Assembly: GCA_965217585.1 (NCBI GenBank) | Contig: OZ244561.1 | Location: 3,296,001 to 3,360,000 of the forward strand | Length of the DNA: 64,000 nucleotides | Direction of reading: 5' to 3' | Source of the DNA: Candidatus Latescibacterota bacterium | Lineage (GTDB): Bacteria > Latescibacterota > UBA2968 > UBA8231 | Shown: piece after piece, positions 1 through 64,000 of the stretch | Position numbering within the stretch: the first letter of the stretch is position 1 | How the letters are laid out: the number at the start of each line of letters is the position of its first letter | Notes under the pieces: model-generated | The model's database searches: none | Seen by the model: the letters and a program-made list of their open reading frames with translations, nothing else | Told to the model about the DNA's origin: nothing | Position numbers and translations under genes: made by a program

Positions 1-691
1 TGATCCAGGCGGTTACCGGCGTGGGGTCTGACCAGTCTAGCGTATCGATACGCACGAAGCGGCCGTGGGCTTTGTCTTGGGGGCTCAAGGCGACCGTCCG
101 GTTGGATTTGAGGGCGACGATAAAGTGTTTCTTCAGGTCTTGGCGGATAAACAACAGGTTTTCCTTGGCCGCAAACCAACTATCGGCCAAGACATAGCGG
201 TAGCTCAAGCGATTCTGTTGGCAGGTGCGTAGCATCTGCCGCAGCAACTGATTTTTGGTCACCTCGCTTTTGCGTTTGACTCGCCGCGTTTGCCGATCGC
301 AAAACAGGATCGGTTTACGCACTAACTCATAGGCCACCGGCACACTGACATCGCCGGCCTGATAGATACAATTGAGCAGATTCAAGCCTTTGACGGAGCG
401 GTTCTTACTATGATCGAAGTGCCAACAGATCAACTCATTTTCATCCGTGTGCGGCTTTTCCTGAATCGTATCATCGAAAATGAGCACCCCGTCTTCACGC
501 TCGATGGTGCGCACCACGGATTTGACTTGATGCCAGAGCTCTTTCGACGTGTAGTCGGCTTGGGACAAAAACCGCGTCACTTGGTCGTGGCTGATTTGGC
601 CATCTAACAAAGACGAAAGGCCGGTGGCGGTCGTCGCGCCAAAAGAACTCAACAGATAGTCACTATAGAGGTCTAACAGTTTTTTATCCAT
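1..691 (-). CDS. IS701-family DDE transposase, 3' part outside window
   Basis: Hand translation from ATG at 691: MDKKLLDLYSDYLLSSFGATTATGLS...SHDQVTRFL...LIFDDTIQEKPHTDENELICWHFDH...YVLADSWF; not in the ORF track because it is open-ended. Confidence 0.85.
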   Translation of the reverse strand, partial: MDKKLLDLYSDYLLSSFGATTATGLSSLLDGQISHDQVTRFLSQADYTSKELWHQVKSVVRTIEREDGVLIFDDTIQEKPHTDENELICWHFDHSKNRSVKGLNLLNCIYQAGDVSVPVAYELVRKPILFCDRQTRRVKRKSEVTKNQLLRQMLRTCQQNRLSYRYVLADSWFAAKENLLFIRQDLKKHFIVALKSNRTVALSPQDKAHGRFVRIDTLDWSDPTPVTAWI

Positions 692-734
692 GACAGAAAA
701 GATAAACCAAAGCCTAGCGGCTGCGTAACATCAC
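1..734 (-). mobile_element. IS701-family (ISAba11-like) insertion sequence, partial (runs off window start)
   Basis: Minus-strand transposase ORF preceded by an end-like sequence GTGATGTTACGCAG (revcomp of 721-734) abutting CTAA; other end outside window. Confidence 0.7.
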
Positions 735-780
735 TTAGGTTATTGCAATCTGATCTACGTATGCCTCTTATGTGACCGCA

Positions 781-1340
781 ATGGAGAAGCTGACGAAACG
801 CCTGCTCCTGAGGGAGTTTACCAAACAAGACGTGGACTCCATCGCCGAGTTTAGGAAGGACCCAAGGTATCTGGAATACTACTACCGGCCCGCCTACACT
901 AGAGAGGAGTGCGCCCGCTTTGTAGACAAGTGCATCGCATGGTCCAAGGAAAGTCAGAGATGAAGTTCCAGCTAGCCATCACGGACCGCTCTAATGGGGT
1001 ATTACTCGGAGACTGCGGAGTACGCACAGAAAGCATTGAGAGCCGGCGGGGTGACATAGGCTACGAGTTGTCGCCCGTTTATTGGGGGCAGGGCTTTGCG
1101 TCGGAGGCGGTCCGGGTCATCTTGCAGGTAGGTTTTGGAGATTTGGAGCTAGACGAGATTGAAGCCAGATGCGTTGTTGCAAACAAACGGTCTGTCCGGC
1201 TTCTCCACCGGCTAGGTTTCGAGGAGACCGAGCGCATACCGCCCGGACCGGATAGAGGCGGATTTGCAGACCGCATATTGCCCGAGCGGTCTGTATTTCT
1301 CTTGTATCGGGACAAATGGGTCCACAGCTTATCTGCTTGA
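781..1340 (+). pseudogene. RimJ/RimL-type GNAT acetyltransferase, frameshifted near 955 and IS-clipped at the 3' end
   Basis: ORF 772-963 has the N-terminal TKRLLLREF motif; ORF 909-1340 has DIGYELSPVYWGQGFASEA and NKRSVRLLHRLGF in another frame. Confidence 0.8.
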
Positions 1341-2635
1341 ATTCGACAGGTAGGTTGATATTTAGGCTCGAACAGGCATCGGAGTCTCCCTATTTTGGGA
1401 TAGCTTGATTCACCGCCATGGATCATCTACCCCAGGGAAACTCCGATGCTGAACCTGACTCGCTTGCCTGTGAACCTTCGTTATTTTTTGCGTGGGACTC
1501 AACATTTTTTTCGTCATCGCCATCATCTGGTGTTCTGTTGGAGTATGACGCTGTTGTTAATCTATCAAGATAAAGCGACGCTGTGTGGTTTAGCCCGCTT
1601 GGGGCCTAACCATATAGCGGAATGGCACTTACGTCGCTTGCTGAGTGCGACCTACTGGAGTTGGCGGTTGCTGTTGGGGTACTTGGTTGATGCGGTGATC
1701 GCCGGGCTGCCACCGGCGGAAGACGGTCGGGTGTTGGTGATCGTCGACGGGACCTACAAAGCCAAGGTGGCCAAGAAACATCCGTTGGTGCGCAAAGCCC
1801 GCGCCGATGGCTATAGTCCCTTTCTGTGGGGGTTTGAAGTGATCCTGGTCATGCTGCAGTGGGGCAATTATCGAATCCCTATCGATTTCGAGTTGGTTCG
1901 GCGTAAAGAAGACCCGGCCTATCAGAAGCCCAATGTGTTGTTTCGTCAGATGCTGACCGCCTTGGTACCACCGGCTTGGGCCCAGCAAGTGATCGTGGTC
2001 GCCGATGCCGGGTTTCCCGCTAAAGAAACGCTGCACTTGATCCAGCAACGAGGCTTCTTTTTCGTCATGAGTCTGCCCCGCACCTGGAAGTTTGAAGACG
2101 GCCATACGCTCAAAGATTGGGTCCATCATACGCGCCATACCTGTTATCGAAAAATCTGGTTTCGTCCGCACGGCTCCCGTCGGCGGGTCTATTGGGTCTA
2201 CCGCGGTCGTAAACGCCTGCGACACATCGGAGATGTCACGTTGGTCTTGAGCAAGAAACGGCGCAACGATTCGCCGAAACAAACCAAAATCCTGGTGACC
2301 AATCTACCGGACGTGACCGCAGGCCAACTCGTCGTGTTGTATACCCGCCGCTGGCACGTGGAACTGCTCATCAAAGAATTGAAAGGGGCCACCGGATTAG
2401 GACAAGCCCAGGTGACCAAGCAGACCCAACGAGTCGAACGCTCCGTCGCGTTGTCCGTTATGGCCTACTTGGTTTTGATCCATTTTCGGCAGCGGGATAT
2501 TCCCCACCAAGGACCGTGGAGTGCGTTTACCCTCAAGCGAAATTTTGCTTGGGAGTGTGCGCGAAAACAGATTGAACATAACCAAAAACGAACCTACACA
2601 AAGGCCGCCTAAGACAACTACCTGTCGAATTCAAC
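1336..2635 (+). mobile_element. IS4/IS701-like insertion sequence
   Basis: 17-bp TIR TTGAATTCGACAGGTAG (1337-1353) / CTACCTGTCGAATTCAA (2618-2634); flanking direct repeat TTATCTG at 1329-1335 and 2636-2642 (8 bp if the preceding C is counted). Confidence 0.9.
1446..2612 (+). CDS. DDE transposase (IS4 superfamily)
   Basis: 388 aa; VIVDGT, VVADAGF and YREK signature YTRRWHVELLIKELK. Confidence 0.9.
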   Translation: MLNLTRLPVNLRYFLRGTQHFFRHRHHLVFCWSMTLLLIYQDKATLCGLARLGPNHIAEWHLRRLLSATYWSWRLLLGYLVDAVIAGLPPAEDGRVLVIVDGTYKAKVAKKHPLVRKARADGYSPFLWGFEVILVMLQWGNYRIPIDFELVRRKEDPAYQKPNVLFRQMLTALVPPAWAQQVIVVADAGFPAKETLHLIQQRGFFFVMSLPRTWKFEDGHTLKDWVHHTRHTCYRKIWFRPHGSRRRVYWVYRGRKRLRHIGDVTLVLSKKRRNDSPKQTKILVTNLPDVTAGQLVVLYTRRWHVELLIKELKGATGLGQAQVTKQTQRVERSVALSVMAYLVLIHFRQRDIPHQGPWSAFTLKRNFAWECARKQIEHNQKRTYTKAA

Positions 2636-2692
2636 TTATCTGGTCTTGATGCTTAACTTAGGCACTATGATCTTTCTCACTGCAATGGAGGT

Positions 2693-3481
2693 ATGAAGCG
2701 TATGCGAATCGCCATCATCTCGGATATCCATGGAAATTCCGTGGCGTTAGAAGCTGTCTTGGACGATTTCAAAACAGAACACATGGATCGCATCGTGTGC
2801 TTGGGTGATGTCGTCTCCGGAGGTCCCCAACCAGGTGAGGTCATTGCCCATTTGAAAACGCTGAATGGTCCGGTCGTCATGGGTAACATGGATACGCGGT
2901 GTCTCAACCCATATCCAGGTGAAGGAAAGAGCAAGAACGCCAAGCGAGGAGGTGAAGTTCGATTCTGGGGTCTCCGCAAGCTATCACCTGACGATCTCGA
3001 CTACATGCGTACGTTCCAGGCAACGGTCGAGATGCCTCTCGATGCGAATACCAGTCTTCTTTGCTATCACGGTTCTCCACAATCCAATGAAGATGTAATT
3101 GCTTCAGCCACTCCAGATGAGGAAATGGAACGCATGCTGTCTGGTTATCGCGCTATGGTATTGGCTGGGGGACATACGCACACGCAGATGATTCGCTATC
3201 ATGGAGATAGCACGATAATCAATCCTGGAAGTGTTGGTGCTCCTATTCATGCGCACGAGCGCATACGCCGAGTTACGCAACGTCCATTGAGTGATCTGCA
3301 CGATAGGGAATATCCTCCCTGGGCAGAATATGGAGTTATTGCATGGGAGAATAGGAGCCTTCGTATCGAGTTGCGCCGCGTGCCGATTGATATCGATCTG
3401 CTGGTGAAAAAAACGCACGAGAGTGGGATGCCACACGCTGATTGGTGGTTGACTTCACGGTATGGAGATTCGGTGAAATGA
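2693..3481 (+). CDS. Calcineurin-like metallophosphoesterase (YfcE-like)
   Basis: SDIHGN, LGDVV, GNMD, HGSP, GHTH, INPGSVG motifs; GGAGG RBS. Confidence 0.92.
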   Translation: MKRMRIAIISDIHGNSVALEAVLDDFKTEHMDRIVCLGDVVSGGPQPGEVIAHLKTLNGPVVMGNMDTRCLNPYPGEGKSKNAKRGGEVRFWGLRKLSPDDLDYMRTFQATVEMPLDANTSLLCYHGSPQSNEDVIASATPDEEMERMLSGYRAMVLAGGHTHTQMIRYHGDSTIINPGSVGAPIHAHERIRRVTQRPLSDLHDREYPPWAEYGVIAWENRSLRIELRRVPIDIDLLVKKTHESGMPHADWWLTSRYGDSVK

Positions 3482-3554
3482 GGATCACAGAGGAACATGG
3501 GATGGGGCTGCACTTTCGCAGTTCGATCATTAAAAGTGCAAGTGCCAACGCCCC

Positions 3555-5162
3555 TCACCCGCCCCGGCGCAGCACCTGCCCGCCCCGCGCCCCGGTCCAC
3601 GCCCCGTCTTCGAGTGTGGGCACGCCGTTGACCAGCACGTGGACCATGCCCCGGGCAGTGAGATTGGGCGCGGCGACCGTGCCCCGTTCGCGGAAAGTCT
3701 GGCCGTCGAACACCGCCAGGTCGGCCCAGGCACCCGGACGGATCGTCCCCCGGTCTTTCAGACCGAGGCGGCCGGCCGGCAGCCCGGTGAGACGGTGGAC
3801 GGCCGCCTCCGGGGACAAAAGACCCGTATCGCGCACAAAATGCCGGAAAAACCAGCCCGCCCAGGTATAGGCCCCGTGGAAGACAGCCCCCTGCAGCGGA
3901 CCGTCGGGGCACAGGGCCGTGGCGTCCGAGCCGACCATGCAGCGCGGGTGGGCGAACACCCGGCGCACCTCGTCTTCTCGGTAGCAAAAGGCCAAGATCA
4001 TCGGCTCGTGGACCCGGTCCTGCGCCGCCAGCAACAACTCGCAGATAAGGTCGACGGGCTCCAGCCCCATATCCCGGCCAATATCGGCCAGACTCTGTCC
4101 GGCCAGCTCGGGACGGGGCCCGTACTGCGACAGGAGAATCCGCTGCCAATCGCCTTGGGCCAGCCCCACCACAATACTGCGGTACGTCCCCACTCGCCGC
4201 CGCACCTCGGGATCGCGTAGCCGCGCCGCCACTGCGGCTTGGTCGCCCTCCAGCACCTCGGGCGGCAGCGCCGCGCTCAGATTCGTCGTGCCGAACAACC
4301 GCGTGTGCATATCGAAGTCCACGTCCAGCCCGGCCCGCCGCGCCCGGTCCACCTGCTTTAGGGCCCCGTCCACGGCTCGGACGCCGTCTGCGGCCAGCCG
4401 CGCCACCACCGAGATATGGGAAATCTGCAGGGCCACGCCCGCGGTTTGAGCCGTGCGGATGGCCTCGGCAATGGTCTCCTGGTCCTCGCCCGCCCGATTG
4501 CGCGTATGGGTGGCGTACAAGCCCCCGCACTCGGCCACCACGCCGCACAACTCGGCGATCTCCTCCTCGGAGCAGGCCCGCTCCGGCCCGTATTCCAGAC
4601 CCGTGGAAAAGCCAAAGGCGCCCTCCTCCAAGCTCGCCTGCAGCAGCTCTTTCATGCGCCTCAACTCATCCGGTGTGGAAGGCCGGTCCACCAGACCGGC
4701 CACGGCTAGGCGCAGCCGGCCGTTGGGCACCAGGGTCAGCACGTTGACCGCCGGCCGGCGCTCTTGCAGCCGTTCGAGGTACTGGCCCACGCTGCGCCAG
4801 TCAATGGGATAGTCGGCAGCGTACCCGTACACATTCATCCAGGCGGTGGTCGGATCGGTTAGGGGGGCGCAGCCGTGGCCGCAGTTGCCCACCACTTCGA
4901 GGGTCACCCCCTGGGCAATCGAACTCATCGCCCGAGGGTCGGCCAGCAAAGTAAAATCGGAATGACTGTGGATGTCGATAAAACCCGGCGCGACCCACAG
5001 ACCCGCGGCCTCCAGCACCCGGTCCGCGGTCCCGGGCCAGCGAGGTTCCACGTACGCAATGCGGCCGTCTTTGATCGCCACATCCGCGCTCAGGGGCGCT
5101 TTGCCCGTGCCGTCGATTACGGTGCCGCCCCTGATGAGCAGATCCGCTGGCGCCGGGCTCAT
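3555..5162 (-). CDS. N-acyl-D-amino-acid deacylase (D-aminoacylase family amidohydrolase)
   Basis: True start MSPAPADLLIRGGTVIDGTG at 5162 (ATGA overlap with upstream stop); APGFIDIHSHSD, GNCG, GFSTGLEY, GAWADLAVFD. Confidence 0.9.
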   Translation of the reverse strand: MSPAPADLLIRGGTVIDGTGKAPLSADVAIKDGRIAYVEPRWPGTADRVLEAAGLWVAPGFIDIHSHSDFTLLADPRAMSSIAQGVTLEVVGNCGHGCAPLTDPTTAWMNVYGYAADYPIDWRSVGQYLERLQERRPAVNVLTLVPNGRLRLAVAGLVDRPSTPDELRRMKELLQASLEEGAFGFSTGLEYGPERACSEEEIAELCGVVAECGGLYATHTRNRAGEDQETIAEAIRTAQTAGVALQISHISVVARLAADGVRAVDGALKQVDRARRAGLDVDFDMHTRLFGTTNLSAALPPEVLEGDQAAVAARLRDPEVRRRVGTYRSIVVGLAQGDWQRILLSQYGPRPELAGQSLADIGRDMGLEPVDLICELLLAAQDRVHEPMILAFCYREDEVRRVFAHPRCMVGSDATALCPDGPLQGAVFHGAYTWAGWFFRHFVRDTGLLSPEAAVHRLTGLPAGRLGLKDRGTIRPGAWADLAVFDGQTFRERGTVAAPNLTARGMVHVLVNGVPTLEDGAWTGARGGQVLRRGG

Positions 5163-6898
5163 GTGCTCTCGGCTGCCCGCGCCGCTGCCCGCTGCGCCCG
5201 CAGGGCGGCCGTAGCCTCGCGGTCCACGGTTAGGGACCCGTCGAGCACCACCCCGTACTGGTCCCGGGCCGCGGCGAGCGAAACCTTGTCGTTGCCCACG
5301 TCCCGGGCCACGGCCTCGGGGTCGCGCTCCAGCGGGTCGCCCCAACCGCCGCCGCCGGCCTGGCGGTGGTAGATCACTTCGCCGGCGGCCATGGTGGTGG
5401 ATATCATCGTCGGCAGGGTCTCGGCCTCGCCGGCGCGATACAGCGTATTGATCGAAGCCGTGCCGGTCCCGCCCCCGTACAGGCCGTAGGGCAGGTGGTC
5501 GCGCCGGTCCGAGCGGATGGCCAGGTGCGCCTGGCCGTCGAGCAGGCGCCACGACCGCTCGACGGCTAGACCACCGCGGAAACGGCCCGGCCCGCCGCTG
5601 TCGCCCACCAGCCCATAGCGCTCCACCCGCACCGGGTACTCGGATTCGGCCTGCTCCACGGGGATATTGCTGGCGACATTGGCCGGATTGCACAGCCCGT
5701 CGTTGCCGTCGCGGTCCGGCCGGCCGCCCCAGGTCCCCGACAGCAGCTCGTAGTACACGTAGGGCTGGCGATCGGACCGCTGCCCCCCGATAATCACCAG
5801 GGTATTGCCCCCTTCGCCGGCGGCCATGACCCGATCGGGCAGCAGTCCGGCCAGAGCCCCGAAGATCGTATCGGCCAGGCGGAAGCCGGTGATGCCGCGC
5901 ATGGACGAAGCCGCGGGCATGACTCCGTTGACCACGGTGCCGGGCGGGGCGACAATATCGAGGGGGCGGAACATGCCCGCGGTGTTGGGGATATCCTCGC
6001 GCAGCACTGACCGCACGCACAGGGCCACCACCGAAGACGTGAAGGAGAGCGTGTTGTTGATGGCCCCGCTCACCTGCGGAGCAGTGCCGGTGAAGTCGGC
6101 CCGCAGCTCGTCTCCCGCCACGGTGATTTCCACCTGCAAACGCACCGGCGGCCCTCCCACCCCGTCGCTGTCCATATAGTCGACAAAGGTGTGGCTGCCG
6201 TCGGGCCAGGAGGCGATTTCGGCCCGCACCAGTCGCTCGGTATAGTCGATCAGATCCGCGGTGCAGCGCGCAAAGGTGTCGGGGCCGTAGCGGCCGATCA
6301 ACTCGCCTATGGCCCGGGCGCCGATGTGGCAGGCCGCTAGCTGGGCCCGCAAGTCTCCAATGGTCATCTGCGGTACCCGCACATTGGCGCGGATCAGGGC
6401 GAACAGGGCCTCGTCGGCCTCGCCCCGGCGGTAGAGCTTGAGCCAGGGGATGCGCAAACCTTCCTGAAAAATCTCCGTATTGTCGCAGGCCGAACTCCCC
6501 GGCAAACGGCCGCCCAGATCGAGGTGGTGGGCCGTGCTCACGGCGAAGGCCACGCACCGGCCCTCCCAGAAGACGGGCTGGACAATGAAGATGTCCGGGA
6601 TGTGCATGCCTCCTTCAAAAGGATCGTTGAGGATGAAGACATCGCCCTCTTCCACATCGTCGCCGTACTTGGCCAGCAGGGTCTCCATGGCAAAGGGCAC
6701 CGCGCCCAAATGCAGCGGAATGGTGACGCCCTGGGCGATCATCTGGCCCTCGGCATCGCACAGGGAAGTCGAGTAGTCCAGACAGTCCCGCACAATGGTC
6801 GAATAGGCCGTGCGGTAGAGCGCCATGGCCATTTCGTCGGCCGCCGAAGCTAGGGCGTTGCGCACGATTTCGCGCGTGATCGGATCTATGGTCGCCAT
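5159..6898 (-). CDS. Hydantoinase B / 5-oxoprolinase family subunit
   Basis: DPITREIV, RTAYSTIVRDCLDYS, NDPFEGGMHIPD, HHLDLGG, GGGGWGDPLERDP. Confidence 0.93.
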   Translation of the reverse strand: MATIDPITREIVRNALASAADEMAMALYRTAYSTIVRDCLDYSTSLCDAEGQMIAQGVTIPLHLGAVPFAMETLLAKYGDDVEEGDVFILNDPFEGGMHIPDIFIVQPVFWEGRCVAFAVSTAHHLDLGGRLPGSSACDNTEIFQEGLRIPWLKLYRRGEADEALFALIRANVRVPQMTIGDLRAQLAACHIGARAIGELIGRYGPDTFARCTADLIDYTERLVRAEIASWPDGSHTFVDYMDSDGVGGPPVRLQVEITVAGDELRADFTGTAPQVSGAINNTLSFTSSVVALCVRSVLREDIPNTAGMFRPLDIVAPPGTVVNGVMPAASSMRGITGFRLADTIFGALAGLLPDRVMAAGEGGNTLVIIGGQRSDRQPYVYYELLSGTWGGRPDRDGNDGLCNPANVASNIPVEQAESEYPVRVERYGLVGDSGGPGRFRGGLAVERSWRLLDGQAHLAIRSDRRDHLPYGLYGGGTGTASINTLYRAGEAETLPTMISTTMAAGEVIYHRQAGGGGWGDPLERDPEAVARDVGNDKVSLAAARDQYGVVLDGSLTVDREATAALRAQRAAARAAEST

Positions 6899-6907
6899 CT
6901 TTCCTCT

Positions 6908-8995
6908 CTAGCTGGAGCGCACTTCGATGAGGAGGTGGCCCAGATCGTGCCGCCGGGCGCGCATATCCGGCGGCACTACAATGGTGGAATCGCGCTCGTC
7001 GATGAGCAGGGGTCCCTCGGCTCCCTGCTCGAGGTCCCGGCGGTCGACCAAGGGGACGGTCAAGGTCTCGCCGGCGAAATAGGCCGTCCGACTGCCCCCG
7101 CTCGCAACGGGCTGGACCGCTGTTTTTAGGCCATGGCCCAGACCGCGCACTCCGGCTTGGCCGACTAGGCGCACGGCCACCACTTCCACGGGGTTGTCCG
7201 GGTCGGAGCGATGCCCGTACAGGCGCTCGTGCTCGCGCACAAAGTCGGCGCGCAAGCGGGCCACTCCCTCCGGGGTTATAGGCCCGTCGGCTAGGTCGAT
7301 GCCGATCTCCGAGGTCTGCCCTCTAAAGCGCACGTCGGCGCTGCAGCGCAGCCCGACTTGGTCGGCTCCGAACCCCTCGGCGGCGAACTGGGCCAACTGC
7401 CGCTCCTGCATCTGGGCCCGGATCTGCTCTAGGGCCGGGGCCTGAAGATCTTCTCCCCCCAGCAGGCAACTGCGCACATCGTGGTGCTCCACCCCCGAAC
7501 ACAAAAGCCCGAGGGCGCTGAACAGACCCGGCAGCGGCGGCACCACGACCTGACCAATGGCCAGGTCCCGAGCCAGGCCCGCGGCGTGGATAGGCCCGGA
7601 CCCGCCAAAAGCCATCAGAGCGAAGTCGCGCGGATCCCGCCCCCGCTCGGTGGACACGGCCCGCAGGGCCCGCATGGTGCGGGCATTGGCAATGCGGTGG
7701 ATGCCTTCGGCCGCCTGCAGCAAATCCAGTCCGAGGGGCGCGGCAATGCGGTCGTGCACCGCCCGCTGCGCAGCCTCCGCGTCGATCGATACCTCGCCGT
7801 CGGCCAGGTCCCCGGGGCGGATATAGCCCAGCACCACATTGGCGTCGGTGAGCGTCGGCTCGAGCCCTCCCCGCTGGTAGCAGGCCGGCCCCGGCACGGC
7901 TCCGGCGCTGCGCGGCCCCACCCGCAAACCGCCGGCCTGGTCCAAAAAGGCGATGCTACCACCTCCTGCCCCCACTTCGGCGATATCGATGCTAGGCGCC
8001 CGGATCAACTCGCCCCCGCCGCCGATGAGCCGGTTGCCCGCGGACAGCGAGGCGCCCACCTCGTACTCGGGGCTGTGGGCAATGCGGCCCTCTTCGATCA
8101 TGGCCGCCTTGGCCGTGGTGCCGCCCATATCTAGGGTGATGACCTGGTCCAATCCCAACTGGCCGGCGGCGAAACTGGCGCCGAGGACCCCGGCCGCGGG
8201 ACCCGATTCGAGGGCAAAGACCGGCCGGCGGGCCGCCTCCCAGTCTGGAGCCAGCCCGCCGGTCGACTGCATGATCAGCAGCGGCGCGTCCACGCCGCGC
8301 TGCTCCAGCCCGTGGCGCAAGGCGCCCAGATAGCGCTGCACCACGGGCTGGACATAGGCGTTGACCGCGGTGGTGGCGCTGCGCTCGTACTCGCGGCGCT
8401 CGGGCAGCACTTCCGACGACAGCGACACCGGCACCCCGGGCAAGCGCTCGCGCAAATACTGTCCCAAGCGGAGTTCGTGCTGCGGAAAGGCGTACGCGTG
8501 CAGCAGGCATACGGCCACGGCCTCTACCCCCTCGGCTTCGAGTCGCTCACCGAGCTGCTCGAGTTCTCGCTCTTCGAGGGCCACCAGGACCTCGCCGTCG
8601 GCTGCCACCCGCTCGTCCACTTCGAGGCGCAGGCGGCGCTCGATTAGGGGCCGAGGTTTGTCGAAGAACAAATCGTAGAGTTGGGGGGCTCGGACGCGGC
8701 GCAGCTCCAGCACATCGCGGAAACCCCGGGTGGTGATCAGGGCCGTGCGCGCGCCCCGGTGTTCGAGCACCGCGTTGGTGGCCACTGTGGTGCCGTGCGC
8801 CACCTCGGACACGGCCCGGTCCGCAGCACTGAAGCGGGGTATGAGCTGGTCGAGGGCAGATAGCACGGCGCGCTCGAAATGGGGCGGGGTTGACGGCACT
8901 TTGTGGGTCCAGATGCCGCCCCGATCGTCGAGGGCCACCACGTCGGTGAAAGTGCCTCCGACATCGGCGCCAATGCGGATAGTAGAGCGGGTCAT
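6908..8995 (-). CDS. Hydantoinase A / oxoprolinase family ATP-binding subunit
   Basis: GADVGGTFTD, HGTTVATNAVLE, ESGPAAG, DMGGTT, GAGGGSIA, FGGSGPIHA. Confidence 0.93.
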   Translation of the reverse strand: MTRSTIRIGADVGGTFTDVVALDDRGGIWTHKVPSTPPHFERAVLSALDQLIPRFSAADRAVSEVAHGTTVATNAVLEHRGARTALITTRGFRDVLELRRVRAPQLYDLFFDKPRPLIERRLRLEVDERVAADGEVLVALEERELEQLGERLEAEGVEAVAVCLLHAYAFPQHELRLGQYLRERLPGVPVSLSSEVLPERREYERSATTAVNAYVQPVVQRYLGALRHGLEQRGVDAPLLIMQSTGGLAPDWEAARRPVFALESGPAAGVLGASFAAGQLGLDQVITLDMGGTTAKAAMIEEGRIAHSPEYEVGASLSAGNRLIGGGGELIRAPSIDIAEVGAGGGSIAFLDQAGGLRVGPRSAGAVPGPACYQRGGLEPTLTDANVVLGYIRPGDLADGEVSIDAEAAQRAVHDRIAAPLGLDLLQAAEGIHRIANARTMRALRAVSTERGRDPRDFALMAFGGSGPIHAAGLARDLAIGQVVVPPLPGLFSALGLLCSGVEHHDVRSCLLGGEDLQAPALEQIRAQMQERQLAQFAAEGFGADQVGLRCSADVRFRGQTSEIGIDLADGPITPEGVARLRADFVREHERLYGHRSDPDNPVEVVAVRLVGQAGVRGLGHGLKTAVQPVASGGSRTAYFAGETLTVPLVDRRDLEQGAEGPLLIDERDSTIVVPPDMRARRHDLGHLLIEVRSS

Positions 8996-10647
8996 GGGCG
9001 CGGTATCACCGGCAGGATCAGGTGGGAGGGATGGGCTCGGTCGTGGCAGATCCGCTGCCGGGCCACTTGCATCTCGTCGTCCAAACCGTGCGGATAGCCG
9101 GTGTTGAGGTTGCGGTCAAAGCGCGGGAAATTGCTGCTGGAGACCTCCAGCCGGATGCAGTGCCCGGCCCGGAAGAGATTGCTGGTCTCCCACAGCTCGA
9201 TCCGATAGACGTACACCTGACCTGGTTCGATGGGCCTGGGGTCTTGGTAGGAGTCGCGGAAGCAGGTCCGCACAATGCCCTCGCACAAGTGGATGGCCTT
9301 GCCCCCGGGGTGCACGTCGATTAGGGCGGCGGTAAAATCGGTCTCCACCGCGCTGGAGGCTGCGTGCAGCACCAGTTCCACCGGCCCGGTAACTTCCACG
9401 TCCGCGGCCAGCGGCTCGGTGGTGTAGACCAGCACGTCGTCGCGCTGCTCTACCGGCCGGCGATCTTTGGGTCCGGTGTTGTCGATGAACATGCTCTGTC
9501 CCCCGAGGGTGGGCACTGGGTCGTCCGGATCGTAGGTATAGCCGTCGCACGGCTCGTCCCCGGGCTCCTGGCGGCTCAGCCGTCCATCGCCATGCACCGA
9601 GTTGGCCCGCCCTCCGCTGTGCAAAAAGAAGTGGATGTACTGGGTCCGCTTTAGGGGCCACGCCTCTTCGCCCCGCCAAACATTTTCCCCCATGACGAAC
9701 AACTGCACCGGCGCCTCCCGGTCGATGCCGCTGTCCACGCCCTTGAGTCGCTGATCGTACCAGCGCAAATGCGCCTGCGGCATATCCACCCGGGCCGCGG
9801 GTCCAAAGTCCACAGCGCCAAAGGGATCGTCGCTGCCGATCAGCGTATGGGTCCACGGTCCCACCATGAGGCGCGATTGCTCGCGGGCTTCCCGCCCCCT
9901 GGCCTGTTGCCGCCAGCCCTTGAAGCACTTGAAAACTTCGTGCAGCAAATTGTCGTACCAGCCCGTGATGAAATAGGCCGGCGTTTCCACCTCGCCGTAC
10001 TGGCCCTTCATGCTGTGCGAAGCCCAGAACTCGTCGAAGCAGGGGTGGCGAATGATCTCCCGGTAGAAGGGCCGTTCGCCCAGGTCGTCGAGCGCCGTCA
10101 ACAGCGGCAGGCGGCGGTAGACCCGATCCCAGTCGAGCAGATCCCTGGGAGCGTTCTGGTTGGTGCGCTGACCCAGCCAGATGAAATTCATGGCGTTTTG
10201 CAACTGCAAAATGCCGTTGTAGCGCATGTGGCCGTAGTTGTCCTCCTGGTTGGCGATAGGCACGAGGGCTTTGACATAAGGGCTGCGCAGCGGCGCCGGC
10301 AGGAGCTGGGTGAAACCCGGATAGGACACCCCAAAGGTGCCGATGGTGCCGTCGCACCAGGGCTGCTGTCCGATCCACTGCTGCGTATCGTACCCATCGT
10401 CGCGCTCGTCGACATAGGGGTGCCATTCGTCCTCCGACTCGTACCGGCCCCGGCTGTCCTGCATGAGTACGGCGTACCCTTCCGCCACAAAGCGCCGGGC
10501 CCACTCCACGTAGCGGGGATGCTGGGTGCTGTAGGGCGAGCGGATCAGCAGCACGGGGAAGCGCTCCCCCGCGGCCGGCCGGTACAGGGCTCCGTAGAGC
10601 CGCACCCCGTCGCGCATGGGTATCGAAATATCGAGCTGAATGCGCAT
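8992..10647 (-). CDS. CocE/NonD family serine hydrolase
   Basis: IPMRDGVRL, QDSRGRYESE, nucleophile elbow GVSYPG, GPWTH, VSSSNFPRFDRNLNTG. Confidence 0.93.
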   Translation of the reverse strand: MRIQLDISIPMRDGVRLYGALYRPAAGERFPVLLIRSPYSTQHPRYVEWARRFVAEGYAVLMQDSRGRYESEDEWHPYVDERDDGYDTQQWIGQQPWCDGTIGTFGVSYPGFTQLLPAPLRSPYVKALVPIANQEDNYGHMRYNGILQLQNAMNFIWLGQRTNQNAPRDLLDWDRVYRRLPLLTALDDLGERPFYREIIRHPCFDEFWASHSMKGQYGEVETPAYFITGWYDNLLHEVFKCFKGWRQQARGREAREQSRLMVGPWTHTLIGSDDPFGAVDFGPAARVDMPQAHLRWYDQRLKGVDSGIDREAPVQLFVMGENVWRGEEAWPLKRTQYIHFFLHSGGRANSVHGDGRLSRQEPGDEPCDGYTYDPDDPVPTLGGQSMFIDNTGPKDRRPVEQRDDVLVYTTEPLAADVEVTGPVELVLHAASSAVETDFTAALIDVHPGGKAIHLCEGIVRTCFRDSYQDPRPIEPGQVYVYRIELWETSNLFRAGHCIRLEVSSSNFPRFDRNLNTGYPHGLDDEMQVARQRICHDRAHPSHLILPVIPRP

Positions 10648-10762
10648 CCTCTTAGTACCTCTTGTCTTTGTCGAGGAGATCGCTGGCGAGAAAGCGCCGC
10701 ACGGTCTGGCGTTTACGGCGATTTAAGGTAGTTTAGCAGGGAAGTTGAGACAAGATAGTCTA

Positions 10763-11018
10763 ATGGATCCCAATCGCGAACTAGGGAAAATCATCCTCAT
10801 CAACGGCGCGTCGAGTTCGGGAAAGTCGACGCTTGCACGCCAGCTACAGCAGACGCTACCAATCCCATTCTGGCACTTTTCGTTTCGCTGAATACGATCT
10901 GGAAATTGACTCGACGCAGCCGTGCCAGATCAATGTAAACACACTGGTCGATGCTTGGAAATCTCGCCGACCCCCTAGCGCATTTGAGCGAATGGCTGCG
11001 CAAAAAGGCACTAGCTGA
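10763..11018 (+). pseudogene. Chloramphenicol-phosphotransferase-like P-loop kinase with central deletion
   Basis: N-terminus GKIILINGASSSGKSTLARQLQ...FWHFSF joined out of frame near 10886 to C-terminus EYDLEIDSTQP...SAFERM. Confidence 0.75.
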
Positions 11019-11036
11019 TTTAGGAGATAGCTTCTT

Positions 11037-11549
11037 GTGTCCAGAGTATTCAGAAATGCCCATTCCGATGATGTGAGGGGTATCGCTGAAGTCCATGTTC
11101 GTTCTTGGCAGGCCGCTTATCGAGGGCAGGTTCCTGATTCGTATCTTGAAGGGCTGTCGGTTGAGAAGCGGGAGTTGGTGTGGATTGAAATTCTAAAGGA
11201 TCAGATGCGTGGTGTTCTGGTAGCAGAAGATGAGGTGAGAATTGTTGGATTTGCGAGCTTTGGTCCTGTCCGCGATGAAGAGGAAAACAGACTCCTGACT
11301 GGAGAGATCTATTCGATCTACGTGCTGGAAGAATTCTGGAATCGTGGAATCGGCAGAACACTGATGGAAGACTCTTTGATAGCTCTGGAGAGGGATGGCT
11401 TTGGCTCCGTGAAAGTCTGGGTCTTGGAAACCAATCAAAGAGCCAGATCTTTCTACGAGAAGTTTGGATTCAAAACCGACGGTTTGAGAAAGACTGAAAA
11501 GCGAGATGATTTCGAACTGCGAGAGATTCGGTACGGCATGATCCTTTGA
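11037..11549 (+). CDS. GNAT acetyltransferase
   Basis: IAEVHVRSWQAAYRG, GEIYSIYV...WNRGIG, WVLETNQRARSFYEKFGF; AGGAGA RBS. Confidence 0.9.
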   Translation: MSRVFRNAHSDDVRGIAEVHVRSWQAAYRGQVPDSYLEGLSVEKRELVWIEILKDQMRGVLVAEDEVRIVGFASFGPVRDEEENRLLTGEIYSIYVLEEFWNRGIGRTLMEDSLIALERDGFGSVKVWVLETNQRARSFYEKFGFKTDGLRKTEKRDDFELREIRYGMIL

Positions 11550-11604
11550 ATAAATCTGACGCTGACGCCGTATCATATGGTGTCTTTATGAAAGAAAGAG
11601 CGCG

Positions 11605-11695
11605 GCAGCTAACTCGCCAGGCTACGGCTTGGCGCATTCGCTGTCTCCTACCCAACCTGTAGCGCAGGTTAGCAGCCCGAGCGAACGTTGGAGGC
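11605..11695 (+). repeat. Degenerate attC-like intergenic element (copy A)
   Basis: GCTAACTCGCCAGGCTACGGCTT...ACCCAACCTGTAGCGCAGGTT; similar to copies at 12394, 23841 and 28153. Confidence 0.45.
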
Positions 11696-11724
11696 CATGT
11701 GGCCAATGCAAAGACCTTGCGTGC

Positions 11725-11743
11725 TATACGCCATTGGCGTATA
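11725..11743. promoter_or_regulatory. Palindromic operator for toxin-antitoxin autoregulation
   Basis: Perfect 9-1-9 palindrome TATACGCCA-T-TGGCGTATA, 8 bp upstream of the toxin ATG. Confidence 0.75.
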
Positions 11744-11751
11744 CTGGGTAT

Positions 11752-12071
11752 ATGGTCTTCATCGAAACCCCAATCTTCACAAAGGAGATCTTGACGCTAT
11801 TACCCGATGAGGGCTACCGAGCAATACAGCTCGCGCTCCTATTCCGCCCGGAATCAGGAGAGATAATTCCGGGTAGTGGTGGATTGCGAAAATTGAGATG
11901 GAAGTTGCCGCATGCTGGCCAACGGGGCGGTCTTCGCGTGATCTACTATTGGGACAAGCCAGCCGAGGTCCTTTATATGCTGTGGGTGTATCGCAAGAGC
12001 CGACAGGAAGAGATCTCACCCCTCGACAGAGCAAGCTGCTTAGTAAACTCGTAAAGGAGTATCTGGCATGA
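11752..12071 (+). CDS. higB: HigB-2/RelE-family toxin; C-terminus frameshifted (current stop at 12054)
   Basis: MVFIETPIFTK...PESGEIIPGSGGLRKLRW...RGGLRVIYY; removing 2 nt at about 12010 restores EDLTPRQSKLLSKLVKEYLA* with ATGA overlap to the antitoxin. Confidence 0.8.
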
Positions 12072-12358
12072 ATGAGCGCGACTTTGACCAACTTGTATCC
12101 AGCGTCAAGCAAGCCGGAGCGATCAAGCTCGGCAAGATGAAGCCAGGGCGCAGGGTCCAGATGGATCCCGCCGATATCAAGATGATCCGCAAGAAGCTGA
12201 ATAAATCGCAGTCTGAATTCGCCCTGATGATTGGTGTCAGCGTCTCTACTTTGCAGAATTGGGAGCAGGGACGCCGTCGACCCGAGGGCCCTGCTCGGGC
12301 TCTGCTGAAGATTGCTTCGGAGAATCCCGAGACAGTGGCGCAGTCGTTAAGCGCTTAA
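12068..12358 (+). CDS. higA: HigA-type HTH (XRE) antitoxin
   Basis: SQSEFALMIGVSVSTLQNWEQGRRRPEGPARALL; toxin-first gene order. Confidence 0.88.
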   Translation: MNERDFDQLVSSVKQAGAIKLGKMKPGRRVQMDPADIKMIRKKLNKSQSEFALMIGVSVSTLQNWEQGRRRPEGPARALLKIASENPETVAQSLSA

Positions 12359-12393
12359 GCACAGCCACTCAACTCCGCCCCTGACCACAACCC

Positions 12394-12475
12394 CTCTAAC
12401 AACGTAACCCCAGCTTCGGGGTGTCCGGCTCTTTGCGCAACCGCTGCGCAGTTCGGGGACACAGAAGCGTTACCG
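12394..12475 (+). repeat. Degenerate attC-like hairpin (copy B)
   Basis: Nested pairings GTAAC/GTTAC, GCTTC/GAAGC, GTGTCC/GGACAC, GCGCA/TGCGC; shares CTTCGGG..CGGCTCTT..CAACCGCTGCGC..TCGGG with copy C. Confidence 0.5.
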
Positions 12476-12509
12476 GCAACAGCGATGAGGAGGAGAGGAC
12501 TTTGTCGAT

Positions 12510-12851
12510 ATGATGTTCAGGATTCGAAGATATCGGGTCGTCCCCGGCAAGACAGAAGCGTTCAACGACTTTTTCCTGACGAGACTGTTTCCCGTTCAGA
12601 AGAGGTATGGAGCCCGTCTCGTCGGTCGTTTTCAAACAGACGATGGACTCCAGATCGTAGCCGTATGGGTTTACCAGAGCTTCGACCACTACAAAGAGGT
12701 GCAGAGCTTGGTCGCCGAGGATGCCGATTCGATTGCGGCTCAAGAGTATCGGCGACAGGTGTTGGATCCGCTCTTCACAGAGACGGATGAGTCCTTCATG
12801 ACTCCAACGGTACCAATGGCATTGACGGAACTCTCTCACTTGGAAGCATGA
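12510..12851 (+). CDS. NIPSNAP-like protein
   Basis: RIRRYRVVPGKTEAF...YGARLVGRF...VWVYQSFDHY; strong RBS. Confidence 0.7.
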   Translation: MMFRIRRYRVVPGKTEAFNDFFLTRLFPVQKRYGARLVGRFQTDDGLQIVAVWVYQSFDHYKEVQSLVAEDADSIAAQEYRRQVLDPLFTETDESFMTPTVPMALTELSHLEA

Positions 12852-12876
12852 ACGCATCTCAAGACACAAAAAGAAA

Positions 12877-13431
12877 ATGGTAGTCCTAGAACCATTTAGC
12901 GAAGCGGACTTCGACAGGTTGATTGGTTGGATCCCGTCCAGTGACTTTCTTTTGCAATGGGCTGGACCGGACTTTGAGTATCCGCTTAATCGCGAACAGC
13001 TAAACGAATATCTGACGGGTGCTCAGGGCGACTTGCCAAGCAAGCTGATCTACAAGGTCGTAGATAGTGAGAATGGGACGGCAATTGGGCACATTGAGCT
13101 GGCGGCGATTGATCGTCGCAACAGATGTGCCCGCGTGTGTCGGGTACTCGTTGGCGACCCTTCTTACAGAGGAAGGGGCATTGGAACGGTTATGATGGAG
13201 AAGATCGTTGAAGTCGGCTTTTGTCGGCTTGGCCTCCATCGCATTGAGCTGTCCGTGTTCGACTTCAACACAAGTGCCATACGCTGCTACGAGAAGGTCG
13301 GATTTGTGAAGGAAGGACACCTGAGAGAATGCCGAAGGACCGACGATGGATATTGGAGTTTCTATATAATGGCTATCTTGAGGTACGAGTGGGAAAGCAG
13401 TAGAAACGAGCTAGGGACGGAGTTGGCGTGA
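12877..13431 (+). CDS. GNAT acetyltransferase (RimJ/RimL-like)
   Basis: RGRGIG, LHRIELSVFDFNTSAIRCYEKVGFVKEGHLR. Confidence 0.9.
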   Translation: MVVLEPFSEADFDRLIGWIPSSDFLLQWAGPDFEYPLNREQLNEYLTGAQGDLPSKLIYKVVDSENGTAIGHIELAAIDRRNRCARVCRVLVGDPSYRGRGIGTVMMEKIVEVGFCRLGLHRIELSVFDFNTSAIRCYEKVGFVKEGHLRECRRTDDGYWSFYIMAILRYEWESSRNELGTELA

Positions 13432-13467
13432 TGTGGAGGCTTCTTAGGACTTTAGCCTAACGTTAAG

Positions 13468-14244
13468 ATGATGAAACGCGACCACCGCCTCCGGCTGCTC
13501 GCCTACCTGACGATTGTCTTCTGGACGGTCATTTTCCTGCAGCCATCCATTCCGCAAGACCCCGCCTATCACCAGTTCGCCGATCAGCGCACCTTGTTCG
13601 GCATCCCCCATTGCCTGAACGTGATCTCCAACCTGCCCTTTCTGTTGGTGGGTATATGGGGATTCAGTGTCGTATTCCGCCTCGCCACAGACCCCGAGCA
13701 GCAGGCGTTCGTGCGTCCGGCCGACTCGCTGGCGTATCAGACTCTCTTTCTCGCGGTGGCGCTGGTCGGCCTCGGCTCCACCTACTACCATCTAGCCCCC
13801 AGCAACGAAACGCTCCTGTGGGATCGCCTGCCGATGAGCATTGCCTTTATGGCGTTTCTCGCTACTGCGATCACCGAGCGCCTGGACCGGCGCGCTGGCA
13901 TCATCACCTTGCTGCCGCTGATCGCCTTCGGCCTTTTCAGCGTGTTGTACTGGCATTATACCGAGCAGGCCGGAGCCGGCGATCTCCGTTATTACATCGT
14001 CGCCCAGGCCTACCCGATTTTGTTCGTGCCCCTCATGGTTCGACTGCTGCCGTCGCCGTACACGCGCGGGTCCGATCTCTACGTCGCCGGCCTGTTTTAT
14101 CTGCTCGCGAAAGCCGCCGAGGTATTTGACCAAGACCTCTACGCGGCCGGAGGATTAATTAGCGGTCATACTTGCAAGCACCTGCTCGGTGCCTTGGGAG
14201 CCTATTGGGTGCTGCGCATGATCCGGCTGCGGCGGCTGCGCTGA
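13468..14244 (+). CDS. Alkaline ceramidase-like (CREST family) membrane hydrolase
   Basis: PQDPAYHQFADQR, NVISNLPF, GSTYYH, LLWDRLPM, SGHTCKH; about 7 hydrophobic segments. Confidence 0.85.
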   Translation: MMKRDHRLRLLAYLTIVFWTVIFLQPSIPQDPAYHQFADQRTLFGIPHCLNVISNLPFLLVGIWGFSVVFRLATDPEQQAFVRPADSLAYQTLFLAVALVGLGSTYYHLAPSNETLLWDRLPMSIAFMAFLATAITERLDRRAGIITLLPLIAFGLFSVLYWHYTEQAGAGDLRYYIVAQAYPILFVPLMVRLLPSPYTRGSDLYVAGLFYLLAKAAEVFDQDLYAAGGLISGHTCKHLLGALGAYWVLRMIRLRRLR

Positions 14245-14268
14245 TTAGTTAGTTTGTCAAGGATACCT

Positions 14269-15360
14269 ATGGATACCATCCGCCCCATCCGCGAGTCGGA
14301 ACTCGACGAACTCCTCGATCTGCTCTGCGCCGTGCACAACCCCGAGGGCCATGAGCGCTACCGAGGCTACATCGAAGGCGATCCGACTTGGTGCCCGTCG
14401 CATACGCCGGTCGTCGTCGTAGGAAGTCGCATTGTATCGACGCTGCGCATCTGGGACCGCTGGGTCCACCTCGGCTCCACGCCCGTCCGCATGGGCGGCA
14501 TCGGCGGCGTCACCACTCATCCAGACTACCGGCAACGCGGCATAGCGACGCGGCTCATGGAGCATGCGGCCGAGTACATGCGCGACGATGGCTACGACTT
14601 AGGTCTGCTGTTCACGGAGATCCCGACGCGCTTCTACCGACGCCTCGGCTGGTGCTGTGTGCCGCTCATGGGATTTCACGCCGAGTTGCACCGCCCTCCG
14701 CAGCCGGGGCGGTCCGCACTTGAGGTGCTGCCGTTCGACGAGAGCCGCGACTTGGAGGAGACGGTAGCGCTCTATCAGCGCCACAACGCCGGTCGCAGCG
14801 GCAGCCTGTTGCGTCCGCGTCCATACTGGGACTACGCCCCCTCTCGCGTGCGGGGTGTACTGCCCACCGCCGTCGTCCGTGGCCCGGCGGGGCTCAGCGG
14901 GTACATCAACTGGGAGAGCGACGACGACGATGCTCGAGTTCGTGAAGTCACCTACGAGAGCGGCCCGGCCCTTGATTCCCTCGTGCAGTACCTACTTGAC
15001 GAGTGCGCAGCGGCTGGGGTGACGCAGATCCATGGCGAGATCCCCCATAGCCATCCCTTTGTCGATGCCCTAGTCGCTACCGCTGACGCCGATCTGGGGC
15101 TCACGGGCGACAGTTCGATGATGGCCCTGCCCCTCGACCTCGGCTCGCTGGTCGCCAAGGCCGTGCCCGAAGCGGCGGACTCGGTCCGCGGGCTGCCGGA
15201 CGATCTGATGTGTCGGCTCTTGTTTGGCGAGTCCTCTGGCCGCGATATAGAACCTATCCTCCGCGCCCGCGGGATCTCGCTGGAGACCGGGGAAGTTCGT
15301 CGGCTTGAAGAATGGTTCCCACGCCGCGAGGTCATCTTCTGGGAGCCCGACCACTTCTGA
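14269..15360 (+). CDS. Eis-like tandem GNAT acetyltransferase
   Basis: MGGIGGVTTHPDYRQRGIA, FYRRLGW, second GNAT-like repeat; 363 aa from ATG 14269. Confidence 0.8.
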   Translation: MDTIRPIRESELDELLDLLCAVHNPEGHERYRGYIEGDPTWCPSHTPVVVVGSRIVSTLRIWDRWVHLGSTPVRMGGIGGVTTHPDYRQRGIATRLMEHAAEYMRDDGYDLGLLFTEIPTRFYRRLGWCCVPLMGFHAELHRPPQPGRSALEVLPFDESRDLEETVALYQRHNAGRSGSLLRPRPYWDYAPSRVRGVLPTAVVRGPAGLSGYINWESDDDDARVREVTYESGPALDSLVQYLLDECAAAGVTQIHGEIPHSHPFVDALVATADADLGLTGDSSMMALPLDLGSLVAKAVPEAADSVRGLPDDLMCRLLFGESSGRDIEPILRARGISLETGEVRRLEEWFPRREVIFWEPDHF

Positions 15361-17873
15361 TGCCCACGCGCTCGACCAAGTCCTCGAAACAGACCCTGCT
15401 CCCGGTCATCCGCCGCGAGCGGCCCCGGCTGCTGCGGCCCTTCGACGATCCCGACTTCCGCTTCGAGCTGCCAGCCGATCCCGTGCGTCGGCGCATCCTC
15501 GCCAACCTCCTAGCCGACTGTGAGTTGTATGCTGGACAGCGGCCGTGGTCGCGGATCCCAAGGCGGCCGGACAGTCCTCACCCGTATCACCAGCTCTATC
15601 TGACCTTCTACACCGCCATGCAGGCCACGGCCCTTATCGAGAACTTCGCCTTTGCTTGGCAGTTGACCGGCGACCGGCGCTGGCTCGACCGGGCTCGCGC
15701 TTGGCTGCGGGCGGCTGCCGGTTGGGACCACGACGACCGCGTGGAGGAGCACTTCTACACGGCCAACCGCTACATGCAGGCTTTTGCCTTGGCCCTTGAC
15801 CTGCTGGACGGAGAGTTGCCGGCCACTGAGAAGCGTCAGGCTCGCGCCTGTCTCGTGCGGTTGTTGGAGCGCTGGTGGCCGGATGTGGACGAGCAGCGCC
15901 ACTGGGAGGAAGGCGGGCACCACGCCGTCGTGGACAACGGACACTTCGGCGTGGCCGCTCTGCACCTGCTGGGCGAGCACCCCAAGGCGGAGGCGTGGGT
16001 GCAGGCGGTCATCGATCGCTTCCGCGCCGCCATCCTGCCCCATGGCTGCGGCCCCGCTGGCGAGCCAGTGGACGGCCCTTCCTTCTGGCCTTGGGAGAAC
16101 CTCTGGCTCCTGCAGTTTGCCGACGCGCTGCGCAACGTCACTGGCATTGATCTCGGCCGCGAGGTTCCGACCCGGCTGCGACGGCCGCTGACTTGGTTCC
16201 GCGCCCATTGGGCAGCACCGCGCAAGATTCCCGACCAACTCTACTATCCCGCCAACGCCAACGTGCTCGGCACCCAACTCAACGCTTGCTCTCCCGCTCT
16301 CCTGCGGCTGGCCCAAGAGGCTGGCGACGAGATGCTGCGCGACGCCGCCCTCGCCGACCCGCGCCTCGGCCGGATCTACCGCTTCGGTGGTGGCGTCAAA
16401 GGCTCGACGGCGGAGTGCATGATCTCCTACGGCCCCTACGCCTACTGCTTTTACGATCCCGACTTCCGGGCGGCCAAGCAACGCTGGCCGGCTCCGCTGG
16501 CACGTCGTTTTGAGGCGCGCACCGGCCGTTCCGCTGTAATGCGCAGCGGCCATGGACCCGACGCGGCGATTCTCTGCGTCAGCGGGTACGACGGCGATGT
16601 GGCCCACGGCTTTATGAACTTGCACGTGCAGTGGGCGGGCAATCCCGTGCTGCGCGCAATCAGTGCTGCCGAGGCTCAGCCGGTGAGTTGCGGTAGCCTG
16701 CCCTGCGTAGGCGGCCAGAACGAGATCGTCGCCGTGCCGGGCGGTCTGGAGAGCACGCGGCACGGGCAGCGGCTGCGCGTCTCCGCTCGGCGCACCGAAC
16801 AAGAATACTGGCTATTGACCGGGGAGCACCCGGTTGTTCTCGTGGCGCTGCAGCGTCGGTCGCGCGGTCTCCGGCTCGTCGACGACGGTGGTTCCCTGTT
16901 CCGGCTGAGCGATGATGACGCCTTGCAGTACGAGGCCCAGCCTTGGTTTTGTTCCAACGGCGGACGCCTGCGTCTGTATTTCCGATTGCGGGAGCGCGGC
17001 GGTCCCCAAGTGTTGTTCAACACAGGGAACGGCGTCGGTGGGATCGGTGGGACGGGGGTCAACACTTTTGCCCTCGTCGCCGAAGAGGACGGTCGGCTGT
17101 GCTTTAGCGTGCAGAGCCAGAACGGTCACGAGGTAGCGGTGCGGGCACCGGGCAGGGTGGACGCTGGAGTTTGGCACGAGATTGAGATCGGGTGGGGTGG
17201 ATTCAACCGACGCGCGGGCAGGCCGTGGATGGAGATTGCTGTTGATGGCGAGGCGAAGCGTATCGATGACCCGGCTGCCTTCGGCGAGGTGGGCCGCGAC
17301 TCTCAGGGACTCGCCTCGCGGCAGGAACCGCGCACCTTCTACGTATGGCCCCACTCCACCCTCGCCTTCGGCGGTGCCGTGCAGACGCCCGGCGTTTCCG
17401 CGGACTGCGATTTGGCCTTTATTGACCTCCGCTGTCCGGGCCGTCGGCGGCTCACCGTGGATCCCGCTAGGGGTCGGGGACCGGAGACGGGCGATGGCGA
17501 GTTGGCCTACAAGCTGAACCCGGTGGACCTGCGTGGCTTGGACAGGGATCGCGCCCGTCTTGGCGCTGGACGGCGCGTGGTGGATTTGATCGCGGTGTTC
17601 GGAAAGGGTCTTCAACTGCGGACGGAGGAGGTGCCCTTTGCGCCCTCCGGGCTGGCCGCTGGTAGCCTCGTCAGTTTCCTACCGGGTGCTGCCGAGGCGT
17701 CAACGCGGTTGGTGGCGGGCACGGACGACGATGTCCTCGTCCTCGCCTTTTGCAGCCGTTCGGCAAAGGCCCGGGTCACACGGGAGGGCGACCGGTTCCG
17801 GCTGCGCGCGGGAGACCGGGAGCTTACCTTCGACGTGCTCCGGCGGGGCGATGCCATCCTGCGCCTCCGCTGA
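15360..17873 (+). CDS. Heparinase II/III- or oligoalginate-lyase-like protein with LamG-like insert
   Basis: AFAWQLTGDRRWLDRARAWL toroid helices, DGPSFW, MRSG beta-sandwich start, GVWHEIEIGW...IAVDG LamG-like segment; TGATG coupling to upstream gene. Confidence 0.55.
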   Translation: MPTRSTKSSKQTLLPVIRRERPRLLRPFDDPDFRFELPADPVRRRILANLLADCELYAGQRPWSRIPRRPDSPHPYHQLYLTFYTAMQATALIENFAFAWQLTGDRRWLDRARAWLRAAAGWDHDDRVEEHFYTANRYMQAFALALDLLDGELPATEKRQARACLVRLLERWWPDVDEQRHWEEGGHHAVVDNGHFGVAALHLLGEHPKAEAWVQAVIDRFRAAILPHGCGPAGEPVDGPSFWPWENLWLLQFADALRNVTGIDLGREVPTRLRRPLTWFRAHWAAPRKIPDQLYYPANANVLGTQLNACSPALLRLAQEAGDEMLRDAALADPRLGRIYRFGGGVKGSTAECMISYGPYAYCFYDPDFRAAKQRWPAPLARRFEARTGRSAVMRSGHGPDAAILCVSGYDGDVAHGFMNLHVQWAGNPVLRAISAAEAQPVSCGSLPCVGGQNEIVAVPGGLESTRHGQRLRVSARRTEQEYWLLTGEHPVVLVALQRRSRGLRLVDDGGSLFRLSDDDALQYEAQPWFCSNGGRLRLYFRLRERGGPQVLFNTGNGVGGIGGTGVNTFALVAEEDGRLCFSVQSQNGHEVAVRAPGRVDAGVWHEIEIGWGGFNRRAGRPWMEIAVDGEAKRIDDPAAFGEVGRDSQGLASRQEPRTFYVWPHSTLAFGGAVQTPGVSADCDLAFIDLRCPGRRRLTVDPARGRGPETGDGELAYKLNPVDLRGLDRDRARLGAGRRVVDLIAVFGKGLQLRTEEVPFAPSGLAAGSLVSFLPGAAEASTRLVAGTDDDVLVLAFCSRSAKARVTREGDRFRLRAGDRELTFDVLRRGDAILRLR

Positions 17874-17915
17874 GGTCCTCAGCGGCCGTTTTAAAATCCA
17901 AGTGCGCCCCTTCCG

Positions 17916-18602
17916 CTAATGCGTCAAACGCAGCATTTTCGAGTCACCAGACCGAAATTCAAAATGCAGTGGAACAAGCTCAATGTGTGTTGACGCTCGC
18001 AGTGTCTGAATGGTGTCTTCCAAATGCGCGGAAGGTTTACCATCCATATCGAGCAATGGAAATACGCGAACCTCTCGACCTACGCGAAGCATTTCCCGCA
18101 GGAAGGAGAGGTGCATTTCTGAGTCGAATTCGGCAGAGTAGAGAAATAGTAGATGAGAACAAAGTACAAGATCGAAGGATTCCGATAGGAAAGGCAATTC
18201 CGGTAGGCAGGCAGATACGTAGCGACCACTCCGAGTCGCTGCCTGAAAATCGGCAATGAAGGCCGTGAGGACGTCACGTCGGCGTTGGACGACATCTTCC
18301 GGGCTGCCGTAGTAATCCCACTTGAATCTGTCCCGCGCCTTCCGCATTCCCGCGAGCATCTGTGGCGCTGTGGAATCGAAGTCGGCTAGAAAATCTCTGG
18401 CGGAAATCCTATATATGGGGTCCACGGCGACAACGTATCGTCCATTTCTACCCCATTCCGCAGCGAACGACGACGGTCCACCCCCGCAGTCCAATATGCG
18501 CGCAGATGGCGGAACGTCAGATAACGCGAAGAACGCCTCGTATTCGGCGGCGCTACGGCCCCATGGAGGGACGGCTCCGCCAAAATCAAAATCGTTTGAC
18601 AT
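17916..18602 (-). CDS. Class I SAM-dependent methyltransferase
   Basis: PWGRSAAEY, ILDCGGGPSSF, LPF..FDLVLCSHLLFLYS, EVRVFPL. Confidence 0.88.
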   Translation of the reverse strand: MSNDFDFGGAVPPWGRSAAEYEAFFALSDVPPSARILDCGGGPSSFAAEWGRNGRYVVAVDPIYRISARDFLADFDSTAPQMLAGMRKARDRFKWDYYGSPEDVVQRRRDVLTAFIADFQAATRSGRYVSACLPELPFLSESFDLVLCSHLLFLYSAEFDSEMHLSFLREMLRVGREVRVFPLLDMDGKPSAHLEDTIQTLRASTHIELVPLHFEFRSGDSKMLRLTH

Positions 18603-18614
18603 GAATTCTACTGG

Positions 18615-19754
18615 TCAGGAAGCACGTCGCGGTGGCGAGTCCCCGGCGTACCTGATTGCGGTATCCGTCATGCGCAGAATCACTATTTCTACTTCGCGTA
18701 CCGCCGACTCGACTTTGATGCCATACTCTTCTTCTAAAGCTCGCCGTGTCTGATCAAAGGTTTCAACCGGCAATACAAAGTCATATTTCCCTGCCAAGTG
18801 TGTTTCGTTGAAAAATATGCGCTCTGTCCATCCTTCAAGGTAATCGGTAAGCTGATCTATCGTGAGATTAGAGCCGGTAAACTGATTATTGAACCCGCCC
18901 GTGGACATGCCGCCGCCCAAGTCAGACATATCCGTCAATTGAGGGTTGGAACAGGTTAGCGCCCATCCTTCCTGTTGTTCCACAACACGACAAATCGCGA
19001 TGCCAAACATATCGCACAGCACGTCTACCGCTCTTTCTCTTGCCGCCTTTGCTTTCAGGGGATGGAAAGAACGCAACTCAACGTCCAACAGTTCTTCTGG
19101 CTCTTTCCCTTCAATCCGCATCCGGGAGTGGGGACGATCCAATAGCGAGCAAATCACATCGACCACTCGATCCCCGTAAAATTCTGCCTCGAATTGCTCG
19201 TCGCCAATACCCAAACTGGACCCTCTACGATCGGAAGCATTTCGATCAATCTTTAGAAAAAACAAGGTGTCTGGAGTGACCACTGGCACGGTTTTTGAAG
19301 AGGTGGTTGGTTCGGCTACTTTGGGCACGTTGTCCGTCTGGAGAAACTCCTCTAACAATTCCGCGGTAAAAAAATGTGGATGACCGTGCCAACGAAGTAG
19401 ACCTTGTGAGTCTATGAGAAAGGTATGAGGGATACTTTGTATGCCATAGGCATTGAACGTTGCACCCTCTCGATCTGTGGCGACCCCGCCCTTTATCGAC
19501 CTTTTTTTCAAGAAGCGTTCTATGATGTGGGGCTCTTCACGGGTCAACGAGACAAAAAGGGTGTCCTTACTGCCATACGTAGCGACGAGTTCATTGAGAT
19601 GGGGAATGGCAGCGATACACGGTCCACAATGAGTGCCCCAGAACTCAAGGATTACATTCTTTCCAGAAAATCCATTTTCCTCTTCTGGCTTACCGCTAAT
19701 CCATTCACTGACCTCAATCGCGGGGGCCGGTTGGTCAATCGCGGGGTAACCCAT
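18615..19754 (-). CDS. TlpA-like redoxin fused to a TIGR03435/DUF3738-like domain
   Basis: LEFWGTHCGPCIAAIPHLN thioredoxin CxxC; C-terminal NETHLAGKYDF...LEEEYGIKV. Confidence 0.75.
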   Translation of the reverse strand: MGYPAIDQPAPAIEVSEWISGKPEEENGFSGKNVILEFWGTHCGPCIAAIPHLNELVATYGSKDTLFVSLTREEPHIIERFLKKRSIKGGVATDREGATFNAYGIQSIPHTFLIDSQGLLRWHGHPHFFTAELLEEFLQTDNVPKVAEPTTSSKTVPVVTPDTLFFLKIDRNASDRRGSSLGIGDEQFEAEFYGDRVVDVICSLLDRPHSRMRIEGKEPEELLDVELRSFHPLKAKAARERAVDVLCDMFGIAICRVVEQQEGWALTCSNPQLTDMSDLGGGMSTGGFNNQFTGSNLTIDQLTDYLEGWTERIFFNETHLAGKYDFVLPVETFDQTRRALEEEYGIKVESAVREVEIVILRMTDTAIRYAGDSPPRRAS

Positions 19755-19825
19755 TCTAAATCCTTTTCTTTTTTGCTACTTTCAGTTAACTGCTTATATC
19801 CGAATGTAACGAGTAGATAAATCTG

Positions 19826-20830
19826 TCAAGGACGCGGCGTGTCCCGAACCTCGACCTGGGTTCCGTCGTGCACCGGCGTTGTCACCCGCAGCACGCCGGG
19901 TCGTACGACCTCCGCCGCCAGTTCCCGTCCGTCCATCACCACGCGGGAATCGCGGCACCAAGCCGCTGGCACGCTGGCCTCTAGCGTCAGGCTGTGGTAC
20001 GGCACCTGCTCGGGCAGCCCCGGTAGGCCGATGCGAAAGCGCTGCGCTTCGTCATTGCCGCCCACGGCCTCAATCTGGGCGTGACGCCGCATCAGATGGT
20101 AGCTGAGTGCTTCCTCGGGCACCGCGCACCAGACGGCATCGCCCCCCTCGGACAGCACCGTCTCAAAGCGCTGCCGTAGCTGGGCTTCGGAGCAGTCTTT
20201 GTTGGGATGCACGGCTGTTTCCAGCGGGCAGTGGCAGTAGTCGATGAGCCAGCCCTGCACGGCTTGGGCTTGGCGGATGTTGCGGTACGGGTCGTAGGCG
20301 CTGTAGAACGGCTCGTAGTAGTGGTCGTGCAGCGCCGTGCGGTTGATCCAGAACAGCTCGTCCTCGGGCAGGTTGAGCGCGTCCGTCAGGCTCATGGCAC
20401 CCAAGTAGCCGTAGCGGCGGCAAGCTTCAAGGACGTGGTCGGCCATGTTCGTGTTGTTGCCGGGCGAGCAGTAGAGGATTATCGGCTCGCCGAGGGCTTC
20501 TTCTAACACTTGCTTGGCGTGGCCAATCTCCTTGTCCACCATTTCCAGAGTGATCACCTCGTGGGTCCACGAGTGGTTGCCCACGCCCCAGCCGCGAGCG
20601 AGTAGATCGCGCAACTCGGCCGCGTTCATGTGGCGGTAGCCGTTGTAGCTAGAGTTGCCGGCGTTGCGGATCTCGCCCATCTGGCCGACGAGCAGTTCCA
20701 CATGGCCGGGGATGCCGTACTCCTCGTGCATGGGGATGGCGAAACGGTGCAGATCGGCTAGGGCCTCGTCGTAGGTGATCGAGTAAACCCAGCGTTTGCC
20801 GTACTTCCACGGACAGATGCTCAAGCTCAT
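19826..20830 (-). CDS. Polysaccharide deacetylase (NodB-like) family protein
   Basis: SITYDE, GWGVGNHSWTH. Confidence 0.75.
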   Translation of the reverse strand: MSLSICPWKYGKRWVYSITYDEALADLHRFAIPMHEEYGIPGHVELLVGQMGEIRNAGNSSYNGYRHMNAAELRDLLARGWGVGNHSWTHEVITLEMVDKEIGHAKQVLEEALGEPIILYCSPGNNTNMADHVLEACRRYGYLGAMSLTDALNLPEDELFWINRTALHDHYYEPFYSAYDPYRNIRQAQAVQGWLIDYCHCPLETAVHPNKDCSEAQLRQRFETVLSEGGDAVWCAVPEEALSYHLMRRHAQIEAVGGNDEAQRFRIGLPGLPEQVPYHSLTLEASVPAAWCRDSRVVMDGRELAAEVVRPGVLRVTTPVHDGTQVEVRDTPRP

Positions 20831-21600
20831 GGCTGCTCACCTTTCATCTGATCGATGGCCTGTTGGAATTGCGCCAAGGTGCAGCCGAAGCCCAAGCTCC
20901 ACTCGAAGATGTGGAGGGCGTAATTGGTCGATAACCGCTGCGGGAACGACGCTGGCGTCTCCACTCCAACGGTCGCATCGCGCATCACTACACAGCGATA
21001 ACCGCGAGCCAGCATGGGCCGCGCTCCCCCCTCGGCACCGAGCAGGCACATGTCGGCTGCGAACCCCATATAAATGAGCGTATCCACGCCTCGGCTGCGC
21101 AGGTACTCGTCCAGTACGTCGGAGTAGAAAAAGAGAGGCTCGTCTCCAACTGGGGAGACGACTTCGGCGCGTTGCATCTGCGCTATCGGCGAGTGCTCCA
21201 TGTAATCGACCCCGTGGGCCCGTTCGAGCATCTCGTGCTGGTGTGGATGCATCGCCGATTCCCCCGAGCGCCGCGACTCGATGTGGGGATACTGGTGGTC
21301 CATCCAGTCCGTCTCGACGTGGCAGACCGGCATCCCAATCGCTCGGGCCGCGTCCATGGCCGGGCGGATGACCTCGACCATGATGCGCCCGGCCTCCTGG
21401 GTTGACTGGGGCCAACCCATGCCGACGCAGTAGTTGACGTCCACGGGCGGGCCGTCGGGGCAGCCGATGTTCCAGCAGTGCATGCCCACTAGGGCTGTCT
21501 TGTCCACCGGCAGCGACAGGGTGACTTGCTCATATCCCGGGCGGTCAATCGGCAATGCCCGGTAGTAACGGGCGGCGAGTTGTAGCGTGGCTTCTGTCAT
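20827..21600 (-). CDS. Isochorismatase/cysteine hydrolase family protein
   Basis: KTALVGMHCWN, LRSRGVDTLIYMGFAADMC, RGYRCVVMRDAT. Confidence 0.78.
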   Translation of the reverse strand: MTEATLQLAARYYRALPIDRPGYEQVTLSLPVDKTALVGMHCWNIGCPDGPPVDVNYCVGMGWPQSTQEAGRIMVEVIRPAMDAARAIGMPVCHVETDWMDHQYPHIESRRSGESAMHPHQHEMLERAHGVDYMEHSPIAQMQRAEVVSPVGDEPLFFYSDVLDEYLRSRGVDTLIYMGFAADMCLLGAEGGARPMLARGYRCVVMRDATVGVETPASFPQRLSTNYALHIFEWSLGFGCTLAQFQQAIDQMKGEQP

Positions 21601-22865
21601 CGCCGGTACTCGTCGGCGACGCGGCGCACGATCGCGGCCACCTGCTCGCAGTGGTGAGGCTCGTACTTATCGCAGAAGGTGCTCCAGCGGATGAAGCGCT
21701 CCAGCAGCTCGTGCGCGTTTGGACAGCACGTTGCGTCGTAGCGGTAGGTGCGCGTCGCCGGTGGCTGCGAATATGGGAAGCGCTGTCGCTCGGCCGCCTC
21801 GGTGAGGTAGGGCAGGGCCGCTGGTAGCAGATAGTAGCGCGCTTGGCTCGCTCCTGGAATGCCAGCGGCTGCTACCTGCGCGCCGAACTCCTCTGCGTCA
21901 CACCGGAACTGCTCGGGATCGATGGTGAATCCCGCCATCCAGCAGGAGTACACCTCAGTCTCCGGTGGGATCGGCAACGCCGACACGCCTGGGATTTCAT
22001 CGAGGAGTGCGCTCAGCAGACGGATCATGCGATCGCGCTTCTCCACCTGCGGCTGGATGATCTCTAGCTGAGCCAAGCAGATCGCCGCGGTGGACTGGGT
22101 CATGCGATGGGCGAAGCCGTTGACCGTGTGCACGCGTCCGAAGTGCTCAACCATCTCCCCGCCACGACTTTGGCCGACGAAGCGCGCCCGCTCGGCCAAT
22201 TCGTCGTCGTTGGTGAGGATGCAGCCGCCCACGTCGGAGCCCATGGTCTTCTCCGCGTCGAAGGAAAAGGCTCCTGCCGTCGATAGGGTGCCGGCGTAGC
22301 GGCCCTTGTAGCGGCCAAAGACCGCTTGGCAGGCGTCCTCATAGACGACTAGACTGTGGCGCGCGGCGACCTCGTTGATGGCGTCCATGTCGCAAATTAG
22401 GCCGGTCAGATGCACGACGAGGATCGCCTGCGTGCGTTCGGATATGCATGCTTCGATGGTCTCGGCACTGACGTTGATTGTGCCGGGTGCGGCATCGGCA
22501 AACACGGGGATGTAGCCGGCGCTGATCAGGCCCTGCACGGTGCCGTAGTCGCTGACCGAGCTAACTACGATCTCGTCGCCGGGCTCGAAGTTGAAGGCTG
22601 CGGCTAGCACGGCCAAGGCGGGTGTGCAGCCCGGCGTGGCGATGCAGTGTGCGACGCCGTGGGCCTCGGCGAAGGCGGCCTCGAACCGGCCCACCATGTC
22701 GCAGGATAGTCCGGAATCGACGACCTCGGCTAGGTACTTCATGGCTCGCGGGCCGATCTCGCGGGGAAAGGGCTGTGGCAGCGGTCCCTCGAACTCCTGC
22801 TGGGTTGCGGCCCCGTAGCGCGCGTGTTCGCGCCGTCGATGGACGGTAGCGGTATTGGATGTCAT
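21597..22865 (-). CDS. DegT/DnrJ/EryC1/StrS PLP-dependent aminotransferase
   Basis: FEAAFA, PGDEIVV, VHLTG..CDM, EDACQA, FSFDAEKTM (PLP Lys). Confidence 0.92.
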   Translation of the reverse strand: MTSNTATVHRRREHARYGAATQQEFEGPLPQPFPREIGPRAMKYLAEVVDSGLSCDMVGRFEAAFAEAHGVAHCIATPGCTPALAVLAAAFNFEPGDEIVVSSVSDYGTVQGLISAGYIPVFADAAPGTINVSAETIEACISERTQAILVVHLTGLICDMDAINEVAARHSLVVYEDACQAVFGRYKGRYAGTLSTAGAFSFDAEKTMGSDVGGCILTNDDELAERARFVGQSRGGEMVEHFGRVHTVNGFAHRMTQSTAAICLAQLEIIQPQVEKRDRMIRLLSALLDEIPGVSALPIPPETEVYSCWMAGFTIDPEQFRCDAEEFGAQVAAAGIPGASQARYYLLPAALPYLTEAAERQRFPYSQPPATRTYRYDATCCPNAHELLERFIRWSTFCDKYEPHHCEQVAAIVRRVADEYRR

Positions 22866-22942
22866 GGGCGGCTCCGGTTTGCGGAAAATAGGTTTGATGC
22901 AATATAGCAGGTATTAAGCTATAGAACTACAGTGACGGCTCG

Positions 22943-23842
22943 TCAAATTAAGTTCTCCGCAACAACCCCTTGCAGAGAATCACGAGAATTAAAGAAACCA
23001 CTGCCATACTTTGTTCCGTCATAGTTGCGGATGCGTATCCCAGCCTGCGATCCCAAAGGCCCAATATGGATCACATACGAATCTATGATTAGCTCTTGTC
23101 CCCATTTTTCCGAGATAGAAGAAGACCACTCATCAATCGCGGGTTTTTGTGCGGGGAGTTGGTCGCGGTAGGCTGTAACTAGACTCTCGAAGGAAAGTTG
23201 ATATTGCCAGCCCTTCGTAATTTCGACGGACCGATCCGGCAAAAATTCCTCGCAAGCTAAGGATACTAATGGGCGTCCATCTACTTCCAATTGCAGGAGA
23301 TAGATTAAGGCTTCGCCTGTGGTATGAAGTAATTGTGGAATCCGTCGTATCAGAATTTCCGCTAAACGATTCCCATCCGCTCCAGCCGCTGAATGAAGGA
23401 CGCCTGGGACCTTGGGAGGAGTGGGGACGAAAGGGGGGTTAGCAAAGAGCCAATCGAACGGCTCCTGGGGATGAAACTGCTCTATATCAGCTATATGGAC
23501 TGCATAGCGATGAGCAGGAATCCCGTTCTCCACCGCATTGTGATGAATAAAATCGCTGACTCTGGGATTGAGATCGACAAAATGAGCCGATTCTGCACCG
23601 AGGTGAAGAGCTAAAAGACCTAATGGACCACTACCTGCAAAGGGCTCAATAATTCTTTTCCCTTGCAAGAGATCGCGATGCCGCGCCATGTAAGCCATTA
23701 GGATGCCGCTGGCTTGTCCCAAAGGGATAATTCGTTGGTGATCCGATTTAGACAAGGATTCCGTGCGAAATACCATATCATCAAACTGGTATTGCCAATA
23801 ATCATCAGTATCAGGAAGCGATTTGAGACGAATCTTTGTCAT
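22943..23842 (-). CDS. SAM-dependent N-methyltransferase (HemK/PrmC-like)
   Basis: IIEPFAGSGPLG and ANPPFVP motifs; lower GC than neighbours. Confidence 0.8.
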   Translation of the reverse strand: MTKIRLKSLPDTDDYWQYQFDDMVFRTESLSKSDHQRIIPLGQASGILMAYMARHRDLLQGKRIIEPFAGSGPLGLLALHLGAESAHFVDLNPRVSDFIHHNAVENGIPAHRYAVHIADIEQFHPQEPFDWLFANPPFVPTPPKVPGVLHSAAGADGNRLAEILIRRIPQLLHTTGEALIYLLQLEVDGRPLVSLACEEFLPDRSVEITKGWQYQLSFESLVTAYRDQLPAQKPAIDEWSSSISEKWGQELIIDSYVIHIGPLGSQAGIRIRNYDGTKYGSGFFNSRDSLQGVVAENLI

Positions 23843-23945
23843 TTAACTATTACCGAAGTATTCGTTGATATCGGGCTCTTCACCCGACCCGCGCAGCGGT
23901 TGGGTGAAGAGCCGAACGCCCGAAGCCGCGCACGGCGTGTCAAGC
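23841..23945 (-). repeat. Degenerate attC-like element (copy C)
   Basis: Minus strand GCTTGAC...GTTAAAT ending at the next ATG; perfect 12-bp stem GGCTCTTCACCC/GGGTGAAGAGCC. Confidence 0.5.
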
Positions 23946-24750
23946 GATGACGCGCGCTGGATCGGGATAGGCGTGATAGGGCGGTACGCGAAGGGGCTTT
24001 CTCCCCTCAATCCAGTTTTGCATAGTTGGATAGATAATCTCTAGCATCCTTACTGTATATTCTCTCCAAAGACTCCAACGCAAAGAAAAGCTCTGCTCTT
24101 TCTTGCCATCCCGGCAAGAGATTGCCATCCGACCGATAGCCCTCCAGAAAGCTCTCTTGGAAATTGTTGAATGCCTTCACCCGATCCTCAGAGGCACCAG
24201 CGATCCAACGATTTTTCATAATTCCAAAATCTGCCTCTGGGGGCAAAGCTAATGCGCGGTCGAAGTCTACCAGGCCCCCAAAGTGCCACCCATCTTTCTC
24301 TTGAGAGATCAGGATATTCTTGGGATCAATATCTGCCTGAACAAGACAAGAGGATGTTTCCGAAGACAGCAATGTCTTGGCTCTTTTTTGAAAAAAACGC
24401 TCCAAATTTTCGCAATCATCCTCCAACAGAATACCATGTTTTCTATACAAATCAAGGACGAAAGTCACCCTGTGTACAAATGCCTCATCAGAGGTTTCTG
24501 CAATACTCCAAAGAATAGGTTTAAAATGTGGCATCGGTAAAGACCAATCTGGGATTGGCAGATCTCCATGGAAACGAAAGGTTATGCTATGGAGTGTTGC
24601 AACAGCTTCGCCCACTTCGTATCCGATTTGCCGAAGACGATCTTCTGAAAGTTCCGAAAGAATCATTACCAGCGGCTCACCCCTCACACATTCAGTAACG
24701 AAATATGGACGCCCGAGATTCTTGCCGTCAGGATGGGAAACGTAGACTAA

Positions 24751-25607
24751 GAAGCTGTTGAGTTAAAAGCTATTTTGTATGTTATTTGTCTCAATGGCTC
24801 TTTTCGATAGGAGGCTTGTGTTATGCCTGGGTATCCCAGTGACGTGACCGATGCAGAATGGGTTTTGCTGGCTCCTTTCTTTGCTCGCCCTGACCCTCGG
24901 GGCAACCCCGGCAAGTATGCCAAACGCGAGGTGGTCAATGCCATTTTATATGTCGTCAAAGGGGGTATTCCGTGGCGGATGCTGCCGCTTGATTTTCCCC
25001 CCTGGGATACCGTCTATGACCATTACCGACGCTGGAATCAGCGTGGCGTGTGGGAACAAGCCCTGGACGCGCTGAATGAGCGCGCCCGTCACAAGCAGGG
25101 CAAAAACGAGCATCCGACCTATGCCTTGATCGATTCGCAATCGGTTAAAACCCAATATGCCAGTCAGGATCGAGGCGTGGATGGGGGAAAAAAAGATCAA
25201 AGGACGTAAACGCCACCTCGCCACCGATACGCTGGGTAATATGCTGACCGTCCAAGTACATGCCGCCAATGTGGCCGATACTAGCCAAGGATGGGACGTA
25301 TGTGATCGGGTCGCGGAAAAGTATGATTCGGTCGAAGCCTTCTGCGGCGACCAAGGCTATCGCGGTACCACCGTTGAATTCGTTGAAAACCTGTTGGGGT
25401 TGCGACTCGATATAGCGGATAAACCAACCCAAGGGTTTCAAGTGGTGCCCAAACGCTGGATCATCGAACGAACCTTGGCTTGGTTGGGTGGATTTCGACG
25501 CTTGGCCAAAGACTTCGAAATCCTCACCCAATCCGCAGAGAACATGATTCGTATTGCCATGATAAAGATTACGGTCGCTAAATGCATCTGAATAACTCAA
25601 CAGCTTC
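24751..25607 (+). mobile_element. IS5 family (IS1031-like) element, copy 1
   Basis: 15-bp TIR GAAGCTGTTGAGTTA/TAACTCAACAGCTTC; TAA target duplication at 24748-24750 and 25608-25610. Confidence 0.93.
24823..25591 (+). CDS. IS5 transposase, orfA (24823-25209) and orfB joined by -1 frameshift
   Basis: YPSDVTDAEW, WRMLPLDFPPW, IDSQSVK, then GGGGGAAAAAAAG slippery run, KIKGRKRH, RWIIERT. Confidence 0.88.
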
Positions 25608-25927
25608 TAAGGGGACAGGCACCTGAGCATTTGATGCCAGGGTAAGAGCAAAGGTTTCTCGGGCACAGAGATAACCATCATGTTTAGACTCTGCGCCTTT
25701 GTTTACAATTTTAAGAGACAATTCTTGTTCTGAGTCTTCCAGAAGAAGCCTATATAATTCATTGGGGCCGCCTAGCGGAAATTGCTTTAGCTGAGATACT
25801 CGAACGTCTGGCAGATCCTGCATCAATAGTTCTTGTACTTCAGATGATGATAATCTGAGTCGTTCACGAGATAATCCTGAATAAGCCCGAGAAATGGCTT
25901 TCAATTGATCTTCTGAGAGAAATTCTA

Positions 25928-26899
25928 TCATGCCAGAGTGCCAATGCGATTCAGCCAATTCCAACCCGCAATTTTCCGCAGCAACTCCATCCTCTCCGGG
26001 ATGTGATAGTTCAACAGCAGTCGTCGCAGCACAGCTACTGTTAGAAACCACCGGAGGACGCCGTCTTCCCCAATGGGTTCGGGCTTGTCTGTCGTTGCTA
26101 TATACGTCTCGACAAATTGCTTGGCGAGGTCCAGCGATACTTCGGGGAAAAGACATTCCCGACCTCCGAACTGGAGTGACGCGAATGCCACATCGTAGAG
26201 CGAGTAGTCAATGACAGCCATGTCGAAGTCCCACACTGTGGCGATCTTCGACTCCCATATCCGCAGGTTAGCAGGGCGGTAGTCCTGGTGCGTGATCGAC
26301 CGCATTTCCCACTCATCGCATAGTGCCTTCACAGCGGTGGCGTTGGATTGTACGAAGCGGAGCTGAGATTTAAGGAATGCTGTGTCATCCTCACTTAGCT
26401 CGTTCCACCGGAAGGCTCCAGCAATTTTCTCCGACGATTCAGCCCATCGGGTCGAGGGTATGTAGTACCAACCCAAGTCCTCTCTTTCTGATTCGGCTTG
26501 GAGTTTATCCCCGTATCTGCGACCTGCCGAGTGTAGCGCCGCTAGAGTCTGGGCTGCCTCAGTAATCAGATCACGGGAATCCCACGGAGGATGCTCGTCG
26601 GATGGCATGTAGGGGTTCAACACCCACCAGTCTTTCCCTCCCCAATAGCAGTAGCTTCCATCTAGTGTCTGCACCGGCAGTGAAACTTGTCTAAAACCGT
26701 TGTTCTTGAGGACTTCCATTAGCTGGAACTGATAGCTCTTTACCATTCTGTCTGCTTGGAACCGAGAGCAGGACAGGACGAATTGCCCCTGAGACGATTC
26801 TATGAAGAAATGGTTGCTGAAATGCGCCCGCGATTCAACCAACCGCAGATTAGTGAGACCGTAGGCGGCGGTGGCTATGTCGTTCCAGCGATTGTCCAT
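25928..26899 (-). CDS. APH/type II homoserine-kinase-like phosphotransferase
   Basis: LAALH, HQDYRPANL, VWDFD, YDVA. Confidence 0.85.
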   Translation of the reverse strand: MDNRWNDIATAAYGLTNLRLVESRAHFSNHFFIESSQGQFVLSCSRFQADRMVKSYQFQLMEVLKNNGFRQVSLPVQTLDGSYCYWGGKDWWVLNPYMPSDEHPPWDSRDLITEAAQTLAALHSAGRRYGDKLQAESEREDLGWYYIPSTRWAESSEKIAGAFRWNELSEDDTAFLKSQLRFVQSNATAVKALCDEWEMRSITHQDYRPANLRIWESKIATVWDFDMAVIDYSLYDVAFASLQFGGRECLFPEVSLDLAKQFVETYIATTDKPEPIGEDGVLRWFLTVAVLRRLLLNYHIPERMELLRKIAGWNWLNRIGTLA

Positions 26900-26917
26900 G
26901 GCGGACTCGGAGAGCGC

Positions 26918-27181
26918 TTAGCGTTTTGCGAAGCAGAAGTTGGCCCGGTTATCTTCGGGGATGTCGGTCAGAAAATACTGGATCTTAAAGTTGAGCGGGC
27001 GGCTGTCCTGCGCAACGCGGAACTCGCGCAACGAGGCACCCCCGTCGGTATGCCAGTCGAAAGGCATGTCCCCACTGGGATAGCGGACGTAGATCACCGT
27101 GCCCATAATCTGGAGATAGGGACCCATCAGGTCGACGATGACGCCGAAGGTGTTAGGATGGTCGACAAAAGGATGATTCAG
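26918..27181 (-). pseudogene. Internal fragment of a PhyH-family 2OG-Fe(II) dioxygenase
   Basis: VDHPNTFGVIVDLMGP...WHTDGG...KIQYFLTD...NF; lacks both termini. Confidence 0.7.
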
Positions 27182-27182
27182 T

Positions 27183-28112
27183 CTACGGTCTGTCCAGTCG
27201 AGAGACTATAGCGCATATCTCAGTCAGGAAGTCTGGTACCCAGGTTTTGGATATAGGAATTGCGTCCAAACCAAATTCAAAGATCCATTGCAGACAGTGG
27301 ACGCTCCAGCAGAGGCCACCCATGTCAAGGTGCCAGTCTGTAACTTCCTCCTGTATTCCTTGATCTTTTAGCGCAGACCTGTAGGCACCGATTAGTGTTT
27401 CCCGAGAAATATGTCGGTCTTTCCCTTCGTTAATCAGGCAATAAAGATCTCCGAGGTGAGGGCTTATACGCGCATTTGCCCAATCGACGGGAACAATGCG
27501 TCCGCTGACATTTAGAAGATTCTTGGCGTGATAGTCATTGTGATTCAGTGTGAGGGGAAGCTCTTGGTATAACCGGTCCAAGTGTCTTGAGAATGAGTTG
27601 ACCTGTCTCCCTAGGACATGAACCATTTTCCGGTGCTCCGAATCTGCGTACTCAGTCACGTAGTCAAAGTCAAGCAGAAGTTGGTCTTTGGTCAGCAAGT
27701 GCCTTTGAAGATCAGAATCACGGATCTTGCCGATCCTGTCTGCAGAAGCCCGAATATCCGCGAGCTTGTGGGCTGCCTCTAGGAAAGTTGACTTTGACGG
27801 CTGTTGTTCGAGGTCTGAACCTCTCAGATCCTCCATAAGCAGGATATACTCAGAATCGCTCGCGTAGCTTGCGAAGACAGTCGGTGCATCTATGGCGAGA
27901 GGGATCAGACACTCTCGGTAGATCTCCAACTCCGTAGGGCCTTTAGTGGGAATTCCCCGCTTGGCGATTAGGGTACGGCCCTCATCGTCTAATGTTAGCC
28001 GAAACACTTGCGAAAGAGACCACTCCCGGAGAGGATCTACACCTACGACTTTGGCAGGTTTGAGAGAGTCGGCAATCAACTCCAACCAATCAGGAAAACG
28101 ATTCGAGGTCAT
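27183..28112 (-). CDS. APH/choline-kinase-family phosphotransferase
   Basis: LLMEDL, TLNHNDYHAKNLL, VDW, GDL. Confidence 0.85.
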   Translation of the reverse strand: MTSNRFPDWLELIADSLKPAKVVGVDPLREWSLSQVFRLTLDDEGRTLIAKRGIPTKGPTELEIYRECLIPLAIDAPTVFASYASDSEYILLMEDLRGSDLEQQPSKSTFLEAAHKLADIRASADRIGKIRDSDLQRHLLTKDQLLLDFDYVTEYADSEHRKMVHVLGRQVNSFSRHLDRLYQELPLTLNHNDYHAKNLLNVSGRIVPVDWANARISPHLGDLYCLINEGKDRHISRETLIGAYRSALKDQGIQEEVTDWHLDMGGLCWSVHCLQWIFEFGLDAIPISKTWVPDFLTEICAIVSRLDRP

Positions 28113-28152
28113 CGTCTGTAAATAGGAGTTGGATGTTCTCTCCGTTTCAGGG

Positions 28153-28202
28153 CTAGATGCGCAGTAGGTTGGGCACCGGAGCCGCAGCCCGGCGTGTTAA
28201 GC
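28153..28202 (-). repeat. Truncated attC-like element (copy D)
   Basis: GCTTAAC (RYYYAAC containing the upstream gene's TAA stop) followed by ACGCCGGGCTGCGGCTCCGG.GCCCAACC.ACTGCGC. Confidence 0.45.
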
Positions 28203-28814
28203 GCTGGTGCAGCTTCGTGGAGTCAGCCTCGTACGATTGTTTAGCTGACTTCCTTCCTGACACAGGTCATGGGCGATCTTATTCCATTGGGAGAATTCGC
28301 ACTCATCATCTGCGTTCTCTCCCCCATAATGAAGGAACACTACATCCTTCAACGCTTGGTCTTCGATTACCTTTCTTGCCCGAATTACGCCTTCACGAAG
28401 ACATGGATGATGTACCTTCCACCACCCGTTGACATAGTAAGCCGTCCAGAGATAGTCGGATACAACTGTGACCCTTTCTCCTAAGACGGTGTTTTCCAAA
28501 CCGAGAATGACTCCGTCGAGTTCGGCGACTACGTTGTTGGCTAGGGTTTCTCGGTAGCCCGTAATTCGGTGCTCCTCAACGCCAAGACGGACAATCGCGG
28601 CTGCAAACCTGCCACCGCCGCCACCATCCGTGAAAATCCACGTCCGGCCTGGTTCCATCGCATTGTTGAGATGGAATCGAAAGGGCCACTTTCGTCCCTC
28701 GCGCTCTGCAGTCGATGGTCTCGTTGTCTCGACTTGAAAAGGAAATCTAGCGTCCATTTTCTGGTCAATTCCTACGCGTCGAAAACGCCTCTCAGGAGGT
28801 TTCGATCTCTCCAA
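28197..28814 (-). CDS. RNase HI-like protein (start uncertain)
   Basis: IFTDG, NNVVAEL, VSDY, WNKIAHDL. Confidence 0.7.
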   Translation of the reverse strand: MERSKPPERRFRRVGIDQKMDARFPFQVETTRPSTAEREGRKWPFRFHLNNAMEPGRTWIFTDGGGGGRFAAAIVRLGVEEHRITGYRETLANNVVAELDGVILGLENTVLGERVTVVSDYLWTAYYVNGWWKVHHPCLREGVIRARKVIEDQALKDVVFLHYGGENADDECEFSQWNKIAHDLCQEGSQLNNRTRLTPRSCTSA

Positions 28815-28825
28815 AGATCCTACGG

Positions 28826-29683
28826 TTAATCAAGGCGTTCGTGAAGCCAGTTGAGTATATCCTCGCTGTATTCTCTTGGCGGTAAATAATGTTCACTTTC
28901 ATACCAGATCTGCTGCTTGGGTTCTGGCATTGCGTTATAGAGCTCTTCGCCCAATTTACGACCATCCCCGGTCGCATTGACCATAAGTATTGGTGCGCTA
29001 ACTCGAGGGGCGAAATTCAGCGTATGGCTAAATCGAGCAAATGCATGATCTGTCGCCACTCCCGGCCAAGCACCGATTACGGTCAGAACGACAGTAGTGA
29101 ATCGGCTTTCAAGACCCGCTACGAGAGTACCGAAATAGCCGCCCATGCTCCCACCCATCAAGGCCACCTTGGTCGTGTCCACTTCTGGACGGGAAAACAA
29201 AAAGTCAATGCCCCGTCTCTGGTCGGTCACGGATTGAATGTTATCGCGGGCCACTTGTCCAGCCTTTTTCCGTTCGCCAAAGCCATAAAAATCAGCGACC
29301 AACACACACCACCCCTCGCGCGCGAGAATATCCATCCACTCGCGCTCCCAGTCCCCGTTCTTGCCCCAGAAATCGTTGGCCCCGTGAAGCAGCAGAACGG
29401 CTGGATAGCGCGTTGCGGTAGAATCTTTGGGATGAGTAAAGTAGGCGGGCACGCGCTCATTGTGAATACTACTAAATTCCACTTTTTCGATAATATACGG
29501 CAGCCTATGAGGCCAAACGCCTATAACAGATGTGTCCAGAGGCTGAGACTGGTCGTACCCGTAGTGGTCGGCAATCGTTGCGAACACCTCTTCGGATACA
29601 GGCTGACGATTGACAGCCACCTGCGGCTGGGCTTGGAGATTTGCTGAAACGGCCAAGCCCCCTAAAATCGGTAGGAGACGCAT
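28826..29683 (-). CDS. Secreted alpha/beta hydrolase (acetylxylan-esterase/dienelactone-hydrolase-like)
   Basis: Signal peptide MRLLPILGGLAVSANLQA; PAVLLLHG, GGSMGG, TGD, SEH. Confidence 0.82.
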   Translation of the reverse strand: MRLLPILGGLAVSANLQAQPQVAVNRQPVSEEVFATIADHYGYDQSQPLDTSVIGVWPHRLPYIIEKVEFSSIHNERVPAYFTHPKDSTATRYPAVLLLHGANDFWGKNGDWEREWMDILAREGWCVLVADFYGFGERKKAGQVARDNIQSVTDQRRGIDFLFSRPEVDTTKVALMGGSMGGYFGTLVAGLESRFTTVVLTVIGAWPGVATDHAFARFSHTLNFAPRVSAPILMVNATGDGRKLGEELYNAMPEPKQQIWYESEHYLPPREYSEDILNWLHERLD

Positions 29684-29988
29684 TTTATACACCTTTCTGT
29701 GGCTAATGGGGATTGAACAACTGTTGGGAGAACATACACTCTTTTTCGGTAAAGTTTTCCGATGCTGCGTAAATCGGGTTTACGTCTTTTGCCCTCCCAT
29801 TGATACCAAGCCCATAAAGGCAAAGACGTATTCTCAGACTCAGATTCTATTCGGTGTTCCATTTTCTTTGCCATCCACCTATAAGCATCGAGACACAGAT
29901 CCAATGAATATCTCTGATCGGCGAAAAGCACTTGTTCCCGCTGCAAGATCTTCCAAGCAGCAATAGATTGAATCGTCCAAAGCGTCAT
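29662..29988 (-). pseudogene. DUF3841-like protein, 3'-truncated
   Basis: MTLWTIQ...AYRWM...PLWAWYQW..KPDLR, after which similarity is lost. Confidence 0.65.
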
Positions 29989-30050
29989 AATTTGCGGAAT
30001 TTTGGTTTTTTTAGGGGTTTGAGCTAGGCCATACCAGTTAGACAAAATGC

Positions 30051-30827
30051 TCACGCGACCTCTGCCACCATCCACTGCATGGGGCGCCGCCGCATGACCC
30101 GTTTAAACGGGAGATTCCCCGGTTCAGCAAGGAAGCAGAGAATCTCACCGGATGTGGAGGGCAGTATCATTGCCACATGGAGGCCGTCGCGCCAGGTGCA
30201 CGGCCATTTCGGAGCGCCTAGCACAACGAGGTCGCAGTTGGACTGTACATGGCCATCGCGGATGAGCGGCTGCATCGTTGTGACAAACGAGATGTGCGAT
30301 GGCCCGTCAGTGGTATCCTCGGCCAAACCGAACAGTTGGCGGACTCCTACCTGAACCGAGTGTCCCCGCCGGACATGCTCTTTCAGTTCCTCCAGATTAC
30401 CGCGTACTCCATTGCCATCGGCATCGTGTTCGTAGACCGTACGCCAGCGGTCGCAGATAAACCACCGATATATCCCGTACGGATAGGCCTGGCTCTCATC
30501 CACGCGCACATCACGCCACATCCACTTCACGTGGCAGAAGGTTCCGGACTCGTCGTATTTGAAGATGCTGATGTATGGTTGCTGTATGTCTTGGCCGCGG
30601 TGTACATAGCTATGGTGGTGGCTCATGAGTCCTGCAAACGCGCCACCCACACCGGCATAAGTCTGCTGGAAATAGAGCGTTTCCTCGTACCGATCTGTGG
30701 TCATGTAAAGCCTGAGATCTGCGCCTCGGCGTACCCCTGCCGCCAACTCGGACACCGCGCCATAGGATGAGGTCAGGTCCGTCTGCTGTTCAAGGGCAAG
30801 CGTCCAGTCGTGTCCCATTGTTCGCAT
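30051..30827 (-). CDS. Hypothetical protein with an internally duplicated domain
   Basis: Two repeats GAVSELAAGVRRGADLRL / GNLEELKEHVRRGHSVQV; TAATG overlap with upstream stop. Confidence 0.7.
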   Translation of the reverse strand: MRTMGHDWTLALEQQTDLTSSYGAVSELAAGVRRGADLRLYMTTDRYEETLYFQQTYAGVGGAFAGLMSHHHSYVHRGQDIQQPYISIFKYDESGTFCHVKWMWRDVRVDESQAYPYGIYRWFICDRWRTVYEHDADGNGVRGNLEELKEHVRRGHSVQVGVRQLFGLAEDTTDGPSHISFVTTMQPLIRDGHVQSNCDLVVLGAPKWPCTWRDGLHVAMILPSTSGEILCFLAEPGNLPFKRVMRRRPMQWMVAEVA

Positions 30828-31633
30828 TACTGGCTGAGGCACACCCGTTGCTGAGTGGCAATTTCCTTTTCATGGGTATAGTGCGCCGATTCGACCAATT
30901 CGCGCGTTTCGGGTGCCAGCCGCTCTTTGACCGCCGCCGGAATGGGGCCGGCCTGGCGGTGGTGTGGCCGGTAGCGCAGCGTCAGCACCCGGCGCTGGCG
31001 GTCGGCGGATTTCCAGGGCAGGACCCCGTGGGTCATGCATTCAGGCATAACCACCACATCCCCGGCCGCGGGCGTGATATTGATGACCCCCGGCGGTACC
31101 TCCCCTTCGATGAGACCCTGGGAAAATAACTGCGGCGGCCGGTCAAACTGGACTTTGTGCGAACCCGGCACCACTAGTAGCCCGCCATCACCGGGATGCA
31201 CATCGTCCAAGTAGGGAAACGCCACAAAGTCGTCGCAGTAGATACGGCCCTGGCGTACCTCGTAACGGGCGCTCTCAAAGCCGTAGTCTTCGCGGGCGCA
31301 GTGCAGCGGCACCGCCTCGGTGTGTCCGTCGGGATCGTCGACCATCAGGGTACCGCTGGCGAGCATGGGTTTGCCGTTGGTCAGCTCCAGCACGATGGGC
31401 CAGACTGCAGGCAGAAAGACCAGCTTTTCTAGCGCCCGGTCGAAGGCGAAGCCGTGAGCAAAGCCCTTGAGATTTTTTGATTGTCCGAAATGCGGCGGCA
31501 GGTCTTCCGGTGCGCTGCCGATGTAGCGCCTGACGGCCTCCGAAGCCGCATCTAGTTCCTCCGGAGTCAGGGCGTTCTTCAGGTGCAGAAAACCGCATAG
31601 ATCAAAAAGATAGCGTTGTTCTTCGGTCATCAT
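30827..31633 (-). CDS. Phytanoyl-CoA dioxygenase (PhyH) family protein
   Basis: EQRYLFDLCGFL, LHC, YLDDVHPGDGGLLVVPGSHK, AGDVVV...THG. Confidence 0.88.
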   Translation of the reverse strand: MMTEEQRYLFDLCGFLHLKNALTPEELDAASEAVRRYIGSAPEDLPPHFGQSKNLKGFAHGFAFDRALEKLVFLPAVWPIVLELTNGKPMLASGTLMVDDPDGHTEAVPLHCAREDYGFESARYEVRQGRIYCDDFVAFPYLDDVHPGDGGLLVVPGSHKVQFDRPPQLFSQGLIEGEVPPGVINITPAAGDVVVMPECMTHGVLPWKSADRQRRVLTLRYRPHHRQAGPIPAAVKERLAPETRELVESAHYTHEKEIATQQRVCLSQ

Positions 31634-31635
31634 CG

Positions 31636-31710
31636 TCAGCCTTGCCTTTCGTCAGAATAGCGAACTTGGACCCCGTTAGAATCAAAGAAGCTGTTTTCCG
31701 TTGTTGTCAT
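31636..31710 (-). pseudogene. 24-codon N-terminal remnant of an alpha/beta hydrolase
   Basis: MTTTENSFFDSNGVQVRYSDERQG* resembles the FDSNGVxIxYxDxGxG start of alpha/beta hydrolases. Confidence 0.5.
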
Positions 31711-31921
31711 AGTCCCACCTATAGCATGATGCTATTTATGCGAAACGAAGGTACATCGCTCGGTACACAGTCGCAATCGCAACGAGCGGCCAGATCCCTA
31801 GATGCGGCGGGCTACGCGGCGGATGGTTGACGCACTGGCACACATGGGGCCGTCCCTCCATCCGGCGCTTCCTAAACTCAGCACTTGCACAACGCGTTTG
31901 TTGACGTTAACAGTTCTGTGG

Positions 31922-33095
31922 GGCTTTGGTGCATGAATCGGTGTTTTTTCGGTTGCTCGTTTGAATAAAAACAGGCTCCTCAGTAGATTGAGCACGACTC
32001 TCGCTAAAAAACCCATGCCTTCTCTTCCAAGGAACCTGTCATGTCCAACGTATCGTCTTGCCCGTCTTCGGTCAAGCCCTGTCGCCGTCGCTCGAAGGTC
32101 GGGTATCGGGTGCGTAATTGGCCGGACTACGATGCGGGGCTACAACAGCGCGGTAGCTTGACCGTGTGGTTCACGCCCCAAGCGGTCGAAGCGTGGTATT
32201 ATCAAGGGCCGCCCCAACGGGGGGCCCAATATACCTTTTCGGATGGTGCCATCCAAACGGCGTTGACGCTGCGGCTTTTGTATCACTTGCCGCTGCGCCA
32301 AACCGAGGGGTTCGTCGCTTCGGTGTTGGCCTTGATGGGCTTGGCGGTACGGGTGCCGGATCACACGACCCTATCGCGGCGTCAGGCCGACTTGGCGGTG
32401 GCGATGCCTACACAGCCCAAGGATCAACCCCTGCACTTGGTCGTCGACGCGACGGGGTTGAAGGTGTATGGCGAAGGCGAGTGGAAGGTGCGTCAGCACG
32501 GCTGGAACAAGCGGCGCACGTGGCGCAAATTGCACCTCGGCGTGGATGAAGCCACCGGCGAGATCGTTGCACAGACCTTGACGACGAATAGCCAAGATGA
32601 TGCGGGGCAGGTCGAGCCGTTGCTGGATCAAGTCGAAGCCCCCATCGGAGCGGTGGGCGGGGATGGAGCCTATGATCGGCGCAAGGTGTTTGAGGCGTTG
32701 GCCGCGCCAGACCGGGGCCCGCCGATGCGTCCGATCATTCCGCCGCGCAAAGACGCCAAGATTGAGCAACATGGCAACCGCAAAGCCGAGCCGTTGCCGC
32801 GCGATGAGACGATCCGAACCATCCGTAAACGGGGCCGTCGAACGTGGAAAAAAACCAGCGGCTATCATCGCCGCTCCATCGTCGAAACCCAGATCGGCCG
32901 CTACAAACAGATCCTCGGCGACACCTTGCGTGCCCGAACCCTACCCCACCAACAGACCGAAACACGGGTGGGCTGTGCCGTGCTCAACCGGATGCGGGCG
33001 TTGGCCAAACCCGAGTCCTATCCGATAACCAAAAAAGCATAAATCACACGAGACAGGGGGCAACACGGCCCCGCCGGTTTTCATGCAACAAAGCC
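31922..33095 (+). mobile_element. IS5 family (IS903 group) element
   Basis: TIR GGCTTTGGTGCATGAA / TTCATGCAACAAAGCC (15/16); 9-bp TSD GTTCTGTGG at 31913-31921 and 33096-33104. Confidence 0.95.
32041..33042 (+). CDS. IS903-group transposase
   Basis: YRVRNWPDY..RGSLTVW, LPLRQTEG, VDATGLKVYGEGEW, WRKLHL, DGAYD, YHRRSIVET. Confidence 0.95.
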   Translation: MSNVSSCPSSVKPCRRRSKVGYRVRNWPDYDAGLQQRGSLTVWFTPQAVEAWYYQGPPQRGAQYTFSDGAIQTALTLRLLYHLPLRQTEGFVASVLALMGLAVRVPDHTTLSRRQADLAVAMPTQPKDQPLHLVVDATGLKVYGEGEWKVRQHGWNKRRTWRKLHLGVDEATGEIVAQTLTTNSQDDAGQVEPLLDQVEAPIGAVGGDGAYDRRKVFEALAAPDRGPPMRPIIPPRKDAKIEQHGNRKAEPLPRDETIRTIRKRGRRTWKKTSGYHRRSIVETQIGRYKQILGDTLRARTLPHQQTETRVGCAVLNRMRALAKPESYPITKKA

Positions 33096-33101
33096 GTTCT
33101 G

Positions 33102-33110
33102 TGGTATAAT
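33102..33110 (+). promoter_or_regulatory. Extended -10 promoter element (TGnTATAAT)
   Basis: TGGTATAAT about 35 bp upstream of the 33145 ATG. Confidence 0.6.
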
Positions 33111-33144
33111 CATAATACTTGAAATGCAGAGGGTATCTTAAAAT

Positions 33145-33573
33145 ATGAGCGAAACTCTTCCCGTAATCGTGTACGACGGCGAATGCCGTTTCTGCCTGTG
33201 GAGCGTTGGCCGCATTCGCCGCTTTGACCGCAACGGTCGCTTCGAGTATCTGCCGCGCCAAACGGCCGGCATCGAAGAGCGGTTTCCGGTCCTCTCCCAT
33301 TCCGACTTTGATACGGGCCTGCGCCTCATTCACGCTGGCGGACAGGTCGATGTCGGAGCCGATGCTGTGTACCAGATTTACCGCCGGCTTCCTCCTTGGC
33401 ACCTGTTCATCGGGGTGTACCGCATTCCGGGACTGAAGCAGCTATTTCGCGCTGGCTACGGCCTTATCGCGCGCAATCGGCATCGGTTCGGCAGGGTCGA
33501 ATGCGCCGATGAGGCGTGCGAACTCCCGTACGGCGAGCGGCACAAGGGCACCTCTGAGTCGGCGTCTGCCTGA
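33145..33573 (+). CDS. DCC1-like thiol-disulfide oxidoreductase (DUF393)
   Basis: VYDGECRFC, GADA, YGLIARNRHR. Confidence 0.9.
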   Translation: MSETLPVIVYDGECRFCLWSVGRIRRFDRNGRFEYLPRQTAGIEERFPVLSHSDFDTGLRLIHAGGQVDVGADAVYQIYRRLPPWHLFIGVYRIPGLKQLFRAGYGLIARNRHRFGRVECADEACELPYGERHKGTSESASA

Positions 33574-33581
33574 TTGTCCCT

Positions 33582-34916
33582 ATGACTGCCCGCAACGTCC
33601 TATTCCTCATTGCCGACGACTGGAGTCGCATCGCCGGCTGCTACGGCAATAGCGTCGTCCGCACGCCCCGCATTGACGCATTCGCCGGCGAAGGCGCGAT
33701 CTTCGACCAAGCCTTCTGCACCAGTCCTTCGTGCGCGGTCAGCCGCGCCTGCATCCTCACCGGATATCACAGCCACACCCACGGCCAGTACGGCCACTGC
33801 CACGGCATCCACGGCTTCTCGACTCACCCCCATATTACCTCCACGCCTTCCAGCCTTAAGGAGCACGGCTACGCTACGGCCTGCATCGGCAAAAAGCACG
33901 TAGAACCGCCCAGCGTGTATCCGTTCGACTTTGAGCCTGAAGTCAATGCCAGAAATGGCGTCGAATTGGCCCGCGCCGTGCGCGACTTTTGGGCCGCTCA
34001 TCCCGACCAGCCGTTCTATATGCACGTGGGGTTTTCCGACCCGCACCGCGCAGGTCGGGGTTTTGGCAATGAGCGCACCTATCTAGATGTACCCGAAACT
34101 CCGTATAGCCCCGACGACGTGGTGGTGCCGCCCTATCTGCCCGATGTGCCCGACGTGCGCGCCGATCTCGCCGAGTACTATCAGGCAGTCTCCCGCTTCG
34201 ACTTTGGCGTGGGCTGTTTGCTCGACGCACTGGAGGAATCGGGCCGGGCCGAGGAGACCTTGGTCATCGTCACTACGGACCACGCCATGCCCTTCCCCGG
34301 GGCTAAGGCATCTTTCTTCGACAGCGGCCACCACTGTCCTTTTATCCTGCGGGCACCGGGCATCGCCTCTCCCGGCACTCGTAGTCAGGCACTCGTCAAT
34401 TGGACCGATATCCGTCCCACCTTGCACGAATGGTGCGGAGTACCCGCCCCCGAGGATTTGCCGGGCCGCTCCCTCCTGCCGGGCCTAGCCGATCCGTCCG
34501 TCCCCGACTGGGAGTACACGTTCTTTTCGCACTGCTTTCACGAGGTGGTCGATTACAATCCCTATCGGGTGCTGCGCGGACGGCGCTACAAATTCGTGCG
34601 CAACTTGGCCGCTGGTCTCACCACCCTGCTGCCCACGGATCTGTTCCGCTCGACCACCTGGACGGCGGTGCGGCGCGACGCGATTCCCACCATGGGCCAG
34701 CGTCCCACTCGCCACGTGCTCACGCGTACTCCCGAGGAGTTATACGATCTGGAGGCTGATCCCACCGAAAGCGTCAATCGGATCGACGACCCCCACTTGC
34801 AGGAAGTAGTCGCCCAGATGCGCACCCAACTCTACCAGTTCCGCCGCGACACGGCCGACCCTTGGCTGGAAGTGGATTTCCAGGAGGGGCGCATCGATCG
34901 CCTCGAACCTAGATGA
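33582..34916 (+). CDS. Sulfatase (sulfamidase-like)
   Basis: NVLFLIADD, CAVSR, GKKH, DPHR, TTDH, EELYDLEADP. Confidence 0.92.
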   Translation: MTARNVLFLIADDWSRIAGCYGNSVVRTPRIDAFAGEGAIFDQAFCTSPSCAVSRACILTGYHSHTHGQYGHCHGIHGFSTHPHITSTPSSLKEHGYATACIGKKHVEPPSVYPFDFEPEVNARNGVELARAVRDFWAAHPDQPFYMHVGFSDPHRAGRGFGNERTYLDVPETPYSPDDVVVPPYLPDVPDVRADLAEYYQAVSRFDFGVGCLLDALEESGRAEETLVIVTTDHAMPFPGAKASFFDSGHHCPFILRAPGIASPGTRSQALVNWTDIRPTLHEWCGVPAPEDLPGRSLLPGLADPSVPDWEYTFFSHCFHEVVDYNPYRVLRGRRYKFVRNLAAGLTTLLPTDLFRSTTWTAVRRDAIPTMGQRPTRHVLTRTPEELYDLEADPTESVNRIDDPHLQEVVAQMRTQLYQFRRDTADPWLEVDFQEGRIDRLEPR

Positions 34917-34957
34917 CCCAAGCGGTGCTACTGCCGACGCTCTGCTCCTAATGAGAA

Positions 34958-34997
34958 AAGCCTCTTGCCAGCTAGCGTCTGGCAGGCTTCCCTTTTA
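34958..34997 (+). terminator. Probable intrinsic terminator after the sulfatase
   Basis: AAGCC..TGCCAG / CTGGCA.GGCTT stem followed by CCCTTTT. Confidence 0.4.
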
Positions 34998-35062
34998 GCC
35001 TCCGCTCACTTGAGGAAATTTTTGTAGGCGACGTAGCCTTAAATTTTATTTATATTAGTGAA

Positions 35063-35076
35063 TGGTAACGTTTTCA
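35063..35076. promoter_or_regulatory. LacI/GalR-type (cre-like) operator
   Basis: TGGTAACGTTTTCA; revcomp TGAAAACGTTACCA fits TGWAARCGYTWNCA, in an AT-rich promoter region. Confidence 0.5.
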
Positions 35077-35154
35077 TTAGCGCCTCCAAAATTAGGGTCA
35101 GTACATATATAATTCCCCTCACTTGAGCATTGCTCATCCCAGAGAGGTATCCCA

Positions 35155-37563
35155 ATGAACGTGCGCTCTAGCTTTACTGCATTGGTCTTATTGCTGGGAG
35201 CCGTAGCGGCCTCGGCCCAACAAGGCTCATCCGTAGCTGACAGGACCCTAGCTCCCTTCTTCTTCGTCGATACCGACGATCCGTCAGTGGACCAACTGCC
35301 GCTCAAATCGGTGGCTGCCCAAGTTCACATTGCCGGGGTCATCGCCGACGTGACCATCGAGCAGGTGTACCGCAACGAAGGCACCCGCCCGCTCGAAGCT
35401 ATTTACATATTCCCGGCCTCGACCCGGGCCGCGGTGTACGGCATGGTGATGCACACTGGCGACCGCGAAATCATCGCCGAAATCCGCGAGCGCGAGCAGG
35501 CTCGTCGGGAATACGAGGAGGCGCGCGAGCAGGGCCAGACCGCTTCCCTGCTCGAACAGGAGCGCCCCAACGTCTTCAAGATGAACGTGGCCAATATCCT
35601 GCCGGGCGACTCCATTGCCGTGCGCCTATCCTATACGGAACTATTGGTGCCCACGGAAAAACAGTACGAATTCGTCCTGCCCACTGTGGTCGGTCCGCGC
35701 TATTCCCCCGAGGCGGTCAATGAAATTCTGGCCCCGGGCGGGGCCGAGCGCATTCCCTATTTACACGAGGGCGAAGATCCCAACTACACCTATGCGATCG
35801 AGATGAGCTTGGCCGCTGGCCTACCCATCCAGGCCTACGACTGCCCCACCCACGAAGTGGTCGTCGAAGAGGACACCCCGGATGAATTGCGCCTGACTTT
35901 GGATCCGGCGGGCGGTTTTGGCGGCAACCGCGATTTCATCCTGCACTACCAGCTAGCCGGCCAACAGGTCGAGTCGGGGCTGCTGTTGTACGAGGGGGAA
36001 GAGGAGAATTTCTTTTTACTCATGGCCCAGCCGCCCGCCCGTCCAGAGCTGAGCCAGATCCCGCCGCGCGAATATATCTTTGTGATCGATGTATCCGGCT
36101 CCATGAGGGGCTTCCCCCTCACGGTGTCAAAGGGCCTGATGAAAAATCTGCTCGGCCAATTGCGCCCTGAGGATCGCTTTAACGTCGTCCTCTTCGCCGG
36201 CGCGGCGGCGGTTTTGAGCCCCAGCTCGCTGCCGGCCACTCAGGAAAATCTTGACCAAGCTTGGGCTCTCATTGACGGTCAAGAGGGCGGCGGCGGCACC
36301 GAGTTGCTTATCGGGCTCCGCAGTGCTTTCAACCTGCCTTTGGCCGGGGAGGGCTATGCTCGCATCGTCGCGGTGGTCACCGATGGTAAGGTCAGCTTTG
36401 AAGCAGCCGCCTTTAAGCTGGTGCGCCAGCGCTTGGGTCAAGCCAGCGTATTTGCCTTTGGCATTGGCTCGTCGGTCAACCGCTTCCTCATCGAGGGCCT
36501 CGCCCGTGCGGGCCAAGGCGAGCCTTTTGTGGTGATTGAAGAGGGGCTAGCGCCCGACGAGGCCGCTCGCTTCCAATCGTATATCAGCACCCCCATCCTC
36601 ACTCAGGTAGAGGCGGGATTCGAAGGCTTTGACGCTTATGAAGTGGAACCGGCCTTCATCCCCGATATGCTGGCTGACCGGCCGATCGTCGTTTTTGGCA
36701 AGTGGCGCGGCGCGGCCGCGGGCACTGTGCTGTTGGGAGGTCGCACCGGCGACCAAGCATACAGCGCCCAATTCGACGTATCCGCCTTCCAAGCCCAGCC
36801 CACCAACAAGGCCCTGCGCTATTTGTGGGCCCGCCATCGGATTGACCAACTGAGCGATGATGTGCAGGCTGGTTCCCGCGACGACCTGCGTCCCCAGATC
36901 ACGCAGCTAGGCTTGGACTACAACCTGCTAACCGAGTACACCTCCTTTATTGCCATTGACCGCCGTATCCGCAACGAGGACGGCTTGGAGACCGTGTCGG
37001 TGCCCTTGCCTCTGCCGGAAGGCACCGAGGACTCGGCGGTGGGTGACTCGTACGCTGCTACTGCAGTGGAGGACGAATCTGAAATGGCGACTTGGCTCGG
37101 CCGGTCTTTTTACCGTCAAGACGCGCTGTGGGTCGATGTAGCGTTCCAGTTGGGCATGCCCATCGTCGAGGTCGGCTTCGACGCTCTACCCCCGGACGCG
37201 TTGGCTCCTTTTGTTGGGTTGGGTCTGGATATGGTGGTGGTGATTGAGGGACAAGCGTACCGGTTGCATGCCGAGGCCGCCCGTCCCTTCCTGCAGCAGA
37301 ACGCGCCCAACCCCTTTAATGCTTCCACGGTAATCTCCTTCCAAATCCCCGCCAACATGGCCGGTCCTACGCGCTTGGTCATCTACAACCTAACCGGCCA
37401 GATCGTGCGCGTGCTGACCGATGGCCATCTTAGGTCTGGGGCGCACGTACTGGCTTGGGACGGCAAGGACGGAAGAGGCCAAGAGGCGGCCAGCGGGGTC
37501 TATATCTACCGCTTGGAAGGAACCTCCTTCGCCATCACTCGCCGCATGATGTTGCTGCGGTAA
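35155..37563 (+). CDS. Secreted VIT + vWA domain protein with C-terminal FlgD-Ig/secretion sorting domain
   Basis: Signal peptide; LEAIYIFP (VIT); DVSGSM, GGT, TDG (MIDAS); QNAPNPFN...IYNLTGQ...WDG...ASGVYIYRL. Confidence 0.9.
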   Translation: MNVRSSFTALVLLLGAVAASAQQGSSVADRTLAPFFFVDTDDPSVDQLPLKSVAAQVHIAGVIADVTIEQVYRNEGTRPLEAIYIFPASTRAAVYGMVMHTGDREIIAEIREREQARREYEEAREQGQTASLLEQERPNVFKMNVANILPGDSIAVRLSYTELLVPTEKQYEFVLPTVVGPRYSPEAVNEILAPGGAERIPYLHEGEDPNYTYAIEMSLAAGLPIQAYDCPTHEVVVEEDTPDELRLTLDPAGGFGGNRDFILHYQLAGQQVESGLLLYEGEEENFFLLMAQPPARPELSQIPPREYIFVIDVSGSMRGFPLTVSKGLMKNLLGQLRPEDRFNVVLFAGAAAVLSPSSLPATQENLDQAWALIDGQEGGGGTELLIGLRSAFNLPLAGEGYARIVAVVTDGKVSFEAAAFKLVRQRLGQASVFAFGIGSSVNRFLIEGLARAGQGEPFVVIEEGLAPDEAARFQSYISTPILTQVEAGFEGFDAYEVEPAFIPDMLADRPIVVFGKWRGAAAGTVLLGGRTGDQAYSAQFDVSAFQAQPTNKALRYLWARHRIDQLSDDVQAGSRDDLRPQITQLGLDYNLLTEYTSFIAIDRRIRNEDGLETVSVPLPLPEGTEDSAVGDSYAATAVEDESEMATWLGRSFYRQDALWVDVAFQLGMPIVEVGFDALPPDALAPFVGLGLDMVVVIEGQAYRLHAEAARPFLQQNAPNPFNASTVISFQIPANMAGPTRLVIYNLTGQIVRVLTDGHLRSGAHVLAWDGKDGRGQEAASGVYIYRLEGTSFAITRRMMLLR

Positions 37564-37651
37564 AATCAGCGCTGAAAGGGCCGCCCGCGACTGGATGTGC
37601 ATCCGGCTGCGGGCGGCCTATCGAGGTATCTCTGTGGCTGGTCGGACCGAC

Positions 37652-38839
37652 CTATTCGAACTGTTGTCTGCTCTGACTGACCGCCTTGCCCTTGCCCCGA
37701 ATCAGGTCCGCTCTGTGCCAGGTCGATACCGCGTGGCAGATGGCGTGCGACTCGCCGAGCATGTTCAGGAGTTGGTCCTTCGTAAACCAGTTTCCATCGC
37801 CGAGTGATCCGCGATCCACCTCGGCGTCCGCATACCCGTAGAGCCGCGAAACTCCGCCATCGGTTACGACATCCTCGATGTAGGATGCCCAAGGGATCTC
37901 GACGTTCAACTGACTCTTGACGAGCGACTGCAAGGAGCCGATCCGAGCGCCGATGTCCCAGCCAACCTTTTCTTCTTCCCAACCTTCGCCACCGGGCAGT
38001 TCCCAGCTCCCATTCCCGTCCGTGCTGGTAAGGAGATATCTCGACTCTGAACCGGATGTCGATTCGATGAGCAGTCGGGTGTCTGTGAGCGGTTGGTCGA
38101 AGTGGATGGGTATAAGCCGCTTGCCAGCGTCGCTCAATGCATCGTAGGCGGTGCGGTCGTATGGATAGTAGCCGGCGGCGGGCGGTGCGTTGACGGCGCA
38201 GTACTTGTTAAAGATCCCAACGCGGTCATCAGAAGTAGTTCCTCCCGGTGCCTTGTGCCAGGTATGAGCGTCCATCAGCAACAGATCGCCGGCTTTGAGC
38301 TCGGGATCGACGAAGTCGGGCAGTTGCTCGATATCGGGGCGCGTGAGATCCAAGATGTGCGCATTTGGGTCGATGACTTGCGCGAGTTTATGGGATCCGG
38401 GCGAGACCAGCAGCGGGCCGTATTCGCGGTTGAAGTCGTTCAGCGGGATGATGGCGAAGAGCCAACTCATTGAGGAACCCACAGGACGCCATCGCTTGTA
38501 GTCGCAGTGAGCGCCGCCGCCTTTGTCGCCTGGGGAGCGCAAATAGGCGACATAGGCGGTCAGATGAGCGGGTTGCCCAAGTATGGCTTCGACCGCATCG
38601 ACCACCACAGGATGCTCGGCAATGGGAGACAATCCGGGTTCGGAGATCCGGTTGCCGCTGATGGTGTACTTGCCGGGTGTGGGATACTGCAGAGTGGAAG
38701 GGTACGCTCCTACACGGGCCATCCTCTGGACGATGCTCCTCAGTTCGGATGTCTCCTGAGAGGAGACGACATCGCGGATGATGAGGTAGCCGTTTGCGCG
38801 GTAATCGGCGATCTGTTGATTGGTCAGAGTGTTGGTCAT
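37652..38839 (-). CDS. PhyH-family dioxygenase with a NUDIX-like C-terminal extension
   Basis: NGYLII, HCD, PGSH, AGDLLL..TWH; C-terminal WELPGG. Confidence 0.8.
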   Translation of the reverse strand: MTNTLTNQQIADYRANGYLIIRDVVSSQETSELRSIVQRMARVGAYPSTLQYPTPGKYTISGNRISEPGLSPIAEHPVVVDAVEAILGQPAHLTAYVAYLRSPGDKGGGAHCDYKRWRPVGSSMSWLFAIIPLNDFNREYGPLLVSPGSHKLAQVIDPNAHILDLTRPDIEQLPDFVDPELKAGDLLLMDAHTWHKAPGGTTSDDRVGIFNKYCAVNAPPAAGYYPYDRTAYDALSDAGKRLIPIHFDQPLTDTRLLIESTSGSESRYLLTSTDGNGSWELPGGEGWEEEKVGWDIGARIGSLQSLVKSQLNVEIPWASYIEDVVTDGGVSRLYGYADAEVDRGSLGDGNWFTKDQLLNMLGESHAICHAVSTWHRADLIRGKGKAVSQSRQQFE

Positions 38840-39133
38840 AATGGCCTCGCCAAGAGAAGAGATATCGACTGTTGCGGCGCGGCCTTTGATTTCGACACTG
38901 GTATCAGCGCGAAGTCATCGAGCCGAACGTCGAATGCAATCCATTGGAGCAATAGAACGAAAAGGCCCGTCTTATGCAATTATAGGTTGCGCCTCGCGAC
39001 AGCCGCCATCATCGAGATTGACCGCTTCTGGATAGGTATCTATTATTGCAACTCCTGAGCACTGAAACCTTCCTTCTCTACGCCCTTAAACGACAAAAGA
39101 TATGCACCATGCGAACGAAGAAAGCTGGTCACA

Positions 39134-40990
39134 ATGCTGCTTGATTCCATCCCGCTCCGCTCCCTCTATCGAATAGGTTGCCTCATGGTCATTTCCGCCG
39201 GACTTGTCGCGGCCGATACCTTGCACGAGGGCCTGCCCGATGGGCCGGGTCTGCTCCTCGAAGGCCGCGACGGCCGGATCTATGTCGCTGTCCTCGGCTC
39301 CGGGGGGATCGTCGCCCGCAACGCCCCTGACGATGCCGACACTTGGGAGGTCGTCGCTGAGGGGCGCGTCCAAGGTCTGCAAGTTGCTCCCGACGGGGAT
39401 GCGTGGATGGTCCTCGACGACGAGGTCTTGCGCTATCCCCGTCAGGGAGGCGAGGCGGTTTCCCGAACCCCCTCATTCCTTCTCCAAGGGTCGCCGGGAC
39501 CGTTGCTGGCGACGCGCTGGGGCGATGTTTTGTGCGCCGGGTGCGGTGCCGTGCGTCGGGGCGACGCCATGTTCGAGGCCGCGCCTTTCTCCCCTCCCGG
39601 GTGGGCGATCACGCCGGTATGCGACGACCCCTTCGGCAACGTGTGGGCCGTAGCTGAGGACGGCCAGCAACGGGATATAGCCGTTCTTACTGACCAACAC
39701 CCTCACGGCTGGCAGCGCCTCGACCTGCCCGCGAATCAACTCGCTGGCGCTTGGCAGGGTGCTGTCGCCGATGACGCCGGCTTCGTTTGGGTGGCCTTAG
39801 AAGCCTCCGTCCTGCGCGTCGATCCCCGTTCGTCCGATCCTCGCTCCTTTGCCAACCCCGTCGATGCCCGCATCACTGCGATCGCGCGCGGCGGCGGTCA
39901 GATCATAGTTGGCTTCGCCAATGGCAGCCTGCGCGAGCTAACCGTGGATGCCGACGGCCCGCCGGCTTGGCAGGCGATTCAGGCGGGAGGGGATGGCCCG
40001 GTGCAGGCGCTGCTGCAAGCCCGGTCCGGTAGTCTCTGGGTGTTGAGAGCGGGGCAAGTCCAGCGCCTCGCCGACATCGAGAGTCCTTGGCACGAGCACT
40101 GGGATGAGCAGCCGCGGATGCCGGCCGGCAACCACGACCACATCTTTGCCCGCATCGGGGACCGTCTGTACACCGCAGGCGGCAAGACCTTCTTCGGCTG
40201 GCCCGCGTCGGAGTGGGTGAACCTCGACCACGTGTGGTCCTACCACATCCCCTCGGGCACTTGGCGCGTGGAGCCTCCTATGCTCGAGCCGGGCAAGGCT
40301 TATTCCGGCATCGCCGCTCTCGACGATGAGCTCTGGCTCTTGGGAGGTCACTTCCGCGCCGACAGCGGGACGCGGGCGACGGCGACCGTCGAAATCTTCG
40401 ATCCCCGCACGCGGAGCTATCGCCTCGGTCCGCCGTTACCCCGCAAAGCGGGCCAAGTGGTGGCCCTCACCGTCAATGGCCGGTTGTATGCCGTGGGCGG
40501 TGCCGACGACGAAGGGCCGACAGCAGAGGTCCTGAGCATCGGAACTGGGGAGACGAGTTGGCGGGTTGACGCCTCCGCGCCCGGCTCGGTGTTGCAGGCC
40601 AGCGGCTGCGTTTTGGACGGCAAGATCTACATCGCTGCGGGCCCCTCGTCCCAGTGCCCGGGTCTGTTCGTCTATGACCCCGAGCAGGATAGCTGGAGCC
40701 AAATCGAGCACCCGTCGCGGCCTCCCAGCGCTCCGCTATGCACGGCCTTCAACGGCAGCGTCTGGGTCATGGGAGGACGGGGAGCCAAAAGCGGCCAGAC
40801 GGCGACCTTTGCCTACACACCGGCTACTGGTCAGTGGCGTCAGGGCCCCGATATACCTCTGCCGGTTAGCTGGGGCGCAGCGGCCACTGTCAACGGCCGT
40901 CTGCTGATCGCCGGTGGTGCCTACCGCGACGAGCGGGTCGGCGACTACTTCAACAGCGATCGCGTATTCCTGCTGCGCGGCGCTAGGTGA
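39134..40990 (+). CDS. Beta-propeller + Kelch-repeat protein
   Basis: Kelch repeats LYTAGG, LWLLGG, LYAVGG, IYIAAG, VWVMGG, LLIAGG with FDP/YDP..W; N-terminal DxxGxxW propeller repeats. Confidence 0.82.
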   Translation: MLLDSIPLRSLYRIGCLMVISAGLVAADTLHEGLPDGPGLLLEGRDGRIYVAVLGSGGIVARNAPDDADTWEVVAEGRVQGLQVAPDGDAWMVLDDEVLRYPRQGGEAVSRTPSFLLQGSPGPLLATRWGDVLCAGCGAVRRGDAMFEAAPFSPPGWAITPVCDDPFGNVWAVAEDGQQRDIAVLTDQHPHGWQRLDLPANQLAGAWQGAVADDAGFVWVALEASVLRVDPRSSDPRSFANPVDARITAIARGGGQIIVGFANGSLRELTVDADGPPAWQAIQAGGDGPVQALLQARSGSLWVLRAGQVQRLADIESPWHEHWDEQPRMPAGNHDHIFARIGDRLYTAGGKTFFGWPASEWVNLDHVWSYHIPSGTWRVEPPMLEPGKAYSGIAALDDELWLLGGHFRADSGTRATATVEIFDPRTRSYRLGPPLPRKAGQVVALTVNGRLYAVGGADDEGPTAEVLSIGTGETSWRVDASAPGSVLQASGCVLDGKIYIAAGPSSQCPGLFVYDPEQDSWSQIEHPSRPPSAPLCTAFNGSVWVMGGRGAKSGQTATFAYTPATGQWRQGPDIPLPVSWGAAATVNGRLLIAGGAYRDERVGDYFNSDRVFLLRGAR

Positions 40991-41080
40991 TCCTCTTGGA
41001 CTGTGGCTAGGCCGAGCGGCTTTAGCAACTGATTTCCGACAGGTGAATCGGGCACGCGCACCCATCCAATACGGCTATTT

Positions 41081-42121
41081 TCAATGCTCCACCAAGCGCC
41101 GGGTACAGGCCAGGACGTACTTGACATCGTCCGCCTTGATGTGGCGGTGAAAAACCAGGCGCACCTGGTGCGGCGGGCGGGGGTGGCCCAGGATGCCGCA
41201 AGCCTTCCAGCGGTCGACCAATTCTTGGCTGCTCCAGCCTAGACGACTGCAGTCCACGGTCACGAAATTGGTCGGGTGCGGCGGTTGGATGGATTCGAGC
41301 CCGTCCATGTCGGCCAGACCCTCGTGCAGCAATTGGGCGTGGGCCTGGTCCTCGGCCAGGCGCTCGACCATGGTCTCCAAGGCCACGATGGCCCCGGCCG
41401 CGACAATCCCGGCCTGTCGCATGGCGCCGCCTAGGCGCGAGCGCACCTGCCGGGCCCGCTCGATAAACTCGCGCCGCCCGCACAACAGCGAGCCCACGGG
41501 CGCGCTAAGCCCCTTGGAGGCGCAGAACATTACTGAATCGGCGTGCCTGGTATAGGCACGCACATCCACGCCCACGGCTACGGCCGCGTTGAAGATGCGC
41601 GCTCCGTCAATGTGCAAATTGAGCCCGTGTTTGTGGGCGGCCGCGGCCACGGCCTCCACCTGGGCGGGCAACCAGGCCGAGCCGCCGCTCAAATTGTGCG
41701 GATTCTCAATCCACACCAGCGAGGGACGGGCGCGGTTGGGGTTGGCCTGGTCCACGATCTCGTCCACTTGCTCGGGCCGCATGACGCCGAATTCCAGCGG
41801 CACCGGGCACGCGGCTAGACATGCCTCGGCCGCGGATTGGGCCCGGTGTCCGCCAAAGACGTGTGCTCCGGCCCCGTACACCACCTCGTCGCCCGGCCGC
41901 GTGTGCGCCACTAAGGCACAGCGGTTGCCCATGGAGCCAGAGGGCACGTACAGCCCTGCCTCCATGCCCACTTTGGCGGTCGCCAGTTCTTCCAGCCGAT
42001 TGATCGTGGGATCTTCGCCGTACGCGTCGTCGCCCACGGGTGCCGCCATCATGGCCGCCCGCATTGCCTCGGTCGGCTGGGTCACTGTATCGCTGCGCAA
42101 ATCTACCCATCGCTCTGTCAT
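41081..42121 (-). CDS. ltaE: Low-specificity L-threonine aldolase
   Basis: [43 protein letters not shown]; start at MTERW. Confidence 0.88.
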
Positions 42122-42242
42122 GGAATGCTCCTCGCTGGGCCTTTGCCGACCAATTATCGGTCGCCCTTTGCCCTCCCTTTTCTCAAAGCCTAAAATTAGG
42201 AACCCCACCGGCACTTATTTTGGCCTTTGAGAAAATATAGAC

Positions 42243-44213
42243 TTGGACGATAAACCGCCCTACCCCTACCGCGGCTGCAGCTTCCGGGCCATAGCCGTGG
42301 GCCTAGCCCTGGCAGCTTTTATGGCCGTGGCCATCCCCTACGGCGACATGATCATCAAGGGCTCGCAGATGGGGGTGTGGAACACCAGCCCGGGGGCCAT
42401 TTTCCTCTTTGTCGTGCTGGTCGGTCTGGTCAATGTCGCCCTGCGCCTGGTACGCCGCGGTCTGGCCCTGGACAAGAGCGAATTGGCCGTCGTGTACATC
42501 CTGCTGCTCATCGCCAATACCCTGCCCGCCCGGGGCTTTACCGCGTACGTCATGCCCATTGCCACCGGGGCGCAGTACTATGCCACGCCCGAAAACGACT
42601 GGGCCGAGCGACTTTTGCCCTTTCTGCCCGACTGGGCCACTGTGCAGGACGAGCGGGTGGTGCGCCAGTACTACGAAGGAGCCGACCAAACCCAGGCCGG
42701 CGTGCCCTGGGACGCTTGGGCCGCTCCGCTGCTCTACTGGCTCCTCTTTGGCCTAGCCCTGTACCTGGTCATGGTCTGCGTCTCGGTCGTGCTGCGCCGC
42801 CAGTGGGTCGAGCGCGAGCGCTTGGTCTATCCCACGATGCAACTGCCCCTGCACATGATCGAGGAGGCGCACAGCGATGCAGAGGAGTCTTCGCCGATCC
42901 CCCCCTTCTTTAAAAACCGCGTCATGTGGCTAGGCTTCCTTCTGCCCTTCCTCATCGGCAATATCAACGCCCTGCACAATTACTTCCACTACATTCCCTC
43001 AATCAGCACCAGCTTTGGCTCCATGACCTTGTTTCGCGGCTCCATTGGCGTGGGCTTCACCCTCAGCTTTACCCTGCTGGGCTTTTCCTTTCTCATCAGC
43101 CGCAACATTGCCGCTGGTCTCTGTTTCTTCTACCTCATCAACGTGGTTGAACAGGGCCTTTTCCGCCTGTTCGGCATCAAAATCGACCCGGGGCCAGTGG
43201 GGGCTTTCGGCCACTACGCCCACCCCATCGTCATGTACCAGGCCATGGGCGGCATGATCGTCTTGGTGCTGATCGGCCTGTGGAACGCCCGCGGCCATTT
43301 GCGCGCGGTCTGGCGCAAGGCCTTTACCGGGGCCGAGGATGTCGACGACGACGACGAGATAATGTCGTACCGCCAAGCCGTCTTGGGCGGTCTGTTGGGT
43401 CTGGGCATCATGACCGTCTGGCTGTGGCAAGCCGGTCTACCCCTGTGGTTAGTGCCCATCCTATTGGGTGCCTGTTTCGTCCTCTTCCTGACCATCACCC
43501 GGGTGGTGGCCGAGGGCGGGGTCGTGGTCATGTTCCCGCCTATCACCGGGCCCGACTTTGTCTCGGCCGGGGTCGGTACCGCGCTGCTGGGGCCCCGCGG
43601 CGGGGCCGCTCTGGCCACCACCTACGTCTGGGCCACAGACGTGCTCATCCTGCTGATGAGCGCCTGCGCCAACGGCCTCAAACTAGCCGAGCAGATCGGC
43701 CGCCACAAAAGGCGCTTGTTCTGGGCCATTATGGGCACGGTTCTGATCACACTGGCCATTTCCATGTGGATCCGCCTAGAGACCGCCTATGCGCACGGAG
43801 CCATCAACCTCAACCAATTCTACGCTGCAAATTCTGCTTGGTATCCCTACCGCTACATGGACATAGTGGTATCCTCCCCACTGGGACCCCACATCGATGG
43901 CTGGATCCAGGTGGGGGTGGGCGCCGGCATCATGGCGATCTTGGAACTGCTGCACTACAAATTCCTCTGGTGGCCCTTCCACCCCCTCGGCTTTCCCATC
44001 AGCTCGGCCTTTGGCTCCATGTGGTTCAGCGTCTTTGCCGCCTTTATCCTCAAAAGCGTCATGCTCAAGTACGGCGGCCCCAACCTCTACCGCAGAGCCG
44101 TACCCTTTTTTCTCGGCCTGATTGTGGGCGAAATCGTCCCGGCCGGCTGCTGGCTGATCATCGACCTGTACACCGGCATGCACGGCAATGTAATAGGCAC
44201 CTTTCTCAACTGA
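42243..44213 (+). CDS. Polytopic membrane protein, DUF6785/DUF6784-like (putative peptide transporter)
   Basis: YYATPENDW, VPW.AW..P, LRRQW...ERL.YP, WWPFHPLG, K..GG..YR...PFFLGLI.G. Confidence 0.8.
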   Translation: MDDKPPYPYRGCSFRAIAVGLALAAFMAVAIPYGDMIIKGSQMGVWNTSPGAIFLFVVLVGLVNVALRLVRRGLALDKSELAVVYILLLIANTLPARGFTAYVMPIATGAQYYATPENDWAERLLPFLPDWATVQDERVVRQYYEGADQTQAGVPWDAWAAPLLYWLLFGLALYLVMVCVSVVLRRQWVERERLVYPTMQLPLHMIEEAHSDAEESSPIPPFFKNRVMWLGFLLPFLIGNINALHNYFHYIPSISTSFGSMTLFRGSIGVGFTLSFTLLGFSFLISRNIAAGLCFFYLINVVEQGLFRLFGIKIDPGPVGAFGHYAHPIVMYQAMGGMIVLVLIGLWNARGHLRAVWRKAFTGAEDVDDDDEIMSYRQAVLGGLLGLGIMTVWLWQAGLPLWLVPILLGACFVLFLTITRVVAEGGVVVMFPPITGPDFVSAGVGTALLGPRGGAALATTYVWATDVLILLMSACANGLKLAEQIGRHKRRLFWAIMGTVLITLAISMWIRLETAYAHGAINLNQFYAANSAWYPYRYMDIVVSSPLGPHIDGWIQVGVGAGIMAILELLHYKFLWWPFHPLGFPISSAFGSMWFSVFAAFILKSVMLKYGGPNLYRRAVPFFLGLIVGEIVPAGCWLIIDLYTGMHGNVIGTFLN

Positions 44214-44624
44214 TTGCTTGGGCCGCCAGATACGCCCGTCGTTCCCGGGCCGGAGGGCATCGTGCAGCACCCAGACCATGGCTTTGCCCAAGCTAGCAAC
44301 TATCTGTCGCGATAATTTGGGAGTCAACTCTATTTTTGTATTGATAATTTTGGAGTTCGGGTCAAAATTCTCGCTTGAGAACTGTCTGTTCGGATACAAG
44401 TAGTTAAACGCCAACGAAACAACAGATACTACAGTGATTGAGAAGTTTTATTCTGTCTTTCCAGCGATGGATGAATTTCTGACGCGGACATTACTTGATT
44501 GAGCAATGATGGTGAAACCGATCGGGACTGAACGAGGCGAGGTCCCCGGTCCCTACGGCTCCGGAAACCTTTGACATCAAACTCGAAGACGAAAAACAAG
44601 TAGGCGGCATGTGGACGAGCCAAC

Positions 44625-45371
44625 ATGAAGTCGCATAAATTCATTGACTACACCTATCTGGAGATCAAGTCGCTTATTGACGCTGGGTGTTTGGCGATCG
44701 TACCCACTGGATGCACGGAGCAGCAGGGGCCACATTTGGCGGTGGATTTCGACACTTGGTTTGCGGAAGCGGTGGCCCTGGAAGCTGCAAAGTATATGAC
44801 GCGCTGTTATAGCATCCGTGCTTTGGTTTTGCCGGCCATGCCATTTGGACCTACGCCCGAACATCGGGGCTTTGGCTCGGGCTATGTCAACATCCCACAC
44901 TCTGTGCATGAAGAGTGTGTCTATTTCGTCCTTGAATCACTTGCGGAGCAGGGCTTCGATACCATCGTTGTCTGGCGCGGCTGCGGCGAGCATCGACTAG
45001 AGGAGGCAGTGGACAGGTTCAACGCGAAATTCTGCCCTTTATGCGTGGCCTACCTTCCCCCTCTGCCGTACCATGACATTTGGTGCCGTGTAGCTGATCC
45101 AAGTGTCTTAGGTGGACACGCCGACAGCTTCACGACCTCAATCGCCCTGTATCGGCGTCCAGACACGGTCCGACTCGACAGGATCCCGTCAACTAGCTCA
45201 AGGGAGGTGGATTGGAACGATCCGCATCTCGATTTCACGAAATATTCAGACACTGGTGTCATAGGCGACGCGACCCAAGCGAGTGCCGAATTGGGGCGCA
45301 GGCTTTGGCAAGAGGTCATATCGACCACGGCAGCGGTATTCAGAGATTGTGGCTCGAACATAGATCGTTGA
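44625..45371 (+). CDS. Creatininase family protein
   Basis: VPTGCTEQQGPHL..FD, GHAD..TTS, GVIGDATQASAELG. Confidence 0.85.
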   Translation: MKSHKFIDYTYLEIKSLIDAGCLAIVPTGCTEQQGPHLAVDFDTWFAEAVALEAAKYMTRCYSIRALVLPAMPFGPTPEHRGFGSGYVNIPHSVHEECVYFVLESLAEQGFDTIVVWRGCGEHRLEEAVDRFNAKFCPLCVAYLPPLPYHDIWCRVADPSVLGGHADSFTTSIALYRRPDTVRLDRIPSTSSREVDWNDPHLDFTKYSDTGVIGDATQASAELGRRLWQEVISTTAAVFRDCGSNIDR

Positions 45372-45460
45372 CATCGCACGCCTGCCGATCTATACTGCAC
45401 ACCTGCCGATGGATTGGAACCGTTCGATAGTAAGAAATCGACTTATACATATCGGATTAC

Positions 45461-46489
45461 ATGATTGAAAAGCCCATGATTATATCCCGAATAGCTATAC
45501 ACCAGCCCGCCGGTCTGTTGCGCATTCTGACCGACGCGGGCCTGGAAGGTCGCTGTACTGGTGTGGCGGCCACGGTTGCCGGGGCCGACGTGGCCGAGGC
45601 GGCCTCTATCCTCATCAATGCGAATCCCGTCGATCGCGAACGGATATGGCTGGCGTTCAATGAAATGGACGGGAGCGTGCCTGCCGATCTTCGCGCCTGT
45701 ATCGACGTCGCGTTGTGGGACCTCACGGCTAGGGTCGCTGGCCAGCCGGTGCATAGGCATGTCAATGGCTTTCGCAACCGCATTCCGGTGTGCAGGAGGG
45801 GTTCGGCGCAAAACTCGGCGGAAGAGATCGTCGAGGAAGCGCAGGAAGCGCAGGGTGCAGGTTTCCGGGCTTACAAATTCGACGCCTTTTTGGACGAAGA
45901 AGCGCTCGTCGACCTGATCCACGATGTGCGCAGGGCTGTCGGAGCGGATTTCTGCCTGTTGTTCGACGGCCGGACGCGGTGGATCATTGATAAGGCGATA
46001 CGGATCGGCAGGGCGCTCGACGCTGCGGACTTTTTCTGTTTTGACCGGCCGCGGCCCGACAACGACTTTTCCGGAGGCAGGCAGGTAGCCGTCGCGCTCG
46101 ATACCCCGATAAGCATGGGTGTGTCCAGCCCCATGGAAGCGGCCCAAGTCATGGCAGCCCAGGCGGCCGACCACGTTCGCACCGGGGTAACTCAGGCCGG
46201 TGGCATGACGGATGTGCTCAAGGCCGCCCGCTGTGCCGAAGCCTTCGGGGCCTACTGCCATCTGGACGGTTTAGGGATATGCGACGGTTTCGCCCACCTA
46301 CATCTCGCGGGCACCATTCGGAATACGCCCTTTCTGGAAATAGCTGAAAACGGATCCTCTTCGCCGTTCATCGAGAATCCGCTGCAGATATGCGATGGGT
46401 ACATCGAGGTTCCCGATGCGCCGGGACTGGGCATGGAGATCGACATGGGCACCGTCAACGAGCACACTGAGGAACTGATTGAGATCTGA
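45461..46489 (+). CDS. Mandelate racemase/enolase superfamily protein (degenerate active site)
   Basis: IDVALWDL, GFRAYK, VRRAVG, DGYIEVPDAPGLG. Confidence 0.82.
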   Translation: MIEKPMIISRIAIHQPAGLLRILTDAGLEGRCTGVAATVAGADVAEAASILINANPVDRERIWLAFNEMDGSVPADLRACIDVALWDLTARVAGQPVHRHVNGFRNRIPVCRRGSAQNSAEEIVEEAQEAQGAGFRAYKFDAFLDEEALVDLIHDVRRAVGADFCLLFDGRTRWIIDKAIRIGRALDAADFFCFDRPRPDNDFSGGRQVAVALDTPISMGVSSPMEAAQVMAAQAADHVRTGVTQAGGMTDVLKAARCAEAFGAYCHLDGLGICDGFAHLHLAGTIRNTPFLEIAENGSSSPFIENPLQICDGYIEVPDAPGLGMEIDMGTVNEHTEELIEI

Positions 46490-46507
46490 GGCTGACTAGG
46501 ATACCCT

Positions 46508-47695
46508 ATGCAGATTCGGGATATTAAGTGTTACCTATTGCAGGGCGAACCCGCGACGCGGCAGGAGAGTTGCGGGAGTAGAGGAAGCATCGCTCCCGTG
46601 CCGCCGGGCATCTCTGGGCTGCTTACCCACGACCAGGGATTCGGTGCCGCCGATCCCGAGGGATTTACGTTCACCGGGGAAGGACCCGAGCCAACGTACC
46701 GCCTGATGATCCGGCTCGTGACGGATGGAGAACTGGATGCATACGCCAACTATGCCACAGGTTTCGATCCTCGGGAACTGGAATGGCAGGCCAAGGCGTT
46801 TCTGGCCCGGTATGCCCACATGCTCATCGGCGTGGATGCCTTCGACCGGGAATACATCTGGCAGCGGTTTTGGATGGCCCAGCGGTTCATGTACACGGGA
46901 AGGGGGCTGCTCGATACCATTGACCGGATGTTGTGGGACTTGGCGAGTCGGAGTGTTCGCCTGCCGATCTACAAGCTGCTCGGGGCCTGCCGCGAAAGCG
47001 TCCCCGCCTACTGCAACGTCGGCGGCCGGACCATTGACGACTTGGTGGCCCACGCGGTGAAACGGGTGGAAGAAGAGGGGTTCATCGGCTGCAAGGATCA
47101 CTCGTACCGGGGGGTGAAAGGCAACGGCGAGATGGCCATGAAGCTGCGGGAGACGCTGGGTGACGATATCCTGCTCTTTCACGACGCCGTCGAGTCGTAT
47201 ACGGTCGAGGAGGCTGTGAAAATCGGCCGCATACTGGAGAAGTGTCGTTACCGGTGGATCGAAGAGCCGCTGCAGGACTACGATATCATGGGTTTGAAGA
47301 AGCTGTGCGACGCCCTCGATCTTCCGGTTTTGACCCTTGAGTGGATCGGTGCCATCGGCGGACAGCCCTACAATACGGCGCCGTACCTGGCGTTACAGGC
47401 CGCCGATATCGTCCGGCAGCGGGGCATCGGCATCACGGGCCAAGTCAAGCAGGCCCAACTGGCCGAAAGCTTCGGTGTGGAGGTGCACGGCGGCGATCCC
47501 CAAGTCATCCTAGCTGTTGGCAACGATCCCGTCTTTGAAGCCTCGGGAGTGCTGCCGCGTCCTCCCGAGGAGGAGCTGGATTGCCGGGGTACGGTTGTCG
47601 TAGAGAACGGCGCTATGTCGATAGCTTGGAGCGACCGTCCCGCGACGGAACCGGACTGGGACGAGGTGGCCCGGAGCGCCGTTTCCGTCATTTGA
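46508..47695 (+). CDS. Mandelate racemase/enolase superfamily protein
   Basis: IDRMLWDL..LPIYKLLG, FHDA, WIEEPL, TLE. Confidence 0.85.
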   Translation: MQIRDIKCYLLQGEPATRQESCGSRGSIAPVPPGISGLLTHDQGFGAADPEGFTFTGEGPEPTYRLMIRLVTDGELDAYANYATGFDPRELEWQAKAFLARYAHMLIGVDAFDREYIWQRFWMAQRFMYTGRGLLDTIDRMLWDLASRSVRLPIYKLLGACRESVPAYCNVGGRTIDDLVAHAVKRVEEEGFIGCKDHSYRGVKGNGEMAMKLRETLGDDILLFHDAVESYTVEEAVKIGRILEKCRYRWIEEPLQDYDIMGLKKLCDALDLPVLTLEWIGAIGGQPYNTAPYLALQAADIVRQRGIGITGQVKQAQLAESFGVEVHGGDPQVILAVGNDPVFEASGVLPRPPEEELDCRGTVVVENGAMSIAWSDRPATEPDWDEVARSAVSVI

Positions 47696-47864
47696 CCGCG
47701 GAACTATCCTACTAAAGCCAACACGACCGAACCTGTTCGATATAGGAGACCGCTGTGTCATAACAGCGAAGGCCTCCTACTCACCCCTCGCCCGCCAAAA
47801 CCTCGCCCAATTCCCGCACCTACCCCTCGTCCTCGGATTATTCCATTTGTAATAGGAGGGTATT

Positions 47865-48497
47865 ATGAGCAAGATCAACACAGCGGTGATCACCGGACAA
47901 CATGCCTTTGATGTGCCGGGATTCCACGCGTTGTTCAGAAGTATTCCCGACATTGATTTTTATCTACAGGATTTGGAGAACTTTGCGGCAGATGCTGGCA
48001 AAGTCCGAGCGCAGTATGATGTCCTCGTGTTCTATAACTTCCATCGGCAGACGCCCGACGAAGGGAGCGTCAGGGAAGCCATTGAACAACTCGGTGAAAA
48101 TCAGGCGGGTATCTTGGTGTTGCACCATGCCATCCTCGCGTTTCCGCAGTGGCCATTGTGGTCGGATCTGTGCGGCATTCAAGATCGCAGTTTCGGTTTC
48201 AAGGTTGACCAAAACCTGCGTGTTGACATCGTGGATCCGCAGCACCCGATTCTCCGGGGATTGGCTCCGTGGGGAATGGTGGATGAGACTTATATCATGG
48301 CGGATCCGGGGGACGACAGTGACCTGTTGTTGACCACTGATCACCCTGAGAGTATGAAGACGCTGGCGTGGACTCGACAGTACAAGAACGCTCGGGTGTT
48401 CTGTTGTCAGTCGGGGCACGACAATCAGGTCTTTGCCGACCCAAATTTTCGCACGGTTATTGCGCGGGGTATTCAGTGGCTGGCGGGAAGGATCTAG
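47865..48497 (+). CDS. ThuA-like (glutamine amidotransferase-like fold) protein
   Basis: TGQH, GILVLHHA, HPI, DETY, AWTRQY..RVF...GHD, RGIQW. Confidence 0.88.
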   Translation: MSKINTAVITGQHAFDVPGFHALFRSIPDIDFYLQDLENFAADAGKVRAQYDVLVFYNFHRQTPDEGSVREAIEQLGENQAGILVLHHAILAFPQWPLWSDLCGIQDRSFGFKVDQNLRVDIVDPQHPILRGLAPWGMVDETYIMADPGDDSDLLLTTDHPESMKTLAWTRQYKNARVFCCQSGHDNQVFADPNFRTVIARGIQWLAGRI

Positions 48498-48511
48498 GGA
48501 GGAAAGGGTCA

Positions 48512-49462
48512 ATGCGGACGTTGAGTATTCAGGGCTTACCTGATAAGAGAAGGCAGAAAGTCCTGGTCCATGATTGGCCTGAGCCGGAGGGACCAACCGG
48601 CAACGAAGTCAAAACCGAGACGATCTACTCCGGGATAACAAACGGCACGGAACGCAATCAACTGATTGGCGGCAACTACGCTCCCAAAGATGAACAACTG
48701 CCCACCGGTGGAGGCGGCTACCAAAATGTGGGACGGGTGATTGAGGTGGGGCCCGCTGTCAGCGAACTACAGATTGGGGATGTGCTGTATATGAGTGCCG
48801 TCCATGCAGAGTACGTCGTGATGCCAGAAGATGGCTTGCTCATCAAGCTGCCTGACTCGATCGACCGCAAGGAGGCGGCGCTTTTTGGGATGACCAGTGT
48901 CGCCATGCGCACCTGCCGTAACGCCGAGTTGCAGATGGGAGAACGGGTGTTGCTCGTGGGGGCTGGCATCATCGGCCAGGTCGCCGCACAGATTGCTACC
49001 AGCATGGGAGCGCGCATCACGCTTTGCGATATCAATGCCAACCGGCTGGAGATTGCTAGGCAGATTGGTGCGGCTGAAACCGTGCTGGATGTTGCAGGGG
49101 ACGGATGGGAAAAAGGGATCGCTGACGGGACGTTCGATGCGGTGATTGACTTTGCCGGCGTACCGGGCATGGAGGATCAGCTTATCAGTGCTGTGCGCCA
49201 GCGCGGCCGGGTTGTATTCATCGCTGGACGGGACGAAGTGACCTATACCTTTAACCTCGGTCAGGGACGCGAGATCCAGCTAAAACAAAACAGTCATTTT
49301 GATCGCGATGACCTGCAGAATCTGTGTCGTCTGGTCGATCGAGGGTTGGTGAAGATTGGGCCCTTAATCCGCGATGTCGTCCCGGTGAGCGAAGCCAAGC
49401 GCATCTATGACACACTGCGGGATCCACCCGATGAACTGTTGGGGACGGTGTTTGTATGGTAA
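48512..49462 (+). CDS. Medium-chain dehydrogenase/reductase
   Basis: YSGITNGTE, GYQNVGRVIEVG, GAGIIG; start at MRTLSIQG. Confidence 0.88.
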   Translation: MRTLSIQGLPDKRRQKVLVHDWPEPEGPTGNEVKTETIYSGITNGTERNQLIGGNYAPKDEQLPTGGGGYQNVGRVIEVGPAVSELQIGDVLYMSAVHAEYVVMPEDGLLIKLPDSIDRKEAALFGMTSVAMRTCRNAELQMGERVLLVGAGIIGQVAAQIATSMGARITLCDINANRLEIARQIGAAETVLDVAGDGWEKGIADGTFDAVIDFAGVPGMEDQLISAVRQRGRVVFIAGRDEVTYTFNLGQGREIQLKQNSHFDRDDLQNLCRLVDRGLVKIGPLIRDVVPVSEAKRIYDTLRDPPDELLGTVFVW

Positions 49463-49501
49463 GCGAATTCGGTTGCCTCGCCTCTGGAAATCCATGCCGT
49501 T

Positions 49502-49948
49502 ATGATTGACCCCCCTTCGCACGAGCCGACCGGTTACCGCTGCCCGTTCTGCGCAATAGCAGGCGGCGCGGAATCCGAGTTTACGGCGTGGCGCGACGAG
49601 CATGTTCTGGTGCAGATTGCGCTGCACTGGAACCCAGCCAACCCCGGCAAGGCGCTGGTGATCCCGCTGGCACACATTGAGAACATCTACACGCTGCCCG
49701 ACGAGCTGGCCGGCCGCATCGCCCACATGGTGCGCCGCGTGGCGGTCGCCATCCGCACCGGGTATCCCTGTGACGGCGTGACGGTGCGGCAAAACAACGA
49801 GCCGGCCGGTGGCCAGGACGTTTGGCATCTGCACACGCACGTGATCCCGCGGTACATCGGTGATGGGAGGTATCTGGGAGTGCCCGTGCGGGCCGATGAT
49901 CGAGATCGTGCGCGCTACGCGGATCGCCTGCGCGAGCTTCTCAGGTAG
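49502..49948 (+). CDS. HIT family nucleotide hydrolase
   Basis: CPFC, GQDVWHLHTHVIPR. Confidence 0.92.
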   Translation: MIDPPSHEPTGYRCPFCAIAGGAESEFTAWRDEHVLVQIALHWNPANPGKALVIPLAHIENIYTLPDELAGRIAHMVRRVAVAIRTGYPCDGVTVRQNNEPAGGQDVWHLHTHVIPRYIGDGRYLGVPVRADDRDRARYADRLRELLR

Positions 49949-50113
49949 GACGCTGGGTGAACTACCCTGGCCTCGGAGTGTCTGCGCATCATCGGTTCGC
50001 AGTGGCTTTCCTTCCTTCGGAGAGGAGTTGCCTAGGTTATTCGAAGAGTTTAACGTGAAGTTGGTGTCGCAGCGTCGCAAAACGCCGTTGCCCATAGAAA
50101 AGGAGCATGACCG

Positions 50114-50314
50114 ATGTCAACCATATCGGAGATTCAGCAGGCGATCATAAGCCTTTCTAAATCCGACTACGCTCAACTGAGGCGCTGGCTCAATGAATAC
50201 GACTGGAAAGAGTGGGATCAGCAAATCGAAGCGGATTCGGACGACGGAAAGCTGGACTTCCTAGTTGATCAGGCCACGGAAGCCAAACGACAAGGCACGC
50301 TGGAAGACCTGTAG
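50114..50314 (+). CDS. Putative antitoxin
   Basis: 66 aa acidic protein, WDQQIEAD..GKLDFL; overlaps the toxin start. Confidence 0.75.
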   Translation: MSTISEIQQAIISLSKSDYAQLRRWLNEYDWKEWDQQIEADSDDGKLDFLVDQATEAKRQGTLEDL

Positions 50315-50568
50315 TGCATAGGACGACGCCCGCCTTCTGGTCACATTTCGAACGGCTGCCCGAAGCAGCCCAGAGAGTCGCAAGACGCAATTTCGAACGT
50401 CTCAAGGAGAATCCAAGACACGCCTCACTGCGATTCAAGAAAGTCGGCAGATTCTGGTCAGTCCGGGTCGGGCGTTCCTATCGTGCCCTCGCCGTTGAAG
50501 ATGGAGACGATTTTATATGGGTATGGATTGGCAGTCATGCCGACTACGATAGGATAGTTGGTCTGTAA
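50314..50568 (+). CDS. RelE/ParE-like toxin
   Basis: FW..FERLP, NPRHASLRFKKVG..WSVRVG..YRAL, WIGSHADYD. Confidence 0.85.
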   Translation: MHRTTPAFWSHFERLPEAAQRVARRNFERLKENPRHASLRFKKVGRFWSVRVGRSYRALAVEDGDDFIWVWIGSHADYDRIVGL

Positions 50569-50577
50569 GGACTATTC

Positions 50578-51838
50578 CAGGGCAATCGCACCAAAAATTG
50601 AGATTTGTCATAGGGTTATGTTATATTTTCTGTGTCTTTTTCGATAGCGCTGGTGCGCTGCTTCTCTCCCCTTCTCTTGGAACGTTTCCCCATGGCACCT
50701 TCGGCTGATTCACTGATTGAACATTTTTCCCAGGTACCCGATCCCCGTATCGAGCGCAGCCAAAGGCATCGTCTCATCGATATTGTGGTCATTGCCGTGT
50801 GTGGCGCGATCTGCGGGGCCGACAACTGGGTGCATATCGCTGAGTTTGGGCGATCCAAATACGACTGGCTAAAAACCTTTCTGGCGTTGCCCAATGGCAT
50901 TCCTTCCCATGACACCTTCGGCCGCGTCTTCGCCCGGATCTCGCCCGAGCATTTCCAGGACTGTTTCAGTGCTTGGGTCCAATCCCTCCTCCCCAAGCTT
51001 GAGGAAGAGATTGTGCCTATTGATGGCAAAACGTTGCGCCACTCTTATGACCGAACCTCGGGTAAAGCAGCCGTACATATGGTCAATGCCTGGGCGGTGA
51101 AAAACCGACTGGTGTTAGGCCAGTTCCACTGTGAAGGCGGTCTGGACGAGATCACCCTCATTCCCGAACTGCTGCGTGTGCTGGCGCTCAAAGGCTGCAT
51201 CGTCACCGTCGATGCCATCGGCTGCCACAAAAGCGTGGCCGAACAGGTCATCGACCGGCAAGGCGACTACGTACTGGCCGTCAAGGCTAATCAGCCCAAG
51301 CTGTTGCATCATCTGCGTCAGGTCTTCGACCGAGGGGAGCCTCAACTGCATCAGGATCTATCGGTCGACATGTTTGAGACCTACGATGAAAACCACGGCC
51401 GCATTGAGACCCGCCGGTACTGGACCACCGATCAGGTCGACGCTTTTGCCGATGGGACCGCTTGGAAGGGCTTAGGCTTGTTCGGTATGGTTGAAGCCCA
51501 GCGACAGGTAGGCGATCAAGTCTCCGTGGAACGACGCTACTATATCTCCAGCCTGGACAACGATGCCCAGCGGTTTGGTGAAGCGGTGCGTAGTCATTGG
51601 AGCATTGAAAATTCCTTGCACTGGATACTGGATGTGGTCTTCCGTGAAGATGACTCACGGGTACGCACCGGCCATGCCCCGGAAAATATGGCCCTCCTGC
51701 GACAGATTGCCGTGAGTCTGCTCCAGCAAGAGAAGACGGCCAAGGTCGGCGTCCAGACCAAACGGCTCAAGGCCGGATGGGATAACACCTATTTGGCTAA
51801 AGTATTGTCCGCTGGGCACTTTTGATGCGATTGCCCTG
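50578..51838 (+). mobile_element. ISAs1 family element
   Basis: TIR CAGGGCAATCGCA.CAAAA / TTTTGATGCGATTGCCCTG; 9-bp TSD GGACTATTC at 50569-50577 and 51839-51847. Confidence 0.95.
50692..51825 (+). CDS. ISAs1 (H-repeat) transposase
   Basis: DPR, GIPSHDTF, IDGKTLR, TVDAIGC, VKANQ, HGRIETR, HWSIENSLHWILDVVFRED. Confidence 0.95.
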   Translation: MAPSADSLIEHFSQVPDPRIERSQRHRLIDIVVIAVCGAICGADNWVHIAEFGRSKYDWLKTFLALPNGIPSHDTFGRVFARISPEHFQDCFSAWVQSLLPKLEEEIVPIDGKTLRHSYDRTSGKAAVHMVNAWAVKNRLVLGQFHCEGGLDEITLIPELLRVLALKGCIVTVDAIGCHKSVAEQVIDRQGDYVLAVKANQPKLLHHLRQVFDRGEPQLHQDLSVDMFETYDENHGRIETRRYWTTDQVDAFADGTAWKGLGLFGMVEAQRQVGDQVSVERRYYISSLDNDAQRFGEAVRSHWSIENSLHWILDVVFREDDSRVRTGHAPENMALLRQIAVSLLQQEKTAKVGVQTKRLKAGWDNTYLAKVLSAGHF

Positions 51839-51997
51839 GGACTATTCATGTATCGAGGGATCTGCAAACGCTTTTTATGGAGCTGGCCTGACCCTTGTTC
51901 GGGCTCAGCGCCCTGACTGAGAATCCCAAAAGGGCCTTTATACCCCCACGTAGGATTGGGACTGTTTCAACATCGACAAATGCACAGGAGGCTTTAG

Positions 51998-54008
51998 ATG
52001 TCCACAATCGAACAAAGTCTTGAATTACTCACCTTGAAGAAGGTTTTCGCTGAGGGGGAAAGGTCATTTATAATTCCTGACTATCAACGCGGATACTCTT
52101 GGGAGCAGGACCAACGCAAGGACTTACTCAAGGATATAGAATATGGAATGAGCGGTGACTACAGCCACTATACTGGCACATTGGTTGCAGTCAAAAAATG
52201 CTCAATCCGAGATAATGATCGCTTCGAAATAGTAGATGGCCAACAGCGACTGACAACTCTGATAATCCTCTTGTCCTGCATCGCTCATGCCTTTAAACGA
52301 ATGAACACTGCGGTACCAGAGGATTTGAGGCGTTGCTTTATTGAAGAAGGGAGCGAGCGAGGATCAACCCTTCGCAATTCACCTTATCAGATGATCAGGA
52401 TTCCCTTTTCTGGCAGAAGGTCAACGAGCCCGACGCCAGTGGAACAGTTGAAAACAAGGGGGATCAAAACATTGTTGACGCATTTGACCAGTTTAAGAGA
52501 TGGTTAGAACTTGAAAATGAAACATCCCTTTATGAAATCTATGAATATGTTACGAGTAGCCTCGGATTCCTAATGTATGCCCCTGATGACACTAAAGAAA
52601 TAGGCATCATGTTCGAAGTTATCAATAACCGAGGTAAACCACTGAGTGAATTGGAAAAAGTTAAAAACCATCTTATGTATTATTCGGAAAAGAATGACAT
52701 TCAGGATTTAAAAACGGTCGTGAAGGACAAGTGGTCAAATATATTATTGAGGACTGCATAGCTAAAGGAATACGGTCTGGGACGAAGCAAGAGTGAGACG
52801 CCATTCCATTAGAAATGCAGAGATCAATAAGACACCTTAATGGCTGTAATCACACATCCAACGATGACGAAAATGGATTCCTCCGCAACTGCTGGATCGT
52901 ATTTCAGGACACTAATAAAAGCAAAAGCTTCTATGTATATGATAACCTGAAAGACCAGTTCCCCACCATCGAGGTCAACAATTGGGAGCGTCTCAGGGAG
53001 TTCGTCGCATTCCTCGAAGAATCAGCGCATACTTATCGGAAGCTTTATACAAGAGAAGATGTAACACATCAAGAAGAAAATGAATGCCTGACTCGTCTTG
53101 GAAATCAACCTGTATTGGCATCAGTGTTACCATTGATTCTTGTAATACTTAACCGCGAGACTGAAACCTCTACTAGAGTGACTTTATTGCAACTGATTGA
53201 AAAACTCAACTTTCGATTCTATGGGACAGGCATTGCCTCCCGGACTGATTCCGGACAGGGGGAACTTTTTGATTTGGCTCACAATTTCTATAACCATCAC
53301 TCAAAAACTCGTGAAGATGGTGTATTGGTCAATGCATCATGGCTTGAAGAAAATTTACGCAAATTTGTGGCAGATAATGCCAATGATCAAAAACTGATCA
53401 AACATCTGACATTGGATAAAGATGAATCAGGAGACTACTATTCTTGGTCATGGCTGAAATATTTTCTAGCAAGTTATGAGGGGCAATTGGAACGCAATGT
53501 GAAGCGTTCTGAAACATTAGGGAGAAAACTGGCTAAGAGAGACCCCCAAAATCCCAATGACTTTTATCATCTAGAACACATTTGGGCGGTTGGCGATTAT
53601 GAAAAAATTGATGATACATATAATCGTGACATAAATAAAAGGCGTCTTGGAAATTTTATATTGCTCAGAGAATCTCGAAACATAAGTATTTCAAACAAAC
53701 CACCTGAGGAAAAAGTTGAGGAATACCTTGAAAATTTAAAAGACACTCCAGATACATTGATGATTCGAGAATTGAAAGATTTATTCGATAAAGCGAGAGA
53801 AGAGATAGACAACAGACGAAGGAATAAGACATGGAGATATTGGTACGAAGTCTATGAAAGATTTCTCGATCTACACGAGGGAAAATACGTGAATTTTGCG
53901 CTAGATAGATGGCGGGTTGACGGTATTATTAAACCAGTGAAAGAGGTTGCTCTTAACAGTCTCTCAGACAGAAATGAAATTTATGAACTGAAATACGAAA
54001 ATATCTAG
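51998..54008 (+). pseudogene. GmrSD/SspE-like DUF262 + DUF1524 (HNH) restriction protein, disrupted twice
   Basis: IPDYQRGYSW, IVDGQQRLTT, FEVINNRGKPLS, LEHIW...RLGNFILL; 1-bp deletion near 52376 and MITE at 52747; AT-rich. Confidence 0.88.
52747..52827. mobile_element. 81-bp MITE with TA target duplication (IS630/Tc1-mariner-like)
   Basis: Ends TTGAGGACTGCAT / ATGCAGAGATCAA; TA at 52745-52746 and 52828-52829; removal restores ...WSNIL-RHLNG... in frame. Confidence 0.8.
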
Positions 54009-54226
54009 GATTGACCCTGATAGGTGCCGACGGGTAACCAAGCTGTACTGGGAGCTTTGTCGAAGAATCTGCAAACGATCTTCTCGGCTAACCTTTGCCT
54101 GTGCTTAGTGTCTTGACAAAGAACCTCAAAAGGATCCTTATTTTATCTATACTTTCGGTTGCGACGCCAGCGCTAGACAGGCGACTTGGTTAAGCAGCCC
54201 GCAACCAATAATAGTTAGGGGAGAGC

Positions 54227-57200
54227 GTGGCGGTTAAGGCCATCTTCGTCGGCATCAATCAACACCAGCATGCCGAGATTCCGGAGCTGAACGGTGCCCG
54301 GCGTGACGCGACGGCGTTGTGGGCATTGTTTACTGATACTATTGAAGAATTAGCGGCGAGACTGCTGGTTGATGAAGATGCGACCTATGTCGGGGTCTCG
54401 GACGCCATTCTTGGGATCCTGTCAACAGCGGAACACGATGACGTAATCGTTATCAGTTTCGCAGGTCATGGCTCACCAGACGGCAGTCTGGTGCTGTTCG
54501 ATACCGATGTGGCCGATCTCTCGGGCACAGCCCTGCCGATGGCAAAGTTGGCCGACGCGTTTAAGGCGACCAAAGCCCGTGCGGTTCTATGCATTCTTGA
54601 TTGCTGTTTCAGTGGCCAGGCCCCGGCACGTGTGCTTGAAACCGCATCAGTTCCGCGAAACGCCCTTGCGCTCGCGGACATCTACGGGGAGGGACGCATT
54701 CTGCTCGCGGCATGCGCCCCCAGTGAATCAGCGTGGGAACAGCCAGGCACCGGCCATGGGCTACTCACCTATGCCGCAATAGAAGCCCTAACCAAGGCTG
54801 AGGGAGAGTCGGTGAGCTTTCCCGAGATCGCCGGCGAGATCATCCAGTTGACACGCACCGAGGCGGATCGGATCGGTGTGACCCAAACGCCGGTCTTCTT
54901 GGGAAGCGTGCAAGGCGGCCTGACCTTTCCCGTGCTCAAGCGCGGCGACAACTTCGCTGCGGCGTTTCCCGCGGTCGCGATCCACAAGATGACGGGAACA
55001 TTTGCGGAGTTCGCAAACCACGGGCTTCCCCCGGAAATCGTCGAGCAGTGGACGGCAAATTTTCCGCAGGGGCTCAACGAACTGCAACTCACAGCGGTCA
55101 ACGAGCACGGAGTACTCGAAGGCAAGTCATTGCTCGTCGTCGCACCGACAAGCTCAGGCAAGACGTTGATCGGCGAGTTGGCCGCGGTCCAGGCGGTCAC
55201 GGCCGGAAAGAAAGCGGCTTTCCTCTTGCCGTACCGCGCGTTAGTCAACGAGAAGTTCGATGATTTTAGCCAGCGTTACGGCCCGGCAGGGGTGAGGGTT
55301 GCCCGGTGCAGCGGCGACGCGACGGATGGTATCGGTCCGGTGCTATGCGGTCGCTACGATCTCGGCTTCTTCACATACGAGACCTTCCTCAACTTAGCGC
55401 TCGGCTCGCCACGCCTGCTGAACCAATTGGGCTTGGTGGTGCTCGACGAGGGGCAATTCATCACCGATCCGCATCGCGGAATCACCGTGGAGCTTATCCT
55501 CGCGCTGCTGCTAAGGGCGCGCCAGCAGGGTATCCAACCCCAACTCATGGTGTTATCAGCCGTCATCGGCAACCTCAACAACTTTGATCACTGGCTCGCC
55601 TTGCCAGTGCTGAGGTCGCACAAGCGGCCCGTACCGTTGATCGAAGGCGTGCTGGATCGCTGGGGCAAGTTCCAATTTGTCGATGTGGACGGCGCGACGA
55701 AGACGGAGGAGTTGCTGCCGACACACCAAATCGTGCAACGCCGAGACGAGCCGAGTTCGCAGGACGTGATCGTGCCGTTGGCGAAGCACTTGGTCGCGAA
55801 TGGAGAGAAGTTGCTAATCTTCCGCAACATGCGGGGCACCACCCAGGGGTGCGCCCGGTATTTGTCAAAAGAGCTGGGGCTCGGTCCCGCTACCGTAGTT
55901 ATCGACGATCTACCGAACCAGGATTTGACGGGAGCCTCGCAAAACTTACGCGAGTGCCTGCTCGGCGGAACGGCGTTTCACAACACGAATCTCTTGCGCG
56001 CTGAGCGTGAAGCGATTGAAAAGGGCTTCCGCAACTCTGCTGGTGGGATTCACGCCTTGGCCGCCACCACGACCTTGGCTGCCGGCATCAATACGCCTTC
56101 ATCCACCGTAGTCCTCGCGGAAAACGAGTTCGTGGGGGAGGACGGGCGTCCCTTCACTATCGCAGAGTACAAGAACATGGCCGGACGTGCCGGGCGCCTT
56201 GGCTACAACGAAATCGGCAAGGCCATTATCCTCGCCGATACGCCGTTCGAGCGAGCCCAGCTTTTCCACAAATATGTGTTGGGAACGCCAGAACCTGTCG
56301 CCTCATCGTTCCAGCAGAGCGATCTTCCGACCTGGACACTACGTCTGCTGAGCCAGGTGCGTCGCGTGCAGACTAGCGAAATTCCTAGCCTCTTAGTTAA
56401 CACGTTCGGTGGATACTCGGCCTCTCGGTCCAATCCCCAGTGGGTCCGGTTGGTAAAGGCCGAGGTGTCGGCGTTCGTCGCGCGGCTACTGAAGGCCGGA
56501 CTGGCGGAGCAAGAGGGCGACCTCATCTATTTGACCTTGCTCGGGCGGGCCTGCGGGTCTTCGTCGCTATCGTTCGAGTCGAGCCTGCGGCTGATCGAGC
56601 TAATGAAGGAATTGAACGCCGCACAAGCTCCTCCTGTTCACATGCTTGGATTCATCCAGGTTCTCGACGAGATGGACGCTATCTATACACCTGTGATGAA
56701 GAGGGGCCAGTCCGAGAGCGTTCGCGCGAGCGATGTGGCGCAGCGCTTCGGCCATCAAATGACTCAGATACTACAGCGTTACTGTCGGGATTACTTCGAG
56801 TACTATTCGCGATGCAAACGCGCGTCGCTTCTGTATGACTGGATTAAGGGTACGCCTGTCGAAGTCATTGAGAAGCAATTCTCAACAACGCCTTTCCAGG
56901 GAGCGATTGGCTACGGCAACATCATTGGCATTGCTGATGGTGCACGATTTCACCTTCGCTCCGCGCATCAGATCCTTTCGACCTTGTTCCCGGAAGAACA
57001 GGAGTTTCTTGCGGCGGTGGACGAATTACTGCTGCGACTTGAATTCGGATTACCTGTGGCCGCGATTCCCCTTACCGCCCTGCCCTTGGCATTAAGCAGG
57101 GGACAATACTTGGCCCTCTTTGCGGCAGGCTGCTCGACAGCCGATGAGGTGAACGAGCTTGAGATGGACACGCTCACCGAATGCGTCGGTGCAAATGTCG

Positions 57201-57232
57201 CGTCCTTACTTCGACCGGAGCAGCAAGATTAG
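54227..57232 (+). CDS. Caspase-like (peptidase C14) protease fused to a Ski2/Hel308-like SF2 helicase
   Basis: FVGIN, FAGHG (His), ILDCCFSG (Cys); APTSSGKT, PYRALVNE, DEGQ, LSAV, TTTLAAGINTP, NMAGRAGR, LTLLG winged helix. Confidence 0.92.
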   Translation: MAVKAIFVGINQHQHAEIPELNGARRDATALWALFTDTIEELAARLLVDEDATYVGVSDAILGILSTAEHDDVIVISFAGHGSPDGSLVLFDTDVADLSGTALPMAKLADAFKATKARAVLCILDCCFSGQAPARVLETASVPRNALALADIYGEGRILLAACAPSESAWEQPGTGHGLLTYAAIEALTKAEGESVSFPEIAGEIIQLTRTEADRIGVTQTPVFLGSVQGGLTFPVLKRGDNFAAAFPAVAIHKMTGTFAEFANHGLPPEIVEQWTANFPQGLNELQLTAVNEHGVLEGKSLLVVAPTSSGKTLIGELAAVQAVTAGKKAAFLLPYRALVNEKFDDFSQRYGPAGVRVARCSGDATDGIGPVLCGRYDLGFFTYETFLNLALGSPRLLNQLGLVVLDEGQFITDPHRGITVELILALLLRARQQGIQPQLMVLSAVIGNLNNFDHWLALPVLRSHKRPVPLIEGVLDRWGKFQFVDVDGATKTEELLPTHQIVQRRDEPSSQDVIVPLAKHLVANGEKLLIFRNMRGTTQGCARYLSKELGLGPATVVIDDLPNQDLTGASQNLRECLLGGTAFHNTNLLRAEREAIEKGFRNSAGGIHALAATTTLAAGINTPSSTVVLAENEFVGEDGRPFTIAEYKNMAGRAGRLGYNEIGKAIILADTPFERAQLFHKYVLGTPEPVASSFQQSDLPTWTLRLLSQVRRVQTSEIPSLLVNTFGGYSASRSNPQWVRLVKAEVSAFVARLLKAGLAEQEGDLIYLTLLGRACGSSSLSFESSLRLIELMKELNAAQAPPVHMLGFIQVLDEMDAIYTPVMKRGQSESVRASDVAQRFGHQMTQILQRYCRDYFEYYSRCKRASLLYDWIKGTPVEVIEKQFSTTPFQGAIGYGNIIGIADGARFHLRSAHQILSTLFPEEQEFLAAVDELLLRLEFGLPVAAIPLTALPLALSRGQYLALFAAGCSTADEVNELEMDTLTECVGANVASLLRPEQQD

Positions 57233-57406
57233 GATGCTCATGAGTCCTTGACTCAGGCACGCCTCCTTTGCGCAAGCCCCGGCACCGCCGGGAGGAGAAA
57301 CGAACCCGTGACTCCGCCATGGTTTTATCTTCTTCCACGGCGCTGAGCGGACCGACGGCGATCTGGATAGGGTCAGATGCCGGTCCGCCCCTATCTATCA
57401 GACTAA

Positions 57407-58275
57407 GAAGCTGTTGAGTTATTCAGATGCATTTAGCGACCGTACTCTTTATCATGGCAATACGAATCATGTTCTCTGCGGATTGGGTGAGGATTTCGAA
57501 GTCTTTCGCCAAGCGTCGAAATCCACCCAACCAAGCCAAGGTTCGTTCGATGATCCAGCGTTTGGGCACCACTTGGAACCCTTGGGTTGGTTTATCCGCT
57601 ATATCGAGTCGCAACCCCAACAGGTTTTCAACGAATTCAACGGTGGTACCGCGATAGCCTTGGTCGCCGCAGAAGGCTTCGACCGAATCATACTTTTCCG
57701 CGACCCGATCACATACGTCCCATCCTTGGCTGGTATCGGCCACATGGGCGGCATGTACTTGGATGGTCAGCATATTACCCAGCGTATCGGTGGCGAGGTG
57801 GCGTTTACGTCCTTTGATCTTTTTTCCCCCCATCCACGCCTCGATCCTGACTGGCATATTGGGTTTTAACCGATTGCGAATCGATCAAGGCATAGGTCGG
57901 ATGTTCGTTTTTGCCCTGCTTGTGACGGGCGCGCTCATTCAGCGCGTCCAAGGCTTGTTCCCACACGCCACGCTGATTCCAGCGTCGGTAATGGTCATAG
58001 ACGGTATCCCAAGGGGAAAATCAAGCGGCAGCATCCGCCACGGAATACCCCCTTTGACGACATATAAAATGGCATTGACCACCTCGCGTTTGGCATACTT
58101 GCCGGGGTTGCCCCGGGGATCAGGACGGTCGAAAAACCCCGCGATCAGGGCCCATTCTGGATCAGTCAAGTCACTTGGATACCCGCCCATACTAAAAGCC
58201 TCCCTGCGCAAAAAAGACAGCAAGCAATACATTATACATACAATACATACAGAGCTTTTTTAACTCAACAGCTTC
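57407..58275 (-). mobile_element. IS5 family (IS1031-like) element, copy 2, transposase frameshifted
   Basis: Same 15-bp TIRs as copy 1; TAA TSD at 57404-57406 and 58276-58278; orfA from ATG 58190 shifts frame at DFP (about 58012). Confidence 0.92.
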
Positions 58276-58373
58276 TAATGATTGTGGAAGCCTGTATTTA
58301 TTCGCTCTGAAGTAGTTCCAGGGGCGAGAGCAGGAGATGGTTCGTCCCATCCGACCATGCGCTTTCGGCGCAT

Positions 58374-58411
58374 AAAAAAGCGCCCGATGCTAGTGAGACA
58401 TCTGACGCTTT
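58374..58411 (-). terminator. Intrinsic terminator (minus strand)
   Basis: AAAGCGTCAGATG-loop-CATCGGGCGCTTTTTT. Confidence 0.6.
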
Positions 58412-58432
58412 GCAGGGGGCGAAGGGTGGGGC

Positions 58433-58645
58433 CTACTTGAGGTAGAGCAGGCGCTGGGTCTGCACGCCGCCCGGATAGTGCCGGCGCACCAGATACACCC
58501 CCGCCGCCACAGTCGCGCCGCGCCGATCTCGGGCGTCCCAGGGCACCTGATAGGAGCCGGCAGCTTGGAATTGATCGACCAGCGTGAGCATAGGTTGTCC
58601 CAGGGGGTTGTAAATCTCCAGTCGCACCGCGCCGGGCGTCGAAAG
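58433..58645 (-). pseudogene. Orphan C-terminal FlgD-Ig/sorting-domain remnant
   Basis: VRLEIYNPLGQ..TLVD..QAAGSYQVPWDARD..G..VAAGVYL; no plausible start or N-terminal domains. Confidence 0.72.
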
Positions 58646-58685
58646 CGGCGAGTTACGGATTGTCTTTGCTAAACAGAACGCAGTC

Positions 58686-59852
58686 TCACCAACTCGATGC
58701 GTCTCCGTGTAGCTTGTCGGGCAGTCGGTAACTGATCCTGTCTTCATCGAGCTCAGATATGTCGAGCAGAGTCATGAAGTTTTTGGTCCGCTGCCTTGGT
58801 CCCCCCGGCCGAAGGGCGTCAAGGACCTCTTGGATTCTGCGCTTCATCCGCAAATACGCCAGCATCCCAACCGTCCGATTTTTGGGGAACTTGAGTTGGT
58901 CGGCGAGCTCGTCTCCGATCAACGCGCGCGAAAGGCGGTACCCATAGTGAACCAAGTCCTTGCGCTCGTCTCTGCCTTCAACGCCGATCACTGAGGGAGC
59001 TAAGTTAATCACCGAGTTTGCCATGGTAATGCTTGCCAGATCGGGGGTCGGCTCGCAGGTGTAGCCCACGCGAAATAGCTCGCGGGCTTCGGTCTCATCG
59101 CGGAACAGTAGGGCGTCGGGCACTCCTATCAGCCAAGCGGTGTAGCGCCAGATTTGCATGAAACTGGCGCGCTCTTCATCGTTCAGACGTGCTCCGATTC
59201 TCCCGGCTGCCCACAGCATCATTCCAGAGAAGTTACAGGACGCGAGCGCAATGTGGGCGGCACTCAGCGGCATTCCGTGCGCTTCTTGGTCCCAGTCTTC
59301 AGAAGCGAGAAGGTGCTGCCTGACCCGCGCATGTACCAGCCGCAGGCGGACGGACAGTTTCCAGCCCTCGCCATACCGCTCTAGGCCGCCTGGCAACATA
59401 ATCTCTAAGAGATGCCGGATATTCTGCCGCAGCCGCCGCACACCTCGATCAGTCAGCCTCTCTGTGACGAAAAACGATTGGCTGATTAGTGTCGTGAAAC
59501 CCCGGATGATAACATCGGTGACAAACGCGGTAAGAAATATATCCGAATAGGCGTGGAAGCCGCGGCATCCGGGATATACTGACTTCGGATCGAACCACTC
59601 AGGTTGAGTTCCGATCCGATCGAAGAACTCCCGAACTACCTGCGGTGCAGTACGCAATGCCTCCTCATCCTGATCCATCCCAGCCCTGATGAACTCGCCC
59701 TGCTGCTCTTGGTCGGCGGTAGCTAGTTCATTGACTAGGGCATCGGCTTCGGGATCGCCGATGAGTGTGTGCTTGATGTACTTATCAGCAAGCTCAGGGT
59801 TGGACGCGCGGGCCTTTTCGTATCCGGGCTGATATGCAATAGGTATTTGCAT
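58686..59852 (-). CDS. MpaB/Lcp-like (DUF2236) heme oxygenase family protein
   Basis: GDPEADALV, PEWFD, RRL, GEGW...VRLRLVHARVR, WD....GMP, WRYTAWLIGV. Confidence 0.85.
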   Translation of the reverse strand: MQIPIAYQPGYEKARASNPELADKYIKHTLIGDPEADALVNELATADQEQQGEFIRAGMDQDEEALRTAPQVVREFFDRIGTQPEWFDPKSVYPGCRGFHAYSDIFLTAFVTDVIIRGFTTLISQSFFVTERLTDRGVRRLRQNIRHLLEIMLPGGLERYGEGWKLSVRLRLVHARVRQHLLASEDWDQEAHGMPLSAAHIALASCNFSGMMLWAAGRIGARLNDEERASFMQIWRYTAWLIGVPDALLFRDETEARELFRVGYTCEPTPDLASITMANSVINLAPSVIGVEGRDERKDLVHYGYRLSRALIGDELADQLKFPKNRTVGMLAYLRMKRRIQEVLDALRPGGPRQRTKNFMTLLDISELDEDRISYRLPDKLHGDASSW

Positions 59853-59884
59853 TGACGGTTGGGCTGGGGCTGGCACGCAAAACA

Positions 59885-59915
59885 AGGGCCGTCCAAGCTG
59901 GTCTTGGACGGCCCT
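59885..59915 (-). terminator. Perfect 13-bp hairpin, probable terminator of the surface-protein gene
   Basis: AGGGCCGTCCAAG-CTGGT-CTTGGACGGCCCT followed by TGTTTT on the minus strand. Confidence 0.6.
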
Positions 59916-59972
59916 GTGTAGTATTGCACCGGGCCACCGTAGGGAACGACGGTGCTTATTCTCTACTCATTA

Positions 59973-62627
59973 CTATCTCAGCAACAACATCCGCCGCACC
60001 TGCATCCCCTGCGGGCTGGACAGCCGAGACAAGTACACCCCGCTGGCCAATGCGGCCCCATTGTCGCTGCGTCCATCCCAGACGGTCTGGTAGCGACCCA
60101 CCTCCTGTACACCCTGCACCAGGGTGCGGATACGCTGCCCCCCGACATTGTAGATGGCCAATTCCACCGGCCCGGCCTCGGGTAGGGTATAGGCGATCTG
60201 GGTTTCGGAGTTGAAGGGATTCGGATAGTTCGCGTCCAGCCCGAAGGCCACCGGCTTGGACGCTGCACCGGTCACTGTCGCCGACAGACTGTTCGACAGG
60301 GCTTTGCCGCCCTTGGTGCAGACGGCACTGTCTGTCTCGCAATCGGTCGTTGGCGACAGCGCGATAGATATGTTTGCATTCGATGATGGCTTCACGGTGA
60401 TTTCCCAACTCATGTTGCTGGGCCTGTTTAGCCGCCGCGCCCTCTTCACGGTGCCCCCGGATACCTCCAGCACATCGTCGCGCACGTTCACATAGCTGAT
60501 CACGATCTCCTCACTGAAATGCAACTCAAAGGTGAACCGGCTTCCATCGTGCGTTGTGGGCATATTCTTAAAGCTCGCCGTCAGCGGCACTGCGTCTGCG
60601 TCGCTGATCGTGACCGCTTCCGTACCGATCGTTGCCCCGCCGTGCGTGGCCGCAACCGCGATCGTCTCGTCGCCTTCCTCGTCGGTATCAACCAACGCCG
60701 TCACCGTCGCCGATACCGAACTCTTTCTTGCGCGCAGTGTCAGCGACTCGGGCGACACCGTGAAGTCCGTGCCCTTTGTCGCCGCGCTCCCGGCGAAGTC
60801 GAGCGCGATCACCTGGTCCTCCGCGAAGGTGACGCCGTTGCTGATCTCGACCCGCACCGTCGTGGACTCGCCTTCTGCGACCTCGGCAGGATCCACCGAC
60901 AGCGCGAACTCCGCAACGTCGTTGTCCTCCATAACCACCTCTGCCGAGGCCGCCGCCGCCGACACCCTATAGCCTTCGCCATCCACCAGCGTTACAGTGA
61001 TGGTCAGGTCATCCCGCACCACCTGATCGTCATATTTCCTGAGGGTGGGCGTCTTGTTTCTCTTGCCGGCCTGGAACAGCACGGGAAGCTTCTGGACCGT
61101 TGAACGGTCGCTCAACGCCCAATTCGTCTGCACGGTCACTGCCTTTGTCGTCGGCCCCGTGCGCGACATCCTGAACTTTGCCGGCTCTCCTTCGGACACG
61201 GGACTCGCCACCGCAACGATCGAAACCACCGGAAGCTCGGAAATCGTCGCTGTCGCTGCGCTGGTCAATGTCTCTTGGTTGCCCGCGTCGTCGGTGAAGC
61301 TGACGCGGACCTTGATAGTTTTACCTGCATCGGCTTCTACAAGTGTGTAGGCCGCGTCGGTCGCGCCGGATATATTCGCGTCACTGGTTCCGTCGTTGGC
61401 AATCCACTGGTAGCTGAAGCTGGCGTTGTTCAGCCCGTCCTCGTCGGCAATGTTCGATACCGATGCCGTCAGCGTCTGTCCCACCTGTGTCGTACCACTG
61501 ATAGTGGGTGTGCCCGTCGCCGGGGTGTTGGGCTTGGGCTTCGTGATGTTGATAGCTACGTCCAACAGCGCACCTGTTGATGTGCCATTTGACGCATGTA
61601 TCGTCACCCGGTACACGTTGTCTCCGTTTGAGTCTGCCGGATTCTCGTAGTCGGGTGGCGTCTTAAAGGTGAGCACGCCGTCGCGGCTGATGGAAAAGTC
61701 GCGTTTGTCGTCTCCCAATAGTGTCCAAGTGACAGTGGTGCCTCCCGCGTCGGCTACCGAGTAGGTGGTCACCGCAGAGGTGCCGTCCTCCGCGTAGTTG
61801 ATCGAGGTGTTTCCAGACACTACGAGGGGAGGATCCTGGTCGTCCACGACTACTTTGATAAACGTCCAGTTAGCTTTGTTAGCGCCGACGATTTGATGCA
61901 ATACTGCCGCCCAGGCATCGATAGCGTCATTGTCGTCATAAGTGGATATCGTCACTGTTTGGGGGGCATCATAGTTGTCCGGAGTGAACGTCAATTGGGC
62001 GGGTGTCACCTGCACAATGGCATAGGGCATTACTTTTACCGTCACATTCTCCGACGGTTGCGAGGCAAGTTTAACGGTGTACGTTCCGCTGCTGCCTTCT
62101 GGTATCGTGATCTCACCTGGGGTCAATACCGCTCCATCAACTAAATTGGAGCCAGGAGACCCAGCGTTGTTCTGCACCGTCTGGGAGGAGAAGTAAGGAA
62201 CGGCGTTCCCGGCAGCGTCAACGAGAAGGCCGCCTGCGTTTCTGACGAATATGTTGTTGTAGGCGACTCGGACCTCATCTCCGGGCCCTGCATAATATGC
62301 CATCTGTAGCGTGAGGTCGGTGCCGGAAAGTGAGGCCCATTCGTGAGTATAGATCACACGCCCGTTGATGGACACATCGAAGGCCGCTCTCAAGAAGAGC
62401 TGAAGGGGAGCGCCAGACCATTCCTTGACGTATCTCACCAGTGGACTAATGAAGATCTCTTCGCTGAAAGTAATAGTGACATAACCACCGTCGGTACTTG
62501 CGCTCACAAATACTGGGCTAACAGTGTCGGCTTCTTGGCTAGTGACATCGGCCGGCCAAGCCGACAGCAGCAGGACGGCGCACAGGGCCAGTCCGAGTGG
62601 CGGGTAGCGATTTGCGGGTGTGTTCAT
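59973..62627 (-). CDS. Secreted multidomain surface protein (SwmB-like, Calx-beta-like, cadherin-like, Ig-like, FlgD-Ig CTD)
   Basis: Signal peptide; LVDAAGN, LTFTPDNY, PPDYENPADSNGDNVYRVT, NTPATGTPTISGT, DTDEEGDET, NYPNPFN...ASGVY. Confidence 0.85.
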   Translation of the reverse strand: MNTPANRYPPLGLALCAVLLLSAWPADVTSQEADTVSPVFVSASTDGGYVTITFSEEIFISPLVRYVKEWSGAPLQLFLRAAFDVSINGRVIYTHEWASLSGTDLTLQMAYYAGPGDEVRVAYNNIFVRNAGGLLVDAAGNAVPYFSSQTVQNNAGSPGSNLVDGAVLTPGEITIPEGSSGTYTVKLASQPSENVTVKVMPYAIVQVTPAQLTFTPDNYDAPQTVTISTYDDNDAIDAWAAVLHQIVGANKANWTFIKVVVDDQDPPLVVSGNTSINYAEDGTSAVTTYSVADAGGTTVTWTLLGDDKRDFSISRDGVLTFKTPPDYENPADSNGDNVYRVTIHASNGTSTGALLDVAINITKPKPNTPATGTPTISGTTQVGQTLTASVSNIADEDGLNNASFSYQWIANDGTSDANISGATDAAYTLVEADAGKTIKVRVSFTDDAGNQETLTSAATATISELPVVSIVAVASPVSEGEPAKFRMSRTGPTTKAVTVQTNWALSDRSTVQKLPVLFQAGKRNKTPTLRKYDDQVVRDDLTITVTLVDGEGYRVSAAAASAEVVMEDNDVAEFALSVDPAEVAEGESTTVRVEISNGVTFAEDQVIALDFAGSAATKGTDFTVSPESLTLRARKSSVSATVTALVDTDEEGDETIAVAATHGGATIGTEAVTISDADAVPLTASFKNMPTTHDGSRFTFELHFSEEIVISYVNVRDDVLEVSGGTVKRARRLNRPSNMSWEITVKPSSNANISIALSPTTDCETDSAVCTKGGKALSNSLSATVTGAASKPVAFGLDANYPNPFNSETQIAYTLPEAGPVELAIYNVGGQRIRTLVQGVQEVGRYQTVWDGRSDNGAALASGVYLSRLSSPQGMQVRRMLLLR

Positions 62628-63287
62628 TAGGTATCCTCCTGAGTTTGGTGTTCCCACCGGTGTTTAAGAAGCCTAGATCTCTTCTAGGCGATATGCTCTT
62701 TATAGTTGTGGCGACTCGGTTTGGGATCACAGGCCGCCGCAGTTTGGGTCCGGTCCCGCAGCATTCGGCCACGGCGGTGGATCGACGGCGGGGGGATCCA
62801 TTCAAACAACGACTAACTATACTTATGCGGATATGAGTTGCTTCTTTGACTGCACGGAGGAGCACACCAACCTTTTACTTCCTTCTGTTCTGACGCTCAA
62901 ATGGTCTCGTCCGTTGCGCGGGGATGTGATCTCGTTTTGGTATCAGACCCTATCTACAACAGTCAGCTATAGGGGTGGCCAGACAGAGAATCCGGATGCT
63001 GATAGGTTGGTGCGAGCTTTGGTCTTGGAGCTAGTTGGGAGGGAAGTGGGGCGAGAAATCTCCGGCGCAAGACCGGGGATACGAATTGCGGAGCTGGTAA
63101 CGAGATCAAGCCGAAGCGGGCCGGCGTTTGCAAGCGAGACGGAGGGCCCCAAGTTCTCCACTTTGCTTGCAAACGTTTTTAGGCTTGCTAAAATAGATCC
63201 TGATAAGTATAGATAGACGGATTGAAATTACTGGAGAAACCACCAATACAAAGGCCCCGGCGATGCGGCAACATCGGAGAGCGCACC

Positions 63288-64000
63288 ATGCAGCAGCATA
63301 TCTCCTTACAACCCGCCCTCGATCCCACCCCCACGCCCGTATCCATCGACGTGGCTCGATTGATGCAGGCCAGCATCGCACCCAACACGGCGAAGGCGTA
63401 CCACGCCGCCCTCGACAAGCTAGCCGGGCACTTGAACGAGCAACCGCTGACCGACGCGGCGCTGGCCGACTACTTAGCCCGCTTACATGCCGCAGGATTG
63501 GCCCCGGCCTCTGTCGCCATCGCGGTGCAAGCCGTCCGCTTTTGGGAAAAGCTAGAAGGCCACCCGTCGAGTGTCGGCCCGTTGACGACCCGCACCCTAG
63601 CCGGGATCCGCCGCCAAGGACGCGGTCGTGGCCGCGGCCAAGTAACCGGATTGACCCGCGAGACGGTCCAACGCATGGCCCATACCGCCGCCAAGACCAA
63701 CACCGTGGCCGGATTGAGAGACGCCGCCCTATTCCGCGTGATGAGCGACGCCCTGTTGCGGATCGGCGAGGCCGTCGCCATCGACTGCGAGCACATCACG
63801 ACCGAGGCCGACGGTAGCGGGAGACTTGCGATCCACCGCAGCAAGACCGACCAGGAGGGGAAAGGCGCGAGCCTCTATTTGACCGCCCGCACCGTCGAGG
63901 CGATCCGCCAGCTACAGGCCCGCGCTGGCTACACGGATGGCCCGCTCTTTCGCCGGATGTTGAAGGGCGACCGCATGAGCACTGATCGCTTGACGGTGGA
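63288..64000 (+). CDS. Cre-like tyrosine recombinase/integrase, 3' part outside window
   Basis: Hand translation MQQHISLQ...APNTAKAY...RDAALFRVMSDALLRIGEA...RSKTDQEGKG...GPLFRR; GGAG RBS. Confidence 0.88.
   Translation, partial: MQQHISLQPALDPTPTPVSIDVARLMQASIAPNTAKAYHAALDKLAGHLNEQPLTDAALADYLARLHAAGLAPASVAIAVQAVRFWEKLEGHPSSVGPLTTRTLAGIRRQGRGRGRGQVTGLTRETVQRMAHTAAKTNTVAGLRDAALFRVMSDALLRIGEAVAIDCEHITTEADGSGRLAIHRSKTDQEGKGASLYLTARTVEAIRQLQARAGYTDGPLFRRMLKGDRMSTDRLTV

Follow-up and report, generated by a model that had tools for sequence, protein, structure and literature searches.

A single gene of Candidatus Latescibacterota joins, in one chain, a caspase-fold protease and a Hel308-type helicase, both with complete predicted catalytic sets. 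It lies in the window, the 64,000-nucleotide stretch of contig OZ244561.1 that we analysed, and it is an accessory, horizontally mobile gene that is plasmid-borne in many lineages. We give about even odds (roughly 0.5) to the fusion being a self-contained conflict protein, directed against phages or plasmids, of the kind in which an NTPase sensor is wired to a protease. The gene and its parts are as follows:

54217-54225, plus strand: Shine-Dalgarno-like AGGGGAGAG, purine-rich and just 5' of the GTG, read directly from the sequence
54227-57232, plus strand: caspase-Hel308 helicase fusion gene, an open reading frame with homologs 72-94% identical across 86-100% of its length
54227-54946, plus strand: predicted caspase-fold (peptidase C14) domain, residues 1-240, by Pfam and Foldseek
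54467-54469, plus strand: codon of the predicted catalytic His81 (FAGHG), His in 58/58 relatives and in 23/23 N-terminal domains
54605-54607, plus strand: codon of the predicted catalytic Cys127 (LDCCFSG), Cys in 58/58 relatives
54611-54667, plus strand: loop after the catalytic Cys, residues 129-147, pLDDT < 50 in both models
54947-55033, plus strand: linker between protease and helicase, residues 241-269, by model and N-terminal alignment
55034-55636, plus strand: RecA1, about residues 270-470, by Pfam DEAD (296-448) and motif conservation
55664-56296, plus strand: RecA2, about residues 480-690, by Pfam Helicase_C (585-659), R654 and R657
56315-57229, plus strand: winged helix, ratchet (domain 4) and helix-hairpin-helix-like domain 5, about residues 697-1001 with approximate boundaries, by Helicase_dom4_arc, profile and TM

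The reading frame is intact and encodes 1001 residues (P0001), from a GTG at 54227 to a stop codon included at 57232. This start agrees with the N-termini of the homologs, which read M-A-[IV]-K-A-[IV]-F-V-G-[IV], and the gene has a GC content of 0.57-0.60, lower than the 0.66 measured a few kb upstream. A prior reading made from the letters alone (the sequence-only reading) had proposed an intact 1001-residue frame in which a peptidase C14 domain with both catalytic residues precedes a complete helicase. The open reading frame, profiles and models confirmed this architecture, and the His81-Cys127 dyad is present and kept across the 58 relatives (27-52% identity) that made up our conservation set.

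The N-terminal domain is predicted to have the caspase-hemoglobinase fold. With residues 1-258 searched alone, Pfam Peptidase_C14 matched at 45.3 bits against a cut-off of 21.4 (E 1.1e-11); in a Pfam scan of the whole protein this match goes unreported. The whole protein scored 93 bits on NCBIfam caspase_w_EACC1, under the cut-off of 140, and 48.7 bits on the PADLOC 'caspase' model. An AlphaFold2 model of the N-terminal domain (pLDDT 83.5) gave Foldseek matches, at probability 1.00 and TM about 0.56-0.66, to the bacterial caspase-fold protein GSU0716, T. brucei metacaspase 2, MALT1 and caspase-6 (E 5e-10 to 1e-8). Two residues before the catalytic Cys, Asp125 is kept in 57/58 relatives and presumably recalls the D-x-C of metacaspases with Arg/Lys specificity at P1. 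The loop after the Cys is of low confidence in the full-length and N-terminal models alike and may be equivalent to the caspase intersubunit linker, which joins the large subunit to the small one. Since the position of Arg144 in this loop is basic in just 28/58 relatives, it offers no family-wide self-cleavage site. At the junction with the helicase, Gly240 and Pro248 are invariant in the N-terminal alignment.

The rest of the chain carries a full set of helicase domains. On the whole protein, Pfam placed DEAD at 296-448, Helicase_C at 585-659 and, at 23.2 bits and thus below its 27-bit cut-off, Helicase_dom4_arc at 824-941. SF2 motifs Q, I, II and VI are complete (Gln287 of the Q motif, Walker A GKT at 311-313, motif II DEGQ at 407-410, and Arg654 and Arg657 of motif VI), with Q287, G311, K312, D407, E408, R654 and R657 each found in 58/58 relatives; position 410 is Q in 41/58 and H in 17/58. 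A profile built from the 58 relatives matched archaeal Hel308/Hjm (2zj2, 2p6r, 2va8) over the whole length at about 407 bits, covering profile positions 275-994 of 1009. The full-length AlphaFold2 model (pLDDT 91.4, pTM 0.91) superposed on Hel308/Hjm structures (2va8, 2zj8, 2zj5, 9b15, 2p6r) at TM 0.80-0.87, normalised by target length, and on the helicase domain of Pol theta at TM 0.76-0.79. By profile and model the domain order, RecA1-RecA2-winged helix-ratchet-HhH, is that of Hel308. Identity to the structurally matched Hel308 proteins is about 22-26%, and the NCBIfam equivalogs gave no sign of orthology with archaeal Hel308, scoring 170-287 bits against cut-offs of 887-1216 (best, 287 against 887; helicase_Hel308, 211 against 1200). 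ASCC3, Brr2 and Slh1 stand beside Hel308 among the best profile matches, a range that leaves the type of nucleic acid broad.

By analogy with known systems, the helicase of such a conflict protein would sense phage nucleic acid, the caspase would be switched on by dimerisation and abortive infection would be the outcome. The helicase would load on DNA structures arising from infection or genome damage, namely 3' tails, forks and broken DNA, which are substrates of Hel308 and HamB. ATP-driven engagement would then free an autoinhibited caspase domain, or gather several copies on one DNA, and the gathered caspase domains could activate by proximity, as caspases do. The active protease would cut cellular or phage proteins, stopping growth or killing the cell before the phage cycle ends, and a dedicated zymogen effector would not be needed.

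The surroundings of the gene in the window comprise the following:

50114-50568, plus strand: small ORF (50114-50314) and ParE-like toxin ORF (50314-50568), a candidate toxin-antitoxin pair
50577-51839, plus strand: ISAs1-type insertion sequence with 20-nt inverted repeats
51998-54008, plus strand: remnant of a GmrSD-type restriction gene in at least three frames, GC 0.38-0.43
57423-58232, minus strand: IS5-family transposase encoded by two ORFs (DUF4096 followed by DDE)

The fusion gene is thus placed between the GmrSD remnant with the ParE-like ORF on one side and IS5 on the other. In the setting drawn by the sequence-only reading, the two insertion sequences, the ParE-like ORF and the small ORF, which may be the antitoxin, held up; its GmrSD-like gene needs correcting, as the gene directly upstream is a pseudogene broken into at least three frames, 51998-52507, 52573-52761 and 52815-54008. 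The 218-nt gap before the fusion gene has no coding room, and neither a SAVED nor a CHAT gene was found near the fusion gene in the window. The broader claim of a defence or mobile island was borne out in the window, in other genomes and on plasmids.

Other defence and toxin modules lie around the fusion, none of them a fixed partner. In at least 17 of the 44 loci with three or more other genes, a neighbour family that recurs carries a defence or toxin annotation. This is a plain count among annotated recurrent families rather than an enrichment against controls, and many of these loci are close relatives sharing one island and are not independent. These neighbours are QatABCD, PDC-S32 with an AbiJ_NTD4 domain, a HEPN protein, AbiEii (AbiE), an AAA_21 ATPase, PLD with an SF1 helicase, and RES, while plasmid copies adjoin NB-ARC and TIR genes and an ABC-three-component system. 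No conserved small ORF was found within 500 nt on either side across the loci, a comparison of ORFs that turned up no candidate EACC1 gene beside the caspase. The earlier remark that no substrate gene is adjacent agrees with these data, as none lies here and no neighbour is conserved in the 44 loci.

These neighbourhoods bear on an unlikely alternative, in which the caspase, rather than killing by its own action, cleaves one particular target, either a zymogen (pore-forming protein, nuclease or hydrolase) or a factor of the host or phage; this target would be unlinked or would vary among lineages. Characterised caspase-sensor fusions are described as acting on a dedicated adjacent zymogen, be it EACC1, a hydrolase or a nuclease (10.1101/2025.11.14.688446; Canu in PMC12799240), and the caspase here is nearest the EACC1-associated type, albeit below the cut-off (93 against 140 bits). 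Sub-clades also show tight coupling with a neighbour: in 5 loci family F2 ends 0-9 nt short of the fusion's start, in 6 loci family F1 begins 61 nt beyond the fusion's stop, and in 2 loci QatA overlaps that stop. However, the commonest neighbour families reach just 7/48 and 6/48 loci. Moreover, F1 (a full-length match to the single-gene candidate PDC-S32) and the HEPN protein F6 together look like a separate module, and homologs of F1 and F6 were not found in this genome, where a pair resembling F3-F2 stands alone elsewhere.

By sequence comparison, the protease and helicase halves evolve as a single unit. The identities of the caspase and helicase parts correlate with r = 0.85 (57 relatives), and in a FastTree tree of the helicase part (82 rows) all 58 caspase fusions form one clade with support of 99. 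Instead of the caspase, other domains are appended in the sister clade and in one nested relative; the leads are a restriction-endonuclease-like domain, C-terminal, in the sister clade and a cyclase-like domain in the caspase's place in the nested lineage. Such swaps fit a constant sensor with variable effectors better than a constant effector, which counts against a distinctly unlikely scheme in which the helicase acts as effector under regulation by the caspase, so that cleavage of itself or of an inhibitor would license the motor to dismantle phage or plasmid replication intermediates without cell death. In favour of that scheme, the loop after the catalytic Cys is disordered in both models, at the site where caspases are processed, and the ATPase motifs are complete and invariant, which speaks for the importance of motor activity; the C-terminal domain 5 of Hel308 is reportedly autoinhibitory. 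Yet the loop is without a cleavage residue conserved across the family. Extending the reading of the fusion as a self-contained conflict protein, we tentatively propose that a mobile bacterial family of the Hel308 clade might consist of immune sensors with swappable effectors, its caspase form being a one-protein path that runs from recognising foreign or aberrant DNA to a cell death driven by the caspase. If so, this would be the simplest known version of a logic that in animals is divided among nucleic-acid sensors, adaptors and caspases.

The distribution of the fusion is patchy and horizontal, and the vertical inheritance of a housekeeping gene, named by the sequence-only reading as speaking against its proposal, was not seen. 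Only one of the 24 other genomes of the same genus holds a copy, at 45% identity, and the fusion was found in 0/16 genomes from other genera of the class. The best 120 protein matches are 72-94% identical, the named ones all coming from Alpha-, Beta- or Gammaproteobacteria, and copies at 47-50% identity occur in Bacteroidota, Cyanobacteria, Acidobacteriota, Myxococcota and Patescibacteria. The genome loci number 48 and come from at least 8 phyla; most are chromosomal islands, and in at least 3/48 the fusion is broken by insertions or frame breaks. Matches were found to 20 plasmid records (6 typed as conjugative and 4 as mobilizable), with the caspase part present in 17 and at least 80% of the protein covered in 15. 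Copies adjoin partition and replication genes. Phage records yielded just one weak, partial match.

The plasmid records, the copies next to partition and replication genes, and the near absence of phage matches would suit a role as weapon or addiction module, by which mobile elements exclude rivals or punish their own loss rather than serve host immunity. We hold this to be very unlikely, given that the loci are mostly chromosomal islands and the neighbours usual anti-phage modules; it also overlaps with our preferred reading, the difference being who benefits. A housekeeping helicase for DNA repair or replication restart with an incidental protease domain is highly improbable, for although the nearest solved structures (Hel308 and the PolQ helicase domain) are repair enzymes, the fusion was not found in 23/24 same-genus or 16/16 other-genera genomes of the class, its copies in distant classes are 72-94% identical, it occurs on plasmids and here between insertion sequences, copies are split in at least 3/48 loci, and the Hel308 equivalog scores 287 against a cut-off of 887.

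Public records label such proteins merely 'DEAD/DEAH box helicase'. With helicase-only labels and a caspase missed in whole-protein scans, censuses of defence genes may overlook this family, which is large and spread over many phyla.

Among the PADLOC v2.0.0 models, which the earlier reading had suggested running, none is dedicated to a caspase-helicase fusion or covers it. The best-scoring model, PDC-M23 component B (108 bits), aligns residues 569-693 with model positions 615-734 of 1060, and relatives without the caspase score 113-131 bits. We rejected this assignment because the match is partial, and a score that is the same or higher without the caspase reflects the shared helicase core only. 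The combination of Peptidase_C14, DEAD and Helicase_C is tabulated for 3/473 cyanobacterial orthocaspases (PMC8283722), and a DEXDc domain is listed with orthocaspases or metacaspase-like proteins (PMC7475262). In the sections of these surveys that were available, the orthocaspases figure as table entries without family definition, Hel308 assignment, genomic context or function, so the architecture is not unseen, only unstudied. A functional study of a caspase-Hel308 fusion was not found in the literature, as the earlier reading had supposed; the novelty of the architecture, which it had left to a search, did not survive the tabulated entries.

Hachiman (nuclease HamA with the Ski2-like helicase HamB) likewise couples a Ski2/Hel308-like SF2 helicase to a destructive effector in defence islands. 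HamB is described as holding HamA in check and freeing it upon DNA damage, and as behaving like Hel308 in sensing loss of DNA integrity (PMC12278908). However, the similarity to HamB is limited to the helicase core: the best PADLOC HamB model scores 102 bits over core stretches only (e.g. 287-471), and HamB 8vx9 matches the family profile at 186 bits across 294-672 only. Measured by profile, Hel308/Hjm/PolQ-helicase is much the nearer match, at 407 bits over the whole length as opposed to 186 bits over the core alone for HamB. No HamA/DUF1837 (PF08878) gene adjoins the fusion, whose neighbours are the GmrSD remnant and IS5; the only PF08878 match in the genome (C1:149183-149593) lies 3.2 Mb away, next to a 29%-identical helicase. 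With a core-only match, no adjacent HamA and a separate HamA-helicase pair, we rejected the fusion as a Hachiman HamB. The earlier assignment to a complete helicase of Hel308/Ski2 type was right, and HamB gave way to Hel308 as the nearest parallel. Certain Hachiman variants are reported to drive a trypsin-like protease (PMC12799240, 10.1101/2025.09.03.673762), and HamM-HamA(trypsin)-HamB illustrates that a protease can be the first effector; there the protease is trypsin-fold, whereas here it is caspase-fold, fused in one chain and without an MBL nuclease partner.

The fusion shares its five-domain architecture and fold with archaeal Hel308/Hjm as well as with the helicase-like domain of DNA polymerase theta. 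It differs from archaeal Hel308/Hjm in being bacterial and mobile, in its N-terminal caspase and in a motif II that reads DExQ in 41/58 relatives. Tuck et al. state that bacteria have no Hel308 (PMC12278908). The present family bears on that claim.

The fusion is not type IV Thoeris, as no TIR-domain gene, and thus no TIR partner, lies among the genes from 44.6 to 62.7 kb of the window. The effector of that system is reportedly caspase-like; it and the PCaspase of type III CRISPR cascades cut many cellular proteins. The fusion would resemble both in having a bacterial caspase-like protease as terminal effector, but they are switched by a TIR-made signal or a neighbouring protease, whereas here the fused helicase would be the switch. 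In caspase-STAND fusions (Avs12 with EACC1, caspase with an alpha/beta-hydrolase zymogen, and bacterial Apaf-1 orthologues), phage proteins are described as activating caspase-like domains fused to STAND sensors (10.1101/2025.11.14.688446; PMC13581612). The caspase here is nearest the type associated with EACC1 (93 bits, cut-off 140), but its sensor is an SF2 helicase instead of a STAND ATPase, and comparison of neighbouring ORFs turned up no conserved zymogen gene (EACC1, hydrolase or other) beside it to match the dedicated adjacent zymogen of those systems, a point against our preferred reading. Because sensor and protease share one chain without an obligatory partner, the coupling of DNA engagement, ATP and protease could be studied with one purified protein. 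Should phage protection prove true, the fusion would be a compact single-gene defence system that joins genome-integrity-sensing helicases, as in Hachiman, with caspase-type executioners, as in gasdermin, Thoeris IV and Avs-caspase systems, which have so far been studied in separate proteins.

The gene at 54227-57232 is a real feature of the window, and the sequence-only reading, which had taken it for a caspase joined to a Hel308/Ski2-like helicase, described it correctly. It forms a single open frame of 1001 codons on the forward strand. The purine-rich AGGGGAGAG lies upstream, its last base 1 nt short of the GTG start, and the N-terminus is consistent with those of homologs. The catalytic motifs named beforehand are all in place: FAGHG (with His81), LDCCFSG (with Cys127), GKT at 311-313, DEGQ at 407-410 and a motif VI with two arginines. 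The surrounding features, in order, are as follows.

Features around the fusion gene (window coordinates)
before 50114: HIT-family gene
50114-50568: small ORF and ParE-like ORF
50577-51839: ISAs1-type element with inverted repeats
51998-54008: GmrSD-type gene in at least three frames, a remnant, before the fusion gene
54227-57232, forward strand: fusion gene, GTG start at 54227, stop at 57232
57423-58232, opposite strand to the fusion gene: IS5-family transposase, two ORFs
beyond the IS5 element, opposite strand to the fusion gene: unrelated genes

The fusion gene is indeed bracketed by insertion sequences, the ISAs1-type element (50577-51839) before it and the IS5-family transposase (57423-58232) after it. 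The GmrSD-like gene said to lie directly upstream is present but not intact: it is a pseudogene broken over at least three frames, with an N-terminal domain at 51998-52507, a 62-codon piece at 52573-52761 and a C-terminal part at 52815-54008 in different frames, and its GC content (0.38-0.43) is far under that of its surroundings. Two stretches of about 90 nt, at 51853-51945 and 54060-54150, closely precede the GmrSD remnant and the fusion gene, respectively, and are about 70% alike. Diverged copies (70-84% identity over 36-90 nt) occur at about eight further sites scattered over the 7.32-Mb genome; these copies rule out integron attC sites or cassette borders, and the stretches are a small dispersed repeat. 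A scan for promoters and terminators gave chance-level results, and no tRNA genes were found at 40-64 kb of the window.

When the whole fusion protein is scanned against Pfam, only DEAD (296-448, 72 bits), Helicase_C (585-659) and Helicase_dom4_arc (824-941, below its cut-off) are reported, and Peptidase_C14 is absent. By contrast, a separate scan of residues 1-258 returns Peptidase_C14 with 45.3 bits, above the cut-off of 21.4. The region 54227-55000 is thus an annotation blind spot, in which the peptidase surfaces for the N-terminus alone and is missed in the whole-protein scan. A PF00656 search of the organism's own genome gave zero matches and missed even the fusion gene, and is therefore uninformative on other caspases there. 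Among NCBIfam models, 'caspase, EACC1-associated type' scores 93 bits against a cut-off of 140. Four Hel308-type models score 170-287 bits over residues 267-993, each far under its equivalog cut-off; by these cut-offs the fusion protein is not an archaeal Hel308 orthologue.

A full-length AlphaFold2 model, built with 58 relatives as input alignment, reached a mean pLDDT of 91.4 and a pTM of 0.91. Foldseek ranked the archaeal Hel308/Hjm structures 2va8, 2zj8, 2zj5, 9b15 and 2p6r at the top (TM by target 0.80-0.87), followed by the helicase-like domain of DNA polymerase theta (TM 0.76-0.79). The profile built from these 58 sequences aligns with Hel308/Hjm along its whole length, at about 407 bits (profile positions 275-994 of 1009), whereas the match to ASCC3, Brr2 and Slh1 stops near position 831 and that to HamB, the helicase of Hachiman (8vx9), is confined to the motor core (294-672, 186 bits). 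Modelled separately (pLDDT 83.5), the N-terminal 260 residues match GSU0716, a caspase-fold protein of bacteria, as well as T. brucei metacaspase 2, MALT1 and caspase-6/-7, with probability 1.00 and a TM of about 0.6. Based on these domain and structure matches, the protein therefore comprises a caspase-fold protease, a linker of about 30 residues and a five-domain Hel308-type helicase. The sole internal disordered stretch of the full-length model, residues 129-147, lies right behind the catalytic cysteine. In the model this loop stands out as a candidate for a regulatory or processing role, yet it holds no residue conserved family-wide: Arg144, considered as a family-wide self-cleavage site, is kept in close relatives and basic in just 28 of 58 deep relatives, and was rejected as such. 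A homodimer prediction for the caspase domain (two copies of the 260-residue N-terminus) scored 0.00, which counts neither for nor against dimerisation.

Both halves are conserved across a large family. A word-indexed search gave 1758 matches among 8000 scored candidates, the best 120 of which share 72-94% identity over 86-100% of the length and are named in their source just 'DEAD/DEAH box helicase' or 'helicase'; organisms named among these 120 include Rhodoligotrophos, Metallibacterium, Cupriavidus, Pandoraea, Pseudomonas, Chromobacterium, Azoarcus and Methylobacterium. An exhaustive search of 50%-identity representatives returned 22964 matches at E <=1e-3 and 1034 at E <=1e-30. From its best 150 rows we chose by eye 57 full-length relatives (989-1090 aa, with the match beginning within the first ~23 residues and extending past about residue 960), leaving out fragments, rows that lack the N-terminal part and those with a shortened match. 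Across the 58 rows of the alignment made from them, at 27-52% identity to the query, His81, Cys127, Gln287, Gly311, Lys312, Asp407, Glu408, Arg654 and Arg657 are invariant and Asp125 is kept in 57 rows; the last residue of motif II is Q in 41 rows and H in 17. Across these rows the caspase part is 26-51% and the helicase part 26-53% identical to the query, and the two values are correlated (r = 0.85). Judged from this conservation, both enzymes are complete and jointly under purifying selection.

The gene is sparsely and unevenly distributed near its host. Among 40 related genomes checked, a match occurs in one of 24 other species of the genus (45% identity) and in none of 16 genomes from other genera of the class; the organism's own genome carries a single copy. 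A pattern scan of species-representative genomes found 48 loci. Those at 63-80% identity come mostly from Alpha-, Beta- and Gammaproteobacteria, together with a single Acidobacteriaceae MAG and short contigs that bear the labels Streptomyces and Eremiobacteraceae, and those at 47-50% include Hymenobacter, Niastella, Scytonema, Pyrinomonadaceae, Polyangiales and a Nomurabacteria MAG. Matches also occur in twenty plasmid records, of which 17 include the caspase part and 15 span at least 80% of the protein. Represented here are plasmids of Ralstonia, Candidatus Manganitrophus, Bradyrhizobium, Acaryochloris, Agrobacterium, Fibrella and Hymenobacter, and six of the 20 are typed conjugative. Phage records gave a single weak partial match. 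The GC content of the fusion gene is 0.57-0.60, against 0.66 at 40-42 kb of the window and the low values of the GmrSD remnant. Distribution and GC content together are those of an accessory gene that moves horizontally.

Some copies are split, at the loci L025, L039 and L042 (also L047): in L025 and L039 extra ORFs, among them the small recurrent family F60, lie within the fusion gene, and in L042 its frame is broken. Such copies are in keeping with a costly, often inactivated gene.

We then predicted the ORFs of the 48 loci and grouped them by clustering into neighbour families. No family generally accompanies the fusion gene, and the 500 nt flanking it on each side contain no conserved small ORF; the search for conserved partner genes proposed in the sequence-only reading thus turned up no fixed partner. 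The recurrent families are F1, downstream of the fusion gene in seven loci, F2, upstream of it in six, F3 in five and F6 in four. Such recurring neighbours are confined to sub-clades of the fusion and look like modules independent of it. F1 bears an AbiJ_NTD4 domain; its full-length PADLOC match, at 159 bits, is to the single-gene candidate PDC-S32. F6 encodes a HEPN protein (Hypoth_Ymh; Aga_HEPN model), and neither F1 nor F6 was found in the organism's own genome. In five loci a two-gene F3-F2 unit (7996-9992 in L001, and relatives) stops 0-9 nt ahead of the fusion gene. F3 has a winged-helix match with a D..E.K-like motif ahead of it, and F2 has no family match in Pfam and PDB sequence searches and bears a nucleotidyltransferase-like G-G...D-x-D motif. 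From these motifs the unit looks like an AbiE-type pair of regulator and nucleotidyltransferase (toxin-antitoxin), albeit without a Pfam match for F2. A similar pair stands alone on the organism's own contig (whole-contig positions 7278471-7280064), about 3.9 Mb from the fusion gene.

Further neighbours seen repeatedly are AbiEii together with an AAA_21 ATPase, a PLD protein alongside an SF1 helicase, a RES toxin, a complete QatABCD system, and integrases beside guaB-guaA. At about 13000 in L013 and L015 there is an overlap of 4-11 nt between the first QatABCD gene and the fusion gene's stop codon, and the two genes may therefore be co-transcribed there. Annotated defence or toxin families occur in 17 of the 44 loci with at least three other genes, a raw count that includes several near-copies of one island and rests on annotated recurrent families, the other 27 loci holding singleton neighbours only. 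On plasmids, the gene is found with NB-ARC and TIR genes (Acaryochloris) and with an ABC-three-component system (Hymenobacter). The fusion gene is thus mobile and sits among defence genes without a fixed partner.

A FastTree phylogeny of the helicase part alone, on the 58 fusions and 24 caspase-less rows of the exhaustive search (82 rows), places all fusions and five caspase-less rows in one clade (support 99). Four of these five are short (730-822 aa), and truncated calls or split genes may account for them. The fifth is P0184 (1020 aa), whose N-terminal domain (246 residues) is of another kind and does not resemble the caspase profile (hhalign probability 0.4). A sister clade (support 99; P0219-P0271) takes up the remaining 19 rows, which are 739-966 aa long, most of them about 900-950, and it includes proteins with a C-terminal extension of about 190 residues. 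Pfam finds the Hel308 core in nine caspase-less proteins (906-966 aa) and no family over their last 150-200 residues, and Pfam and PDB sequence searches returned nothing significant for the P0184 N-terminus or for the C-terminus of P0238. A language-model/structure atlas offers leads only: a restriction-endonuclease fold (Mrr or FokI-cleavage; TM 0.66-0.72, feature score 0.86) for the C-terminal extension and a class III nucleotide cyclase (score 0.90) for the P0184 N-terminus. This variety of appended domains suggests swappable effectors on a single sensor chassis.

By analogy with HamB and Hel308, the helicase would bind aberrant or foreign DNA, and its ATP-driven engagement would release or cluster the caspase domains, as might also be expected from sensor-fused caspases; on the model of the latter, the freed protease would then harm the cell or the phage. 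We infer all three steps from these systems.

Among known systems, Hachiman comes closest to hand, with HamB as its helicase and HamA as its nuclease. PADLOC HamB models match the core of the fusion alone, at about 100 bits, and no HamA lies next to the fusion gene; on both counts the fusion protein is not a HamB. The only PF08878 (HamA) match of the organism's own genome (contig positions 149183-149593, 37.9 bits) adjoins a helicase 29% identical to the motor core of the fusion, and this locus (146866-149593) looks like a canonical Hachiman pair, separate from the fusion gene. A described system had been named as a possible outcome of a PADLOC check, and in PADLOC v2.0.0 no model covers the fusion protein, nor its relatives with other appended domains. 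We found no published functional study of a caspase-helicase fusion, although a listing in supplementary material is possible. In excerpts of the orthocaspase literature, DEAD and Helicase_C domains are reported on 3 of 473 cyanobacterial orthocaspases (PMC8283722) and a DEXDc domain is given in a survey (PMC7475262); the helicase passages of two Aravind-group papers (PMC7159879, PMC8195603) are silent on the fusion. Excerpts of related work cover Hachiman itself (PMC12278908), nuclease-protease pairs and the Canu caspase-nuclease system (PMC12799240), a trypsin-MBL Hachiman (10.1101/2025.09.03.673762), protease-activated effectors (10.1101/2025.11.14.688446) and bacterial Apaf-1 orthologues with caspase-like N-termini (PMC13581612); in that of PMC13069673, caspase features only as type IV Thoeris. 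The fusion family is uncharacterised and widespread, and by analogy it would best be filed with immunity of the 'NTPase sensor plus protease effector' kind, as a variant whose sensor is a Hel308-type helicase.
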